Shown here piece by piece: positions 1 through 48,337 of a DNA stretch of 48,337 nucleotides (its first letter is position 1; the number at the start of each line of letters is the position of its first letter). The notes beneath the pieces are model-generated. The model saw only the letters and a list, made by a program, of their open reading frames with translations, made no database searches and was not told the origin of the DNA. The translations under genes and the position numbers were made by a program. Origin of the DNA: a virus (taxonomy: Duplodnaviria > Caudoviricetes); the IMG/VR virus record IMGVR_UViG_3300025154_000149, positions 1-48,337 of that record. One strand, given 5' to 3'.

Positions 1-182
1 CTCTCCCGCATGTGTAATTACAACAAAATGCCAAAAGCGGATATATGACAACTGCCAACAGTACAGATATATAAATAATAATTAGTATATACATTCAATA
101 GCATGAATAAGGGGAAGGATTTTCAAAAATCCAACCAGCGTGGGTATGTATTGACATTTTTGACTGTGTAAATTGTCAATGC

Positions 183-1898
183 CTATCTTCCTCTGATCTT
201 TGCAGTGTAAGAGTGCGATGCATTTTTGTTCTTGACAATAGCCAGGTACTTAGGCTTACATATGTAATACTTGAAAGCATCTGAAGGGTTCGTGCTTTCC
301 ATGGGTAATTTTTTAAGAGGCAAGGTCTTCTCGCTGCTCTTATCCTTCTCAATCATTCCTTTGCTATTTCTTTTAAGCGGTGCTTTTTCCAGGCTACTCT
401 TAACCTCTCTGCAGTTATGCTTATCAATCAATAGCTTTGGTAGGTTCCTGTTAGTTTCTCCCATCATCTCAACACACAAATCAAACTCTTCCTGGTGTGT
501 TACGTTACGTTGGTTGCGTGATTCCAGGATAACATGCCAACCGGTTGGTTTACCATACTCATCTGTTTGAATAGCATTCTTAAGCTTGGATGCCAGGTCT
601 TCATTAGCTTCGTTGTAGTTGTTACCTGCCCGGTCATAGCGCATCTTAAGTATTTTTGCCTGGTGTGGCGCAAAGAAGGCAATGAACTTATCAGCAAGGT
701 GACGGATCCACTCAGGCGATAAGGTATAAAAAAACTTAAGGCCACGGTCAACATGTTCCTGTTCCTGCCCAATGTACATGCTCATCATGTTACCAAAATC
801 AACGCCTGCTTCCAGTGGTTGATCGTGCTGAACATAACGAAGGCCGGAAGATATTTCCTTAATGGTTTCGGTAAGGCTGAATTTGTCGTAATAATCATAA
901 TTATATCCATCATCAAAAAAGTGATGTTTGTCCAGGTTACCATAGAACATTGCACCGGGTTCCAGTTTTGATCGTATTGAAAGTACAGATATCTTGTATT
1001 CTTCAATCTCCAGGTCTTTATATAAATCGTCAAAGAACTCTTCTGTAAGGATATCGGCATTTACATAACTGCTAACTACATAGAAAAAGGTTGAATTTTT
1101 GCGAATTTTACGGAAACGCTCTTCCCATCGTTCAAGTTTTTTATTGACTTTTTCAAGTTCAACGGAATTTTGCTCATTAAAAGCAATATAATGTTCTTTC
1201 CGGATATCGTTAAGTATAAAAGCACAATCCAATATCTGAAGGATTTGCTTTTTATTCATTGCCTTTTCCATATCATACATCCAATCGTCTTCATTGTGCA
1301 TTGGGTTAGCTGAGTCGGAAGTAAATGTCTGGCCACGGTAATAAGGAGAATGCCCAAAACGGATGTAATCTCCACGTATGGCAGGGGTTAATTTATTCAG
1401 TTTTTCTTTTTTAAGGTATTTCGATTCGTCACCGAACAGGTGTACATAAGAGTTACCTGCTCCTGTACTAGGCCTGTCCATACTAACCAGGTTAAAAGTG
1501 CAGCCATTAAAAACTGAAATAGTGTGTTTATAGGATATCAACCGGTTGTAGGGTTTTTTAAAGTGTGTTGGCGGGGCTTTGTCAACCACATAATGAATGT
1601 CTTCTATCCATTGCTTACGTTGCCAACCTTCGAATAATGCTTTGCAAACATTGGTAACCAGGTTCATATAAGTATCGCCAACCAAAGCAAAAGGAGCACG
1701 TGGCATATCGAAAACAATATCCTGGCTTCTTTCGGCCATTATATCTGATGTTTTTCCGGTTGCACGTCCGGCAAACAAATACAGATTTTTTGGAGCAATC
1801 AGGTCAATCACCATTTTCAGCCAATTGGCATACCGGAGCTCGGTGTTTGAATTATTCAGTTTCAGTGTCTTCCTGGTCGCCATCGGCAAATAATTCAA
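183..1898 (-). CDS. terL: Terminase large subunit
   Basis: Walker A GRATGKT, Walker B LFGDESKY, C-terminal nuclease-like acidic motifs (GVDFGN, TNPSDAFKY); 571 aa; start may be 1883. Confidence 0.85.
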   Translation of the reverse strand: MNYLPMATRKTLKLNNSNTELRYANWLKMVIDLIAPKNLYLFAGRATGKTSDIMAERSQDIVFDMPRAPFALVGDTYMNLVTNVCKALFEGWQRKQWIEDIHYVVDKAPPTHFKKPYNRLISYKHTISVFNGCTFNLVSMDRPSTGAGNSYVHLFGDESKYLKKEKLNKLTPAIRGDYIRFGHSPYYRGQTFTSDSANPMHNEDDWMYDMEKAMNKKQILQILDCAFILNDIRKEHYIAFNEQNSVELEKVNKKLERWEERFRKIRKNSTFFYVVSSYVNADILTEEFFDDLYKDLEIEEYKISVLSIRSKLEPGAMFYGNLDKHHFFDDGYNYDYYDKFSLTETIKEISSGLRYVQHDQPLEAGVDFGNMMSMYIGQEQEHVDRGLKFFYTLSPEWIRHLADKFIAFFAPHQAKILKMRYDRAGNNYNEANEDLASKLKNAIQTDEYGKPTGWHVILESRNQRNVTHQEEFDLCVEMMGETNRNLPKLLIDKHNCREVKSSLEKAPLKRNSKGMIEKDKSSEKTLPLKKLPMESTNPSDAFKYYICKPKYLAIVKNKNASHSYTAKIRGR

Positions 1899-2475
1899 TA
1901 TCGGTTATCATAGCATCTGATCTGGCTTTGTCTTTTTCCTTTTCAGGGATAGCCAGGCTGTCAATTTGTTGAGCAAGTAAATTGCGGTCTGCCCGCTTAC
2001 GTCCAATCTTCTCCGGATCGAGCGTATATATTTTGAAAGGCCGTTGGAATAATTCTGGTGGCAGCTCTCTATCGTCTTGTAGATCGAGCTGACGCATTCG
2101 CGCTGCAGCATCAACTATTTTTTTGTAAACTTCAAGGTCGGCTACACTGGTAGATGCCAATAAAGCAAGGTCGGCAGCCCTATCAAGACGTGCGGCATAT
2201 ACGTTTCGCCAGGTTTGTTTTTTTATTTCGTTATCGGCATAAAATAGGTTGATTGCTTCATTAAATCGCTTTTTTGCAACATATTCTGAAAGTCCAAAAG
2301 GTGGTTTTTGCAAGAAATTTACAATAGAAGGGATGCTTTGATAACGGTCGTACATGGAGCGGATTATCTCTAACAGGCGTACATATTCAATCAGTTCGTC
2401 CGGAAGATCTCCCTGAGCTCCAGTCTCTATAAAATGGAGAATTTTTTCATAATTGAAATCATCAAGATATCCCAT
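1852..2475 (-). CDS. Putative terminase small subunit / packaging-associated protein
   Basis: 207-aa helical protein overlapping the terL start; positional inference. Confidence 0.5.
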   Translation of the reverse strand: MGYLDDFNYEKILHFIETGAQGDLPDELIEYVRLLEIIRSMYDRYQSIPSIVNFLQKPPFGLSEYVAKKRFNEAINLFYADNEIKKQTWRNVYAARLDRAADLALLASTSVADLEVYKKIVDAAARMRQLDLQDDRELPPELFQRPFKIYTLDPEKIGRKRADRNLLAQQIDSLAIPEKEKDKARSDAMITDIELFADGDQEDTETE

Positions 2476-2782
2476 CGATCATTTGCTTTTTAAGAAGTTC
2501 GAATTGTTTGCGCTGCTGAACTTTATCAAGGCGCTGCGATGCTGTAATATTTCCTGATTTTGCAGATTCAAGGGTTTGCATGTCCACTTCTGCCCTGGCA
2601 ATTAAGATACCTCTTTCGTAATGATAGCGAACATAGCTTCCTTTGTCGTTATATAGACCAACGAATTCTTTTTCCGGTATATCCAGGTACATAGCAATTT
2701 CTTCAGGTGTATAATTAAGTCCTGCCAATTCCTCAATAATTTGGGACTGATCTTTTTTAGCCGGTAAAATTTCGTCCTGCAT
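2462..2782 (-). CDS. Small HTH-like DNA-binding protein in packaging operon
   Basis: YTPEEIAMYLDI HTH-like segment; coupled to neighbours. Confidence 0.5.
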   Translation of the reverse strand: MQDEILPAKKDQSQIIEELAGLNYTPEEIAMYLDIPEKEFVGLYNDKGSYVRYHYERGILIARAEVDMQTLESAKSGNITASQRLDKVQQRKQFELLKKQMIDGIS

Positions 2783-3359
2783 TTTTTATAGAATTAAGCC
2801 TAAAATTGTACACTTCATTATTATTTAGAAAAATATACTGTTCATGTTGCGCATTTTCAGAAAAGTTGCCACTGCCCTCAATAACAAAATGTTGTTTATT
2901 TGCATTTATCAAGGTTACTTTTGAATGATTCCAAACATAATCAACTTTAATATTATTGCCTGCAGTAACAAGGCTATTGAGTAAATCAACAACTTTTGGC
3001 ATCCTAAACTTCATGCTGTCTGAAATAAATATATGAACGTGTTCTATTTTTCCGCGTTGCATCCAGCGGATGATTGAATTGACTATTCTTGTGTTGATGC
3101 TGTAAGTTGAAAACACAAGGTTATCAATTCGCCCTGTTTCATTAATAACAAAAGGGATGAAAGTAAATGCATTGAAGCTGTTGAGTGTCCACAAAAAAAG
3201 AATTTCATCATGTGCCGGGAGTTTGCCAATAAGCTGTTTAAGGGTATTGATTTTAACCATGTGCATTTTAGCAAACTTGTAACTGGCAACATCATCGGTA
3301 TTTTTAGTAATTGGTGTGCTGTTCTTTTTTATCGCTTCAAGCGAAAAATATTTATTCAT
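2757..3359 (-). CDS. Phospholipase D-fold (HxK) nuclease-like protein
   Basis: NHSKVTL...IEGSGNFSEN matches the HxK...GSxN signature of PLD-family nucleases. Confidence 0.7.
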   Translation of the reverse strand: MNKYFSLEAIKKNSTPITKNTDDVASYKFAKMHMVKINTLKQLIGKLPAHDEILFLWTLNSFNAFTFIPFVINETGRIDNLVFSTYSINTRIVNSIIRWMQRGKIEHVHIFISDSMKFRMPKVVDLLNSLVTAGNNIKVDYVWNHSKVTLINANKQHFVIEGSGNFSENAQHEQYIFLNNNEVYNFRLNSIKNAGRNFTG

Positions 3360-4153
3360 TTCCTGGTTTCGATAATCTTTTCTACCTCAGTTAATTCCCA
3401 GTTGTATTGATCTATGGCATCCAATTTCTTTTTATTTAAATGTGGTTTATCTTTCTTTTCAATCTCATGTTTTTTGCGAAGAATATATTTTTTAAGATTA
3501 TCCTTACGAATTACCAGGTCTTCGGTTTTCATTTTTTGTAAATCATTAATCATCTTCATTTTTTCAAAAACAGGATGTTCGCCAAGTACTTTATGATGTT
3601 GTTTAAAATACTCAAGTTCCTTATAAATTTCACGGTTAAGCATAAAGTTCTCAACCGTATCGCGAACAGCATTAAACTGTTGCTCAGGGGTTACAACTTC
3701 AAATAAGGCTTTGTGTGATTCCCTGTAAGCCCTGAATGCTGTAATTTTATCGGCTACCAGTATTTTCAATTCATCGGGGCATGCCGAATCGCTTAAAAAT
3801 GGAAATTCGTCGCGAAGCTTTTGTTCTGATTTAATATTAAGTATTGTTTTACGGGATTCAATATCATCCTGGCTACCAACAATAACTACCTTAAGCTTTG
3901 CTTCTTGCTTTTCTGGTTTTTTGGCTTCGATTTTTTTTTTAACAGGGTTTTTTAACAGTTTGTTATACTCAACAATATTAATGGCTAACAATAGCCTGAA
4001 TTCTTCGAGCAATGCCTCGTAATTGTTTTTAGTAAAACCCTGGGTATTAAAAATATTAATATTGGCCCTGTTTTTTCCATAGCGGAAATAAAGCAAAACA
4101 CCGGTTTTAAACTGCCGGTCGTAAGTAAGCCAATCAAGAAGTTCCTTTTTCAT
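3356..4153 (-). CDS. Hypothetical phage protein, first gene of packaging operon
   Basis: 265-aa ORF preceded by a copy of the late promoter motif. Confidence 0.6.
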   Translation of the reverse strand: MKKELLDWLTYDRQFKTGVLLYFRYGKNRANINIFNTQGFTKNNYEALLEEFRLLLAINIVEYNKLLKNPVKKKIEAKKPEKQEAKLKVVIVGSQDDIESRKTILNIKSEQKLRDEFPFLSDSACPDELKILVADKITAFRAYRESHKALFEVVTPEQQFNAVRDTVENFMLNREIYKELEYFKQHHKVLGEHPVFEKMKMINDLQKMKTEDLVIRKDNLKKYILRKKHEIEKKDKPHLNKKKLDAIDQYNWELTEVEKIIETRK

Positions 4154-4163
4154 TTTTTTATTA

Positions 4164-4199
4164 CAAAGTTGTAATTACAATTTTAAGCTGAAAAGGACG
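4164..4199 (-). promoter_or_regulatory. Putative late promoter copy (CGTCCTTT-N20-CAACTTTG)
   Basis: One of six identically spaced copies upstream of late-region genes. Confidence 0.65.
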
Positions 4200-4201
4200 A
4201 A

Positions 4202-4230
4202 AAAAGCCCCGGTGAAACACCGGGGCTTTT
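4202..4230 (-). terminator. Intrinsic terminator after head operon
   Basis: AAAAGCCCCGGTG-AAA-CACCGGGGCTTTT perfect stem with A/T tails. Confidence 0.85.
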
Positions 4231-4263
4231 CCCTATTATTAACCAAACTAACTATGAAGAAAA

Positions 4264-5217
4264 TTACGTTCTACTTCTTTCAATAAATACGTCGGCTGCA
4301 AATACTTCGAAGGTAATGGTTGCCCCTGCAGTTGAGCTCCATGATACATCGCCTTCAAGAATGAATTCTCCGGCTGCATTAATGGTTGAAACTTCACCTC
4401 CTGAACCTATCAGGGTAATGATCATTCCTGCAGTAGCATCATCTAGGCTGGTTATTTCAACAGCTGCTGCGTTAGTAGCCGGAATTACATACCTGCCTGT
4501 TCCTGCAGCTACTGATGGAGTTGTATCGTCGGCAGCTATGGCGTTATCGGTGGCATAAGTCATGGTGCCATAGTAATGTCCAATAACAGGCCCTTTTTGG
4601 GTGCTTTCGAGCGAAATCATAGATGATATTTTATCCTTGTTTCCCTTAATGGTTGGCGTTAACTGAAGCGGGGCTGCTTCGTCACCAAAATACAAGGGTG
4701 TGGATCCGTCGGCAAACTCAAGAATAGCTCCTAAATTTTCATTGAGGTTATTTTGGATGAATTCAGCAAGTTCAAGCTCATATCCCGGGGCGTCGCCAAC
4801 TAATTTCTGAACAACTGCCCTGGCATCGGCATCACCTTCGGCGGCTCCTTCAAAATCAACAGTTCCCGGAGTTACTTCCAGTTTTATCATGTTTTTATTT
4901 GAAGACATTACAATATTGTCGGTAATTTTTACGCCTTTGGTATCACGTGCAGGAAAGGTTGAAACATCCCTATGCTGAAAAATGGTTAAAATGTGTTTAA
5001 TTGGTTTATAAGCCGGTGTAGGTACATCCTTTTTTAATACATCAATTGGCACATATGACATGATAAATGCACCCAACGCCGAAAAAGGAATGAACGTAAC
5101 GGCAAATAAAACGGGGGTTATTATTAAGGCAGCCATGGGCATGCCAATGCTAAATGAAAAAAGATTCCCGATAAACACGGAAAACAACAGTGCTGTTAAT
5201 ATTCTGATTATTTTCAT
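4264..5217 (-). CDS. Virion structural protein (possible major tail or decoration protein)
   Basis: Downstream of capsid; C-terminal ~90-aa domain resembles the two C-terminal repeats of the capsid protein; hydrophobic N-terminus (alternative start MSYVP). Confidence 0.55.
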   Translation of the reverse strand: MKIIRILTALLFSVFIGNLFSFSIGMPMAALIITPVLFAVTFIPFSALGAFIMSYVPIDVLKKDVPTPAYKPIKHILTIFQHRDVSTFPARDTKGVKITDNIVMSSNKNMIKLEVTPGTVDFEGAAEGDADARAVVQKLVGDAPGYELELAEFIQNNLNENLGAILEFADGSTPLYFGDEAAPLQLTPTIKGNKDKISSMISLESTQKGPVIGHYYGTMTYATDNAIAADDTTPSVAAGTGRYVIPATNAAAVEITSLDDATAGMIITLIGSGGEVSTINAAGEFILEGDVSWSSTAGATITFEVFAADVFIERSRT

Positions 5218-5564
5218 GATTTTTTGTTTTTATTGTTTTCTAACTGTTTTTTTGGTTCCGCATCTACGGTACCGGTATCCTGGGTTTCGCCAGTTTTTGT
5301 CTTTTCTGCTTGTTTTTGCTTTTCCAATAATTCTGCAGCTATTTTTTCTCTTTCTTTCATAACTATTGAAGGGTCAACACTAACAAGCCTTGCAAGTTCA
5401 GCCTCAAGTACCTTTTTATTATTAGGTGTTTCGCCACCAATAATAAATTTGCTCTTTAATTTTGCTTCAAGGTCAAATTCCAGATAAAGGGCAAGCCCTT
5501 GTCTGTAATTTTTGCTTTTGCCGGCAAACCACGCCTGTATTTTTTCGTTATTAACTTTAGCCAT
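5214..5564 (-). CDS. Hypothetical protein, head operon
   Basis: 116-aa ORF, ATGA overlap with next gene; N-terminus loosely resembles that of 3356-4153. Confidence 0.6.
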   Translation of the reverse strand: MAKVNNEKIQAWFAGKSKNYRQGLALYLEFDLEAKLKSKFIIGGETPNNKKVLEAELARLVSVDPSIVMKEREKIAAELLEKQKQAEKTKTGETQDTGTVDAEPKKQLENNKNKKS

Positions 5565-5580
5565 TTTATAAAGGATTTAT

Positions 5581-5606
5581 CCCCCCGGATTACTATGGCC
5601 GGGGGG
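5581..5606 (-). terminator. Stem-loop after major capsid gene
   Basis: CCCCCCGG-N10-CCGGGGGG; weak U tract, may be a partial terminator or RNA stability element. Confidence 0.5.
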
Positions 5607-5616
5607 AATATTTAAA

Positions 5617-7725
5617 TTAAGCGTTTCGCTCTATTTCAACATAATCATTATCTGCACGGCAGTATAACTTAATCCAATCACCCAAGCCAAGTGTCATTGC
5701 TGCTGTAAGATCAAAGTTACCTGCATCGGCAATGGTGGATGAATTTGTGTCAGATCCTCCATAAATGGTGTAGGTTACGCCTACGGTTGGATTTACCAGA
5801 TCAGTAATGGCAGTTGCAACGGTATTGGCAGAAGTAATGAATTTTGTTCCGCCTGATACATCCGGAGTTACATCGTCGGCTGCAATTACAAGAGCATCTG
5901 TTGAAGCTGTAGTACGGGCAAGGTCAATGATGTCGTTGGCTGCCCTTTTGTACAGGGTTATGGTATCATCAATATCCGGAGACCAGGCTTCAGACATAGC
6001 AGCAAAATTACCGGCTTTGGCTATGGTTGAATTATAGGCATTGTCGCTTCCGCATTTTAGTATACAAGTTTCCCCAATGGCCAGGTCGTCAATATCGGTT
6101 ATGGCAGTTGCCGCAGTATTTACTCCGGTTTTAAGCGAAGTATGAACACTTACTGTAGGAGTGGTATCGTCGGCATCAACAGAAATGAAATAAGTTGATG
6201 GTTCATCAACATCATTACACCAGATCATTTGATGTTCGTAATCCTGTTCTGAAGCAGAATCAAACTTCTTACCAACCAATATTGCTGCTGTACCTTCTCT
6301 CCAGTCTGCCCATACCTTTAAGCTACGGTCTTCCTGTTCAAAGTTAAATTTGTACATTTCACCTGGCTTATCTTCAAAGAAGCGGATATTTCCATCAATA
6401 GTCCAAACTACACGTTTTGAAACTCCCATAAAAGGCAAACCAACTGTTTTAATTGATTTGATAAATTTTACCTTTTCCTCAGGGCCTGTGTAATTCGAAT
6501 TAGATCCGTAATTGCTTTCAAAATTCTTATCGTAATAGATTTTTGCATCAGCGCTCATGTAACAGATCAATTCACCCGTGTCGCGAATATCCTGAGGGAT
6601 AAGCATTGAGCCTTCAAAAATATACTCAACAATATTGGAAGTGGTCCATTCACCCAGTTCAAACGCTTTAATTTGGAAAGCAGCAATTTTCTCTTTAATG
6701 AATTTCCTTAATCCGGTGGCAGCGTTAATAGCAGCTCCGGCAACACCAGTGGTTGGAGCTTTATAAACGCCGTTCATTCTTCGGTTTTCGCGTTCGTTAT
6801 GCAGTTTTTTAGCAGTTTCGCCAAGTATGTACTCAATAAAACTCCACTTCATAGCGTCAGCACCTTCTCGGTTCAAATAACCTATCCATTGTTTTTCAAG
6901 CGCTTTTAACTCAGTAAACTTATGATCAAGTTTTACATTGTACATTTTCAAAATCTCAGGCTCCATTTCATATCCACCTTTTGCGGTGTATGTATCCTGA
7001 AATCCTTGTGAAAATTCGCTAAGGAAAAGATTAACCAATACCGTTTGATCCTGGTAACCGCTTTCAAGTGGGAAGTATGCTTCTAAAGAAGGAAGTTTGC
7101 GTACAAATGATTTTATTGAATCATCTTTCCTGGTACGGTAATATGCGCCAAGATCAGCAGCAAGGCTTGAATAATCAATTGAGCTTGAAGCAACAATTTC
7201 GGCACCCAGGGCAGCAGCTGCCCGTTGGTTCCATGGACGGCCTTCTAATTTCATCCAATCTTTTTTGGTTTCGCCAAAAAGAGCAATTGAATGATCAACA
7301 GATCCGTCGGTACCTGATCCTGGTTTTTTTGGAGTTGGTTCCGGTTCGGGATCCTGGCTTAAGGTTACAATGGTGGATTGCAGGGTTGTAATTTGCCCTT
7401 GAAGTTTTGCTTTATCCGCTTTTTCAGCGGCAGTAAGCGCATGAAGGGCATCAAATTTAGTCTGCAAAGCAGCTAAATCGGTCTGTGCTTGTGCAAGAGC
7501 CTGGGCAGTTGCATCATCACCAGTACTGGATGCACCACCGGTACCGCCATTACCTGATTCATGCTTAGCCAGGTCTTCAATAAATTTACTTGTGAAGGCT
7601 TCACCAAAATAATTGGTTAGATTGGCCTTTTGTTCGTCGGTAACGATGCTCTTGCCATCTTCACCTTTGGCAAGGGCAGTTATACCCAAAAAAGCCAATA
7701 CACTTGCGAGAACTTTTTTAAACAT
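5617..7725 (-). CDS. Major capsid protein with N-terminal scaffold-like coiled coil and two C-terminal accessory repeats
   Basis: Directly after S49 protease; 702 aa; N-terminal coiled coil and Pro/Gly linker; two ADDxTPxVS repeats. Confidence 0.65.
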   Translation of the reverse strand: MFKKVLASVLAFLGITALAKGEDGKSIVTDEQKANLTNYFGEAFTSKFIEDLAKHESGNGGTGGASSTGDDATAQALAQAQTDLAALQTKFDALHALTAAEKADKAKLQGQITTLQSTIVTLSQDPEPEPTPKKPGSGTDGSVDHSIALFGETKKDWMKLEGRPWNQRAAAALGAEIVASSSIDYSSLAADLGAYYRTRKDDSIKSFVRKLPSLEAYFPLESGYQDQTVLVNLFLSEFSQGFQDTYTAKGGYEMEPEILKMYNVKLDHKFTELKALEKQWIGYLNREGADAMKWSFIEYILGETAKKLHNERENRRMNGVYKAPTTGVAGAAINAATGLRKFIKEKIAAFQIKAFELGEWTTSNIVEYIFEGSMLIPQDIRDTGELICYMSADAKIYYDKNFESNYGSNSNYTGPEEKVKFIKSIKTVGLPFMGVSKRVVWTIDGNIRFFEDKPGEMYKFNFEQEDRSLKVWADWREGTAAILVGKKFDSASEQDYEHQMIWCNDVDEPSTYFISVDADDTTPTVSVHTSLKTGVNTAATAITDIDDLAIGETCILKCGSDNAYNSTIAKAGNFAAMSEAWSPDIDDTITLYKRAANDIIDLARTTASTDALVIAADDVTPDVSGGTKFITSANTVATAITDLVNPTVGVTYTIYGGSDTNSSTIADAGNFDLTAAMTLGLGDWIKLYCRADNDYVEIERNA

Positions 7726-7736
7726 TGTATTAGAAT

Positions 7737-8609
7737 TTAAGATTTAACATAATTATAAGCTAAGCCCAAATCGTGGGCGGTTTTAAGTGCGTATTGAAGG
7801 GTTCCTATTTCGTGGCATAAGCCAACTCTAATGGCATCTTCAGCATAATAAACATCTGCGCTAAATACTTCTGATCCGGCAGCAATGCCCATATTTTTAC
7901 TAATTGATGCATGAAAAATATTGTTGATATAATCAAGCCTGGCTTTAATTGGCTCTTCGTTGTTTTCGTCTACCAACTGGCGATATTCATAATCCTTTTT
8001 TACAGATAAAGTGGCATATACATCCTTTATAAAAATTCCGAGCTTATCGCGCAAAAATGAATTGATATCCATAATGTTGGTTTTTACTCCTATGCTTCCA
8101 ATCATATCAAGTTTGCTTGATGCAATAATTTTGTTGCAGCCTGAAATAAGCCACATGCCGGCACTGGCACACATTGAAGAAACAAAACCAACGGTTGGCT
8201 TTTCGCATTGAGCAATAGCTTCTGCAGCCAGATCGGTATTATTTACCATTCCGCCCGGAGTTTCGAACCAGAAAAAAAGTGATCCTATTTTAGGATTGTT
8301 TTCAGCTTCGCGGATACGATTCATTAACGACATGGTACCTGAATAGCCATATTTCATAATAACACCCATAATCGGTATTACAGCAATTGAGTTTTCAGGA
8401 ATGTTTGTATCGGTAAGTTCAAATCGGTCAACCGTATTTATTGATGAAGCAATAACATAAGGTTTATGTTTAGCCTGGTCAGTAATAAAAATATTGGAAG
8501 AAAGCTCTCCGCGCTGGAGAAACGACAGGATATAAGGAATGAATTTAAGGGCTGTATCCTGGTGGATCAGCCATTGGGCAGATAAAACTTCTTCAACCTT
8601 GTCGAACAT
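7737..8609 (-). CDS. S49 (SppA/ClpP-like) prohead maturation protease
   Basis: ETPGG, MCASAGMW (catalytic Ser), IGSIGV, AIRVGLCHEIG motifs. Confidence 0.85.
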   Translation of the reverse strand: MFDKVEEVLSAQWLIHQDTALKFIPYILSFLQRGELSSNIFITDQAKHKPYVIASSINTVDRFELTDTNIPENSIAVIPIMGVIMKYGYSGTMSLMNRIREAENNPKIGSLFFWFETPGGMVNNTDLAAEAIAQCEKPTVGFVSSMCASAGMWLISGCNKIIASSKLDMIGSIGVKTNIMDINSFLRDKLGIFIKDVYATLSVKKDYEYRQLVDENNEEPIKARLDYINNIFHASISKNMGIAAGSEVFSADVYYAEDAIRVGLCHEIGTLQYALKTAHDLGLAYNYVKS

Positions 8610-8625
8610 ATTGCACTTTTGACTG

Positions 8626-8661
8626 CAATATTATAGGCATTAAGAAGCTTTGAAAAGGACG
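8626..8661 (-). promoter_or_regulatory. Putative late promoter copy (CGTCCTTT-N20-TAATATTG)
   Basis: Same motif and spacing; upstream of protease-capsid operon. Confidence 0.65.
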
Positions 8662-8695
8662 TAAATACTAATATTAAGCTATAAATTAATTAAGA

Positions 8696-9004
8696 TCAAT
8701 ACTTTATTATTGTGGTTATATCATTAAAAAAAGTAGCAACTAATTCATGTGAATCAATGTCAATAAATTTTACCGGCTTCTTTTTATTAAAATCTTTTTT
8801 CCCAACTAATCCACAATAGATATATAGATTTTTGCACCAATTCTTTTTGAATTCTTCATCCTTGCCACTCCATAATGCTTCATGATAAAAATGTAATTCG
8901 TTAAACTGAAATACTGGTTTTATCAAATTCATTTTAATAAGATTTTCAACGCCTGCAATTTTTTCAAGCATTTTTGAATAATCCGGATTATTATTTTTTT
9001 TCAT
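8696..9004 (-). CDS. Hypothetical protein
   Basis: 102-aa AT-rich ORF in operon orientation. Confidence 0.5.
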   Translation of the reverse strand: MKKNNNPDYSKMLEKIAGVENLIKMNLIKPVFQFNELHFYHEALWSGKDEEFKKNWCKNLYIYCGLVGKKDFNKKKPVKFIDIDSHELVATFFNDITTIIKY

Positions 9005-9021
9005 AATATTTAATTAATAGG

Positions 9022-9477
9022 TTAACTTTCTTCCAACCAAAATGCTTTGTCAAAATCGGTGCGTGTAATTATTATTGAATGACCTGTTTTTTGGTTAATA
9101 TTTAAATTATCGCTCAGCTCGGCATAGTTTGTTTTGTTACCCATTATTTTAACTTGCCCCGATGAATAAACAATTTTTACAACAATAGGCCTGTTTTCGA
9201 GTATAGTAAAGTTAAAAACATTGCCTTCATCTTCGCCAGGATAAAATGCACTTAATTTTTGTTCATATATTTTTCCGGCATTGGTGTCCTTACCCGGTTC
9301 AGAATAATTAGCTGATCCGGGAGAAAAATATAAACTACGCCAGGCAGCACCAGAAACAAATGTAACTGTTTTGTGTTTTTTTGTAGTACCCTGGTTTATA
9401 CTATCAATTTCTGATACAAACGCATAGTAAATTTTTGCGATGGTTTGCGCTAAATTTGTGTTTTTTACCTGTGACAT
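9022..9477 (-). CDS. Hypothetical phage protein (possibly structural)
   Basis: 151-aa beta-rich ORF upstream of head genes. Confidence 0.55.
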   Translation of the reverse strand: MSQVKNTNLAQTIAKIYYAFVSEIDSINQGTTKKHKTVTFVSGAAWRSLYFSPGSANYSEPGKDTNAGKIYEQKLSAFYPGEDEGNVFNFTILENRPIVVKIVYSSGQVKIMGNKTNYAELSDNLNINQKTGHSIIITRTDFDKAFWLEES

Positions 9478-9502
9478 GGCTAAGTTGTTTAATATTAATT
9501 GA

Positions 9503-9541
9503 TTGACACATTATTGACAAATGTTTGACACTTTTTGGACA
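9503..9541. repeat. Four T(T/G)GACA direct repeats at exact 11-bp period
   Basis: TTGACA at 9503, 9514, 9525 and TGGACA at 9536. Confidence 0.75.
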
Positions 9542-9575
9542 AATAAGCCGAAATAGTGGCAAAAAAAATATTTAT

Positions 9576-10085
9576 TTAGACAGTATTTAAATAATGTTTT
9601 TTCTTACTGAAATTCAAGAAGTTATCGTTATTCTCCTTTTTTCTGAATCTGTAAAAATCTTTTATTAATGCATTCCTGGTAATATTTTCGGGATTAATGC
9701 TTTTTATTTCCATAAAACGGTCAACGGCATCAATAAAATCTATTCCGCTGCGCATGGCATCCTGAATATATTCAACTAAGCGTGCAGTAAAATGCGCTCT
9801 TATTTTTTTACAGAAAATTCGCTGAGAATTAATACTTAGGTAGTTCCTCGATCTTACGTTTAAGTCATTATAATAGGGCAAAATAATTTCCATGCCTTCC
9901 GTATTTTTATTAGCCACTTCATAATTCTGTGGCTGTGGTGCAAGAAGTTCATGTATTAATTTACCAGGATAAATGTTTAGTGAGGCAGTTAATTTTCCAA
10001 ATTCAACATAATCGGGATATTGGCCAAGAAGGAAATCTACCAGATAAGGTTTAATGTTGGTTACGGTAACCGTGAATTCGCTCAT
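9576..10085 (-). CDS. Hypothetical protein, candidate late-gene regulator
   Basis: Start revised to MSEFTV (10085) because a perfect TATCTTTG -7 box lies at 10099-10106; helical C-terminus; sits at early/late boundary; function inferred only. Confidence 0.5.
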   Translation of the reverse strand: MSEFTVTVTNIKPYLVDFLLGQYPDYVEFGKLTASLNIYPGKLIHELLAPQPQNYEVANKNTEGMEIILPYYNDLNVRSRNYLSINSQRIFCKKIRAHFTARLVEYIQDAMRSGIDFIDAVDRFMEIKSINPENITRNALIKDFYRFRKKENNDNFLNFSKKKHYLNTV

Positions 10086-10234
10086 AGATAGTTTCTTACA
10101 AAGATAAAGCTCCACCAAGACATATACAACAGTTTTTTAACATATTGTTAAATTCTTAACACATTTTTTAGCTTTAGAAATTTTGAAGAAAAAAAGCATA
10201 CCCCCCCTAAAGGTGCCAAAAAGTGGCAAAATTC

Positions 10235-10501
10235 TGTAAGATTTAAAAAAAAGCTTCTGTAATGCCCGGTAATTCTACCTTACAAAATTACACAACTGTT
10301 TTTAGCGATTTGTAAGATACTTGATAATGAGATAGTTAAAAACCGTACAACTTTGTAATTTTTTGTAATTATAAAGTTATTAAGACTAAATTAAAATAAT
10401 AATTTTAAAAAATTACAAAATAAAAATCAAGTTGTAAGAAAAATGTAAGACTATAACTAATTGATTTTCTTTAATTTATATTATAAAAATTACATATTAC
10501 A
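10235..10501. repeat. AT-rich cluster of TGTAA/TTACA iteron-like repeats; candidate replication origin
   Basis: About 12 TGTAA(G/T) copies in both orientations within ~270 non-coding bp, downstream of the primase operon. Confidence 0.55.
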
Positions 10502-10610
10502 GTTTTTTTTAATATTTGGGGTTAAAGGGGGAAAGGGCAAAAATGAGCCGCAAAAACTTTTTGTTTGAAGAGCGGTTTAATACGGTATCGCTTCGCGATG
10601 ATTTAATTAA

Positions 10611-10639
10611 AAAAGCCCTGTAAAAATTACAGGGCTTTT
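10611..10639 (-). terminator. Intrinsic terminator ending early/replication operon
   Basis: AAAAGCCCTGTAA-AAA-TTACAGGGCTTTT. Confidence 0.8.
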
Positions 10640-10670
10640 GGTGCTCTTACATTGATTTGTTTGTTAATAA

Positions 10671-10940
10671 TTACGTATGGTGTTTACGAACGGGTTTATT
10701 GTCGCTTAAATTATAAAACGCTTCGTGCTCTTCGAGCTTGGCGAGTTCTGTTTTAAGGTACTTCTTTATCCTGGCGCGTTGATTGTCTGTTAGCTCGCTT
10801 ATTCTAATATTGTCAAGTATCTTTTCAACTACCGGCCACCTGAAGGGCATGGCTGTATCGTTTATGTTTTTAATTATCTCGTCGATATCAATTATTGCTT
10901 CCACTTCCTGATCTACCAGGCCTTTTACTTTAATTTCCAT
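10671..10940 (-). CDS. Hypothetical protein
   Basis: 89-aa ORF in operon. Confidence 0.55.
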   Translation of the reverse strand: MEIKVKGLVDQEVEAIIDIDEIIKNINDTAMPFRWPVVEKILDNIRISELTDNQRARIKKYLKTELAKLEEHEAFYNLSDNKPVRKHHT

Positions 10941-10951
10941 GTTATATAGTG

Positions 10952-11194
10952 TTAATAGTTATCGTATGCAAATTTTACATTAAACAGGGTTTTTATATTT
11001 CCGTGGTTTTTCACTCCATTATAGCTCTTGCCTCTTTCGTTGGCAAAATCAGGTATGGTGGCCATATTTAAATACCTGCCATTTAGTTCAATATTTTGCA
11101 GTAAAAATTCGTTTGAAAGCTCCCCATTATATATGAGCTCTTCAATTCTGTTAAGTATTTTTTGCTCTTTTTCAGACAGTTGCATGTGGTTCAT
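10952..11194 (-). CDS. Hypothetical protein, possible HTH
   Basis: TIPDFANERGKSYNGV resembles an HTH segment. Confidence 0.5.
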   Translation of the reverse strand: MNHMQLSEKEQKILNRIEELIYNGELSNEFLLQNIELNGRYLNMATIPDFANERGKSYNGVKNHGNIKTLFNVKFAYDNY

Positions 11195-11227
11195 TATATT
11201 GAATTGGTGTTAGTAGGTAGTTAGCGT

Positions 11228-11416
11228 TCATTTGCCAACGCTCGGATAATCCTGTCTTAATAATAATCCAGTTTCATCATTAAAATATTCCTTACAAGCG
11301 GTGCATTTGAATTTTTGCAACGACCATATATATAATGCTCTTTTTTTACCGCAGATTGGGCATTTTTGCCAAAGCATTGCACCGCTTCCCCATCCACTAC
11401 CTTTAGTTCTTGCCAT
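11228..11416 (-). CDS. Small zinc-ribbon protein (cassette 1)
   Basis: CPIC...CTAC; stop codon abuts the GTTAGCGTT core. Confidence 0.6.
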   Translation of the reverse strand: MARTKGSGWGSGAMLWQKCPICGKKRALYIWSLQKFKCTACKEYFNDETGLLLRQDYPSVGK

Positions 11417-11453
11417 TTTATTTGCTGTTTCAACCGCCCACGCTCAAAAACGA

Positions 11454-11554
11454 AACGCTAACAAGCGGTATAGTTAATGTGCCTTTGAAAGCTTTTAGTA
11501 AATTGACAGGCAGGAGGTAGGCACACATAACCATACCGCCAGCCGTTGTGGTGC
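11454..11554 (+). repeat. attC-like site A
   Basis: AACGCTAAC..GCGGTAT.GTTA.TGTGCC / GGCACA..TAAC.ATACCGC.....GTT. Confidence 0.7.
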
Positions 11555-11556
11555 AT

Positions 11557-11838
11557 TTAGAATTGACGTACCAAAATAACATCAGGCATTTTTAAATCTA
11601 ATGGTTCTTTACACTGTCTATTAATTCTCAAAAATTCAGACCTAAATAACCCGTAAGTATATTCGTAATTAACAACTTCTTCAACTACTATTATTTCAGT
11701 ATCATCATCCATTTGGTTTGCCCAAAATGGAGATTTTAAAGAATGCTCCTCTATAAATGAAGCTTTTTTGCCCTTGCATATTTTTTTTGCTAAAGTTGTT
11801 TTACCCTCACCAGGTTTTCCTTGAATTGTAATTATCAT
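11557..11838 (-). CDS. Miniature P-loop NTPase (cassette 2)
   Basis: GKPGEGKT Walker A, IIVVEE Walker B-like; the MLWCVF extension in the ORF track is the attC core read antisense. Confidence 0.6.
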   Translation of the reverse strand: MIITIQGKPGEGKTTLAKKICKGKKASFIEEHSLKSPFWANQMDDDTEIIVVEEVVNYEYTYGLFRSEFLRINRQCKEPLDLKMPDVILVRQF

Positions 11839-11847
11839 AATAAAAAC

Positions 11848-11984
11848 GCACCACAACACAGTATAAAATCAAGCGGGGCTGTAGTGTCTTTTTGACCGCT
11901 TCGGCTGTTTAAGTTAGTTTTAGCTATCGGGAAGGTGTTTGCCGTTCATTCCCCGCCAGCTTTTATACTCGTCACGTTATAAAA
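11848..11984 (+). repeat. attC-like site B
   Basis: GCACCACAAC..AGTATAAAA....GCGGGG / CCCCGC....TTTTATACT......GTT. Confidence 0.75.
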
Positions 11985-12048
11985 CATTAAAACGATTTTA
12001 CAACACGTGCTATAATTAATGGCGGGTACAGTGCAATTAATCAACATC

Positions 12049-12255
12049 CTACAAGTTGTTTTTATTTTTTTGCCCGCCCGCTTCGTCTGCTAAGGCAGTC
12101 GTTTGGATTTCAGTCTGCCAGGTTTCGATGTGCTTAACAAGGCTTGTAATTTCTGCCTTGTATTTTTCAGGTATTCGATTTTTCCTAATATTCATCCGAG
12201 AACCGGAAAGGAGCCTTGAAAGCTCCCCCCAGTTGATTAAATCTTTTGCGCTCAT
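12049..12255 (-). CDS. Small putative DNA-binding protein (candidate autorepressor of the nested operon)
   Basis: INWGELSRLLSGSR HTH-like; ATG at 12255 overlaps upstream stop (ATGA). Confidence 0.5.
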   Translation of the reverse strand: MSAKDLINWGELSRLLSGSRMNIRKNRIPEKYKAEITSLVKHIETWQTEIQTTALADEAGGQKNKNNL

Positions 12256-12425
12256 TCCATTTTCCAATTTACTGATTCTGAAATTGCTTCGTCTAACGTA
12301 AATTGGTTTTTAGGGTAAATTGATTCTCCTAATCCTAATTTTAAATCAATGTAAAAGTTTTCTTCATCTTGCATTATTTCAGCATTTTCAAAACCCTTGA
12401 TTGTTTTTTCGATTTTAGTTTTCAT
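12252..12425 (-). CDS. 57-aa hypothetical protein (below ORF-track cutoff)
   Basis: Hand translation MKTKIEKTIKGFENAEIMQDEENFYIDLKLGLGESIYPKNQFTLDEAISESVNWKME; ATGA coupling. Confidence 0.6.
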   Translation of the reverse strand: MKTKIEKTIKGFENAEIMQDEENFYIDLKLGLGESIYPKNQFTLDEAISESVNWKME

Positions 12426-12444
12426 TTGTTTTGATTTTTTAATA

Positions 12445-12630
12445 TTACCATTTATACATAAAGTCGTATTGTTTTTTTGCTTCTTCCAAGGCTACTTCAC
12501 CAAATTCAACAACAATTTTTTCAGAAATAAAAGAGAAAGAAACTTCTCCGTTTTCATCCATATTGTCCATTACTAATTTTTCAACTCTTCCTTGAATTTT
12601 TGTTCTTGTGATAATGTCTATAGTTGTCAT
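12445..12630 (-). CDS. Hypothetical protein, first gene of nested operon
   Basis: 61 aa, directly downstream of a consensus-like promoter. Confidence 0.55.
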   Translation of the reverse strand: MTTIDIITRTKIQGRVEKLVMDNMDENGEVSFSFISEKIVVEFGEVALEEAKKQYDFMYKW

Positions 12631-12663
12631 TGTCGTATGTTTTAATTGTTATTAATTATGAAG

Positions 12664-12725
12664 TAAAGATAACCACGTTTGTGGCAATCACCAAATATTT
12701 ATGTAATTATTTTCCACATTTGTGG
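12664..12725 (-). promoter_or_regulatory. Bacteroidota sigma-type promoter with two palindromic operators
   Basis: TTTG (12692-95)-N20-TATCTTTA (12664-71); CCAC-N4-GTGG at 12673-84 and 12714-25. Confidence 0.7.
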
Positions 12726-12856
12726 TTATTTATTTTAATTCTAAATAAGAACAAAGAAAAAGCCCGCCCTAAAAAAAATAAAAACAGGGAACGGTAGTAT
12801 TTCAATCAAGGTTTCCGGGTTCAGTCCGCCACTAATCATAGCACCACCGTTATCGG

Positions 12857-13189
12857 TCATAGGCTGCTAAGCCATTCTGCCACCTTTAAACTTTTTTCTG
12901 TTTCAGAATCTACCAATTCATTTAACTTGTCATTCCTTTCCATGTATGGATCTACTTCACGGTTTTTAAGCATTGCACATAAGTTTTTTACAGGAGAGAG
13001 TTTATTCCTTATATCCGCAGCCAACGAAACGTCAACATTCAATAAAGCACATTGGTCGTGCGCTTTACAAAGCAATGCGTCTATTTTACTGGCTTCTTCT
13101 TCAAGCCAATCTTTGTCAATTTTCATTAACTCAACCCTTAATGATGTCAGCTTTTCAATAGCCTCATCTAATGTTTTTTGTATTTCCAT
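12857..13189 (-). CDS. Hypothetical protein spanning the left arm of attC-like site D
   Basis: ORF begins in the hairpin loop and reads through the arm (CALLNVDVS). Confidence 0.55.
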   Translation of the reverse strand: MEIQKTLDEAIEKLTSLRVELMKIDKDWLEEEASKIDALLCKAHDQCALLNVDVSLAADIRNKLSPVKNLCAMLKNREVDPYMERNDKLNELVDSETEKSLKVAEWLSSL

Positions 13190-13221
13190 AATCAACGTGC
13201 TTTATTTTTTACGTTATATCG
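13028..13221 (+). repeat. attC-like site D
   Basis: AAC....AATAAAGCAC (13041-50) / GTGCTTTATT (13197-206)......GTT (13213). Confidence 0.6.
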
Positions 13222-13597
13222 CAATCGCTCCGGGCATTGGAGTAACTGAAATATCCAAATAATACTGGCTATCTTCGAACCTTACCCATTCGCCATGCCT
13301 GTCTCCTCTATTAAGGCTAATAACATACGCATGTCTTCCTCCTGGTAAGGTTGTAAATGTAACTTCTTTGTTTTGGCTGGTTAATTCAACACCTGTTAAG
13401 TATTGTTGAAATTCCTTGATCATAAGTTGTTCTTTAGTAAAACAACATTCATTTGTCCAGGGAATTGCAATTAAATCTAAGTCGCGATTCATTGATCCGT
13501 GAACAACTAAGTTATATCCATATTCCATTGCAATGTTTTTCATTTGTTCGTAAAACATGGCGTATAATCCGGGTTTGAAATGTTTTGGCTTTTGCAT
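13214..13597 (-). CDS. Minimal nucleotidyltransferase-fold protein
   Basis: hHGSMNRDLDL fits the pol-beta superfamily GS-x-DxD motif with short spacing; stop codon lies in the GTTA core. Confidence 0.55.
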   Translation of the reverse strand: MQKPKHFKPGLYAMFYEQMKNIAMEYGYNLVVHGSMNRDLDLIAIPWTNECCFTKEQLMIKEFQQYLTGVELTSQNKEVTFTTLPGGRHAYVISLNRGDRHGEWVRFEDSQYYLDISVTPMPGAIAI

Positions 13598-13615
13598 TGT
13601 ATAATTATTTAAGGT

Positions 13616-13798
13616 TTATTCAGAATATTGATATCCGCATATGCCACACTTGAAGTAAGTATGATTGTGATCGCTGCCTTTGTATATAGGAACATGCTGG
13701 CAAATGTCCTGCAAAGCTTTTATTGCGGTATTAATTTTAATGAGCCTTTCGGTAAGAGCCTGCTCTTCGTTTTTTAGCATTTCAATTTGATGTTTCAT
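13616..13798 (-). CDS. Small coiled-coil/zinc-finger protein
   Basis: CQH...CGICG. Confidence 0.5.
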   Translation of the reverse strand: MKHQIEMLKNEEQALTERLIKINTAIKALQDICQHVPIYKGSDHNHTYFKCGICGYQYSE

Positions 13799-14234
13799 AT
13801 TAAACTATTAGTTGGGTGAAGTAGTAGTTTTTTATATCCAATAACCGGCATTGTTTTTTAAGTGCTTTTTCATTCAATGATTTTAGCACTATGGTTTTTT
13901 GCTTTCTCTTTTTATCCAGATAAAACACAATGAACTTTCTTTTCATAATATTCTACTTTTTAATTGTTGTTTCATTTTTAACCGCGAATGATTGCTTGCT
14001 GTTGTGTAATTTAATGTCGATGGCCAGGATTATTATAAAAATGATAAGCAGCACGGCATTAAAATACAGTATTTCAATTATTAGCTTGCGCTGTTGCCGG
14101 TCGTGAAGCTTTTCAATATCGTGCATGTTTTTATATGTTGTTTAGGTTTAAAATTTCATCCAGATGTAAGGGTTCATCCTGAATATTTGATTCTCGTAAG
14201 GTTATTTTTAGTTTCATTACTTAATTTTGAAAAA

Positions 14235-17222
14235 TTAAAACGGCATCGCATCTTCTTCTTCAGTACTAAGTAAAGCTTGCCCCGGTTTTGATGCTATATA
14301 AAAACATTCTTCGGTTTGTCCGGTTGAGTTTAGATGTTTTGTTATGCGCCTTAACTCCCGGTTTGCATCGCCATTGCAAAAACTTAGCGGATTAAACTCG
14401 TATCCATAATATTCGCAATACGCCTGTACTGATGTTTTAAATTGCGTTGACTTGTATTTTGATGCCTGGGCACTGGTTAATAATTTTTTAAATTCATTCA
14501 TTGCCTGGCTTTTTATAATGAAGGTATCGAGGTAGCCTGATTCGGGTGGCGAAACGAGTTCCTTATAATCGTCAGGTCGTTTAACAAAATAGGTGTTTGC
14601 CCAAATCCAGAATTCTTCACCTTTGCCAACTCCGTGTGTCATTTGTCGGCGCAATTGTCGTTTTTCAAGATTTTCCATGGGTGGCATAATCTTAAAAAAG
14701 CGCATGTTTAGTTGAATGCAATAGGCTGCCAGGTTAAAAAATTTGTTCCATTCTTCGTCGGTGAAATCGTCGTATAAACGGCGGCCAAATTTCATTAATG
14801 GCGTGCGGGTTTCAATATAATCGTTGTATTTTGTGCGCTCGTGGTAATAATCGGAAATACCGCAATTAAGCACACGTGCTATGGTTGAGCTGTCGGTATT
14901 GTGCAATTCAAAATTTGTTGATATGAGCATTTTTCCACTATCGGGATATTCCAATATTTCACTTGATATGTGTTTTGCATTTACTTCGCGTTTACCGGTA
15001 ATTTGTGTATAAAAGAAATTGAAGTTTACGTATTCGTCCATGTCGTCGACTTCAATGATGTTGTGAAATTTGGTAAAGCCATCGTATATAAACTGGTTTT
15101 CGGTAAGGTTTGGCCTTCGTCCACCAATATAAAACGACGGGCGTATAAACCCAAAACCTTGCGTAAGTACGCTTTTGCCACTTCGCCCGGATGATTTGCC
15201 AACCTGGCTAATAAGCATATCCTGTAAAAGGGCTAACCATGGTTTTCCGGGATCCTTATATTGGGTTATCATGTAACCAAAAACATACATGAGGTTTGCC
15301 AATAGCAATTTTTCTTCCTGTTTTTCGGTAAGGGTAAGCGTTTGCTTTTTCTCCAGTTCTTTACGCCAATGTATGCGGGCCAGATCGAGAAGGAAACGAA
15401 CAAAAATAAATTCTTCGTCGTTTATGGTTATCTCGAATTTATCGATATCAGGAAGCTGGCCAATTTTAATATTGATGGCTTCGCGCTCGTCTGATTTTTT
15501 TGCTTGTGCCAGTTGATCAAGAAGATCTTGGTAATGTGCGGAAGCATTTACTTCAATTAACGGTTTTTCGATAAGCGATGCATTATGACTTATGAAGTGC
15601 GATATGCGTTTGTTGTTTATTTCAAGATTACCGAGAATATGATTTTCGAGCTCTTCATGCTTAATGCGTTCAATTTTTTCGTTGGTAATTTTTAAGGCTA
15701 CGTTTTTAAACACCAGAGTTTCGTATTTACTGTTGTAGTTTTTAAAGCCTGGTTCAATACGTTCAAGATTATCGGCTAAATCGCTTTCGGTAATTTGATT
15801 ACTACCGTTTAGTTTATTAAGGATGCTTATTTCATCCATAAGATTTTTGCTTTTTATCCAATCTTTAGTGAAGCGTTTTACAATTTTCTTCATGTCGTCG
15901 GGATGGATAAGATCAATAAGCTTGCCTTCAACACGGGCGTAACAGTACCCGGCGCGTTTATGGTATTTGCTGTCCATGGTAAAAAACCCGTTGAGCCGTA
16001 GAAAATAATAGAAAAACTCCATGTTTATGGTATAGTTTATTTTGGTTTTTCCGTTACGTTCGTCAAGTGATTTTGACCAGAATTTAGCGGGTTTGGCACG
16101 GCGTTTAAGCACTAAGAATTTACGCAGCGTGCTGTCCCAATTGTTGCCGTAAACATTTATGAAGTCTTTTACATCTTTACAGCGATTGCCCCGCCAGTCT
16201 TTTTTATAGCCCATATAATCGGGCAGTTCAATGGTAAAAAGATTGATGTGCTGCAAGGCAAGTTTTTGCGATGCCTGGCGACCGGTTTCGTCCATGTCCA
16301 TAACCTGGTAATGATTTTCGCAAAGGGCATCAACCTGTTTATACTGCTCGTAATCGTAACCGGCTGTTTCGCTGTTTAGCCAATAAACATGAAAATTGAG
16401 GCTGGCCACGTTTAGTGCATCGCTTTCGCCTGAGCAACGGATCATGTCCTTAATTTTTGGCTGTTTGTAATCTTTATCTTCGCCATTGTAATTGTAATTT
16501 CCGTCTTCGTCGTAATATTCGTTATCGGCATTTTCGAGCTGTTCAAGTCCATATATATAGTTTTTAGGCTTTTCGCCAATATATACAAAGCGGTTTTTCT
16601 TCTCCGGATCTAGCGGGCGGTATAGTTTTTTGAACTTGCCATAATCGAATACAAAAATAGGGTAATGCTCGTTAGCTTCGAATATATGAACTACATCGCG
16701 ATTAAGTTTTTTTGAATTTCCGCAATATTCATATTTTTCAACTGTACGGCAATGAAACCTATCGAGTATTTCTTTTGTAATGTAACGCCCTATTGAATGA
16801 AGATCGGTTTCTGAAGGAGTGGTTTTGTAAGTAAAATTGTATTCTCCTTTTTTGTCGGTTTTATCCATTTCGCGAAAAGCATACCCGGGCTTGTAAGATG
16901 GTTTTACAAACTGTCCGGCTTCAATGGTACGGCCAACAATAACATCCTGAATAAACTTAAGGGCATCGATATAAACAAGGTTTTCGTTCCATTTTACAAA
17001 GTCGACACAATCGAGCCCGTTCACCTGATCCTGGTTGCCAAAATCGGTAATTCGGTACAAGCCTTTATACCAACTTACCCTGGCTGACGCGGTTTTTTCG
17101 TTTTTCCGGATTTTAAACGCATGTTTTGAGTTTCCGAAATCAACTTCAGGGAAATAATACTTAAATACATCAAGCCCATTATTGGTGGCTTTGTAAACTT
17201 CGTTCTGATCGATATATGTCAT
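14235..17222 (-). CDS. DNA primase-helicase (TOPRIM plus C-terminal P-loop NTPase)
   Basis: CSGESDALNV and DMDETG TOPRIM motifs; SSGRSGKS Walker A; IIEVDD Walker B; 995 aa. Confidence 0.8.
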   Translation of the reverse strand: MTYIDQNEVYKATNNGLDVFKYYFPEVDFGNSKHAFKIRKNEKTASARVSWYKGLYRITDFGNQDQVNGLDCVDFVKWNENLVYIDALKFIQDVIVGRTIEAGQFVKPSYKPGYAFREMDKTDKKGEYNFTYKTTPSETDLHSIGRYITKEILDRFHCRTVEKYEYCGNSKKLNRDVVHIFEANEHYPIFVFDYGKFKKLYRPLDPEKKNRFVYIGEKPKNYIYGLEQLENADNEYYDEDGNYNYNGEDKDYKQPKIKDMIRCSGESDALNVASLNFHVYWLNSETAGYDYEQYKQVDALCENHYQVMDMDETGRQASQKLALQHINLFTIELPDYMGYKKDWRGNRCKDVKDFINVYGNNWDSTLRKFLVLKRRAKPAKFWSKSLDERNGKTKINYTINMEFFYYFLRLNGFFTMDSKYHKRAGYCYARVEGKLIDLIHPDDMKKIVKRFTKDWIKSKNLMDEISILNKLNGSNQITESDLADNLERIEPGFKNYNSKYETLVFKNVALKITNEKIERIKHEELENHILGNLEINNKRISHFISHNASLIEKPLIEVNASAHYQDLLDQLAQAKKSDEREAINIKIGQLPDIDKFEITINDEEFIFVRFLLDLARIHWRKELEKKQTLTLTEKQEEKLLLANLMYVFGYMITQYKDPGKPWLALLQDMLISQVGKSSGRSGKSVLTQGFGFIRPSFYIGGRRPNLTENQFIYDGFTKFHNIIEVDDMDEYVNFNFFYTQITGKREVNAKHISSEILEYPDSGKMLISTNFELHNTDSSTIARVLNCGISDYYHERTKYNDYIETRTPLMKFGRRLYDDFTDEEWNKFFNLAAYCIQLNMRFFKIMPPMENLEKRQLRRQMTHGVGKGEEFWIWANTYFVKRPDDYKELVSPPESGYLDTFIIKSQAMNEFKKLLTSAQASKYKSTQFKTSVQAYCEYYGYEFNPLSFCNGDANRELRRITKHLNSTGQTEECFYIASKPGQALLSTEEEDAMPF

Positions 17223-17527
17223 ATTTTCTTTAACAGGATATATTCAACATTCTGGATTTTATTAAACTCTGTGTAACGCTTAAGCATTACGTTTTGCAAT
17301 TGGCTGCCGGTAATTCCATAAGCCAGTTTTGACAACGAATCGGGAAGGAAGTGTATAGGATATGTCCAGATGTCGTGTATTTCTGCCTTTATTATGTCTT
17401 CGGTTTTGGGGTCTTTAAGCTCAATAACCTCATTGTTATTTATGCGTTCAAATTTACTGAGGCTGTTTTCGGGCAGGGCAATACAAAAGAAGTTGCTCTT
17501 TGGGATGCCGTGAGAAATTTGTTTCAT
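17219..17527 (-). CDS. Hypothetical protein coupled to primase
   Basis: 102 aa, ATGA overlap. Confidence 0.55.
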   Translation of the reverse strand: MKQISHGIPKSNFFCIALPENSLSKFERINNNEVIELKDPKTEDIIKAEIHDIWTYPIHFLPDSLSKLAYGITGSQLQNVMLKRYTEFNKIQNVEYILLKKI

Positions 17528-17578
17528 ATCTGGTTAATTTAATTAATGGGTAAATAGCTAATGTTGTATAAGGTTATT

Positions 17579-17875
17579 TCAAGTGAACTCGTAGTATTCG
17601 TTATCACCCTTGATTATTGTTGTGAATGGAAATTTGTTTTCAGGTACTTTTTTTATCATTTGTATTAAAACAATTGATCCTGTAAATACAATTCTCTTTT
17701 CTCCTGATTTCTCAATTTGAAGCGTTAACAATTCAGTTCCAGCTTTTTGTTTTGAGGGTTCTATTTTAAATGCAATAACTGTTATTTGTAAATTAAACAG
17801 TCTTGATATGGATATTTTTTCTCCAACAAAAGAGCTTATATTTGGCTTTATTCCAAAGTCTTTAAATTGATGCAT
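17579..17875 (-). CDS. 98-aa protein overlapping the RT stop; candidate DGR accessory factor
   Basis: 14-nt overlap with RT; beta-strand pattern unlike all-helical Avd. Confidence 0.55.
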   Translation of the reverse strand: MHQFKDFGIKPNISSFVGEKISISRLFNLQITVIAFKIEPSKQKAGTELLTLQIEKSGEKRIVFTGSIVLIQMIKKVPENKFPFTTIIKGDNEYYEFT

Positions 17876-18824
17876 TTGATAATAGTTTTTTAATTAAATG
17901 ATTGGAATTGCAATGTTTCATCCACCCTTTATAAGATGCTATAGAAGCATTATTAGGATTCTTTTTCAACATTCGGGCAAAGTTTTGTTTAATACGTTTT
18001 CTTAGTAAAATGTGTGTATGGTAAATTCTATATCCGACAAAATCTATTCCGCGAGAAACTATAGGAAAAACCTGATAATTTTCTTTTATTATAAGTTTCA
18101 GGTTGCTTTTTAAATAGAATTTAATTTCTGCCAGAAGATTGTGTAAATATGCTTTTGAATGATGAAGTATAACAATATCATCAGCATATCTGAAGTAATA
18201 TTTTACTTGTTTGTTTTCTTTGATCCAGTGATCAAAGTAAGTAAGATAAAAGTTTGCTAAATGCTGACTTAAATAATTGCCTATAGGCAATCCATCTGCA
18301 CTATCTATTATTTCTTCAAGCAACCAAATTAAATCCGCATCTTTAAACTTACGTTTTAAAAGTTGCTTTAAAATATCATGATCTATGCTAGGATAGAACT
18401 TTACTATATCCAACTTTAAACAGTAAGTAGTTCCTTTAATATCTTTTAGCGATTTTTTAACATAATTAAGTGTTGCGTGTATTCCTTTTCCTTTTATACA
18501 ACTGTAAGAATCTGCAGTATAAACTGTAGTAAAAATTGGTTCTAAAATATTCATTATAGCATGATGGGTTATCCTATCAGGAAAATATGGCAACCTATAA
18601 ACTTCGCGTTCCTTAGGTTCATAAACCTTAAATATTTCGTAATCAGAAGTTTTATAAGTTCTATTTTTTAGCATTTTATGAAGTAATATCAAATTAGATT
18701 TTTTGTTTCTGTTGTGTAGTTGCACACCATATTGTTTAGATTTTCCTTTTTGAGCTTTTTTGTCAGCTTCTTTAAGGTTTTCAATGCTTATTATTTTATT
18801 ATATAAATTTCCTATTCGTTTCAT
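17862..18824 (-). CDS. DGR reverse transcriptase
   Basis: YFRYADD catalytic motif, LPIGNYLSQ (DGR-type SQ), KLDIVKFYPSI, DFVGY; 320 aa with no maturase/endonuclease domain; adjacent TR. Confidence 0.95.
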   Translation of the reverse strand: MKRIGNLYNKIISIENLKEADKKAQKGKSKQYGVQLHNRNKKSNLILLHKMLKNRTYKTSDYEIFKVYEPKEREVYRLPYFPDRITHHAIMNILEPIFTTVYTADSYSCIKGKGIHATLNYVKKSLKDIKGTTYCLKLDIVKFYPSIDHDILKQLLKRKFKDADLIWLLEEIIDSADGLPIGNYLSQHLANFYLTYFDHWIKENKQVKYYFRYADDIVILHHSKAYLHNLLAEIKFYLKSNLKLIIKENYQVFPIVSRGIDFVGYRIYHTHILLRKRIKQNFARMLKKNPNNASIASYKGWMKHCNSNHLIKKLLSNASI

Positions 18825-18923
18825 GCCTTTGCTTTATAAAGTCGTTTTCCATTTCTGTACCAACGCCTTTGTTATGTTTGTTGTTTTTTGCCTTGTTGGC
18901 AAGGTCTGCGATGCTATATTTTT
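18825..18923 (-). ncRNA. DGR RNA 3' spacer between TR and RT
   Basis: 99-nt gap with hairpin TTGCC-AACAA-GGCAA (18888-18902); role inferred by analogy to the BPP-1 spacer. Confidence 0.5.
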
Positions 18924-18998
18924 GCATAGGTGAGAGCTGACATTCGAATTCGTATTCCAATTATCGTAGTCGTTATACCGAAAAGCTGAAGAGCTAGC
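18924..18998 (-). repeat. DGR template repeat (TR)
   Basis: Sense GCTAGCTCTTCAGCTTTTCGGTATAACGACTACGATAATTGGAATACGAATTCGAATGTCAGCTCTCACCTATGC; 20 adenines, mostly at codon positions 1-2. Confidence 0.95.
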
Positions 18999-19023
18999 CC
19001 AAAGCATCACACAACCTGTTTTT

Positions 19024-19413
19024 TTATAATAAATATTCGTTAAATAAGTCAATAAATTGATTGCCAATATATTCTGCTATTTCACTTGAATTAAAGCAAA
19101 GGCGAGAGCCGACAGACGAAACCGTAGCCCAATAAGCGCAGACGAGACACCGAAAAGCCGAAGAGCTAGCATCATAATCAAACCAGATTTCATACTTTCT
19201 TTCATTATAATTGCTAAAGTCAGGTGTCCATTCTTTACCATTATTTGCAAGTTTATTGGCTGCTCTTACTATTATAACAAGCTTTGCATGTGCAATCATA
19301 GAAGCCCTGTCCTTTTCAGGATAACATGAAAAATCAGGAATGACTTGTTTGGGATCTAATTCTAATACTTTACAAGCATCTTCAAACGTTTTTAATTCTT
19401 TGTACTTTTTCAT
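19024..19413 (-). CDS. DGR target protein 1 (129 aa)
   Basis: Contains VR1 ending in GSRLCF; paralogous to 19428-19895. Confidence 0.9.
   Translation of the reverse strand: MKKYKELKTFEDACKVLELDPKQVIPDFSCYPEKDRASMIAHAKLVIIVRAANKLANNGKEWTPDFSNYNERKYEIWFDYDASSSAFRCLVCAYWATVSSVGSRLCFNSSEIAEYIGNQFIDLFNEYLL
19096..19170 (-). repeat. DGR variable repeat VR1
   Basis: 75 nt aligned to TR, 17 mismatches, all at TR adenines. Confidence 0.95.
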
Positions 19414-19427
19414 TTTTTATAGATTAA

Positions 19428-19895
19428 TTAATTAATTAACATGAATTTTTTGTATAAATCAGTGAATTGCTCACCTGCAAACCTTGCCAGTTCAGAAGAT
19501 TTAAAGCAAAGGCGAGAGCCGACATCCGAACTCGAATTCCAATAATCGTAGCCGTCACACCGAAAAGCCGAAGAGCCCATTTTAAACCAGGGATAATATT
19601 TGTATTGATTATCATTATTCCAATCGGGTACCCATCCTTCATTGAGTGATTTACATAATAATTCAGCTATATATTGATGCTTTAAATGACCTGGTGCATT
19701 TTCAAACATTTTATCAATTTCTTTATGAGTAATGTTATTATCTTCCAATACATCGTCAATAGTCCTGATCCTATCAGTTACTTTTTTAATAAATACTTTT
19801 TCACCGAAAAGGTTTTCAAGTAGTTTTTTACCATTTGGTTTGGCGTTAAGATGTGCTTTTAAAGCATCTTCTTTTTTAATTTGTAGTGTTTCCAT
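19428..19895 (-). CDS. DGR target protein 2 (155 aa)
   Basis: Contains VR2; shares WxPD...KYxxWF and GSRLCFxSSExAx(Y/F)xGxQFxDL with target 1. Confidence 0.9.
   Translation of the reverse strand: METLQIKKEDALKAHLNAKPNGKKLLENLFGEKVFIKKVTDRIRTIDDVLEDNNITHKEIDKMFENAPGHLKHQYIAELLCKSLNEGWVPDWNNDNQYKYYPWFKMGSSAFRCDGYDYWNSSSDVGSRLCFKSSELARFAGEQFTDLYKKFMLIN
19506..19577 (-). repeat. DGR variable repeat VR2
   Basis: 72 nt aligned to TR, 12 mismatches, all at TR adenines. Confidence 0.95.
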
Positions 19896-19916
19896 CTTTG
19901 TGTTTATTAATGTTAA

Positions 19917-20099
19917 TTATTTTAAATGTTCAATAAGGTTATTAGATTTTGTATTTACTTTTTCCTGAATTGCACCTAGTATTGGCATGGCTCCTGTTGG
20001 CCTTATTCCCTTATCATAGTTTTTACAATTGACACATTTAACCGGGTTTGTCATGGTTAAAGAGTTTATATGTATGCAGCCTGTTGTTTGATATGGCAT
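19917..20099 (-). CDS. Small Cys-containing hypothetical protein
   Basis: 60 aa, CIH...CVNC; fills operon gap. Confidence 0.45.
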   Translation of the reverse strand: MPYQTTGCIHINSLTMTNPVKCVNCKNYDKGIRPTGAMPILGAIQEKVNTKSNNLIEHLK

Positions 20100-20106
20100 T
20101 TCATAA

Positions 20107-20415
20107 TTATTGGTTTTTAATCAAATAATTATTTTTGTTTTTGTCAATTTCAGTAAGAGTTTGGTCAAGTTCTGCATCACGATCGCGCAGGGTTCCTTCC
20201 ATGGCTTTAATGGTTTCTTCATTCATTTTTTCTTTAATTGAATTTGGTATGGCCTTTAAAAACTCAACCTTGGTTTTGCCTGTATCAATTACCACATTTA
20301 AAAGATTGCGTATTTCAATTGCTGTTTTCACATCAATTTGTTTTTCTTTTAGCTTATGTATTATGTCCATAGCCTCTTGTCTTACATCGGTAAGCGTTAT
20401 TCCTGTATTATTCAT
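20107..20415 (-). CDS. Hypothetical helical protein coupled to HNH gene
   Basis: 102 aa, overlaps HNH stop. Confidence 0.55.
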   Translation of the reverse strand: MNNTGITLTDVRQEAMDIIHKLKEKQIDVKTAIEIRNLLNVVIDTGKTKVEFLKAIPNSIKEKMNEETIKAMEGTLRDRDAELDQTLTEIDKNKNNYLIKNQ

Positions 20416-21190
20416 GGTTGTTTTTATTTATTTGTCGGCTTAATACGCCTTTTATTTGAATTAATTTACGTAATGGCTCAGGGTAGTTCTGGCATGTGTT
20501 GCGCTGCATTAATTCAGCGTTGCTAATCATTTCAAGATTATCGATAGTACAGTTCATTGTATCGCCGTTTTTAAATACTATATTATAACCACGAGGAATT
20601 TTGCCATTTTCTTGCTTCCAAACTACACGGCTTAACGTATCCCATTTTGCTTTTGAAATACGAATGTATTTTTGCATGGTACCTTTCTTGTCTTTTCTTA
20701 TTGTTATAGCTCCATCATAAAGAGTGTTTGCCGGAAGGTGACCTTTTGTAAAAAATGTGAGTTCAACTTTTTTACGTATTTCGGCAGGCATTTTTTTGCC
20801 TTTATTTTCAGGGGTATGCCCTTTTATAAACTGGGTTTGTTTGCCCCGGATATGGCCTTTGGTTAAAATTCCGCTTTGGGGACTTGCTAAAAATTCGGCT
20901 GATTTTTTTAAGCCAACAGTAGAAGCATAATTGTAAATAGTGTACATACTGAAACAAATAACTCTTGAAATATCAATTGTGCGGGTGTTGGCGTAATGCT
21001 TTTTAATGTACTTTTTTGCTTCCTCGCTCAATCTTCGTCGGTTTAAGTATTTAATGCCCATTGCCCGAGCTTTACTTTTAACCGAAGGATAACTTTTGCA
21101 TAAATACTGAGCTACGTATTTGGGACCCTTCCCGGGATAATAATTCCTTAAGAATTCAATGTCGTTTGTTGTCCAGTTATTTCTTGCCAT
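20408..21190 (-). CDS. HNH endonuclease-family protein with N-terminal DNA-binding repeats
   Basis: WKQENGKIPRGYNIVFKNGDTMNCTIDNLEMIS HNH-like core; two WT/LS-x4-(F/Y)(L/I)xxxY repeats; FxKGH repeats. Confidence 0.7.
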   Translation of the reverse strand: MARNNWTTNDIEFLRNYYPGKGPKYVAQYLCKSYPSVKSKARAMGIKYLNRRRLSEEAKKYIKKHYANTRTIDISRVICFSMYTIYNYASTVGLKKSAEFLASPQSGILTKGHIRGKQTQFIKGHTPENKGKKMPAEIRKKVELTFFTKGHLPANTLYDGAITIRKDKKGTMQKYIRISKAKWDTLSRVVWKQENGKIPRGYNIVFKNGDTMNCTIDNLEMISNAELMQRNTCQNYPEPLRKLIQIKGVLSRQINKNNHE

Positions 21191-21195
21191 AATAA

Positions 21196-21468
21196 TTACC
21201 TCACCAATTTTTCAACATACTCACAAAATTCTTTTTGCTCGGCGTCGAAGTTTACAGAAAACAGGTCAAACTCTTGTTCTACGCTTGTAGTGCCTATACA
21301 TACAACGACATAAAGGTTTTGACGCCCGCAGGCAACGGTAATTCCTGAATGATATTTAATTCCCGGATGTTCTTTGTGCAATTGATTTAAAAAGGCATTA
21401 ATGGTGGTTACTCTGCTTAGGGTGTCGATGGCAATTAATTGCTCATTGAAAGTTTCTGTTGTGTCCAT
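21196..21468 (-). CDS. Hypothetical protein
   Basis: 90-aa ORF in early operon. Confidence 0.5.
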   Translation of the reverse strand: MDTTETFNEQLIAIDTLSRVTTINAFLNQLHKEHPGIKYHSGITVACGRQNLYVVVCIGTTSVEQEFDLFSVNFDAEQKEFCEYVEKLVR

Positions 21469-21773
21469 GCTACTTGCGGATTAATAATTTGATTGCTTAA
21501 TTGCCTAGCTTGGTTAAATTGCTGTTGCCTGGCGTTGTAATCCCGGCTCTTTATGCCGGGTAAAAGGCTTTGTATTTTTTCTTCGTTACGAAGGAAATAC
21601 TTTGCCATTTGTACATTATTGGTATATGGGTACACTTCCATATATCGCTCAAGGTGCTCAATGTTTTTCAGCATCAGGAGCCGGTTCTTTCGGCTCTTGC
21701 CCTGCTTCATTAGCTTGCGCCGTTGGCGGATGGCTGACAGGATGAATGCTTTTATTTGCTGTGCGTGTTCCAT
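21435..21773 (-). CDS. Hypothetical protein
   Basis: 112-aa ORF in early operon. Confidence 0.5.
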   Translation of the reverse strand: MEHAQQIKAFILSAIRQRRKLMKQGKSRKNRLLMLKNIEHLERYMEVYPYTNNVQMAKYFLRNEEKIQSLLPGIKSRDYNARQQQFNQARQLSNQIINPQVAWTQQKLSMSN

Positions 21774-21835
21774 GGCTATAATCGGCTTGAATTAAGTGGT
21801 CGCAACATGTGGCCCCACATTTGGGGCATATGGCA

Positions 21836-22024
21836 CTATTCTTTAGCGTGTATGTTCTCATCCTCGCGAATAATCATTAAGTCAAGGTTATCGATATGGG
21901 TTTTTACTTCGTCCTGCTCTTGCTGGATGGTGTGCCCGTTGACGTTGGTTGCTCCGTTTTTTTCTTGTTCGAGCAGATAGTTGAAGTAGGCTACGTATGC
22001 CCGTTTGTCGCGTTTGTAATTCAT
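21836..22024 (-). CDS. Hypothetical protein
   Basis: 62-aa ORF. Confidence 0.45.
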   Translation of the reverse strand: MNYKRDKRAYVAYFNYLLEQEKNGATNVNGHTIQQEQDEVKTHIDNLDLMIIREDENIHAKE

Positions 22025-22139
22025 AATTAATTGGTTTTTATAGTGATGGGGAATAATTCATGAATAGGAAAAAGAGGGCCGTTGCCGACCAAGTTTCCAA
22101 TTGTCCGGGTGAATAATATGCTAAAGAGCCCTCTTTTTT

Positions 22140-22562
22140 TCATTGTTTAAGTTTAAGTTCAACTTTAATCATTTGTTCTTTATTGGTGTTATATATGCTA
22201 TCTATTCGGTAAAGAATTGAATTACCCAGGCGCAAAATAGTTTCATCATCAATTTTCTCATCACAAGTAATTATAACTGAAGGGATTTTTACAAAAACCG
22301 GATCGTCTAATTTTCTAATCTCAAACCAAACTGGGTAAACTACAATGCATGTCATTAAATCCTTATATGTAATTACATCGTCAATAATAATAAGTTTGGT
22401 TTCATGATTTAAAACGCGAAAAGGGCTTTTCTTAAATATTTTTTGTATTTCTCTACCCTGAATAAATGCCACACTTTCCGGACTATAATTCTTTGCCATT
22501 TCAAGCGCCATTTTTGATTTGCCTGACTTATTTTTACCTGTAATAATTACTGCTTTTTCCAT
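22140..22562 (-). CDS. Small P-loop NTPase
   Basis: GKNKSGKS Walker A, LIIIDD Walker B. Confidence 0.65.
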   Translation of the reverse strand: MEKAVIITGKNKSGKSKMALEMAKNYSPESVAFIQGREIQKIFKKSPFRVLNHETKLIIIDDVITYKDLMTCIVVYPVWFEIRKLDDPVFVKIPSVIITCDEKIDDETILRLGNSILYRIDSIYNTNKEQMIKVELKLKQ

Positions 22563-22567
22563 ACTGT

Positions 22568-22777
22568 TTAATTTAAGTTTACACGTTTTACAAATCGGCC
22601 ATTAATGCCGTACCATATAATGCCGCATTTTAGCACCACAAATCCTTCGGTGGTGTTTATGCCGGCAACTACCTCGGGCTCGCTTGAAATCATGCTGCAT
22701 TTAATTGTATCGCCTTCCTGTAGTTCGGCAATACTGCATTCTTTATAGTTGGTTTTTTCTTTCATTTCGCTCTTCAA
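22568..22777 (-). CDS. Hypothetical protein
   Basis: 69-aa ORF. Confidence 0.45.
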   Translation of the reverse strand: MKSEMKEKTNYKECSIAELQEGDTIKCSMISSEPEVVAGINTTEGFVVLKCGIIWYGINGRFVKRVNLN

Positions 22778-22860
22778 TTTTTATGTATATAATGCCGGCA
22801 GCAATTACCAGCAGAACAATTAAAACGCTTATGAGTTTTGCTTCCACGGTTAATTAGTTT

Positions 22861-23082
22861 TTAAATTAAAAGTCGTATTGGATATACTGCTATTTCAGCA
22901 GAAGGTGCGGCACACTCCTGAAGGTCTTTTTCAAAATCATTAAGGTTTTGATTTTTCTTAACGCCTAACCTGATGATGAATGCATGCACTGTAATTCCTT
23001 TGTCGGTTGTGCCTTCCCATATTCTTGCCGGGATGCCGTTTAGCTCAACTATTGTTGATGTTGATTCGATGGTGATTTTCAT
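22861..23082 (-). CDS. Hypothetical protein
   Basis: 73-aa ORF, 2 nt from upstream gene. Confidence 0.55.
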   Translation of the reverse strand: MKITIESTSTIVELNGIPARIWEGTTDKGITVHAFIIRLGVKKNQNLNDFEKDLQECAAPSAEIAVYPIRLLI

Positions 23083-23084
23083 AG

Positions 23085-23630
23085 TTATTTATTTATTAGT
23101 GCATTTTTATATGCGTAGTTAATTAAGCTTGCCAGGTTGTGGATGTTAAGTTTTTTGAATATTCTTTTCTTATGATTTTCAACCGTAAATGGAGATATAT
23201 AGAGCCTGTCACCTATTTCAGCAAAGTTGAATTCCTGTACCAATAATTTTGTAATTTCAATTTCGCGCTTTGTTAATTCAAGATTTAATTTAGGGTGGCA
23301 AATCACATTTTCGTCGTTACAGAACCCCCCGCGTAAAGGGCAACGAACATGTTCCAGGTTAAAATTCCAATCGTCGTCAATGTCAATAACATTGTCGTGA
23401 AGGCTACCATTGCATTTCCAGTGGCGAAGCACTTTACGGAAGTTTTTATCTGCACATTTTTCGTATAACTCGTTTAGCCTGGCAACTTCTTCAGGAAAAT
23501 CACGTTCAATAATTTCAAGGGTTTTTTCAATAAATTCAATTTCTACAGGCGAGAAATTAACATAAGTATCTTCTTTCAGATTATGAATTACGATGCTGGT
23601 TTGCGCTTCGTTAGCAAATAATTCAATCAT
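23085..23630 (-). CDS. LuxR/GerE-type HTH transcriptional regulator
   Basis: LTKREIEI...EIGDRLYISPFTVENHKKRIFKKL; Cys cluster CPLRGGFC. Confidence 0.85.
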   Translation of the reverse strand: MIELFANEAQTSIVIHNLKEDTYVNFSPVEIEFIEKTLEIIERDFPEEVARLNELYEKCADKNFRKVLRHWKCNGSLHDNVIDIDDDWNFNLEHVRCPLRGGFCNDENVICHPKLNLELTKREIEITKLLVQEFNFAEIGDRLYISPFTVENHKKRIFKKLNIHNLASLINYAYKNALINK

Positions 23631-23869
23631 TATGCAGTCGTTTTTTCAGGTTCAGGAAAAAGTGTTTCAATCGGCTCATTTCTGTAGTTGGCAATGATCT
23701 GCTTTTCAAGCGCATTAAAAGAATTGTTTGCCAATTTGTAGTAGAAAGTTGAAACCGGCATATTATCCAATAAGGTGCAATACTCTTTAATAAAATTTGC
23801 AACCTCCTTTTTCTTTTTTTCGTGTAGACTTTTAAAAGTCATTTTTTCCATTTGATTCGTTTTTTCCAT
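23630..23869 (-). CDS. Cro-like first gene of lytic early operon
   Basis: Divergent from CI-like gene; MPVSTFYYKL HTH-like; 79 aa. Confidence 0.55.
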   Translation of the reverse strand: MEKTNQMEKMTFKSLHEKKKKEVANFIKEYCTLLDNMPVSTFYYKLANNSFNALEKQIIANYRNEPIETLFPEPEKTTA

Positions 23870-23912
23870 TGATTATTTAGAATTTTATTCTTAATATTAG
23901 AATACGAATCTA

Positions 23913-23969
23913 ATGGAAGTATTCCGTAAAAACAAATTTTTTCCGTATTTATTATGGAATATTTCTGTA
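23913..23969. promoter_or_regulatory. Putative repressor operators of the genetic switch
   Basis: ATGGAAgtaTTCCGTA (23913-28), half-site TTCCGTA (23941-47), ATGGAAtatTTCTGTA (23954-69). Confidence 0.5.
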
Positions 23970-23981
23970 AATATATTGCAA

Positions 23982-24362
23982 ATGACAGTAAATGAGAGAT
24001 TTAAATTAATCAGAAATGAAACTGGATTTACTCAAGAAGTTTTTGGAGAAAGCATAGGTCTAAAGCAATCAAATATTACAGACATAGAGAGAGGGAAAGC
24101 ATTTCCTAACTTCAATATTATGGAAATAGTCCATAAAAAATTTAATGTAAATCTCAATTGGTTAATATGTGGAACAGGAAAAATGAAGATTGAAAATTCA
24201 AGTTTAGATGTTTTGGATGAATCGGGGAGTCAATATGGTAACCAGAATGATTTAATTGAATGTTTACAGGAAAACAGGCAGTTACAAAAAGAAATACGAA
24301 GTTTTATTGAAAACTGTACTTGTGATGCCGTAAAAATGGCTAAAAGCAAACAGGTTTCTTAA
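23982..24362 (+). CDS. CI-like XRE-family repressor
   Basis: MTVNERFKLIRNETGFTQEVFGESIGLKQSNITDIERG HTH, VNLNWLICGTGKM; no recognisable S24 peptidase domain. Confidence 0.85.
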   Translation: MTVNERFKLIRNETGFTQEVFGESIGLKQSNITDIERGKAFPNFNIMEIVHKKFNVNLNWLICGTGKMKIENSSLDVLDESGSQYGNQNDLIECLQENRQLQKEIRSFIENCTCDAVKMAKSKQVS

Positions 24363-24496
24363 AAATTAAGTATATACGGCCTGGCCTGTTAAGTGAAAAA
24401 CAGGTACAGCAATAAATTAGAAGAGATAATGAACAATGCTGTTGGTATAAAACGCATAAAACAGGAAATTATTTAACAACCTAATAATCGAATAAA

Positions 24497-24865
24497 ATGG
24501 AATATATATTAAATGAATTTGCCGCTATAATAAATTTTGTAATTGCATTAATAATTATTATCACATTTTTTGTTTTAGCCTACCGTATTAATGGCATTAA
24601 AAAAATATTAGAAACGTCGTTTTCAGATAGCACTCCTGAGGGATTGAAAAAATTGTCTGTAAAAGAAGAGTTTAAAGGCAATATTGATAAAGCAAGAGAT
24701 TATTTAATGGAAGCCTTATATTATGAGATTAAAAAATACATGATTGAATTTGAAAATGTAAAAGATTATCAAAAGTATAAAGACATTGAAAATATAATGA
24801 AAAAATATACCTTAAAAATGGATAAATACAAGGCACCGGTTCCTGAAATAAAGGATTTTTTTTAA
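24497..24865 (+). CDS. Membrane-anchored protein in lysogeny module (possible superinfection exclusion)
   Basis: Single N-terminal TM helix; between repressor and integrase. Confidence 0.55.
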   Translation: MEYILNEFAAIINFVIALIIIITFFVLAYRINGIKKILETSFSDSTPEGLKKLSVKEEFKGNIDKARDYLMEALYYEIKKYMIEFENVKDYQKYKDIENIMKKYTLKMDKYKAPVPEIKDFF

Positions 24866-24874
24866 GAACAGCAA

Positions 24875-25048
24875 CAGACACAAATAACCATAAAAACATT
24901 AACAGACAATTCAGACAAAATGTAAGTAATTGATAATTAATTGATAAAGATAAAATGTTGCGTCCCCTAATCTCCACAACTTCACGCAACTTAAACAAAT
25001 ACAGGTGGTTGCGAGTGTCTGAAAAAAATCAGACACGCTTTTCAGACA
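24875..25048. other. Putative attP site
   Basis: Core GTCCCCTAATCTCCAC (24962-77) resembling a tRNA-Ala/tmRNA 3' end; CAGACA repeats at 24875, 24903, 24912, 25016 (inverted), 25030, 25043. Confidence 0.65.
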
Positions 25049-25097
25049 AATTAGCGGTTTTTATAGTGTTGGGGAATGCTTCTAAAAATCGCGAATT

Positions 25098-26297
25098 ATG
25101 AGAAAAGTTATTTATGTTAAGCCTGAACTAAAAGATTGCTCCGGCGATCTTTCAAAAGCTTGGTATGTGGAATATTCATATCGAAATCCAAAAAATGACA
25201 GGCTGGGGCGTTTCCGTATATATAAAGGATTAAGTGATGTGGATGCTTCCTTAAGAAGGAAAAATGCAACCAAAATAATTAAGCTGTATAATGAAAAGCT
25301 TATAAACGGATGGTCGCCTTACGAGCCCGAAAACAAGGTTTTTGAAGATCAGTTAGAGTACCACAATATTGCCAGGATATACACCCGGAAGCGCATGAGC
25401 AACCAGTCGGTTAAAATTCATTTTTCAGCTTTCCTTGAAGAATGTAAATTGAAGATATCGCCAAAATCATACGAGAGCTATCAGAGTAAAATAAGGCTGT
25501 TTGCACAATATATTGAATTGCGCAAAAAAAACATGAACGACATTAGCGATTTGACAAACGATTTTGTAAAGTCTTTTTTTGCCTGGATAATTAAAGAGCG
25601 CAACCTTGATAAAATTACGGTGTTGAAGTACAAACAAAACCTGAATGCCCTGTTTAAATATTTGCTCTCGAAAAAGCTAATATTCGAAAATCCGGTTTAC
25701 AACATACCTATTCCGATAAAAAAAGTTGACAATAAAGCACAGGAATTCTTAATAGAGGACAGGCAGCAACTTCTTCAATTAATTAAAGCGGGAGATCCGC
25801 AGCTTTATCTTGCTTGTTTGTTTCAGTATTATTGTGCAACAAGGCCCGGAAGCGAGTTGCGATTGCTTAAAATTAAGCAGATAAACTTTAACGCCGGTGT
25901 GGTTTACATCCGGTCAACGGAAGCAAAAAACAACAATTCAAGAGTAATACAGTTGCCCGATAGCTTTAGTAACATCCTGAAAAAATACGGTATACACAAT
26001 TATAATAAGGAGTTTTATGTTTTTTCGAAGCTTGGTATTCCGGGACCAGAAGCACTGGGAAAAAATACATTGCGCAACCGGTTTAACCATTTTAGGGATT
26101 ACCTTGGATTAAGTAAGGATTATAAGTTTTATAGCTGGAAACATTCCGGAGCCGGGGCATTAGATGACATTAATATTCCGTTACGTGATATTCAAAAACA
26201 TCTTGGGCACTCAAGCCCTGGTTATACGGCTATATACCTCAATAGAAGAAGGGGGTTTAAGAATGAAAAGATAAGATATAATTTTCCGGATCCTTAG
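25098..26297 (+). CDS. int: Tyrosine integrase
   Basis: TRPGSEL (R), K, FYSWKH, LGHSS, TAIY catalytic motifs; N-terminal arm-binding region. Confidence 0.9.
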   Translation: MRKVIYVKPELKDCSGDLSKAWYVEYSYRNPKNDRLGRFRIYKGLSDVDASLRRKNATKIIKLYNEKLINGWSPYEPENKVFEDQLEYHNIARIYTRKRMSNQSVKIHFSAFLEECKLKISPKSYESYQSKIRLFAQYIELRKKNMNDISDLTNDFVKSFFAWIIKERNLDKITVLKYKQNLNALFKYLLSKKLIFENPVYNIPIPIKKVDNKAQEFLIEDRQQLLQLIKAGDPQLYLACLFQYYCATRPGSELRLLKIKQINFNAGVVYIRSTEAKNNNSRVIQLPDSFSNILKKYGIHNYNKEFYVFSKLGIPGPEALGKNTLRNRFNHFRDYLGLSKDYKFYSWKHSGAGALDDINIPLRDIQKHLGHSSPGYTAIYLNRRRGFKNEKIRYNFPDP

Positions 26298-28015
26298 CAC
26301 TTAACAATTTCGCACTTTTTTACAACCGGTGCTTTATAGCGAAGATCTACCTCAATTTTCTTCACTAAATAATTGGTATTGCGGATCCTGAATTTCTTTT
26401 CCCAGGGAAAGTTAAACAACAAATACGATGGAAAATTAATCCATGTTTCGAAAGTCTGTGCCCGGTTGAGTTTCCAATCAACAAAATTTTTCCAGAGCTG
26501 CTCATAAATACCGTATGTGCCGTTAAATGAAAGCTGTAAATCGCCTACTTTATTATTGCCAAAATCAAAATTATTCCATGAACCAAACGGATAATCATCA
26601 TCGTTGCTGTCTTTTTTTAGTCCATGATACAGCAAATGTCGGTGCGCCATGCCAACTTTATCAATTCGGTATGGCAGGTTTCCTTTTTGACCTACCTGGG
26701 GAACCAGCCAGCTTCTTGCGCCATCCCGCACATCTAATCCAAGTGCTTCCCAGTTAACCGATGAATTGCCGGTTTCGAAAATAAGCATTGGTTGTGTGTG
26801 GCTGCTGTAATAGTCCTGGTGACGATTATATGCAAGTAAAACAAAATTCCAATCCGGCAGCCCTGATACTCCATCATAAGTTAATTGCATTTCGTAAAAT
26901 GCATTATTAAGCGTAAGAAGATAAACATCGTTAGGAGAAAAAGAGGTGGGGGTTAATAAAGAGTCAATTTCTCCTATAATTTTGTCTTTAAATTCGGTGA
27001 TATCCTTAAAATATGTTTCAATATAATAATCAAGGGTTTCCTGTTCTGATTTAATGGCCAGGCTTTCGTATTTTGTTTCGATAAGCTTTGTCATGCTTTT
27101 GCCGGCAATATTGTCTATCTCAATGTAATCGGGGTCGTTTAGAATTTCGTCGCCTAATAGAATTTTTACTTTGCCCGAAAATTCATTAACAAAAAAATGA
27201 ATATTATAGCGGTTGCGTATATTATTAATATAATTAATAATTGACAGTTCTGGAAGGTGTTTAGTGAGATAGGTTTTTCCGGTAACATACCCGGTTATAA
27301 TACTGGTATAATTACCTGAAGCATATACGGTTAAAATTGCAGTGGTGTTAAATTCGCATATTTTCTTTAAGTCTGCATGCGTTTTAAACCTGTTTTTTTC
27401 AACGGTATATCCGTTTTCCTTAAATATTTGTTCTAAAACATAGCCAACGTAAGGGAAGGGCGTTAATATTTCGAAAAATGCAGGGCTAATGTTCTGATAA
27501 ATGCCTGAAGGATAGTTTTGAAAGATAACGTTGTCCTTATAATCTATTTCGTAGCCGGTATCATCTGCAAAATTTTCGTTATGCACCGGAAACATAGCAT
27601 ATGCGCTGTCGGGATATTGCAAATCGAGGGTTGGAATAACGGCAGGAATATTTTGTTCACCGCCCAACGATAAATCCTGCAGCATCATGTTTTTTGTGCG
27701 CTCGTTAAAAGAACCAAGGCCCATACGGAAATACAGGTTAGCGGTTTTGTTGTCTGTTTTTTTTGCATAACAATATACCGGCCACATGTTGCCGCCCTGG
27801 TAACCAAGCGTGCCCTGAACGGTTACTGATGGAAGCCCTTTTTTGTCGGGGTAATTAATAAAGCCCAGGGCTTTGTCTAATTCTTTGGTTAATGGCAAAT
27901 TTAAGGTATATGAAAAAGAACCGTTTGTTTCGAAAAGCGGGTTGTTTAAAACAAACGGAATGGAAATGTCCGGCGGCAACGGTATGTTTTGGTTGTTTAT
28001 TTCGAGGATAAGCAT
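26294..28015 (-). CDS. Minor tail / baseplate hub-like protein
   Basis: NPLFETNGSFSYTLNLP N-terminus typical of Bacteroidota phage tail proteins; last gene of tail operon. Confidence 0.6.
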   Translation of the reverse strand: MLILEINNQNIPLPPDISIPFVLNNPLFETNGSFSYTLNLPLTKELDKALGFINYPDKKGLPSVTVQGTLGYQGGNMWPVYCYAKKTDNKTANLYFRMGLGSFNERTKNMMLQDLSLGGEQNIPAVIPTLDLQYPDSAYAMFPVHNENFADDTGYEIDYKDNVIFQNYPSGIYQNISPAFFEILTPFPYVGYVLEQIFKENGYTVEKNRFKTHADLKKICEFNTTAILTVYASGNYTSIITGYVTGKTYLTKHLPELSIINYINNIRNRYNIHFFVNEFSGKVKILLGDEILNDPDYIEIDNIAGKSMTKLIETKYESLAIKSEQETLDYYIETYFKDITEFKDKIIGEIDSLLTPTSFSPNDVYLLTLNNAFYEMQLTYDGVSGLPDWNFVLLAYNRHQDYYSSHTQPMLIFETGNSSVNWEALGLDVRDGARSWLVPQVGQKGNLPYRIDKVGMAHRHLLYHGLKKDSNDDDYPFGSWNNFDFGNNKVGDLQLSFNGTYGIYEQLWKNFVDWKLNRAQTFETWINFPSYLLFNFPWEKKFRIRNTNYLVKKIEVDLRYKAPVVKKCEIVKC

Positions 28016-28018
28016 TGG

Positions 28019-28369
28019 TTAAATAAATGAGATTGCTAAATTCTTACACTCGGTATAGACTAACATTTCCTGTTCTGTCAATTCATCTATGTTTATTATT
28101 GTAGAAAATGGTTGTGTGTCGTCAATAATCACTAATCTTTCTTGCGACCCATGCTGACTGTAATCAGTTTGCGCAACGCAATACTGTAATTCTTCACCTT
28201 GTGGTATTTTGCTAATTACTAAACTTCTAAAGCCTTCTACTACGTTTTGTTGTGCCTCGTTTAATTCACTAATCAGGTATTCAATACCTTCATGATTTTC
28301 TACGTCATCACCAACGGAATGGACTACGTCAAAATGATCTTTTCTTAATATAAAATTTAATAATTTCAT
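28019..28369 (-). CDS. Hypothetical protein, possible tail fibre chaperone
   Basis: 116 aa acidic, directly after fibre gene. Confidence 0.45.
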   Translation of the reverse strand: MKLLNFILRKDHFDVVHSVGDDVENHEGIEYLISELNEAQQNVVEGFRSLVISKIPQGEELQYCVAQTDYSQHGSQERLVIIDDTQPFSTIINIDELTEQEMLVYTECKNLAISFI

Positions 28370-28385
28370 GCTTTTTATTTTTTAA

Positions 28386-31271
28386 TTATTCAACGTCAAC
28401 GTCTGCTATAATTGTACCGCCCGTAAGGTTTGTAAACGGTTTACATCCGGTTTTCCGCAACTCAACAGTAGCAACCACAGGTGTATCTATTGTTATATAG
28501 CAACCTGCGTTGTCTTCCTCAACTTCAAATGTGCCGTCTAAGTTATCTGTAACCGTAACATAGTATGCCCCTATTGCTACAATTGCAGCCACCATTTCGG
28601 CGGCAATATCTATTGCAGTCATAACACCACCACCAGAGTTTCCTGTAATTGTATTGGTAGTCGTACCGCCATAATAGTCAATCAGACGGAATGAATTCAA
28701 TAAATCCGCAGTACATGATATTAGATATTTTCTTTTTGTTCCTGTTGTAATGTTTTCATCCGCAACGTTTAAGGATAAACCTGCTGATAATACCTTAACC
28801 GCTTCTGTAGTAGAACTGTACGGTATTTGAATTGCGTTACAGTAGTTTGCGTTTATTTCATTCTGTGCAAAAACAGCTCCATTTATCACTATTTTAGAAT
28901 CTTTTAAATACAAAACTGGCAAGCCTGCCGCTGTAGCCATTAAGGCAATTCTACTATTATTTATAAAAATTAAGCTCGACGTAACTGCTTTAATTGCATA
29001 CGGTATAGCTAAAGATGACCCGTACACTTGTAAATTACAATTATTTATCTGTAATTCTGCATTAGAAATATTCATATACCCAAATACCCCTGAAATACCC
29101 GAAAGTATGACCTTGCCTCCGGTTGCCGTTACAAAATCCACGTAGCCAGTTTGCCCGTTATAGTTTCCGAATAAAAAAACCGTCCCCCCTGTAATATTTA
29201 CCCCTCTACCATACGAGGGGGAATTATACAATTTATTAACAACCGAAACACCCGCATCTCCTGAAATCAGATTGCATTGGTCAATAAACATCGTACTGCC
29301 GTTATTTACTGCGGTAAGGAATAGCCCTTTTATTGATATAATTGAACCCGCTGCCTGACCGATAATTGTACCAGTTAAACTAACCATGTAGTAATCACCA
29401 TTTTTAACAGACATTCCATAACTTACGGAAACCGGTACAAGTCTATAAATAGAAGCAAGACCAATCCCTTGTCCATAGATACAGTGACTTGTTGTACTAA
29501 TCACTTCAACAGCAGTTAATTTTGAAATCGTTCCGTCGTCAACGTGTACTGCATAGTTCGCCGTTGACTTAATTGTTAGAATATTAACGATTAAATACCC
29601 TCTTAGTCTCATCGCATAAGACCCCTGAGATAATACGTAATTACCTTTTATTACTAAACTAATTCCTGACGTCGCTTGAGAAGCGTAAATGGCAACTGTA
29701 TTGATACTTATCGCCTGATCGAATTCAAAGATTGCATTTACGAAATTCGTATAAAAATAGTAGAAAATATAATAGCTACCCGTACCCTTATGGTAAAACG
29801 TTCCATAACCAGTGCATTTAAAATCAAATTTATTAGTGGTAACGGTAAAAATATGAATGCTTGACGCAGTTGTTACAACAGCACCAGCTTCAAAGTGAAA
29901 ATTGACGCCAGGTTTATTCAGCGTTGCCGTAATAGCATATACACCTGTTCTTACAATTATTGTGTGCGGGTAACAAATATCTATTGTAATTGCGTTTGCA
30001 CGAGCCACTTCGCTCATTGTAAATGAATCCGCTGCAATTGCCGTTATAAATACAGACTTAGTGGATGAAGTTGACGTTGAACTAAACACTTGTTGTCCTA
30101 TATATAACTTAGCAATATCTTCCGGCGCTACGCCAGTAACTTCTGCGCTTGCATTTGTAATAGTACAGTCGATAGTTTCTTCGGACGTAATTTGCGTTAA
30201 AGCATATGCTACGGTAGCGTATGGCGCAATAATAGAACCATAACCAACTGCATCCGTACCACCGTTTGCAACGTAAACTGTTTTTTGGTTTAAAAGGCTA
30301 ACTATATCTACGTCAATCCTGCTTTCTGCCTCGTTTCGGGTTGCACGAAGCGGCCTGACAAAATTAAGGGTTGTTTCGTCAGTTATAGGTGTACCTTCGT
30401 CGGCAATGGTGTGGCCGCCACCCTCTTCATCCGTATTATCAATCTTCTCCCATACCGTTCCATTAAAAACAATATTATCCTTAGCCTGCCAGTCGGCCTC
30501 ACCATCAATCTCGGTGGTTCCGGCAACGTTTACTGTATAATAATGCCCTGTAGTGCCTGTGCTGCTGACTAATTCGGGTGTGTTGGTTGTGGCGTTCCAT
30601 ACTCCCTGGTATTGCATTGCGCCTACAACGGCTGCCGGTAGTTGGGCAATGGGTATTTTTGTACCGGCATCAAGTGTGGCTACTCCGTTGGCGGCTGCTT
30701 TTTCGGTTGCGTCAATCTTGGCTTCCCAGGCTTTTGCCTGTGCATTGCTAACGGTTTTGTCTTTTACCGTATCGGTGTCGGTTTCATCAACCTGGTTTTG
30801 GTAACGGTAGGGCAATACATATCCGGTGCTTGCTGTTAATGCCAACAATACCGGGTTTACTATACCGGTGGTTGGGCGTGTGAGGGTTAATGCCCCGGCG
30901 GTTGCCTGCGAAACAAAATATAGCGAGCCTGGTGTTAAGCTGCTCAAGCCTTCAGCTAAGCCTACCTGTACTATCCTGAAAAATTCAGCTTCAACCAGCA
31001 CTACTATAAAAATGCCCACGGTAGCCGTACTATTTGCACGTGCTTTCTTGTAAATTGTGCCATCGTGGTAAACGGCATTGCCAACCGAAAAGCCATGCCC
31101 CGCCTGCTCAACGGTAAAGGCTATTTGCGTGGTAAGCCCGCGGCTGTCCTGTATGGCGGTTAATAGTTGCGTAAATGAACTATTGCCAATAGGCCCGCTA
31201 ATTGCCTGGGCATGATTGCTTGTATAATTAGCATCTATATAGTCTTTTATTGCTTGCAGATCGGCGTCCAT
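28386..31271 (-). CDS. Tail fibre/spike, mosaic receptor-binding protein
   Basis: 961 aa; NGVATLD..KIP..QLP and YQGVWNATTNTP fibre modules; VYVANGGTD..GSI.APYATV entry to a beta-helix-like region. Confidence 0.7.
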   Translation of the reverse strand: MDADLQAIKDYIDANYTSNHAQAISGPIGNSSFTQLLTAIQDSRGLTTQIAFTVEQAGHGFSVGNAVYHDGTIYKKARANSTATVGIFIVVLVEAEFFRIVQVGLAEGLSSLTPGSLYFVSQATAGALTLTRPTTGIVNPVLLALTASTGYVLPYRYQNQVDETDTDTVKDKTVSNAQAKAWEAKIDATEKAAANGVATLDAGTKIPIAQLPAAVVGAMQYQGVWNATTNTPELVSSTGTTGHYYTVNVAGTTEIDGEADWQAKDNIVFNGTVWEKIDNTDEEGGGHTIADEGTPITDETTLNFVRPLRATRNEAESRIDVDIVSLLNQKTVYVANGGTDAVGYGSIIAPYATVAYALTQITSEETIDCTITNASAEVTGVAPEDIAKLYIGQQVFSSTSTSSTKSVFITAIAADSFTMSEVARANAITIDICYPHTIIVRTGVYAITATLNKPGVNFHFEAGAVVTTASSIHIFTVTTNKFDFKCTGYGTFYHKGTGSYYIFYYFYTNFVNAIFEFDQAISINTVAIYASQATSGISLVIKGNYVLSQGSYAMRLRGYLIVNILTIKSTANYAVHVDDGTISKLTAVEVISTTSHCIYGQGIGLASIYRLVPVSVSYGMSVKNGDYYMVSLTGTIIGQAAGSIISIKGLFLTAVNNGSTMFIDQCNLISGDAGVSVVNKLYNSPSYGRGVNITGGTVFLFGNYNGQTGYVDFVTATGGKVILSGISGVFGYMNISNAELQINNCNLQVYGSSLAIPYAIKAVTSSLIFINNSRIALMATAAGLPVLYLKDSKIVINGAVFAQNEINANYCNAIQIPYSSTTEAVKVLSAGLSLNVADENITTGTKRKYLISCTADLLNSFRLIDYYGGTTTNTITGNSGGGVMTAIDIAAEMVAAIVAIGAYYVTVTDNLDGTFEVEEDNAGCYITIDTPVVATVELRKTGCKPFTNLTGGTIIADVDVE

Positions 31272-31283
31272 GGTGTATATTTT

Positions 31284-32933
31284 TTATTCAAAATCGGGTT
31301 CGGCTTCTTCAAAACCGGTGAAATAATCATAATAATAATCGTCGTTGTAATCTCCTTTAATTGGTATTTCATCATCAGAGTATGCGTTATCGATAAATGC
31401 ACGTTCGTAAGTAAGTACCAGGTCGTATATGCGCGAATTATCGCTGTGCAATTCCACTTCGTCGGTGTTGAACAGAACAGGAACCGTGCGCCCGTTAATT
31501 ACTTCGTAGGCTTTTTCGCTAAGTTCAATTTGGCGGGCATAGTTTTTCCAATCCTGGGCGTACAAATCGCCACTTATGTTATTCATTATCCCAAAATTGA
31601 CGGTAAACTTCCGGCTTTCTTCCTGGTTAACCTGCATTACTTCCCTGTCTTTTGATGTATAATCAACCGGCAGCAACATGCTAACCTGGGTGCGCGTGTA
31701 ATTAGCTTTTGCCGTAGCTATTCCGGTCGCCCGCATGGTATCGAAACCACCAAGAGAATTTTCGAATATAAAAAAGCGGGTTTGCTTATAGAAGGTTGAA
31801 TCGAGGTAATATATCCGCTTTTCGGTTAATGCACTGGCGGCATTGTCTGTGAGCCACACTTCGTAATAATCGACAATTTTTAACGGATCTACATCGCCCA
31901 GCTCCATTATCTGGAAACCAACATTACACTCAATTACATCGTATTTTGCCACATCGGCAAGCGTTTCTTTCAGTACCGTATCGGTAGTTGCATCGGTGTA
32001 ATAGAGTTTTACGTATAGTTTTACGGTACTTACAAAATTCCAGTGATGGATGTAAAAAAGTTTTTCAATTTGCGTAAGGCCTACTTTTTTGTTGTTTGGC
32101 TGTAGCGTTAAGAATTTGTGCGAGGTGAGTAAACGGCTCCACCAATTGTCGCCCTGCTCATGGTAATAGGCCATTTGCATGAAACTAGATTTCCCTTTTA
32201 AGGTGTAATACGTGCTACTTGTATATACTTTTTTGTTTACAGCCGGAAAACCGTAACTCTCCCAATAGCGGAAGTAATAAGAATGTACTGGTTCGGTGCG
32301 CTGAATTAATAGCGTATCGGTAGCCTCGGGATAAGTAAAATCAGTTGAAACAAGGCTGGTAAGTACTTTCTTAATATCAAAAAGGGCGTGTAAATCTTCA
32401 TCCGGATCCGCTTCCATTTCGCTTCCTTCTACCAGGCCGTCGGCGGTGTAAATTGCCAGGTTAATTTTAAAGTTTTCGCGGTATGTAGGTGCAACACCTG
32501 CCACAACACCGCTAACTGTAAATGTTAATGTTCCGGTATAAGTTGCTAGAAAGTTGTCTTCAGCTGCTTCCCATGCTTCAATAGTAATAGTTAATGAATC
32601 TTCTGAAATTGTAATTTCATACAATTGATCAAAACTGTAATTTGAGCGAATGGCATTATATAAATTATCAACAAAATCTTCAAGAGTACCAGCACCTTTT
32701 GACGGAAATTGTAACCCTGAATCATCCGGATTGTCTTTACATGTAAAAGTAAAAATACTATCGGTGCGGGTAATTGTTATGGTATCATCTTCCACGGCTC
32801 CAACAGTAACGGTTAAAGCTACTTTGCGCTTTGTTCCGGCAGATATTTGAAAATTGTCGGTGAGCAAATCAATAAAGGTTGAGTCGTCAGACAAAACCAC
32901 AATGGGCGGAGCAGATGAAAGGGTTAAGGCCAT
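31284..32933 (-). CDS. Minor tail protein
   Basis: FENSLGGFDT motif; acidic beta-rich 549 aa; tail synteny. Confidence 0.6.
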   Translation of the reverse strand: MALTLSSAPPIVVLSDDSTFIDLLTDNFQISAGTKRKVALTVTVGAVEDDTITITRTDSIFTFTCKDNPDDSGLQFPSKGAGTLEDFVDNLYNAIRSNYSFDQLYEITISEDSLTITIEAWEAAEDNFLATYTGTLTFTVSGVVAGVAPTYRENFKINLAIYTADGLVEGSEMEADPDEDLHALFDIKKVLTSLVSTDFTYPEATDTLLIQRTEPVHSYYFRYWESYGFPAVNKKVYTSSTYYTLKGKSSFMQMAYYHEQGDNWWSRLLTSHKFLTLQPNNKKVGLTQIEKLFYIHHWNFVSTVKLYVKLYYTDATTDTVLKETLADVAKYDVIECNVGFQIMELGDVDPLKIVDYYEVWLTDNAASALTEKRIYYLDSTFYKQTRFFIFENSLGGFDTMRATGIATAKANYTRTQVSMLLPVDYTSKDREVMQVNQEESRKFTVNFGIMNNISGDLYAQDWKNYARQIELSEKAYEVINGRTVPVLFNTDEVELHSDNSRIYDLVLTYERAFIDNAYSDDEIPIKGDYNDDYYYDYFTGFEEAEPDFE

Positions 32934-32946
32934 TTAATCTTTCTTT

Positions 32947-33606
32947 TTATTTAATTAATAGTCCGGTTGCTATTCCGGTAATAGACCAAAACCACCATTT
33001 TTGATAAAATTTTCGTGGTTCGGGTTTAATAACTATATTTTGTGCTGATATTAATTTAGCATTGGGATCGGGGAAGGATATATCCAGAACAAGTTCTTTT
33101 TGCTTTAGAAATCCTGTTCTTTTCCAGTACGATACATTTGTAAAATCGATTAAATAGGTGTAATTAAAATCCATGTACGAAGGATAAATAATTCCGTTAA
33201 AATCAAGATAAGTTGTGTTGTAGTTAAATTTCTTCACAAAACTTGAATCGATACCATTAATTAGCAAGGTGTCGTAAATAGTAATTGTATCATGATAGGT
33301 TACCAGTAATTTGGCCTCTAAATACGATACAAGATTGTTCAGGTTTTTCACCTGCTTTTTAAGACCAAAATTGTTGGTTATTAATTCATCGGCAATAGCT
33401 TTTAGCTCTTTATTGGTAATATTAATAGCCTTAATTTCAGCAATTATTGCATTGTTTTGCCCCTGGTAATAAGTAATTGTATCGTTTTTTGATTTAATTA
33501 CCTGCTTGTAATCGGCTATTTTGCTGTTTATATTAAAATAAACAGTAATAGCTGATAGCAGAAAGCCTATAAGTGCAGCTAATATTAATGTGGTTTTTAT
33601 TTTCAT
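32947..33606 (-). CDS. Spanin-like lysis accessory protein
   Basis: N-terminal TM, coiled coil, C-terminal KWWF plus hydrophobic tail; follows endolysin. Confidence 0.55.
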   Translation of the reverse strand: MKIKTTLILAALIGFLLSAITVYFNINSKIADYKQVIKSKNDTITYYQGQNNAIIAEIKAINITNKELKAIADELITNNFGLKKQVKNLNNLVSYLEAKLLVTYHDTITIYDTLLINGIDSSFVKKFNYNTTYLDFNGIIYPSYMDFNYTYLIDFTNVSYWKRTGFLKQKELVLDISFPDPNAKLISAQNIVIKPEPRKFYQKWWFWSITGIATGLLIK

Positions 33607-34082
33607 GATTTTATTGAAAATTTTTGTGGATAATTCCTTATTTCCTGGTGTGGACGGTCCCAGCCCATTTCGTCTTTTTTATTTGTCCATAACATACCCG
33701 AATGCAAGTAAAGTTTTTTAGGTATTTTTCCTTCTCTCTTGAGCCTGTCCCATACGCTTCTGTATAAGGTTGATATATATACAAGCCTTTCGGTATTCCA
33801 GTTAATTTCACCATTTACAAAAGCACAAAGATCAAGGGCAAGTGATTTGCCTTCAGTATCTTTTAACTGGTGATAGCTTTTATTTATGTAGCCATCTTTG
33901 GTTGACCATTCGTCATTGTATAATTCATTTTGATAAGAATCGCTTCGTAAACCACCCCAGTCGGGAATTGAAATATCAATTGCACTTTCTTTAATTGTTT
34001 CTTCGGCGCAAAGCTGAAGATAGCGGTTAACTGTGCTTAATATGTTGTTTGAGCGATTACTGAATTTGAACATCCTGACCAT
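33603..34082 (-). CDS. Endolysin, M15-family (L-Ala-D-Glu) peptidase
   Basis: GLRS..YQ..LY, SYHQ...ALD, WDRPHQE zinc-peptidase motifs. Confidence 0.75.
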   Translation of the reverse strand: MVRMFKFSNRSNNILSTVNRYLQLCAEETIKESAIDISIPDWGGLRSDSYQNELYNDEWSTKDGYINKSYHQLKDTEGKSLALDLCAFVNGEINWNTERLVYISTLYRSVWDRLKREGKIPKKLYLHSGMLWTNKKDEMGWDRPHQEIRNYPQKFSIKS

Positions 34083-34323
34083 CCTTTTTTTCGCCTAATG
34101 AAATAGTTGCCAATAGTGTAATTAATCCTGAAAGCAATCCGCAAATTGCCACAATACCTGCTACATTATACTCTTTATCAAGAAATACAACCCCATATAT
34201 ATAAGCCAATCCCATTAACAATGAAAGGATAATAATTACTGTAGCTGATGATAATACTACTACCCTTTTAGAGGAAGTGTTTCCGTTTCTATCCTTAAGT
34301 AAGGTGTTTTCATTATTTTTCAT
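34057..34323 (-). CDS. Holin-like membrane protein (2 TM)
   Basis: SSKRV plus two hydrophobic helices; upstream of endolysin. Confidence 0.6.
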   Translation of the reverse strand: MKNNENTLLKDRNGNTSSKRVVVLSSATVIIILSLLMGLAYIYGVVFLDKEYNVAGIVAICGLLSGLITLLATISLGEKKDGQDVQIQ

Positions 34324-34546
34324 TGGTGCGATTTTTATTGGTTTTAAACTCATCCAGCATTTTATCGTCTTTACGGCGTCGGCGGGTAATAAGAAACTGA
34401 TCGTAAATTTTCATCATGTAATATGAGATCATAAATGTTGTAAGTATAATTCCGAGTAGTATACTTATTGCAGGCCAGTGTGGGTAGTTTATAATATTAA
34501 CTAACATAGTTAATGCGTAACCACTGGCAGGGATAGCTTCTTTCAT
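34313..34546 (-). CDS. Holin/antiholin-like membrane protein
   Basis: Hydrophobic helices and basic C-tail; start revised to MKEAIP. Confidence 0.55.
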   Translation of the reverse strand: MKEAIPASGYALTMLVNIINYPHWPAISILLGIILTTFMISYYMMKIYDQFLITRRRRKDDKMLDEFKTNKNRTNEK

Positions 34547-34564
34547 ATCTATTCTTTTTGCTTC

Positions 34565-34600
34565 CAAAGATTGACTTTTTAGTATCGTTTATAAAGGACA
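34565..34600 (-). promoter_or_regulatory. Putative late promoter copy (TGTCCTTT-N20-AATCTTTG)
   Basis: Same motif; upstream of lysis cassette. Confidence 0.65.
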
Positions 34601-34612
34601 CGCTTATGTGTA

Positions 34613-37600
34613 TTATTCAAAGTTTTCAATTGCATTTGCTTCGTTTATATGTTGGCGCCCTTCGCGCCATGTGCTTGGTGGCACTATGGCAACAGGCGGT
34701 GTTTTTAGGTACTGTACCATTAAGCTCATCACTTGACGGCTTGCAGCCAGCTCAGCTTTTAAATCAGAATTATCTACATTAATATTATTGGTTACCGGCT
34801 GGCTGTAGCCAACACCACCCCCGGTGGTATACCCGCGGGTATAGTTTATTGCTTCGTTAAGCCCTGAATAATTTAGTGAACGCAAGCGTTTTGGCTCAAC
34901 GTAACTCGAAATAAAATTTGATATTACCGGATCCTGCATACCTTCCTGGTTAACTACATACTCGTTGGCATGCACGGTTCCTTTAGGTTCGTATTTTCTT
35001 CCGGGGCCGGTATGGCCACCTGACCAAAAATTGGAAGCTGCTGCATAATTAGACCATATAGCGGCTTCGTTAGCAATGGTGCGGATAATTGCCGCAGTAG
35101 TAAGCGCCACCCTTAACGATTGAGTTAAATCGGCGGTAACTACAGGATTTGAGTTTATACGGGCAAGTTCAACACCACCTTCCATTAATACCATGCCCGA
35201 TGATAAAATAGCCTGCCTGAGTGCCCACTTTTTTTCCAACTTACGTTTTTCTTCATCAAGCTCTTTTTGTAGTTGTTTTTGCTTTTCAGCGTTTCCTTCA
35301 GCTGCTTCAATTCTGTAATTATAAGCCTGTTCAATAGATTGTATCTCGTTGCTTGATGCCATCTGGAACATTGAACTTATGGCATCTGTGGCATAATGCA
35401 TGGAGTTTATCCATTCATCTGTTGTACGCCTTTTGCTGTCGAGTATTTCCTGGTCAATTAAGGCAACCCTGTCTTTATACTCGGCTAAGCTTATTATTTC
35501 AGCTTCGAGCATTGCATCCAGCATCACCTTTCTGCCTTCAAGCGTTTCCTGGTATTTCTGAATTAAATAGGTTGATTCATCCTGAATGGTTTCTTCATCG
35601 GGGAATGGATCCATTTTATTTTTTTCACCCTCAGGGAAGTATTTATCATAAATAGCCTTGCTTGCTTTATAATATTCTTCTTCGCTTAACAGGCGGGCTG
35701 CTTTATTTTCGTCAAGGGCTTGCATTTCTATAACAAAAAGTTCCTTTTGTTTTATTAGCCCATATTGCTTGCGTAGCTCAAGCAAGGCTTTTTGCAGGTC
35801 TTCTTCTGATTCAATAATATTTTCGGCGAAAGGCCTAATTTTTGACGCCTTTTCTAATTCCTTATTAATAAGAAACAATGAATTTTCAAGAGTATAAAGT
35901 TCTCCTGCTTTTTTTGCCATATCGCCAACTAAAATGTCTGCTAAATCAGAATCTCCCAACTCCCTTTTTATTTCAACAACTTCGTCGCTAAGAACATTGA
36001 ACAATTCTTTAAGTTCTGAAACTGATAATTTAGAAATAGCCGCGTTTAGTTTATTTATTTGCGCTTCAGTTGTGTCCAGAACCTCTTTTTCTATAAATAT
36101 TCCCGGACTTATTTCTTTCAATTCTTTTTTCAGCAATCCAACTTCACGCAAAAATTTTAATATTTTTTCTTTATTAATAATTCGCTCAGTGTTTTCAAGT
36201 TCCTTATTAAAATTGCTTTGTTGTTTTGTTGCATCTTTTGCCTTCGTTCGAAATAAAAAAAACGCACTTGCCGCTGAAGTTAAAACGCTTACCAATAACC
36301 CAACTGGGTTTGATTTAACTACAGTATTGAATACCCTGGTTGCTGCTGCTGCTAAATTTGTATATACTGTATATTGTTTTGTGAGATGCCCCGCCAATAA
36401 AATTGCCAATCGATAGCTAACGAGCGCAGTAGTACCAACCGCAATGATTTTTAAAAATAAACCTATGCCTTTTACCAGCCTGTCAAAATTTATATATAGA
36501 GATATAACTACCCTTTCAAGAAACTCCATAACGCTTGTTTTCATAAATAGCGCAGCAAAATCTTTAGTTAGTTTTTCTAATGTTGCACCAAGCGTTGCAT
36601 TTTTAATATTAAATTCTTCCTGTAACGACGTTCCTTTTTCAAATTCTTCGTTGGCTGTTCTCTGTGCTTCTCTTATTGTATCAGTATTTTCGATAAGGGC
36701 ACCTAAAACGGCAGCAGACCTTTGCCCTTCAACTCCCAGCATTTCTAAAGACTTAACCATTCCCGTAACGCCTCCTTCTGTAGATTTTGCACTATCGAGC
36801 ACAGTTAACAACGCTTCATTAGTGTCGCTGGCAAGCAGGTCGCTTAATTGCTGTGTTGACATACCCGCCATTTTTGCGTATCTAGGAATGTCTTTACCAA
36901 TAGCTATTATTAATTTTGAAAATACAGTTGACGACACTTCGGCAGTTTGCCCAAGCTGATCCAGGGCAGCAGCAAGTCCTAATGTATCTGCCGCCGATAT
37001 ATTTGCATTTGGGGCAATACCTGCTACCCGCTTGGTGAATTCAACCAAATAACCTTCACTGGCGGTTGATGCCGCACCAAGTGCGTTAATGGCTGAGCCT
37101 ATTTTCATCATACCTTCTTCAAGTCCATATTCTTCTTTTATTTTAAAAATGGCAACTAATTTTCCGATGTGGTTTATAGCTTCTTCAGTATTTCCTCCTA
37201 GATCTTCGCTAAGGGCAACATTTATTTTATCAGCCGCCCGTACAAACCCTTCCACGTCTTTTATTCCAGAAATTCCCAATTTCCCGGCTATGCGCGCAAG
37301 GCCTAATAATTCTTTATTCGCGGTGCGGGTATCAAATGTTTTAAGTGTTTTATAAAGTTCTTTTACTTCCTTATCAGTAAGTCCTGTTGTTTTTCTTACA
37401 TCGGCAAATGAATCGGAAAGCTCTGCATTGCCTTTTATAATACTGCTAAATTTAAACGCTATGCCGGTTAATGTGGCAATAACCGAAGCGCCCAAAAGGG
37501 CAAAGCGGTTAAAGCCATCGGCAATTTTACCCATTGATTGGCGCATGCCATTGCCTCCGGATTTAACCTTATGCATTTGTGCTTCTACCTTTTTAAGTTC

Positions 37601-37972
37601 AATATCGAGGCGTTTCCATTGTGCGGTGCCGTAGGTGGCATTATCCATTTGAGCTTTAAAAAGTTTTTGCTCCTGGCGAAGTTGTTTCATGGTAAGCCCG
37701 GTAAGTCCTATCTCGCTACGAAGCTCTTTCATCCGGGCATCGTTTGCATCAATTGCAATACTATTTTCTTTAATTGCTTTTGTAACTGCCTTATATTCTT
37801 CGGTTTCTTTTTTGCCGGCAGCTTCTAATTTCTTTTTTTCAAGTCTGAGTTCTTTAGTTTGCTGTACCAATTCGCGGGTTGATTGTTCCAGATCGCCAAG
37901 CTCTTTTTTGCTTTTATCGCCGTTAACTATAATGTTAAGTTTAAGATCTTCGTCGCGTAATGTTTTTCCCAT
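34613..37972 (-). CDS. Tape measure protein
   Basis: 1119 aa; ADVRKTTGL...ARIAGKLGI TP901-type core; C-terminal GGHTG...GTVHANEYV. Confidence 0.9.
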   Translation of the reverse strand: MGKTLRDEDLKLNIIVNGDKSKKELGDLEQSTRELVQQTKELRLEKKKLEAAGKKETEEYKAVTKAIKENSIAIDANDARMKELRSEIGLTGLTMKQLRQEQKLFKAQMDNATYGTAQWKRLDIELKKVEAQMHKVKSGGNGMRQSMGKIADGFNRFALLGASVIATLTGIAFKFSSIIKGNAELSDSFADVRKTTGLTDKEVKELYKTLKTFDTRTANKELLGLARIAGKLGISGIKDVEGFVRAADKINVALSEDLGGNTEEAINHIGKLVAIFKIKEEYGLEEGMMKIGSAINALGAASTASEGYLVEFTKRVAGIAPNANISAADTLGLAAALDQLGQTAEVSSTVFSKLIIAIGKDIPRYAKMAGMSTQQLSDLLASDTNEALLTVLDSAKSTEGGVTGMVKSLEMLGVEGQRSAAVLGALIENTDTIREAQRTANEEFEKGTSLQEEFNIKNATLGATLEKLTKDFAALFMKTSVMEFLERVVISLYINFDRLVKGIGLFLKIIAVGTTALVSYRLAILLAGHLTKQYTVYTNLAAAATRVFNTVVKSNPVGLLVSVLTSAASAFFLFRTKAKDATKQQSNFNKELENTERIINKEKILKFLREVGLLKKELKEISPGIFIEKEVLDTTEAQINKLNAAISKLSVSELKELFNVLSDEVVEIKRELGDSDLADILVGDMAKKAGELYTLENSLFLINKELEKASKIRPFAENIIESEEDLQKALLELRKQYGLIKQKELFVIEMQALDENKAARLLSEEEYYKASKAIYDKYFPEGEKNKMDPFPDEETIQDESTYLIQKYQETLEGRKVMLDAMLEAEIISLAEYKDRVALIDQEILDSKRRTTDEWINSMHYATDAISSMFQMASSNEIQSIEQAYNYRIEAAEGNAEKQKQLQKELDEEKRKLEKKWALRQAILSSGMVLMEGGVELARINSNPVVTADLTQSLRVALTTAAIIRTIANEAAIWSNYAAASNFWSGGHTGPGRKYEPKGTVHANEYVVNQEGMQDPVISNFISSYVEPKRLRSLNYSGLNEAINYTRGYTTGGGVGYSQPVTNNINVDNSDLKAELAASRQVMSLMVQYLKTPPVAIVPPSTWREGRQHINEANAIENFE

Positions 37973-37974
37973 GG

Positions 37975-38376
37975 TTAATTAAATTGAGAAAATTCTTTTT
38001 TTAAATTGTTAGCCACTTCATCCGTAAGTCCGTACATTAATTTATAGGCAATGGCATTGTAATGGCCGAACGTGTACTTGTTATATATGGGGTATGCTTT
38101 TCGCCTTGTTTTTCGCTTTTGTAATCGGTCAATATTGCTTGATTGCTTTCGGTTTTTTGGTTTAATATCCAGCACACGGCCATAACCGGGTATGGTTAGG
38201 GTTAGTTCACCATCAAGATCATTGCCGCCTGAAACATGCTGTTCGCGTGAAGTATCGAGCCGGTTTGAATGAAATGTAAGCAACCTGCGTATTGCTGCCG
38301 TTTGGTTTTTATTGAAGCGTTTGGCTTCTTCCTGCAGTACTTGTTTTACAAAGGCTTTTTTTACAAGTGTTTCCAT
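37975..38376 (-). CDS. Tail completion/neck-type basic protein
   Basis: Precedes tape measure; start revised to METLVK, 4 nt after promoter -7 box. Confidence 0.55.
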   Translation of the reverse strand: METLVKKAFVKQVLQEEAKRFNKNQTAAIRRLLTFHSNRLDTSREQHVSGGNDLDGELTLTIPGYGRVLDIKPKNRKQSSNIDRLQKRKTRRKAYPIYNKYTFGHYNAIAYKLMYGLTDEVANNLKKEFSQFN

Positions 38377-38380
38377 GCTT

Positions 38381-38416
38381 CGAAAGTAGCATTCAGGCAA
38401 TGCGGTGTAAAGGACA
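38381..38416 (-). promoter_or_regulatory. Putative late promoter copy (TGTCCTTT-N20-TACTTTCG)
   Basis: Same motif. Confidence 0.65.
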
Positions 38417-38432
38417 AAACGGGGGAATAAAA

Positions 38433-38466
38433 AAACCTTCAAAGGTTTTAAAACCTTTGAAGGTTT
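38433..38466. repeat. Perfect 34-bp palindrome (terminator or REP-like)
   Basis: AAACCTTCAAAGGTTTT|AAAACCTTTGAAGGTTT, followed by a T tract on the minus strand. Confidence 0.75.
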
Positions 38467-38496
38467 GAGTATTTCAGAAAATAAAAAAAACTATGG

Positions 38497-38940
38497 CTAT
38501 TTAACGGTATTAAGTATTGCCCAGGCTCTAATGCGTATGGTAGGGCTACCCAGGTAATTGACTGACATTACACGAAAACGGCCACCCTGAAGGGTTCCTT
38601 CCCAAACTACGGATGCTTGTGTTCCGGTAATTGAAAGCGTTTTGCCGGTTAGCGCAATCCATTCGGCGGTTGATATGGGCTGCCATTGCAAAATAGCTGC
38701 AGCGTTAATGGTGGTGTCTGAGTCAACGCTGTCGGCAATAAACGATAGCTGGTAATTAACCGCTTCTAACATCATTCCGGCATCGTAGGTGAAATACACG
38801 ATACTGTCGGCGCCGGTGGCAACGGTATCGGGTGTAAAGGTTACAATTTTATGATCGGGCATTACTGCCTGTGCCTTTGTTTGGTTTTGTATAAAACAAA
38901 CGGATAAGGCTAAAAACAAAAACATTAAAAATTTTCTCAT
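38497..38940 (-). CDS. Signal-peptide-bearing beta-rich protein
   Basis: Start revised to MRKFLMFLFLALSVCF...KAQA; own late promoter copy. Confidence 0.6.
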   Translation of the reverse strand: MRKFLMFLFLALSVCFIQNQTKAQAVMPDHKIVTFTPDTVATGADSIVYFTYDAGMMLEAVNYQLSFIADSVDSDTTINAAAILQWQPISTAEWIALTGKTLSITGTQASVVWEGTLQGGRFRVMSVNYLGSPTIRIRAWAILNTVK

Positions 38941-38972
38941 TGGTATACTATTTAAATTATTAATAATTAGGC

Positions 38973-39008
38973 TAAAAGTATAGATGGCGACAATTGGTAG
39001 AAAGGACA
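38973..39008 (-). promoter_or_regulatory. Putative late promoter copy (TGTCCTTT-N20-TACTTTTA)
   Basis: Same motif. Confidence 0.65.
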
Positions 39009-39187
39009 AAAAAGTATATAAAAAAACCTTCATGGTATGAGAGAGTTAATTAAATAAAACTTTTCTTTTTCACTTTCGGGTACTGCAACATACCGGTCGG
39101 TGTCAACCAATATAAAAAAGCCTTCTTTTAGTTCCCAAAGGGAATGGGCCTCAATGCCTTTAATTACTGATTTGTTACGGTAGTACA

Positions 39188-39469
39188 TTATTTATCCCTT
39201 TCGCGTATATCAACATCCTTCATACAACGAAAAACTTCGGTTAGGTCAAAAAGCAGCGAAAGTGCATTTTTGTGTTGTAAAGGTGGATAGTTGTCTTCAA
39301 TGTTAAGGCTAATATGCTTTAATGCCTGTTCGCAACTTTTTGCCAGGCTTTCCATATCATCGTCATAAACTTCGTTTGCAAAGTCTAAAAATGGTTGTAC
39401 GTTAATAAATTTGCCTGTGTACGGATTTTTTACCAGAATAGGTTCTTGTGTTTGTTCTGTAGTTTTCAT
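39188..39469 (-). CDS. Hypothetical protein (moron)
   Basis: 93-aa ORF. Confidence 0.55.
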   Translation of the reverse strand: MKTTEQTQEPILVKNPYTGKFINVQPFLDFANEVYDDDMESLAKSCEQALKHISLNIEDNYPPLQHKNALSLLFDLTEVFRCMKDVDIRERDK

Positions 39470-39545
39470 AATTTTATAAAGTTATTAAGTTAACAAAATG
39501 CCCCCGGGAGATGTTGACGCATCGTTTGACCGGGGGTTATTATTT

Positions 39546-40160
39546 TTATTGGTCTAGTATTTTCATTATCTCACCAAGGTTTCCTTTGTTCTCAGCAATC
39601 TCTTTAATGCGCGCCGTGTTCTTATTGAATTCATCAAATACACTTAGCTTATGTCCTGTGTCCAATGCGCTTTTCATTTGCATTTCAGATAAATTTGTTT
39701 TCTCCATATTATCGCCATATTTTTTAAAAACATCAATGCCAGGGAAAAATTTAAATAACCCTTCACTCATTTTATTATCAAAATCTGCTGTAGTTTCATA
39801 AAATATTTTGTCTAACTCGTCAATTTCAGGTAGTGGATGATTATCCCAACATCCTATTATATCTTTAAAACAAGTATCTTCTTTATATTCTGTTTGCACA
39901 TCAGTCCCTTCCCATTGTTTCAAATGATCTTTATAATAAGTTCCTTCCAGTTCTGATTTACAATAATTCCAGATGCGCAATAAAGTAGATTGTATCTGCT
40001 CCATTTTATATAAGCGAACAGTGTGTTCGCCTATAATTCTGTACATTAGGTCTTGGTTTTCTACACTCTTTCTTAGGAAAAGAGGATTTGTTGCCATTGT
40101 TAACAACAGCCAATTGTTTTCCTTTATCGTTTGAATAATGCTATCTAAAAATTTTATCAT
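39546..40160 (-). CDS. Hypothetical protein coupled to KilA-N gene
   Basis: 204 aa, ATGA overlap; hairpin CCCCGG...CCGGGG at 39502-39535 downstream. Confidence 0.6.
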   Translation of the reverse strand: MIKFLDSIIQTIKENNWLLLTMATNPLFLRKSVENQDLMYRIIGEHTVRLYKMEQIQSTLLRIWNYCKSELEGTYYKDHLKQWEGTDVQTEYKEDTCFKDIIGCWDNHPLPEIDELDKIFYETTADFDNKMSEGLFKFFPGIDVFKKYGDNMEKTNLSEMQMKSALDTGHKLSVFDEFNKNTARIKEIAENKGNLGEIMKILDQ

Positions 40161-40792
40161 TGTTTCTCGTTATTTGATTGGTTAAATAAATTAGTTTGAA
40201 TATCCTTTATTCTAGACACTGTTTTTTTTGTTCTGTTATTTTTTTCATTGTTTAATTCTTCTTGTATTTCTATATATTTCGCCAAATCCTCTCCTTTGTT
40301 TTCTTTGTTTTCAAGTTCCTTTAGTTGTGCTTGTAATTCAACTGTGTGCTCAAAAGATGCATCCTGCTCTCGAGCAAACCCAAATAATATTTCTTCAATT
40401 ATTTGTGTAACCCAAAGTAGAAAATAAGGACTTAACCACATTGCAAAAGCAATTGATAAATAGCGATGCATCCATGTACCATTTTCGCGTCCACCGTGAA
40501 CGACTTTTAGTATATTTTCTGATACTGTTTTTTTTTCATTGACCACTTGGTCAAGTTGCAAATTAGCAACTTGCTGTTCATTTTCGTACATAACTATTTC
40601 ACAATAATTTTTATTTCCAAATTCTTTTTCCAGAACATCTATAAACTCCTGAATTTGTTTATTTCTGAGAAAAAAAGCAACTTTTTTTTCAAATGCATTT
40701 CCCATTTGAGTGGCATTAACCATTACTTCTTTTTTTTGCATAAACGCGCTGAAATCTATTTCAACGTTGTTAAATTTTCTTTGTAAAATCAT
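40157..40792 (-). CDS. KilA-N domain protein (antirepressor-like)
   Basis: VMVNATQMGNAF...GTWMHRYLSIAFAMWLSPYF; C-terminal coiled coil. Confidence 0.85.
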   Translation of the reverse strand: MILQRKFNNVEIDFSAFMQKKEVMVNATQMGNAFEKKVAFFLRNKQIQEFIDVLEKEFGNKNYCEIVMYENEQQVANLQLDQVVNEKKTVSENILKVVHGGRENGTWMHRYLSIAFAMWLSPYFLLWVTQIIEEILFGFAREQDASFEHTVELQAQLKELENKENKGEDLAKYIEIQEELNNEKNNRTKKTVSRIKDIQTNLFNQSNNEKQ

Positions 40793-40927
40793 AATTTTAA
40801 TTTTTAATATTTCAACAAATATAAATAGTATTTCTATTAATACCAAATAGAACACTAAAAAAGTTTATAAAATACTTGTGATATTCATTGAATTGCTTTA
40901 ATTTAGCAAAATAAAAATTTATTAATA

Positions 40928-41083
40928 ATGACTAAAGACGCCACAAGCTTAAAACTAGAGCCTGAAATAATGAAGAAGGTGCGGGAATATGCAAAGAAGG
41001 AAAACCGTTCAATGAATAATTTTATTGAAACAGTTTTAATAAAATATTTTGAAGAAGCTGAGAAACTTAAAAATGGCAGTTGA
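40928..41083 (+). CDS. Arc-like ribbon-helix-helix regulator (51 aa, not in ORF track)
   Basis: Hand translation MTKDATSLKLEPEIMKKVREYAKKENRSMNNFIETVLIKYFEEAEKLKNGS; SLKL strand and AxxENRSMN motif. Confidence 0.8.
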   Translation: MTKDATSLKLEPEIMKKVREYAKKENRSMNNFIETVLIKYFEEAEKLKNGS

Positions 41084-41115
41084 TTGTTTTCATATTATAG
41101 TTTTAATTAATATTT

Positions 41116-41148
41116 AAAAAAGCCCTGGAGATATCCGGGGCTTTTTTT
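41116..41148. terminator. Bidirectional intrinsic terminator
   Basis: AAAAAAGCCCTGGA-GATA-TCCGGGGCTTTTTT between convergent genes. Confidence 0.8.
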
Positions 41149-41152
41149 GCTT

Positions 41153-41554
41153 TTAATTTTTATTTGGTTCTCTTTCTTTAAAGTTTTTTAGTGTCGCTGG
41201 ATAATATTGTCCATCAGAACCCTTTATAATTGTTTGTTTTAATAACCAATGATAAACACTGGATTGTCCTATAGTTATAACATAAGCTTGCACGAATTCC
41301 CATCCGATATCACCCATAAAATTCATTGCATCAATCATGCTATTAAATTTCTTTGGCTTTCCTGTTTCTTCATCTAATATCAATGAAGAATTCATACCTA
41401 AGAATCCTTTTTCTTCTCCCATATCAATAACTACGGTTACTTTATTAAACATGGATGTACCCAATAGTTCACAATAGATAATTTTAAATTCCTCTTGTGC
41501 TTTTAAATTAATTGCAAAAACAATAATCATAAAAACAAACAATAATTTTTTCAT
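41153..41554 (-). CDS. Exported Bacteroidota-type hypothetical protein (moron)
   Basis: Signal peptide MKKLLFVF...KAQ; FNSMIDAMNFMG..GWEFVQAY motif. Confidence 0.65.
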   Translation of the reverse strand: MKKLLFVFMIIVFAINLKAQEEFKIIYCELLGTSMFNKVTVVIDMGEEKGFLGMNSSLILDEETGKPKKFNSMIDAMNFMGDIGWEFVQAYVITIGQSSVYHWLLKQTIIKGSDGQYYPATLKNFKEREPNKN

Positions 41555-41623
41555 ATCTCATAAATATTTAGTTAAACAATGCATCAAGGTAAAAAATAAA
41601 TAGAAGAAAGAAAAATAATGATT

Positions 41624-42079
41624 TCATATTCCGTTGGTCACAAACTCCAAGCTTATGCTCCAACCATTATATCCGCCAAAAACATTATTCTCTGGGTCGG
41701 TGTGTATGCTGTTGGTGTCCAGCTCGTACAAAAACGGATAATTTGCATAGTCCGCTTTATCGGTAAGTATTTGTTGTTTTACAAGGCTTAGCGCATTTTG
41801 AGTTTCTTCGTAATTATTAAGCTCGGTGGCATCGGTAACACTCGAGGGATCGTGCTTTTTAATTACAAACAAAAAGGTTATGTTGTTTTCTCTAATATTG
41901 TCAACCGAACCGGAATCCGGATCGGCAGACGGAATAACGGAAGCCAGGACAATGCCTGTTTTGTCCTTAATTTTTTTTATCAGATGGTCTTCGGTGGCAG
42001 CCAGTATATATTCGCCAATAGCCGGAACAGCATCTTTAAGATGGCTGCAATAGTTGTTAAAATCTCTAATTTTAATCAT
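41624..42079 (-). CDS. Putative tail terminator/neck protein
   Basis: 151 aa, FGGYNGWSISL C-terminus; synteny. Confidence 0.5.
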   Translation of the reverse strand: MIKIRDFNNYCSHLKDAVPAIGEYILAATEDHLIKKIKDKTGIVLASVIPSADPDSGSVDNIRENNITFLFVIKKHDPSSVTDATELNNYEETQNALSLVKQQILTDKADYANYPFLYELDTNSIHTDPENNVFGGYNGWSISLEFVTNGI

Positions 42080-42992
42080 CTTTTATCTTGTTTTTGCGCT
42101 TAAATTCTTCGTATTTCAGCTTAGCATCGTAAAGTTTAAGGAATATATCGTACAAATTGGCTTCGTCGGTTTCTTTAATGTTGCCAAAGGTGCCGGCATC
42201 GGCCATTGAAAACAACAGGCTGTTAAGGCCCAGGCTCTCTCCTTTTTCTTCGCCTTCTTTAAACAATACTTTAAAACAGACTTGTTGGCCCGACACTTCA
42301 ATTTCTTTGGTGCGGAAAAACAAATCGCAATTTCTGAAAAACAGGTATATAGCGTATTTCTGATAGTATGGCAGTTCGTTAATTATTCCTGCCCTATCGG
42401 CAACCAGGTGATAATTATATTTTTCGCGTTGCTGGCCATCATAATCTACGCTAAGTTTTACATCCTGGTAATGTTCGCGCTCAGGCCGGTATAGTATAGC
42501 CACCAGTTTATTGAGTTCGTTTGGTTCATGTTTTACCGAAAAATTGCGGTATGCATCAAAAGCATGTCGGTATTCGGCAAAACTGCAATCGGTTAAACCA
42601 TGGGCGGGACCGTAAAACATATTTCCGTTTATATGCAGAACAGGCAGAAAATTCTTTACTGAATCGTAATTAAGACGATAAAAGAAGGCGCCTTCTTTCT
42701 CATCCAGGATAAAGAAGTAATTGAGTGTTTCGGTAAGTTGCCAGGTGTTCTGGTATTTTTCCTCAAGCTCTTCTTCTGTCATGCGGTCGGATTTACGCAA
42801 AGCAAAAGGCGAAAGTTTTATGCCTAAAAAATTATATAGTATTAGCAACTTAAATTCTTCAATGCTCAGTTTGCGATCTTCGAGCTTTATTATTTGCTGC
42901 ATAACAAAATCGAACTGTTCGGTTGTCATTTCTTCCCAGCACGAAGGGTATTCAATATGAACGTCTTTTTCGGGTATATCAAGCGTATGCAT
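42072..42992 (-). CDS. Phage morphogenesis protein (tail assembly chaperone-like)
   Basis: PSCWEEMT N-terminus, GTFGNIKETDEANLYD C-terminus; synteny. Confidence 0.5.
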   Translation of the reverse strand: MHTLDIPEKDVHIEYPSCWEEMTTEQFDFVMQQIIKLEDRKLSIEEFKLLILYNFLGIKLSPFALRKSDRMTEEELEEKYQNTWQLTETLNYFFILDEKEGAFFYRLNYDSVKNFLPVLHINGNMFYGPAHGLTDCSFAEYRHAFDAYRNFSVKHEPNELNKLVAILYRPEREHYQDVKLSVDYDGQQREKYNYHLVADRAGIINELPYYQKYAIYLFFRNCDLFFRTKEIEVSGQQVCFKVLFKEGEEKGESLGLNSLLFSMADAGTFGNIKETDEANLYDIFLKLYDAKLKYEEFKRKNKIKDD

Positions 42993-43500
42993 ACTTAAGT
43001 TTTGAAAAATAAAACTGAATTTTATTTATCACATTTTGCACCCAACGCTCAAGTTTCACATACCAGGGCAATGTTTTCATAATATAAGCAGCTACATCCC
43101 GGGGAAAGGGGCGGGTTGTTTCGTAAAAATCCTGTAATGCCTTCACTGAATATTGCTTGTACTTATATTCGTTTTCAAGAATATTAATGGTATAAAGCAT
43201 CCAGGCTATTTTCGACTGGTTTTCCAAAAAACTTTCAATCCGGTTGTTTAGAGCAACAGGATCGAGTTTTACAATTTTTTTAGGGTTGGCGGCAATGCGG
43301 GCTGCATATTCTTTCCACTGATCTGTTAATTGATTTCTAAATACATCAAGAAAAGGGCAATGGGTAAGGTATCCGCAGATCCTGTCCTGGTAACGTTGCT
43401 GCGCTTCGGCAAAATTATTAAACAGGTTATCGTACAAGGCTTGCGCCAATGCTGTTTCGCGCCTTTTTCTGCGCTCAGGATGTTTTACAATTTTTCCCAT
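42979..43500 (-). CDS. Hypothetical protein
   Basis: 173 aa within portal operon. Confidence 0.55.
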   Translation of the reverse strand: MGKIVKHPERRKRRETALAQALYDNLFNNFAEAQQRYQDRICGYLTHCPFLDVFRNQLTDQWKEYAARIAANPKKIVKLDPVALNNRIESFLENQSKIAWMLYTINILENEYKYKQYSVKALQDFYETTRPFPRDVAAYIMKTLPWYVKLERWVQNVINKIQFYFSKLKYAYA

Positions 43501-43519
43501 AGTAATAGTTAGTTAATAG

Positions 43520-44521
43520 TTATACTCTAAAATGTTTATTGGCAGTGTCGTTATGATCAATTATTGAATCGGGAGCATACTCTTCTTCCGCTTCGTCGGC
43601 AATAAGTTTTACCAGGTGTTGTTCAAGTGCCGAAAGCATTACTTCGCCCTCTAACTGAAAATCTTTTGCAACATCATTCATCAGCTGAAGCATTGGCACT
43701 TGTTTAGCTGGTGTGGTTTGGCTTTCAGACATATAATTCTGAATTACTCCTTCAGGGATAACTTGTAACGAAAGTCTTTTTACAGCTTTTGCCATAGTAA
43801 GGTATGCCAGGGCAGGCTGAATAAGTGCAAGTATATCGGGATTATCACCGGTAAGAGATCCGGCTTTAATTTCATCTTTTATAGCATCAAAAAGAATTGG
43901 GTTTAGCACTGCTTTTATGGTGTTGTTTTCAACTTCCTGCATAAAGGGAAGTATCTTGAGAAAGAAGCGGCGCGATTTGTCAATGGGAAAATTGGCATCA
44001 AACACTTTGGCAGTATTAATAAACAGGCTGCGTGCCAATACCTGTGACGCGCTGTTTTTCCATTCTGAAATACTGGCCTCATTTTTTTCAAGAAAAGCAA
44101 TAAGCCGGTCGGTTGTTTTGTGTGCTTTTCTTAAAACAGAAGCATCATCACGTTCAAGTAACCAGTCCCAAGGTATTTTTTCTGTTAGACTATCTATTTT
44201 TATTTTCCTACCGGTATCTTCGTGCGACACATCCCGGTTTGCACTAAATTCTATGTAAGCAAATAAGGCTACCGGCAATTGAATATGATGCACCAGGTTG
44301 TCGTTAAGCAGTTCAGCAGCCGATGGCGTTGTTTTTTCGTAGCTTGCACTTATATAATGCGCATTAGCCCTGTCGTATACTGCCTGGCCTATAAGTTCAA
44401 TGATTTCTTCTTCGGCAATTTCAATGTCGGTTTTTATGTTGTCAAATTCATTGGAAGCATACAAAAAGCCTATCCTGGCTTTTAATTCTGCTGTACCTAA
44501 GCTGTTTTTATTAAAAAGCAT
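43520..44521 (-). CDS. Head-tail connector/adaptor-like protein (DUF6712-like)
   Basis: MLFNK start, two-lobed helical 333 aa, directly after portal. Confidence 0.6.
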   Translation of the reverse strand: MLFNKNSLGTAELKARIGFLYASNEFDNIKTDIEIAEEEIIELIGQAVYDRANAHYISASYEKTTPSAAELLNDNLVHHIQLPVALFAYIEFSANRDVSHEDTGRKIKIDSLTEKIPWDWLLERDDASVLRKAHKTTDRLIAFLEKNEASISEWKNSASQVLARSLFINTAKVFDANFPIDKSRRFFLKILPFMQEVENNTIKAVLNPILFDAIKDEIKAGSLTGDNPDILALIQPALAYLTMAKAVKRLSLQVIPEGVIQNYMSESQTTPAKQVPMLQLMNDVAKDFQLEGEVMLSALEQHLVKLIADEAEEEYAPDSIIDHNDTANKHFRV

Positions 44522-44525
44522 GGTT

Positions 44526-45872
44526 TTAAGTATTATTGGTTACACGTGCCTCAGGCGAAACATCTTCTTCCTTTTTCACAATTTTATGATAAAAGCCAAG
44601 TTTGAGGTTCTTGTTTGGAAAGTTTGCCTTTATGGCCAGGTTAATAGCTTTGGTAACATGCCGCTCCGGTATTTCTATGTCGGTGGCATCGTAAAGTTTT
44701 AGCGCGTAAAGCTGTTCAGATCCTGAAGAAAGATTTCCGTCCATGCTCAGGTTTGAGAGCGAAGGAGAAAGTCCCAATCCGGATGCTACTTCAAAATCGG
44801 CACGTTTGGCAATGTTCAGCTGAGCGTCAATAAAATCCTTCACCTTCATATCAACGGCTTCAATTTCCCAGCCTTCCATTTTTCCGTACTGGTTTATTAC
44901 AAATTCAGATTCGAAGAATTTGCCAACATTGTCAACTCCGGAAAGCATATCGCCAAGCTGCGAAAACATTTCATCTTTCAGGTCTTCCAGCAACTTTTCT
45001 TCATATGCCAATCCTTTTTTTGTGCACTGGTCTTTAAGATGCTCGCGCTTAACATCCCAATATTCTCTTGGCGATTTTATGTGCCATTTAATCTGTAATG
45101 AATTATTGGTAAGCGATTCCAATACTTTTGGTATATCAGAGCTTCGTTTTATCCAGTTTAATGCACCATAATAAGCCGGAACAAAGGCAAAACCCCGGGC
45201 ATAAGAGTAATCATGTACAAAAATAATGGCACGTTGAGCCAAGAAGGGTTGTTTTTTGTCGAAAACAGGGAATTTTTTCAGGCCATAGCGGTTTGGGTTT
45301 TCAAAGTCGCCAACTAAAATGTTTTTAACATTAACGCCGTCTTTTGGCCATTCCATGCGTGCTTTTTCAATTCCAACATGTTCCAGGCTATTAATGCGCC
45401 CTTCGCCACCAATGCGGGGGGCGCGGTTTCGTATTGTTTTGGTTACGTATCCGTTAGAACTTATATAATCAACAAAAACCCTGTCCAGGTAGTCTTCAAA
45501 ATCCCAATTATCAAGCCAGTCGAGTATTTCTCTATCTTCAGCCCATTTACGCTCGGGCGCGCCTGATGAATAGTCAAGGTAATATAAAGCAGGGCCTTGG
45601 CCCCAGAGCAATTTTCTTTTGCGCGACAATACACCCGGAGCAATGTGGTTGTCTTCGAGTATATCACGAAGGTCCAACGGCATGCGATTGTTATCTCCCA
45701 GGGGAACAATTTCCACGTCCCCAATGCGGATGGGATCATCGCCCCATGCCCTTAGCGGAAAGGTATTTGAAACGGTAGATGCTCTTTGAATAGCACCTGA
45801 AACTTCGAAGGTATGTACATGGGTGCGGGTTTCAACAGCTGCAAAATTTCCGCGTCGGTGAACAATAGCCAT
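44526..45872 (-). CDS. Portal protein
   Basis: PLGDNNRMP...LLWGQG, SSGSEQLYA motifs; 448 aa; synteny. Confidence 0.7.
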   Translation of the reverse strand: MAIVHRRGNFAAVETRTHVHTFEVSGAIQRASTVSNTFPLRAWGDDPIRIGDVEIVPLGDNNRMPLDLRDILEDNHIAPGVLSRKRKLLWGQGPALYYLDYSSGAPERKWAEDREILDWLDNWDFEDYLDRVFVDYISSNGYVTKTIRNRAPRIGGEGRINSLEHVGIEKARMEWPKDGVNVKNILVGDFENPNRYGLKKFPVFDKKQPFLAQRAIIFVHDYSYARGFAFVPAYYGALNWIKRSSDIPKVLESLTNNSLQIKWHIKSPREYWDVKREHLKDQCTKKGLAYEEKLLEDLKDEMFSQLGDMLSGVDNVGKFFESEFVINQYGKMEGWEIEAVDMKVKDFIDAQLNIAKRADFEVASGLGLSPSLSNLSMDGNLSSGSEQLYALKLYDATDIEIPERHVTKAINLAIKANFPNKNLKLGFYHKIVKKEEDVSPEARVTNNT

Positions 45873-45878
45873 AATGAA

Positions 45879-46163
45879 TTAGTTTAATTGGATCCTTGTT
45901 CCGTTAAAATACATGAGGGCAGGCTGGTAACATTGCCGGGGGTTGTTTGTATCAAGCTTAAGGTAGTTGAGCATGATATCAGCATTGGCGTTATCTTCCT
46001 CGTAGGTAGCAGCCCTAAGCTTTGCCCTTAAAACATGCACCACGCCCTGGCTTGTTTGCCTGTCGCGATAATAACTCATAAAAGAAAATGAGAATGACTT
46101 ATCCAGTTTGGTAAGCCTTCTCATTTCTGCTATGGCCGAATAAAGATCAATTGTTTTTTCCAT
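45879..46163 (-). CDS. Small phage protein upstream of portal
   Basis: 94 aa, FSFSFMS...LMYFNG; starts 4 nt after promoter -7 box. Confidence 0.65.
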   Translation of the reverse strand: MEKTIDLYSAIAEMRRLTKLDKSFSFSFMSYYRDRQTSQGVVHVLRAKLRAATYEEDNANADIMLNYLKLDTNNPRQCYQPALMYFNGTRIQLN

Positions 46164-46167
46164 GCTA

Positions 46168-46203
46168 CGAATGTAGCCGGAAGGGATATTTTAAGAAAGG
46201 ACA
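46168..46203 (-). promoter_or_regulatory. Putative late promoter copy (TGTCCTTT-N20-TACATTCG)
   Basis: Same motif. Confidence 0.65.
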
Positions 46204-46208
46204 AAAAA

Positions 46209-46230
46209 AAGCCTACCCGATAGTAGGCTT
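46209..46230 (-). terminator. Intrinsic terminator separating early block from portal operon
   Basis: AAGCCTAC-CCGATA-GTAGGCTT with T tract on minus strand. Confidence 0.75.
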
Positions 46231-46266
46231 ATAAGATAAAAGTATAAAGGAAAAAGATAAAAGTTA

Positions 46267-46461
46267 TTATATCATAATTCTATGTTTATAACAAAGATGA
46301 CAATATCCCCAATCTCTTTCATTACCCATCAGTTGTGTTCCACAGTTATAGCAAAGCTTATGCATATTTTCTATTTCTTCTTCAATGGTAATTATCTTTT
46401 TATTTCGTTCAAAAATTTCGTTATAATGTGGCAAACATTCTTTGCGTTCAACGTGTTTCAT
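46267..46461 (-). CDS. Small zinc-finger protein
   Basis: CYNC...CHLC. Confidence 0.5.
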   Translation of the reverse strand: MKHVERKECLPHYNEIFERNKKIITIEEEIENMHKLCYNCGTQLMGNERDWGYCHLCYKHRIMI

Positions 46462-46498
46462 TATATAAATTTTAAATTAATTACATCCGAATACAAAT

Positions 46499-46756
46499 TT
46501 AGCATCTTTTTAATTTTCTTAAAATCTGCCATTTATAAAAAGCAATCACACTTCTATAAAACCCTTCAATTTTCCACTTCCAATGATTTCTTCTTATTAA
46601 TTCGTTTATTGTCAATTCAATTACACTTTCTCCTGATGGGAAAAAGTTAACATAATCAACAAGTAATTGATTAAATTCCCGATGTGTCAATTTTTCATTT
46701 GTATGTTTCGGCAGATAGTCATACCCCAACATAGGAAGTTCTTTTTGCATTTCCAT
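46499..46756 (-). CDS. Hypothetical protein
   Basis: 85-aa ORF. Confidence 0.5.
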   Translation of the reverse strand: MEMQKELPMLGYDYLPKHTNEKLTHREFNQLLVDYVNFFPSGESVIELTINELIRRNHWKWKIEGFYRSVIAFYKWQILRKLKRC

Positions 46757-47050
46757 TTTTAAATCTTTTGATAAAATTAATTATTATAATGGAGTTAAGC
46801 AAGGGCAATTAATGTTTCAAAATCAGACAAATACCGTGTTTCCGGTTTTATGAAATAAAAAAGTTCGCTAATTTCAGCGAACCAGGACTTTTAAGTACTG
46901 CCGGAAACACTCCGCTTTGAGCGCGCAAAATCCCACACGGGAGATCCTGCGGAGTTGTTAAGTACAACATCCAAACTTCATTTTTTTCAGATTAAAGGCA
47001 CATTCTCAAAAAAAGTGATAAAAAAAACTAAGCCCAGCGCTATATTTTTA

Positions 47051-47470
47051 TTAATCAAAGGGCAATGGCTCTTTTTCTTTTACCTGTTTAACTGGCTTTT
47101 CAGCTTTTTCAGTGCCTGGCTTAATTACCTGGGTGTTGGCAAAAAGATAACAAAGAGGCCAGTATTTAAATTCTTCGGGTTCCTGGCTTCCTTCGGGTGT
47201 TTGCGTTGCGGTTCTTGGTTGCCCCCATACTAAAAAGGCTTTTGCTCCCTTTTTAACAATATGCCCGCTTCCCTTCCATTGGTTGAAGGTGTTAAACTCT
47301 TTTATGTTTTTATTTTGTTGCCTGTATAGGTCTGTTAGTGCCTCGTTTACTGTTTCATATTCGCCCGATTCCATTAACTGGCGTGCTTCCTTACTAAGTT
47401 CTATTAACTGCTTGCGTTTTTCAATATACGCTTGCTTTCTGTCTGATAATTTTGTATTTTTCGTTTCCAT
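47051..47470 (-). CDS. ArdC N-terminal-like ssDNA-binding/antirestriction protein
   Basis: FNTFNQWKGSGHIVKKGAKA...YLFANTQV matches ArdC-N (DUF1738) motifs. Confidence 0.75.
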   Translation of the reverse strand: METKNTKLSDRKQAYIEKRKQLIELSKEARQLMESGEYETVNEALTDLYRQQNKNIKEFNTFNQWKGSGHIVKKGAKAFLVWGQPRTATQTPEGSQEPEEFKYWPLCYLFANTQVIKPGTEKAEKPVKQVKEKEPLPFD

Positions 47471-47501
47471 TTTTAAAAATCTTTTAAGGTTTTTAGAAAA
47501 T

Positions 47502-47533
47502 AACCCCCATCAGATTGCAGTCTAATGGGGGTT
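47502..47533 (-). terminator. Stem-loop between early genes
   Basis: AACCCCCATCAGA-TTGCAG-TCTAATGGGGGTT. Confidence 0.65.
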
Positions 47534-47543
47534 AACTTTTTAT

Positions 47544-48020
47544 TTATGCCTGAATTTCGCTTTCAAGTTTTACAATTTTTTGAGCAATAGCCTTCAAAAT
47601 ATAAGTAAGGCAATTTTCAATAATTATAGGGTTGGTAACTTCAAATAGATTTTCTCCCCTGTTGTACTGGGTGCTGTTTACGAGTGTTAATTTGTATTCT
47701 TTTTTGGTGAAGTCCTCATTTTCGGCAATGGGCTTAACGGCTTCAAGTGCTTCTTTTAGCTGCTCATTTTTTACTTTGAATAAATTGAGGTGTTCAATTT
47801 TGCGCTTTTTCTCCTCGAAAAATTTTATTCTTTCTTCGAGGTTTTCGGGTTGGTTGCTTTTGGCTTCCAGTTCCTTAACCTTGCGCAAAAGTTCGGCGTT
47901 TTGCTTTTGCAATAATTCGAGGTTAATAACTGGTTTTTGATCTTCTGCTTTTGGAGTTTTAGCAGTTTCAATTTTTTGGGCATTCTTCGCCCCTGTGGAA
48001 TTTGAATTTTTCGTTTCCAT
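47544..48020 (-). CDS. Coiled-coil hypothetical early protein
   Basis: Start revised to METKNS, which shares its 5' context with the 47470 gene. Confidence 0.6.
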   Translation of the reverse strand: METKNSNSTGAKNAQKIETAKTPKAEDQKPVINLELLQKQNAELLRKVKELEAKSNQPENLEERIKFFEEKKRKIEHLNLFKVKNEQLKEALEAVKPIAENEDFTKKEYKLTLVNSTQYNRGENLFEVTNPIIIENCLTYILKAIAQKIVKLESEIQA

Positions 48021-48337
48021 TTTTAAAATATTAAGGTTAAACAATATGAGGTTGCAGCCTCAAAACATTAATTAAATATACAAAAAAAAACAATACAAAC
48101 AAACTGCATTTTATTGATATTCTGCATGTTAACATAATTTATGCCGTTTAAGATATTACCATAAGGCAGCATTGATATAAAAAAAATTTTATGAAAAATT
48201 TGTCAAAATGGGCAATGTTATGTTAATATCGGGCAGATAAAAGGCTAAAAATTAAGTCAAAAAATATTTAATATGTTATATAACAGCTTTTTACCCCTGT
48301 TTGTTTTACTTTTTAAAAGTAAAAACAAAAAGTTAAT

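Follow-up and report, generated by a model that had tools for sequence, protein, structure and literature searches.

The window analyzed here, a 48,337-nt stretch of the Caudoviricetes virus IMGVR_UViG_3300025154_000149, contains an array of four cassette-like units at approximately positions 11220-13221. Its features are listed below in window coordinates. Sites were scored with a home-made AAC..GTT hairpin scanner, not with IntegronFinder.

10671..11194, minus: two small ORFs (89 and 80 aa) in the slot where the relative L012 and phage Leef_1 carry a recombinase
11198..11222, plus: left border with the first GTT (G 11220), lacking a hairpin on the left side; its position is that of an attI-like site, its sequence degenerate
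11221..11545, plus: cassette 1 (TT to G), body 11220-11462 plus site 1; core pairing of 6/6 with its own start
11228..11416, minus: cassette 1 gene, an ORF of 62 aa, CxxC zinc-ribbon-like
11454..11553, plus: site 1, attC-like hairpin; AAC 11460, GTT 11545
11546..11976, plus: cassette 2 (TT to G), body 11545-11857 plus site 2
11557..11838, minus: cassette 2 gene, 93 aa, P-loop NTPase/kinase-like (P-loop family matches weak, under cut-off)
11849..11984, plus: site 2, attC-like hairpin; AAC 11855, GTT 11976
11976..12004, plus: cassette 3 body, empty, 29 bp, GTT-n6-CATTAAAACGA-n6-AAC
11996..12857, plus: site 3, an 850-bp hairpin; AAC 12002, GTT 12849; arms at about 12002-12080 and 12762-12851
12049..12255, minus: loop gene, 68 aa; phrog_34662, function unknown
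12252..12425, minus: loop gene, an ORF of 57 aa, no family match
12445..12630, minus: loop gene, an ORF of 61 aa, no family match over cut-off
12664..12725, minus: promoter-like motif (12664-12695) and two imperfect palindromes (12673-12684 and 12714-12725) inside the site 3 loop
12850..13213, plus: cassette 4 (TT to G), body 12849-13036 plus site 4; weakest core pairing (3/6)
12857..13189, minus: cassette 4 gene, 110 aa, starting inside site 4 and reading through the core; chimeric
13028..13221, plus: site 4, long attC-like hairpin; AAC 13034, GTT 13213
25098..26297, plus: ordinary prophage integrase (phrog_1, Phage_int_SAM_5)

Cores, hairpins, and cargo

The eight core motifs that an earlier note on this DNA had described were all found in place, together with the minus-strand stop codons at or beside the cores (TGA at 11228, TAA at 11557, TGA at 12857, and TAA at 13214). 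Over the six variable core bases, units 1-4 paired better with their own start than with the next start (6 vs 2, 6 vs 1, 5 vs 1, and 3 vs 0, respectively), unit 4 being weak because only three of its six bases pair; the same preference was observed in 181/212 phage units and 30/35 bacterial units of related arrays. Cores with own-cassette complementarity, as in attC, are thus present as GTT and AAC triplets with own-start pairing, the letters of RYYY/RRRY themselves being loose. As proof of polarity, this test was rejected, since it reads alike on both strands and cannot alone show that the genes are antisense; polarity was taken from relatives.

In a first scan, sites 1, 2, and 4 (11460-11547, 11855-11978, and 13034-13215) were the three top-scoring AAC..GTT hairpins in 48 kb. 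With a shorter minimum length, the 2-kb region yielded four matches, namely these three sites and a 34-bp palindrome inside an ORF. Dinucleotide shuffles of the region (n = 300) gave no match in 273 cases, one in 26, and two in 1, so that the real hairpins exceeded the shuffled-sequence control called for earlier. The bottom strand of site 1 folded at -16.6 kcal/mol (z -2.76), and 2/200 shuffles were as stable. The claim that every AAC opens a hairpin closing at the next GTT held for sites 1, 2, and 4; for site 3, it held only in the form of the 850-bp structure with genes in its loop, the outer stem of which formed in both the minimum-energy and the centroid fold and which received no score from the hairpin scanner. 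Likewise, the proposed attC R''/R' architecture stood as far as attC-like cores and hairpins are concerned, but the sites are not canonical attC: their spacer has 1 unpaired base compared with 4-5 at the canonical spacing, and they carry T at +7 (98%) and A at +15 (97%) opposite C or G.

The cassette 1 protein matched Zn_ribbon_IS1595 with an E value of 2e-05, just under the curated cut-off, and the arms of site 1 reappear at 84% in L065 behind other DNA. The cassette 2 gene has 29 homologues, and site 2 stands at 89% identity behind a different gene in L079. The gene-less body of cassette 3 is also found in L065 and six further relatives, among others. The GTTA of site 4 overlaps the TAA stop codon of the upstream phage gene at 13214-13597. 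As a separate observation, the cassette 2 gene also occurs without cores, as an ordinary phage gene, in four relatives (L009, L010, L018, and L020).

The loop of site 3 encloses the promoter-like motif and three ORFs, and in relatives the loops carry methyltransferases. The arms are conserved around different cargo (967 bp in L334, 897 bp in L335, and 654 bp in L337) and enclose 192-193 bp in three other relatives (L336, L338, and L339). The 68-aa loop gene, for which the Atlas gave no usable match, has homologues in L337 and, at 85%, in the L093 loop, and its product may be a small DNA-binding regulator. L093 and L337 retain the promoter-like motif together with the two palindromes; the motif alone occurs at chance level (8 in the window vs 8.6 expected), and Sigma-70 and Bacteroidota promoter scans of the window were likewise at chance level. 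The motif at 12664-12695 resembles a promoter of the Bacteroidota type. The N-terminal half of the cassette 4 protein is common to three proteins with other C-terminal halves (P0034-P0036), and its C-terminal half is common to three proteins with other N-terminal halves (P0031-P0033); gene 4 is accordingly chimeric, and its joint lies at a core. Neither the loop cargo nor the chimeric nature of gene 4 had been recognized in the earlier note.

When the primase, the 180-aa gene, or the cassette 4 gene served as query in searches for close relatives, only this same genome came back. The exact site 2 pattern matched nothing in viral contigs, a profile of cassette 2 gave no match in bacterial genomes, and the only match of cultured phages to the array spanned 45 bp.

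Exchange, gene orientation, and folded strand in related arrays

Loci carrying homologues of cassette 2 kept the GTT core in 8/13 cases, with 24-48% identity to the left of it; a matching AAC core was present in five of these eight, and compensatory core changes were seen in L014 and L017. The copy in L012, a contig that carries the recombinase described below, is 90% alike, and its homology stops at G 11976. The right hairpin travels with cassette 2 (100% in L012, 52-64% in four others), and the left hairpin differs. When contigs with near-identical recombinases were paired (n = 15), six pairs were collinear and eight of the other nine broke at GTT, these eight deriving from three groups of near-identical contigs; the remaining diverging pair (L094/L095) broke inside a body, away from GTT. 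In L084, approximately 800 extra bases lie between the attI-like site and the first cassette of L087. The changes of neighbor at GTT and the breaks in diverging pairs agree with the earlier proposal that cassettes are exchanged at G|TT. L013 was rejected as a clean breakpoint, having no GTT and a duplicated flank. An all-against-all cassette comparison yielded only seven pairs that differed in context, which did not suffice to draw a per-base breakpoint curve, and contigs from four sequencing runs were fragments containing no joints of this phage's array, which is evidence in neither direction.

Gene orientation separated phage from bacterial arrays. Among 215 phage units, genes were antisense in 180, sense in 3, and lacking in 32; among 35 bacterial units, the corresponding numbers were 2, 27, and 6. 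All four genes beside a core in the present phage are antisense, as the earlier note had reported. Sense orientation as read from the attI end is therefore a property of most bacterial units and not of the phage arrays. Within the antisense phage ORFs, 66/180 start inside the hairpin.

The bottom strand was the more stable one in 217 of 283 phage sites (top 32, tie 34), a count confounded with transcript folding, and in 49 of 74 bacterial sites (top 23, tie 2). Stem mismatches in phage sites, read on the top strand, were A-C rather than G-T in 218 vs 25 cases; since the phage bottom strand is also the transcript, this wobble bias is confounded there. The bias was weaker in bacterial sites (45 vs 24) and reached 44 vs 7 only after post-hoc dropping of position 6.

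Left border and recombinase family

In complete relatives, a primary site lies beside the recombinase; in this phage, it is recognizable by position only. The first 24 bases are shared with the border of L012, which has a comparable G/T-rich flank and lies 47 bp from the start of the L012 recombinase. With an attI-like matrix, the window border scored -8.8 (rank 71 of 1970 GTTs), under the range of the 39 training sites (8.4-24.1), and it thus departs from the main attI-like consensus. The matrix also misses the borders of L012 (-5.8) and Ingeline (-3.2), both of which lie beside a recombinase. The two ORFs at 10671..11194 showed no family match, and tblastn found no recombinase remnant. The cultured phage Leef_1 carries a complete element in the same map slot. 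The integrase at 25098..26297 was rejected as the cassette enzyme; it scored 42 bits on TIGR02249 (cut-off 265), in line with the earlier statement that IntI is absent, and falls outside the array-type clade. By the criteria for CALINs, a site cluster is present and an integron integrase is absent in the window, with the sites defined by our own hairpin pattern. The lack of a recombinase gene and the degenerate left border point to an orphan array that would need an enzyme in trans.

Beside related arrays, we found genes of a Bacteroidota recombinase family without the IntI insertion. Many phages and hosts encode it, this phage does not, and it fits the "otherwise unrecognised recombinase" postulated before. 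A site was present upstream in 57/61 phage recombinase loci with at least 1 kb of upstream sequence and downstream in 6/78. Bacterial loci showed the reverse, with a site downstream in 35/48 loci with enough flank and upstream in 3 and 1 of 71. The catalytic motifs are present, and the segment that bears I2 in IntI measures 48-55 aa compared with 96-98 aa in IntI; the protein scored 187.6 on TIGR02249 (cut-off 265) and aligned to 2a3v in two pieces. A tree from a quick search, which does not settle sister relations or deep branching, separated 47 array-type rows by a branch (SH-aLRT 95) from 13 IntI (99) and 5 Xer (100). The likely cassette enzyme is therefore not IntI but a short tyrosine recombinase without the IntI insertion (the I2 region), forming its own clade, and its putative link to the sites is one of genomic association. 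IS91-associated elements, defined as a recombinase followed by an IS91-type transposase with no array, were set aside, as L245-L247 gave one short site match in all and fall outside the 47-row clade.

An estimated 6500 or so stretches of the genome collection match the family, and viral contigs contain 197 relatives. A match at E 1e-60 or better was found in 60/201 sampled genomes of the phylum, which makes supply of the enzyme in trans plausible. The host search for IntI suggested earlier gave no match above the TIGR02249 cut-off in any of five Bacteroidota genomes with these sites or this recombinase (0/5). The array-type clade also includes a recombinase of plasmid NZ_CP060813 that is encoded upstream of tet(X3).

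Interpretation and comparison with known systems

With a probability of approximately 0.85, we consider the locus an orphan array of four cassettes belonging to an integron-like system of Bacteroidota and their phages, probably built by the short I2-less recombinase. The predicted substrate of the enzyme is the bottom strand in folded form, with the crossover at G|TT, and comparison of relatives shows that a cassette runs from TT through the body, AAC, and the hairpin to G. In complete phage elements, the recombinase starts 37-53 bp to the left of the hairpin-less attI-like site, and it is at this site that new cassettes are seen. Because the genes of phage cassettes are encoded by the bottom strand, transcription would pass through cassettes and recombinase in a single direction, coming from the early operon that follows the primase or from a promoter cassette. 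In chromosomal arrays, the same sites accompany sense genes that lie downstream of the recombinase. Cargo occupies either the body or the hairpin loop, and genes starting in the loop can fuse to different bodies, as seen for one protein family. The present phage, in which the recombinase is missing, has likely lost it, and further shuffling would need the enzyme of a host or a co-infecting phage.

A possibility that we place somewhat below even odds, and that is compatible with this origin, is that the array is a frozen relic, built in an ancestor, no longer shuffled, and kept for its genes. The missing recombinase, the degenerate border, and the 3/6 core of unit 4 favor such a relic, as does the related provirus behind L009 (96% complete), which also has an array and only an ordinary integrase. 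Against it, units 1-3 keep 6, 6, and 5 of 6 core pairs, cassette 2 remains close to the copy in the enzyme-bearing L012, and many genomes of the phylum could supply the enzyme. It is improbable that the hairpins are RNA elements (leaders or processing/stability signals) on the phage transcript, with genes moved by homologous recombination between conserved flanks. The phage folding strand is indeed the mRNA strand, and many ORFs start within a hairpin; however, bacterial sites, where the opposite strand is transcribed, still show top-strand A-C at +15 (52/62 sites used). In addition, contigs break at GTT next to a site that has no hairpin, the two ends of a body show pairing and covariation, the arrays are found on only one flank of a recombinase, and Rfam gave no match anywhere in the 48-kb window.

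Slightly less probable still is an ordinary CALIN, that is, canonical attC cassettes from a host integron moved by host IntI. The GTT/AAC cores and the putatively folded bottom strand resemble attC, and phage CALINs have been published, including one in Polaribacter phage P12002L, for which the cited part of the study gives one of two sites as recombined by IntI1 (PMC9892861). This reading is opposed by the five genomes that yielded no IntI, by the different spacer geometry, and by the failure of the site pattern to match anything in one class 1 and one Vibrio integron locus; moreover, cassettes facing the promoter are reported as never observed in integrons (PMC5027507). Least credible is a misread polarity, with a standard sense-oriented array on the minus strand. 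The sites are near-palindromic, own-core pairing is the same on both strands, and identical hairpins and chimeric proteins indicate that the AAC end is another point where bodies and hairpins are joined anew, but it is the right hairpin that travels with cassette 2 while the left one differs, the hairpin-less end lies on the left beside the recombinase, and bacterial arrays with the same asymmetry have sense genes.

Returning to the orphan array of an I2-less system, a broader proposal can be made, the odds of which we put at about even: Bacteroidota and their phages may run a second widespread cassette-capture system, in which an I2-less recombinase acts on folded single-stranded DNA hairpins, either as an independent invention of the integron or as a living pre-I2 stage. 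Phages would use it backwards and with two cargo slots, new proteins would form by joining loop N-termini to body C-termini, and ordinary genes would enter empty frames. Our literature searches returned no description of such a system. Almost no complete integrons have been reported in Bacteroidetes, and surveys recognize IntI by its extra domain (PMC9024848), so that an I2-less family would have been missed. In the portions cited here, PMC7790495 counts against an I2-less cassette enzyme in that I2 deletion abolishes IntI1 function, and holds that I2 made single-strand recombination possible, with intermediates said to be lacking. The cultured phage Leef_1, with its complete element, makes I2-less recombination directly testable. 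Several of these observations concern the open question of how cassettes originate: frames occur empty, a given gene can have cores or lack them, and a given hairpin can follow different genes. The presence of "integrase" genes in such phages was interpreted as evidence of lysogeny (PMC8776804), an interpretation that may not hold for this recombinase family. The "xerD" beside tet(X) is treated as adjacency only, with no cassette or site described in the relevant parts of two reports (PMC7473080, PMC11194056); the clade membership of the gene beside tet(X3) suggests how that resistance gene was first captured.

In the tree, Xer proteins form a clade separate from that of the array-linked recombinase. 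They use dif and are not known to build cassette arrays. XerC/XerD acting on folded single-stranded phage DNA (CTXphi) nevertheless provide, as presented in the cited part of PMC7790495, an I2-less precedent with a single-stranded substrate. For integron-like simple tyrosine recombinases, the insertion is called essential to integron function, and I2-less forms are linked to no arrays in the sections drawn upon here (Smyshlyaev et al. 2021, PMC8138268). Phage CALINs (Qi et al. 2023, PMC9892861) are alike in that phage genomes carry attC-like sites in clusters that have no integrase; they differ in being treated as attC for IntI, with no separate recombinase, antisense rule, or loop cargo named in the cited portion of that study, and its 17 CALINs may include arrays of the present type. 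Class 1 and Vibrio chromosomal integrons share the GTT/AAC cores, own-start pairing, probably the bottom-strand hairpin, and a hairpin-less primary site beside a tyrosine recombinase, where new cassettes enter. The present system differs from them in its recombinase, which is without the IntI insertion and groups in a clade of its own, in a spacer of 1 rather than 4-5 bases and an A conserved at +15, in antisense phage genes, in cargo that can sit in the loop, and in a chromosomal recombinase that is co-directional with and upstream of its array.

The cassette array and its loop cargo

The 48.3-kb virus record encodes a head protease, a tape measure protein, an endolysin, an ordinary integrase, repressor-like genes, and a reverse transcriptase, and is therefore a temperate tailed phage. 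Its host is probably a member of the Bacteroidota, because the related provirus L009 has a primase in common with the window (29%) and carries a cassette 2 gene homologue with a match to a Tamlana protein at its C-terminus, and because chromosomes of Flavobacteriaceae and Algoriphagus match the window's sites. Loci L001, L002, L008, L011, L332, and L333 represent the window's own genome and were left out of the relatives.

The positions of cores and stop codons in the earlier note, which had described an integron-like array of four cassettes, were all confirmed in the window sequence. Sites 1, 2, and 4 were the top three AAC..GTT hairpins of the whole window in the first hairpin scan. The 2-kb array region gave four hits, while 273 of 300 shuffled controls gave none, 26 gave one, and 1 gave two; the fold of site 1 had a z of -2.76. 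A hairpin had been claimed at each unit; that of site 3 is not compact, as 850 bp separate its arms, with three ORFs and a promoter-like motif between them. The outer stem of site 3 is present in the predicted fold of this entire structure. Core pairing of unit 4 is weak (3/6).

The right arm of site 3, used as a query, returned seven loci, one being the window genome. In three others, the body lacks genes and is followed by a long loop, which holds an N6/N4 methylase in L335, a D12 methylase in L334, and the promoter-like motif, a homologue of the 68-aa loop gene, and another ORF in L337; the remaining three span 192-193 bp, two apparently being the same sequence. The promoter-like motif and both its palindromes are conserved in L093 and L337, and the motif may act as a promoter that is autoregulated and drives the cassettes on its left. 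The 68-aa gene also contains a 34-bp near-perfect palindrome (12201-12234), found in the L093 homologue as well. The motif CATTAAAACG (11985-11995; also in L014, L017, and L094) lies at the centre of empty bodies and also makes up the loop of a 46-bp site class, a hint that the two cargo slots open at one and the same kind of apex.

Outside the array, the stretch to its left (10200-10520) is non-coding and AT-rich, with many repeated short words, and is possibly a replication origin; a similar stretch comes after the recombinase in L012. The reverse transcriptase (17862-18824) lies near two phrog_11581 ORFs and a 92-bp repeat pair (19075-19166 and 19485-19576, 80% alike), and the region 17579-19895 resembles a diversity-generating retroelement with small non-tail genes as its targets.

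Unit boundaries, polarity, and site anatomy

The core of each unit was said to pair better with the unit's own start than with the adjacent core. This held across most units, with pairing better, equal, or worse than with the next core in 181, 14, and 17 of 212 phage units and in 30, 2, and 3 of 35 bacterial units; however, the test reads identically on both strands and gives no polarity, so polarity was tested by other means. Thirteen loci with a cassette 2 homologue were examined in detail (52 were returned, mostly weak or the same genome as the window). The GTT core at the gene end was kept in 8 of them, with the 13 bases from GTT 77-100% identical and the 25 bases to its left 24-48%. Cores were missing in four, and L013 was ambiguous. 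The AAC core matched in five of the eight, and the arm behind it was 100% identical to site 2 in L012 and 52-64% in the other four. Homology of L012 to the window ends at G 11976. To the right of site 2, L012 (640-845) retains the core G but not TT, and cassette 2 there adjoins non-GTT sequence.

In bacterial chromosomes, an asymmetric site of the same type comes after a sense gene. Together with the cassette 2 boundaries, this establishes the window's plus strand as the top strand and its genes as antisense. The relatives thus bear out the earlier claim that the genes oppose standard cassettes: 180 of 215 distinct phage units are antisense, 3 sense, and 32 without a call, and bacterial units (n = 35) divide into 27 sense, 2 antisense, and 6 without a call.

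Site anatomy was derived from 283 distinct phage and 74 bacterial sites. After AAC, one unpaired A faces 4-5 bases on the other arm, followed by a stem of about 12 pairs of several types, in which +7 is almost always T and +15 is an A facing C or G. Among 302 phage stem mismatches, 218 were top-strand A-C (background 21%) and 25 G-T (background 10%), so that G-T wobbles are favoured on the bottom strand. Bacterial mismatches (n = 99) showed no clear bias (A-C 45, background 20%; G-T 24, background 12%), and omitting position 6 post hoc gave 44 A-C and 7 G-T. The phage bias supports a putative folded single-stranded DNA substrate, short of proof because the bottom strand is also the transcript.

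The cassette 4 protein starts within site 4; its N-half alone is matched by three homologues and its C-half alone by another three, the two halves meeting at the core. By longest ATG frame, which may overcount, 66 of 180 antisense phage ORFs begin inside the hairpin, increasingly so with site length (7/82, 54/91, and 5/7). Phage site lengths (L060-L139) cluster at 40-49, 70-89, 110-129, and 180-199 bp. A different gene precedes site 2 in L079, and the arms of site 1 were found again in L065; bodies and hairpins are therefore also re-joined at the AAC end.

The linked recombinase and cassette exchange in relatives

L012 combines cassette 2 and the first 24 bases of cassette 1 with a tyrosine recombinase of 285 aa, whose start lies 47 bp to the left of the first GTT. 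The enzyme has the catalytic motifs, aligns with Vibrio IntI4 (2a3v) in two pieces, and scores under the cut-off of the IntI model TIGR02249. Relatives numbered 197 in viral contigs, and an estimated 6500 or so genome stretches matched; the sets analyzed were the best 80 of the 197 (68 distinct) and 80 of the ~6500, the latter with titles nearly all Bacteroidota. Within these sets, polar sites lay upstream of the recombinase on the opposite strand in phage loci (329/346) and downstream on the same strand in bacterial loci (77/93). Given enough flanking DNA, 57 of 61 phage loci held a site upstream (downstream side, 6/78) and 35 of 48 bacterial loci held one downstream (upstream side, 3 and 1 of 71).

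In a 69-row alignment, the insertion segment measured 48-55 residues in all 47 array-type rows, 96-98 in IntI, and 60-62 in Xer. These 47 rows group together on one side of a branch with SH-aLRT 95, separate from IntI and Xer, in a quick-search tree with weak deep forks, where IS91-linked recombinases fall nearby. No IntI above cut-off was found in the five Bacteroidota genomes checked. Recombinase matches at E 1e-60 or better, putative members of the clade, occurred in 60 of 201 genomes of the phylum (centre genome included), 19 of them below 1e-100. The nearest non-Bacteroidota insertion-less recombinases (L245-L247) adjoin IS91-type or other transposases and no arrays, making a link between rolling-circle single-stranded DNA and the origin of the array-type enzyme possible. 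On Acinetobacter plasmid NZ_CP060813 (L241:4043-6150), a recombinase of the array-type clade, truncated at its 5' end, and an attI-like GTT precede tet(X3); only an AAC and a left arm come after the gene, which looks like a first cassette of a chromosomal-type element.

Complete phage elements share a hairpin-less primary site with a TATATA-rich end before GTT, and its distance from the recombinase start is mostly 37-53 bp; a comparable site, read by eye, follows the recombinase stop by about 70-110 bp in many bacterial loci. Fifteen contig pairs with near-identical recombinases and enough upstream DNA were compared. Six were collinear, eight (from three groups of contigs) diverged within 3 bases after a GTT, seven at the first GTT and one internally, and one (L094/L095) broke within a cassette body. 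In L084, about 800 additional bases separate the primary site from the first cassette of L087. Of the 9 diverging pairs, 8 therefore break at GTT.

The cultured Polaribacter phage Leef_1 (L239, MT732473, 24700-29000) carries a recombinase (Leef1_38), a primary site, five sites, and genes on the bottom strand. These lie between primase and head protease, where the window has its array, and the phage is a ready test system for the complete element. Cellulophaga phage Ingeline_1 (L240) has a recombinase and a degenerate border, with no upstream site scored by the hairpin scanner.

Proposed mechanism and relation to integrons

The comparisons establish the unit boundaries, their polarity, the linkage to the recombinase, exchange at GTT among relatives, and the absence of the enzyme from the window. 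Beyond this, we considered that the array-type recombinase would catalyze cassette exchange on the folded bottom strand, that the antisense genes would be read from the phage early operon, and that the enzyme would reach the window's orphan array in trans. We assign this account, with the array as integron-like, a probability of about 0.85. That the window's particular array is now frozen is a real possibility, which we place somewhat under even odds. Its slot terminates in two small ORFs, no recombinase remnant was found there, and its left border fails the main attI-like matrix (-8.8; training sites, 8.4-24.1). The borders of L012 and Ingeline_1, which have a recombinase, likewise fail, and the L009 provirus holds an orphan array like that of the window.

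In the literature searched, which included few subscription papers, no account emerged of a cassette system in Bacteroidota whose recombinase lacks the IntI insertion (I2), nor of antisense cassettes in phages or cargo carried in loops; the supplements of PMC9892861 and PMC8138268 may bear on this. The window array works like an integron cassette array but lacks the defining feature of IntI and the canonical geometry of the sites, and its genes are oriented differently; it is therefore not classed as an integron.
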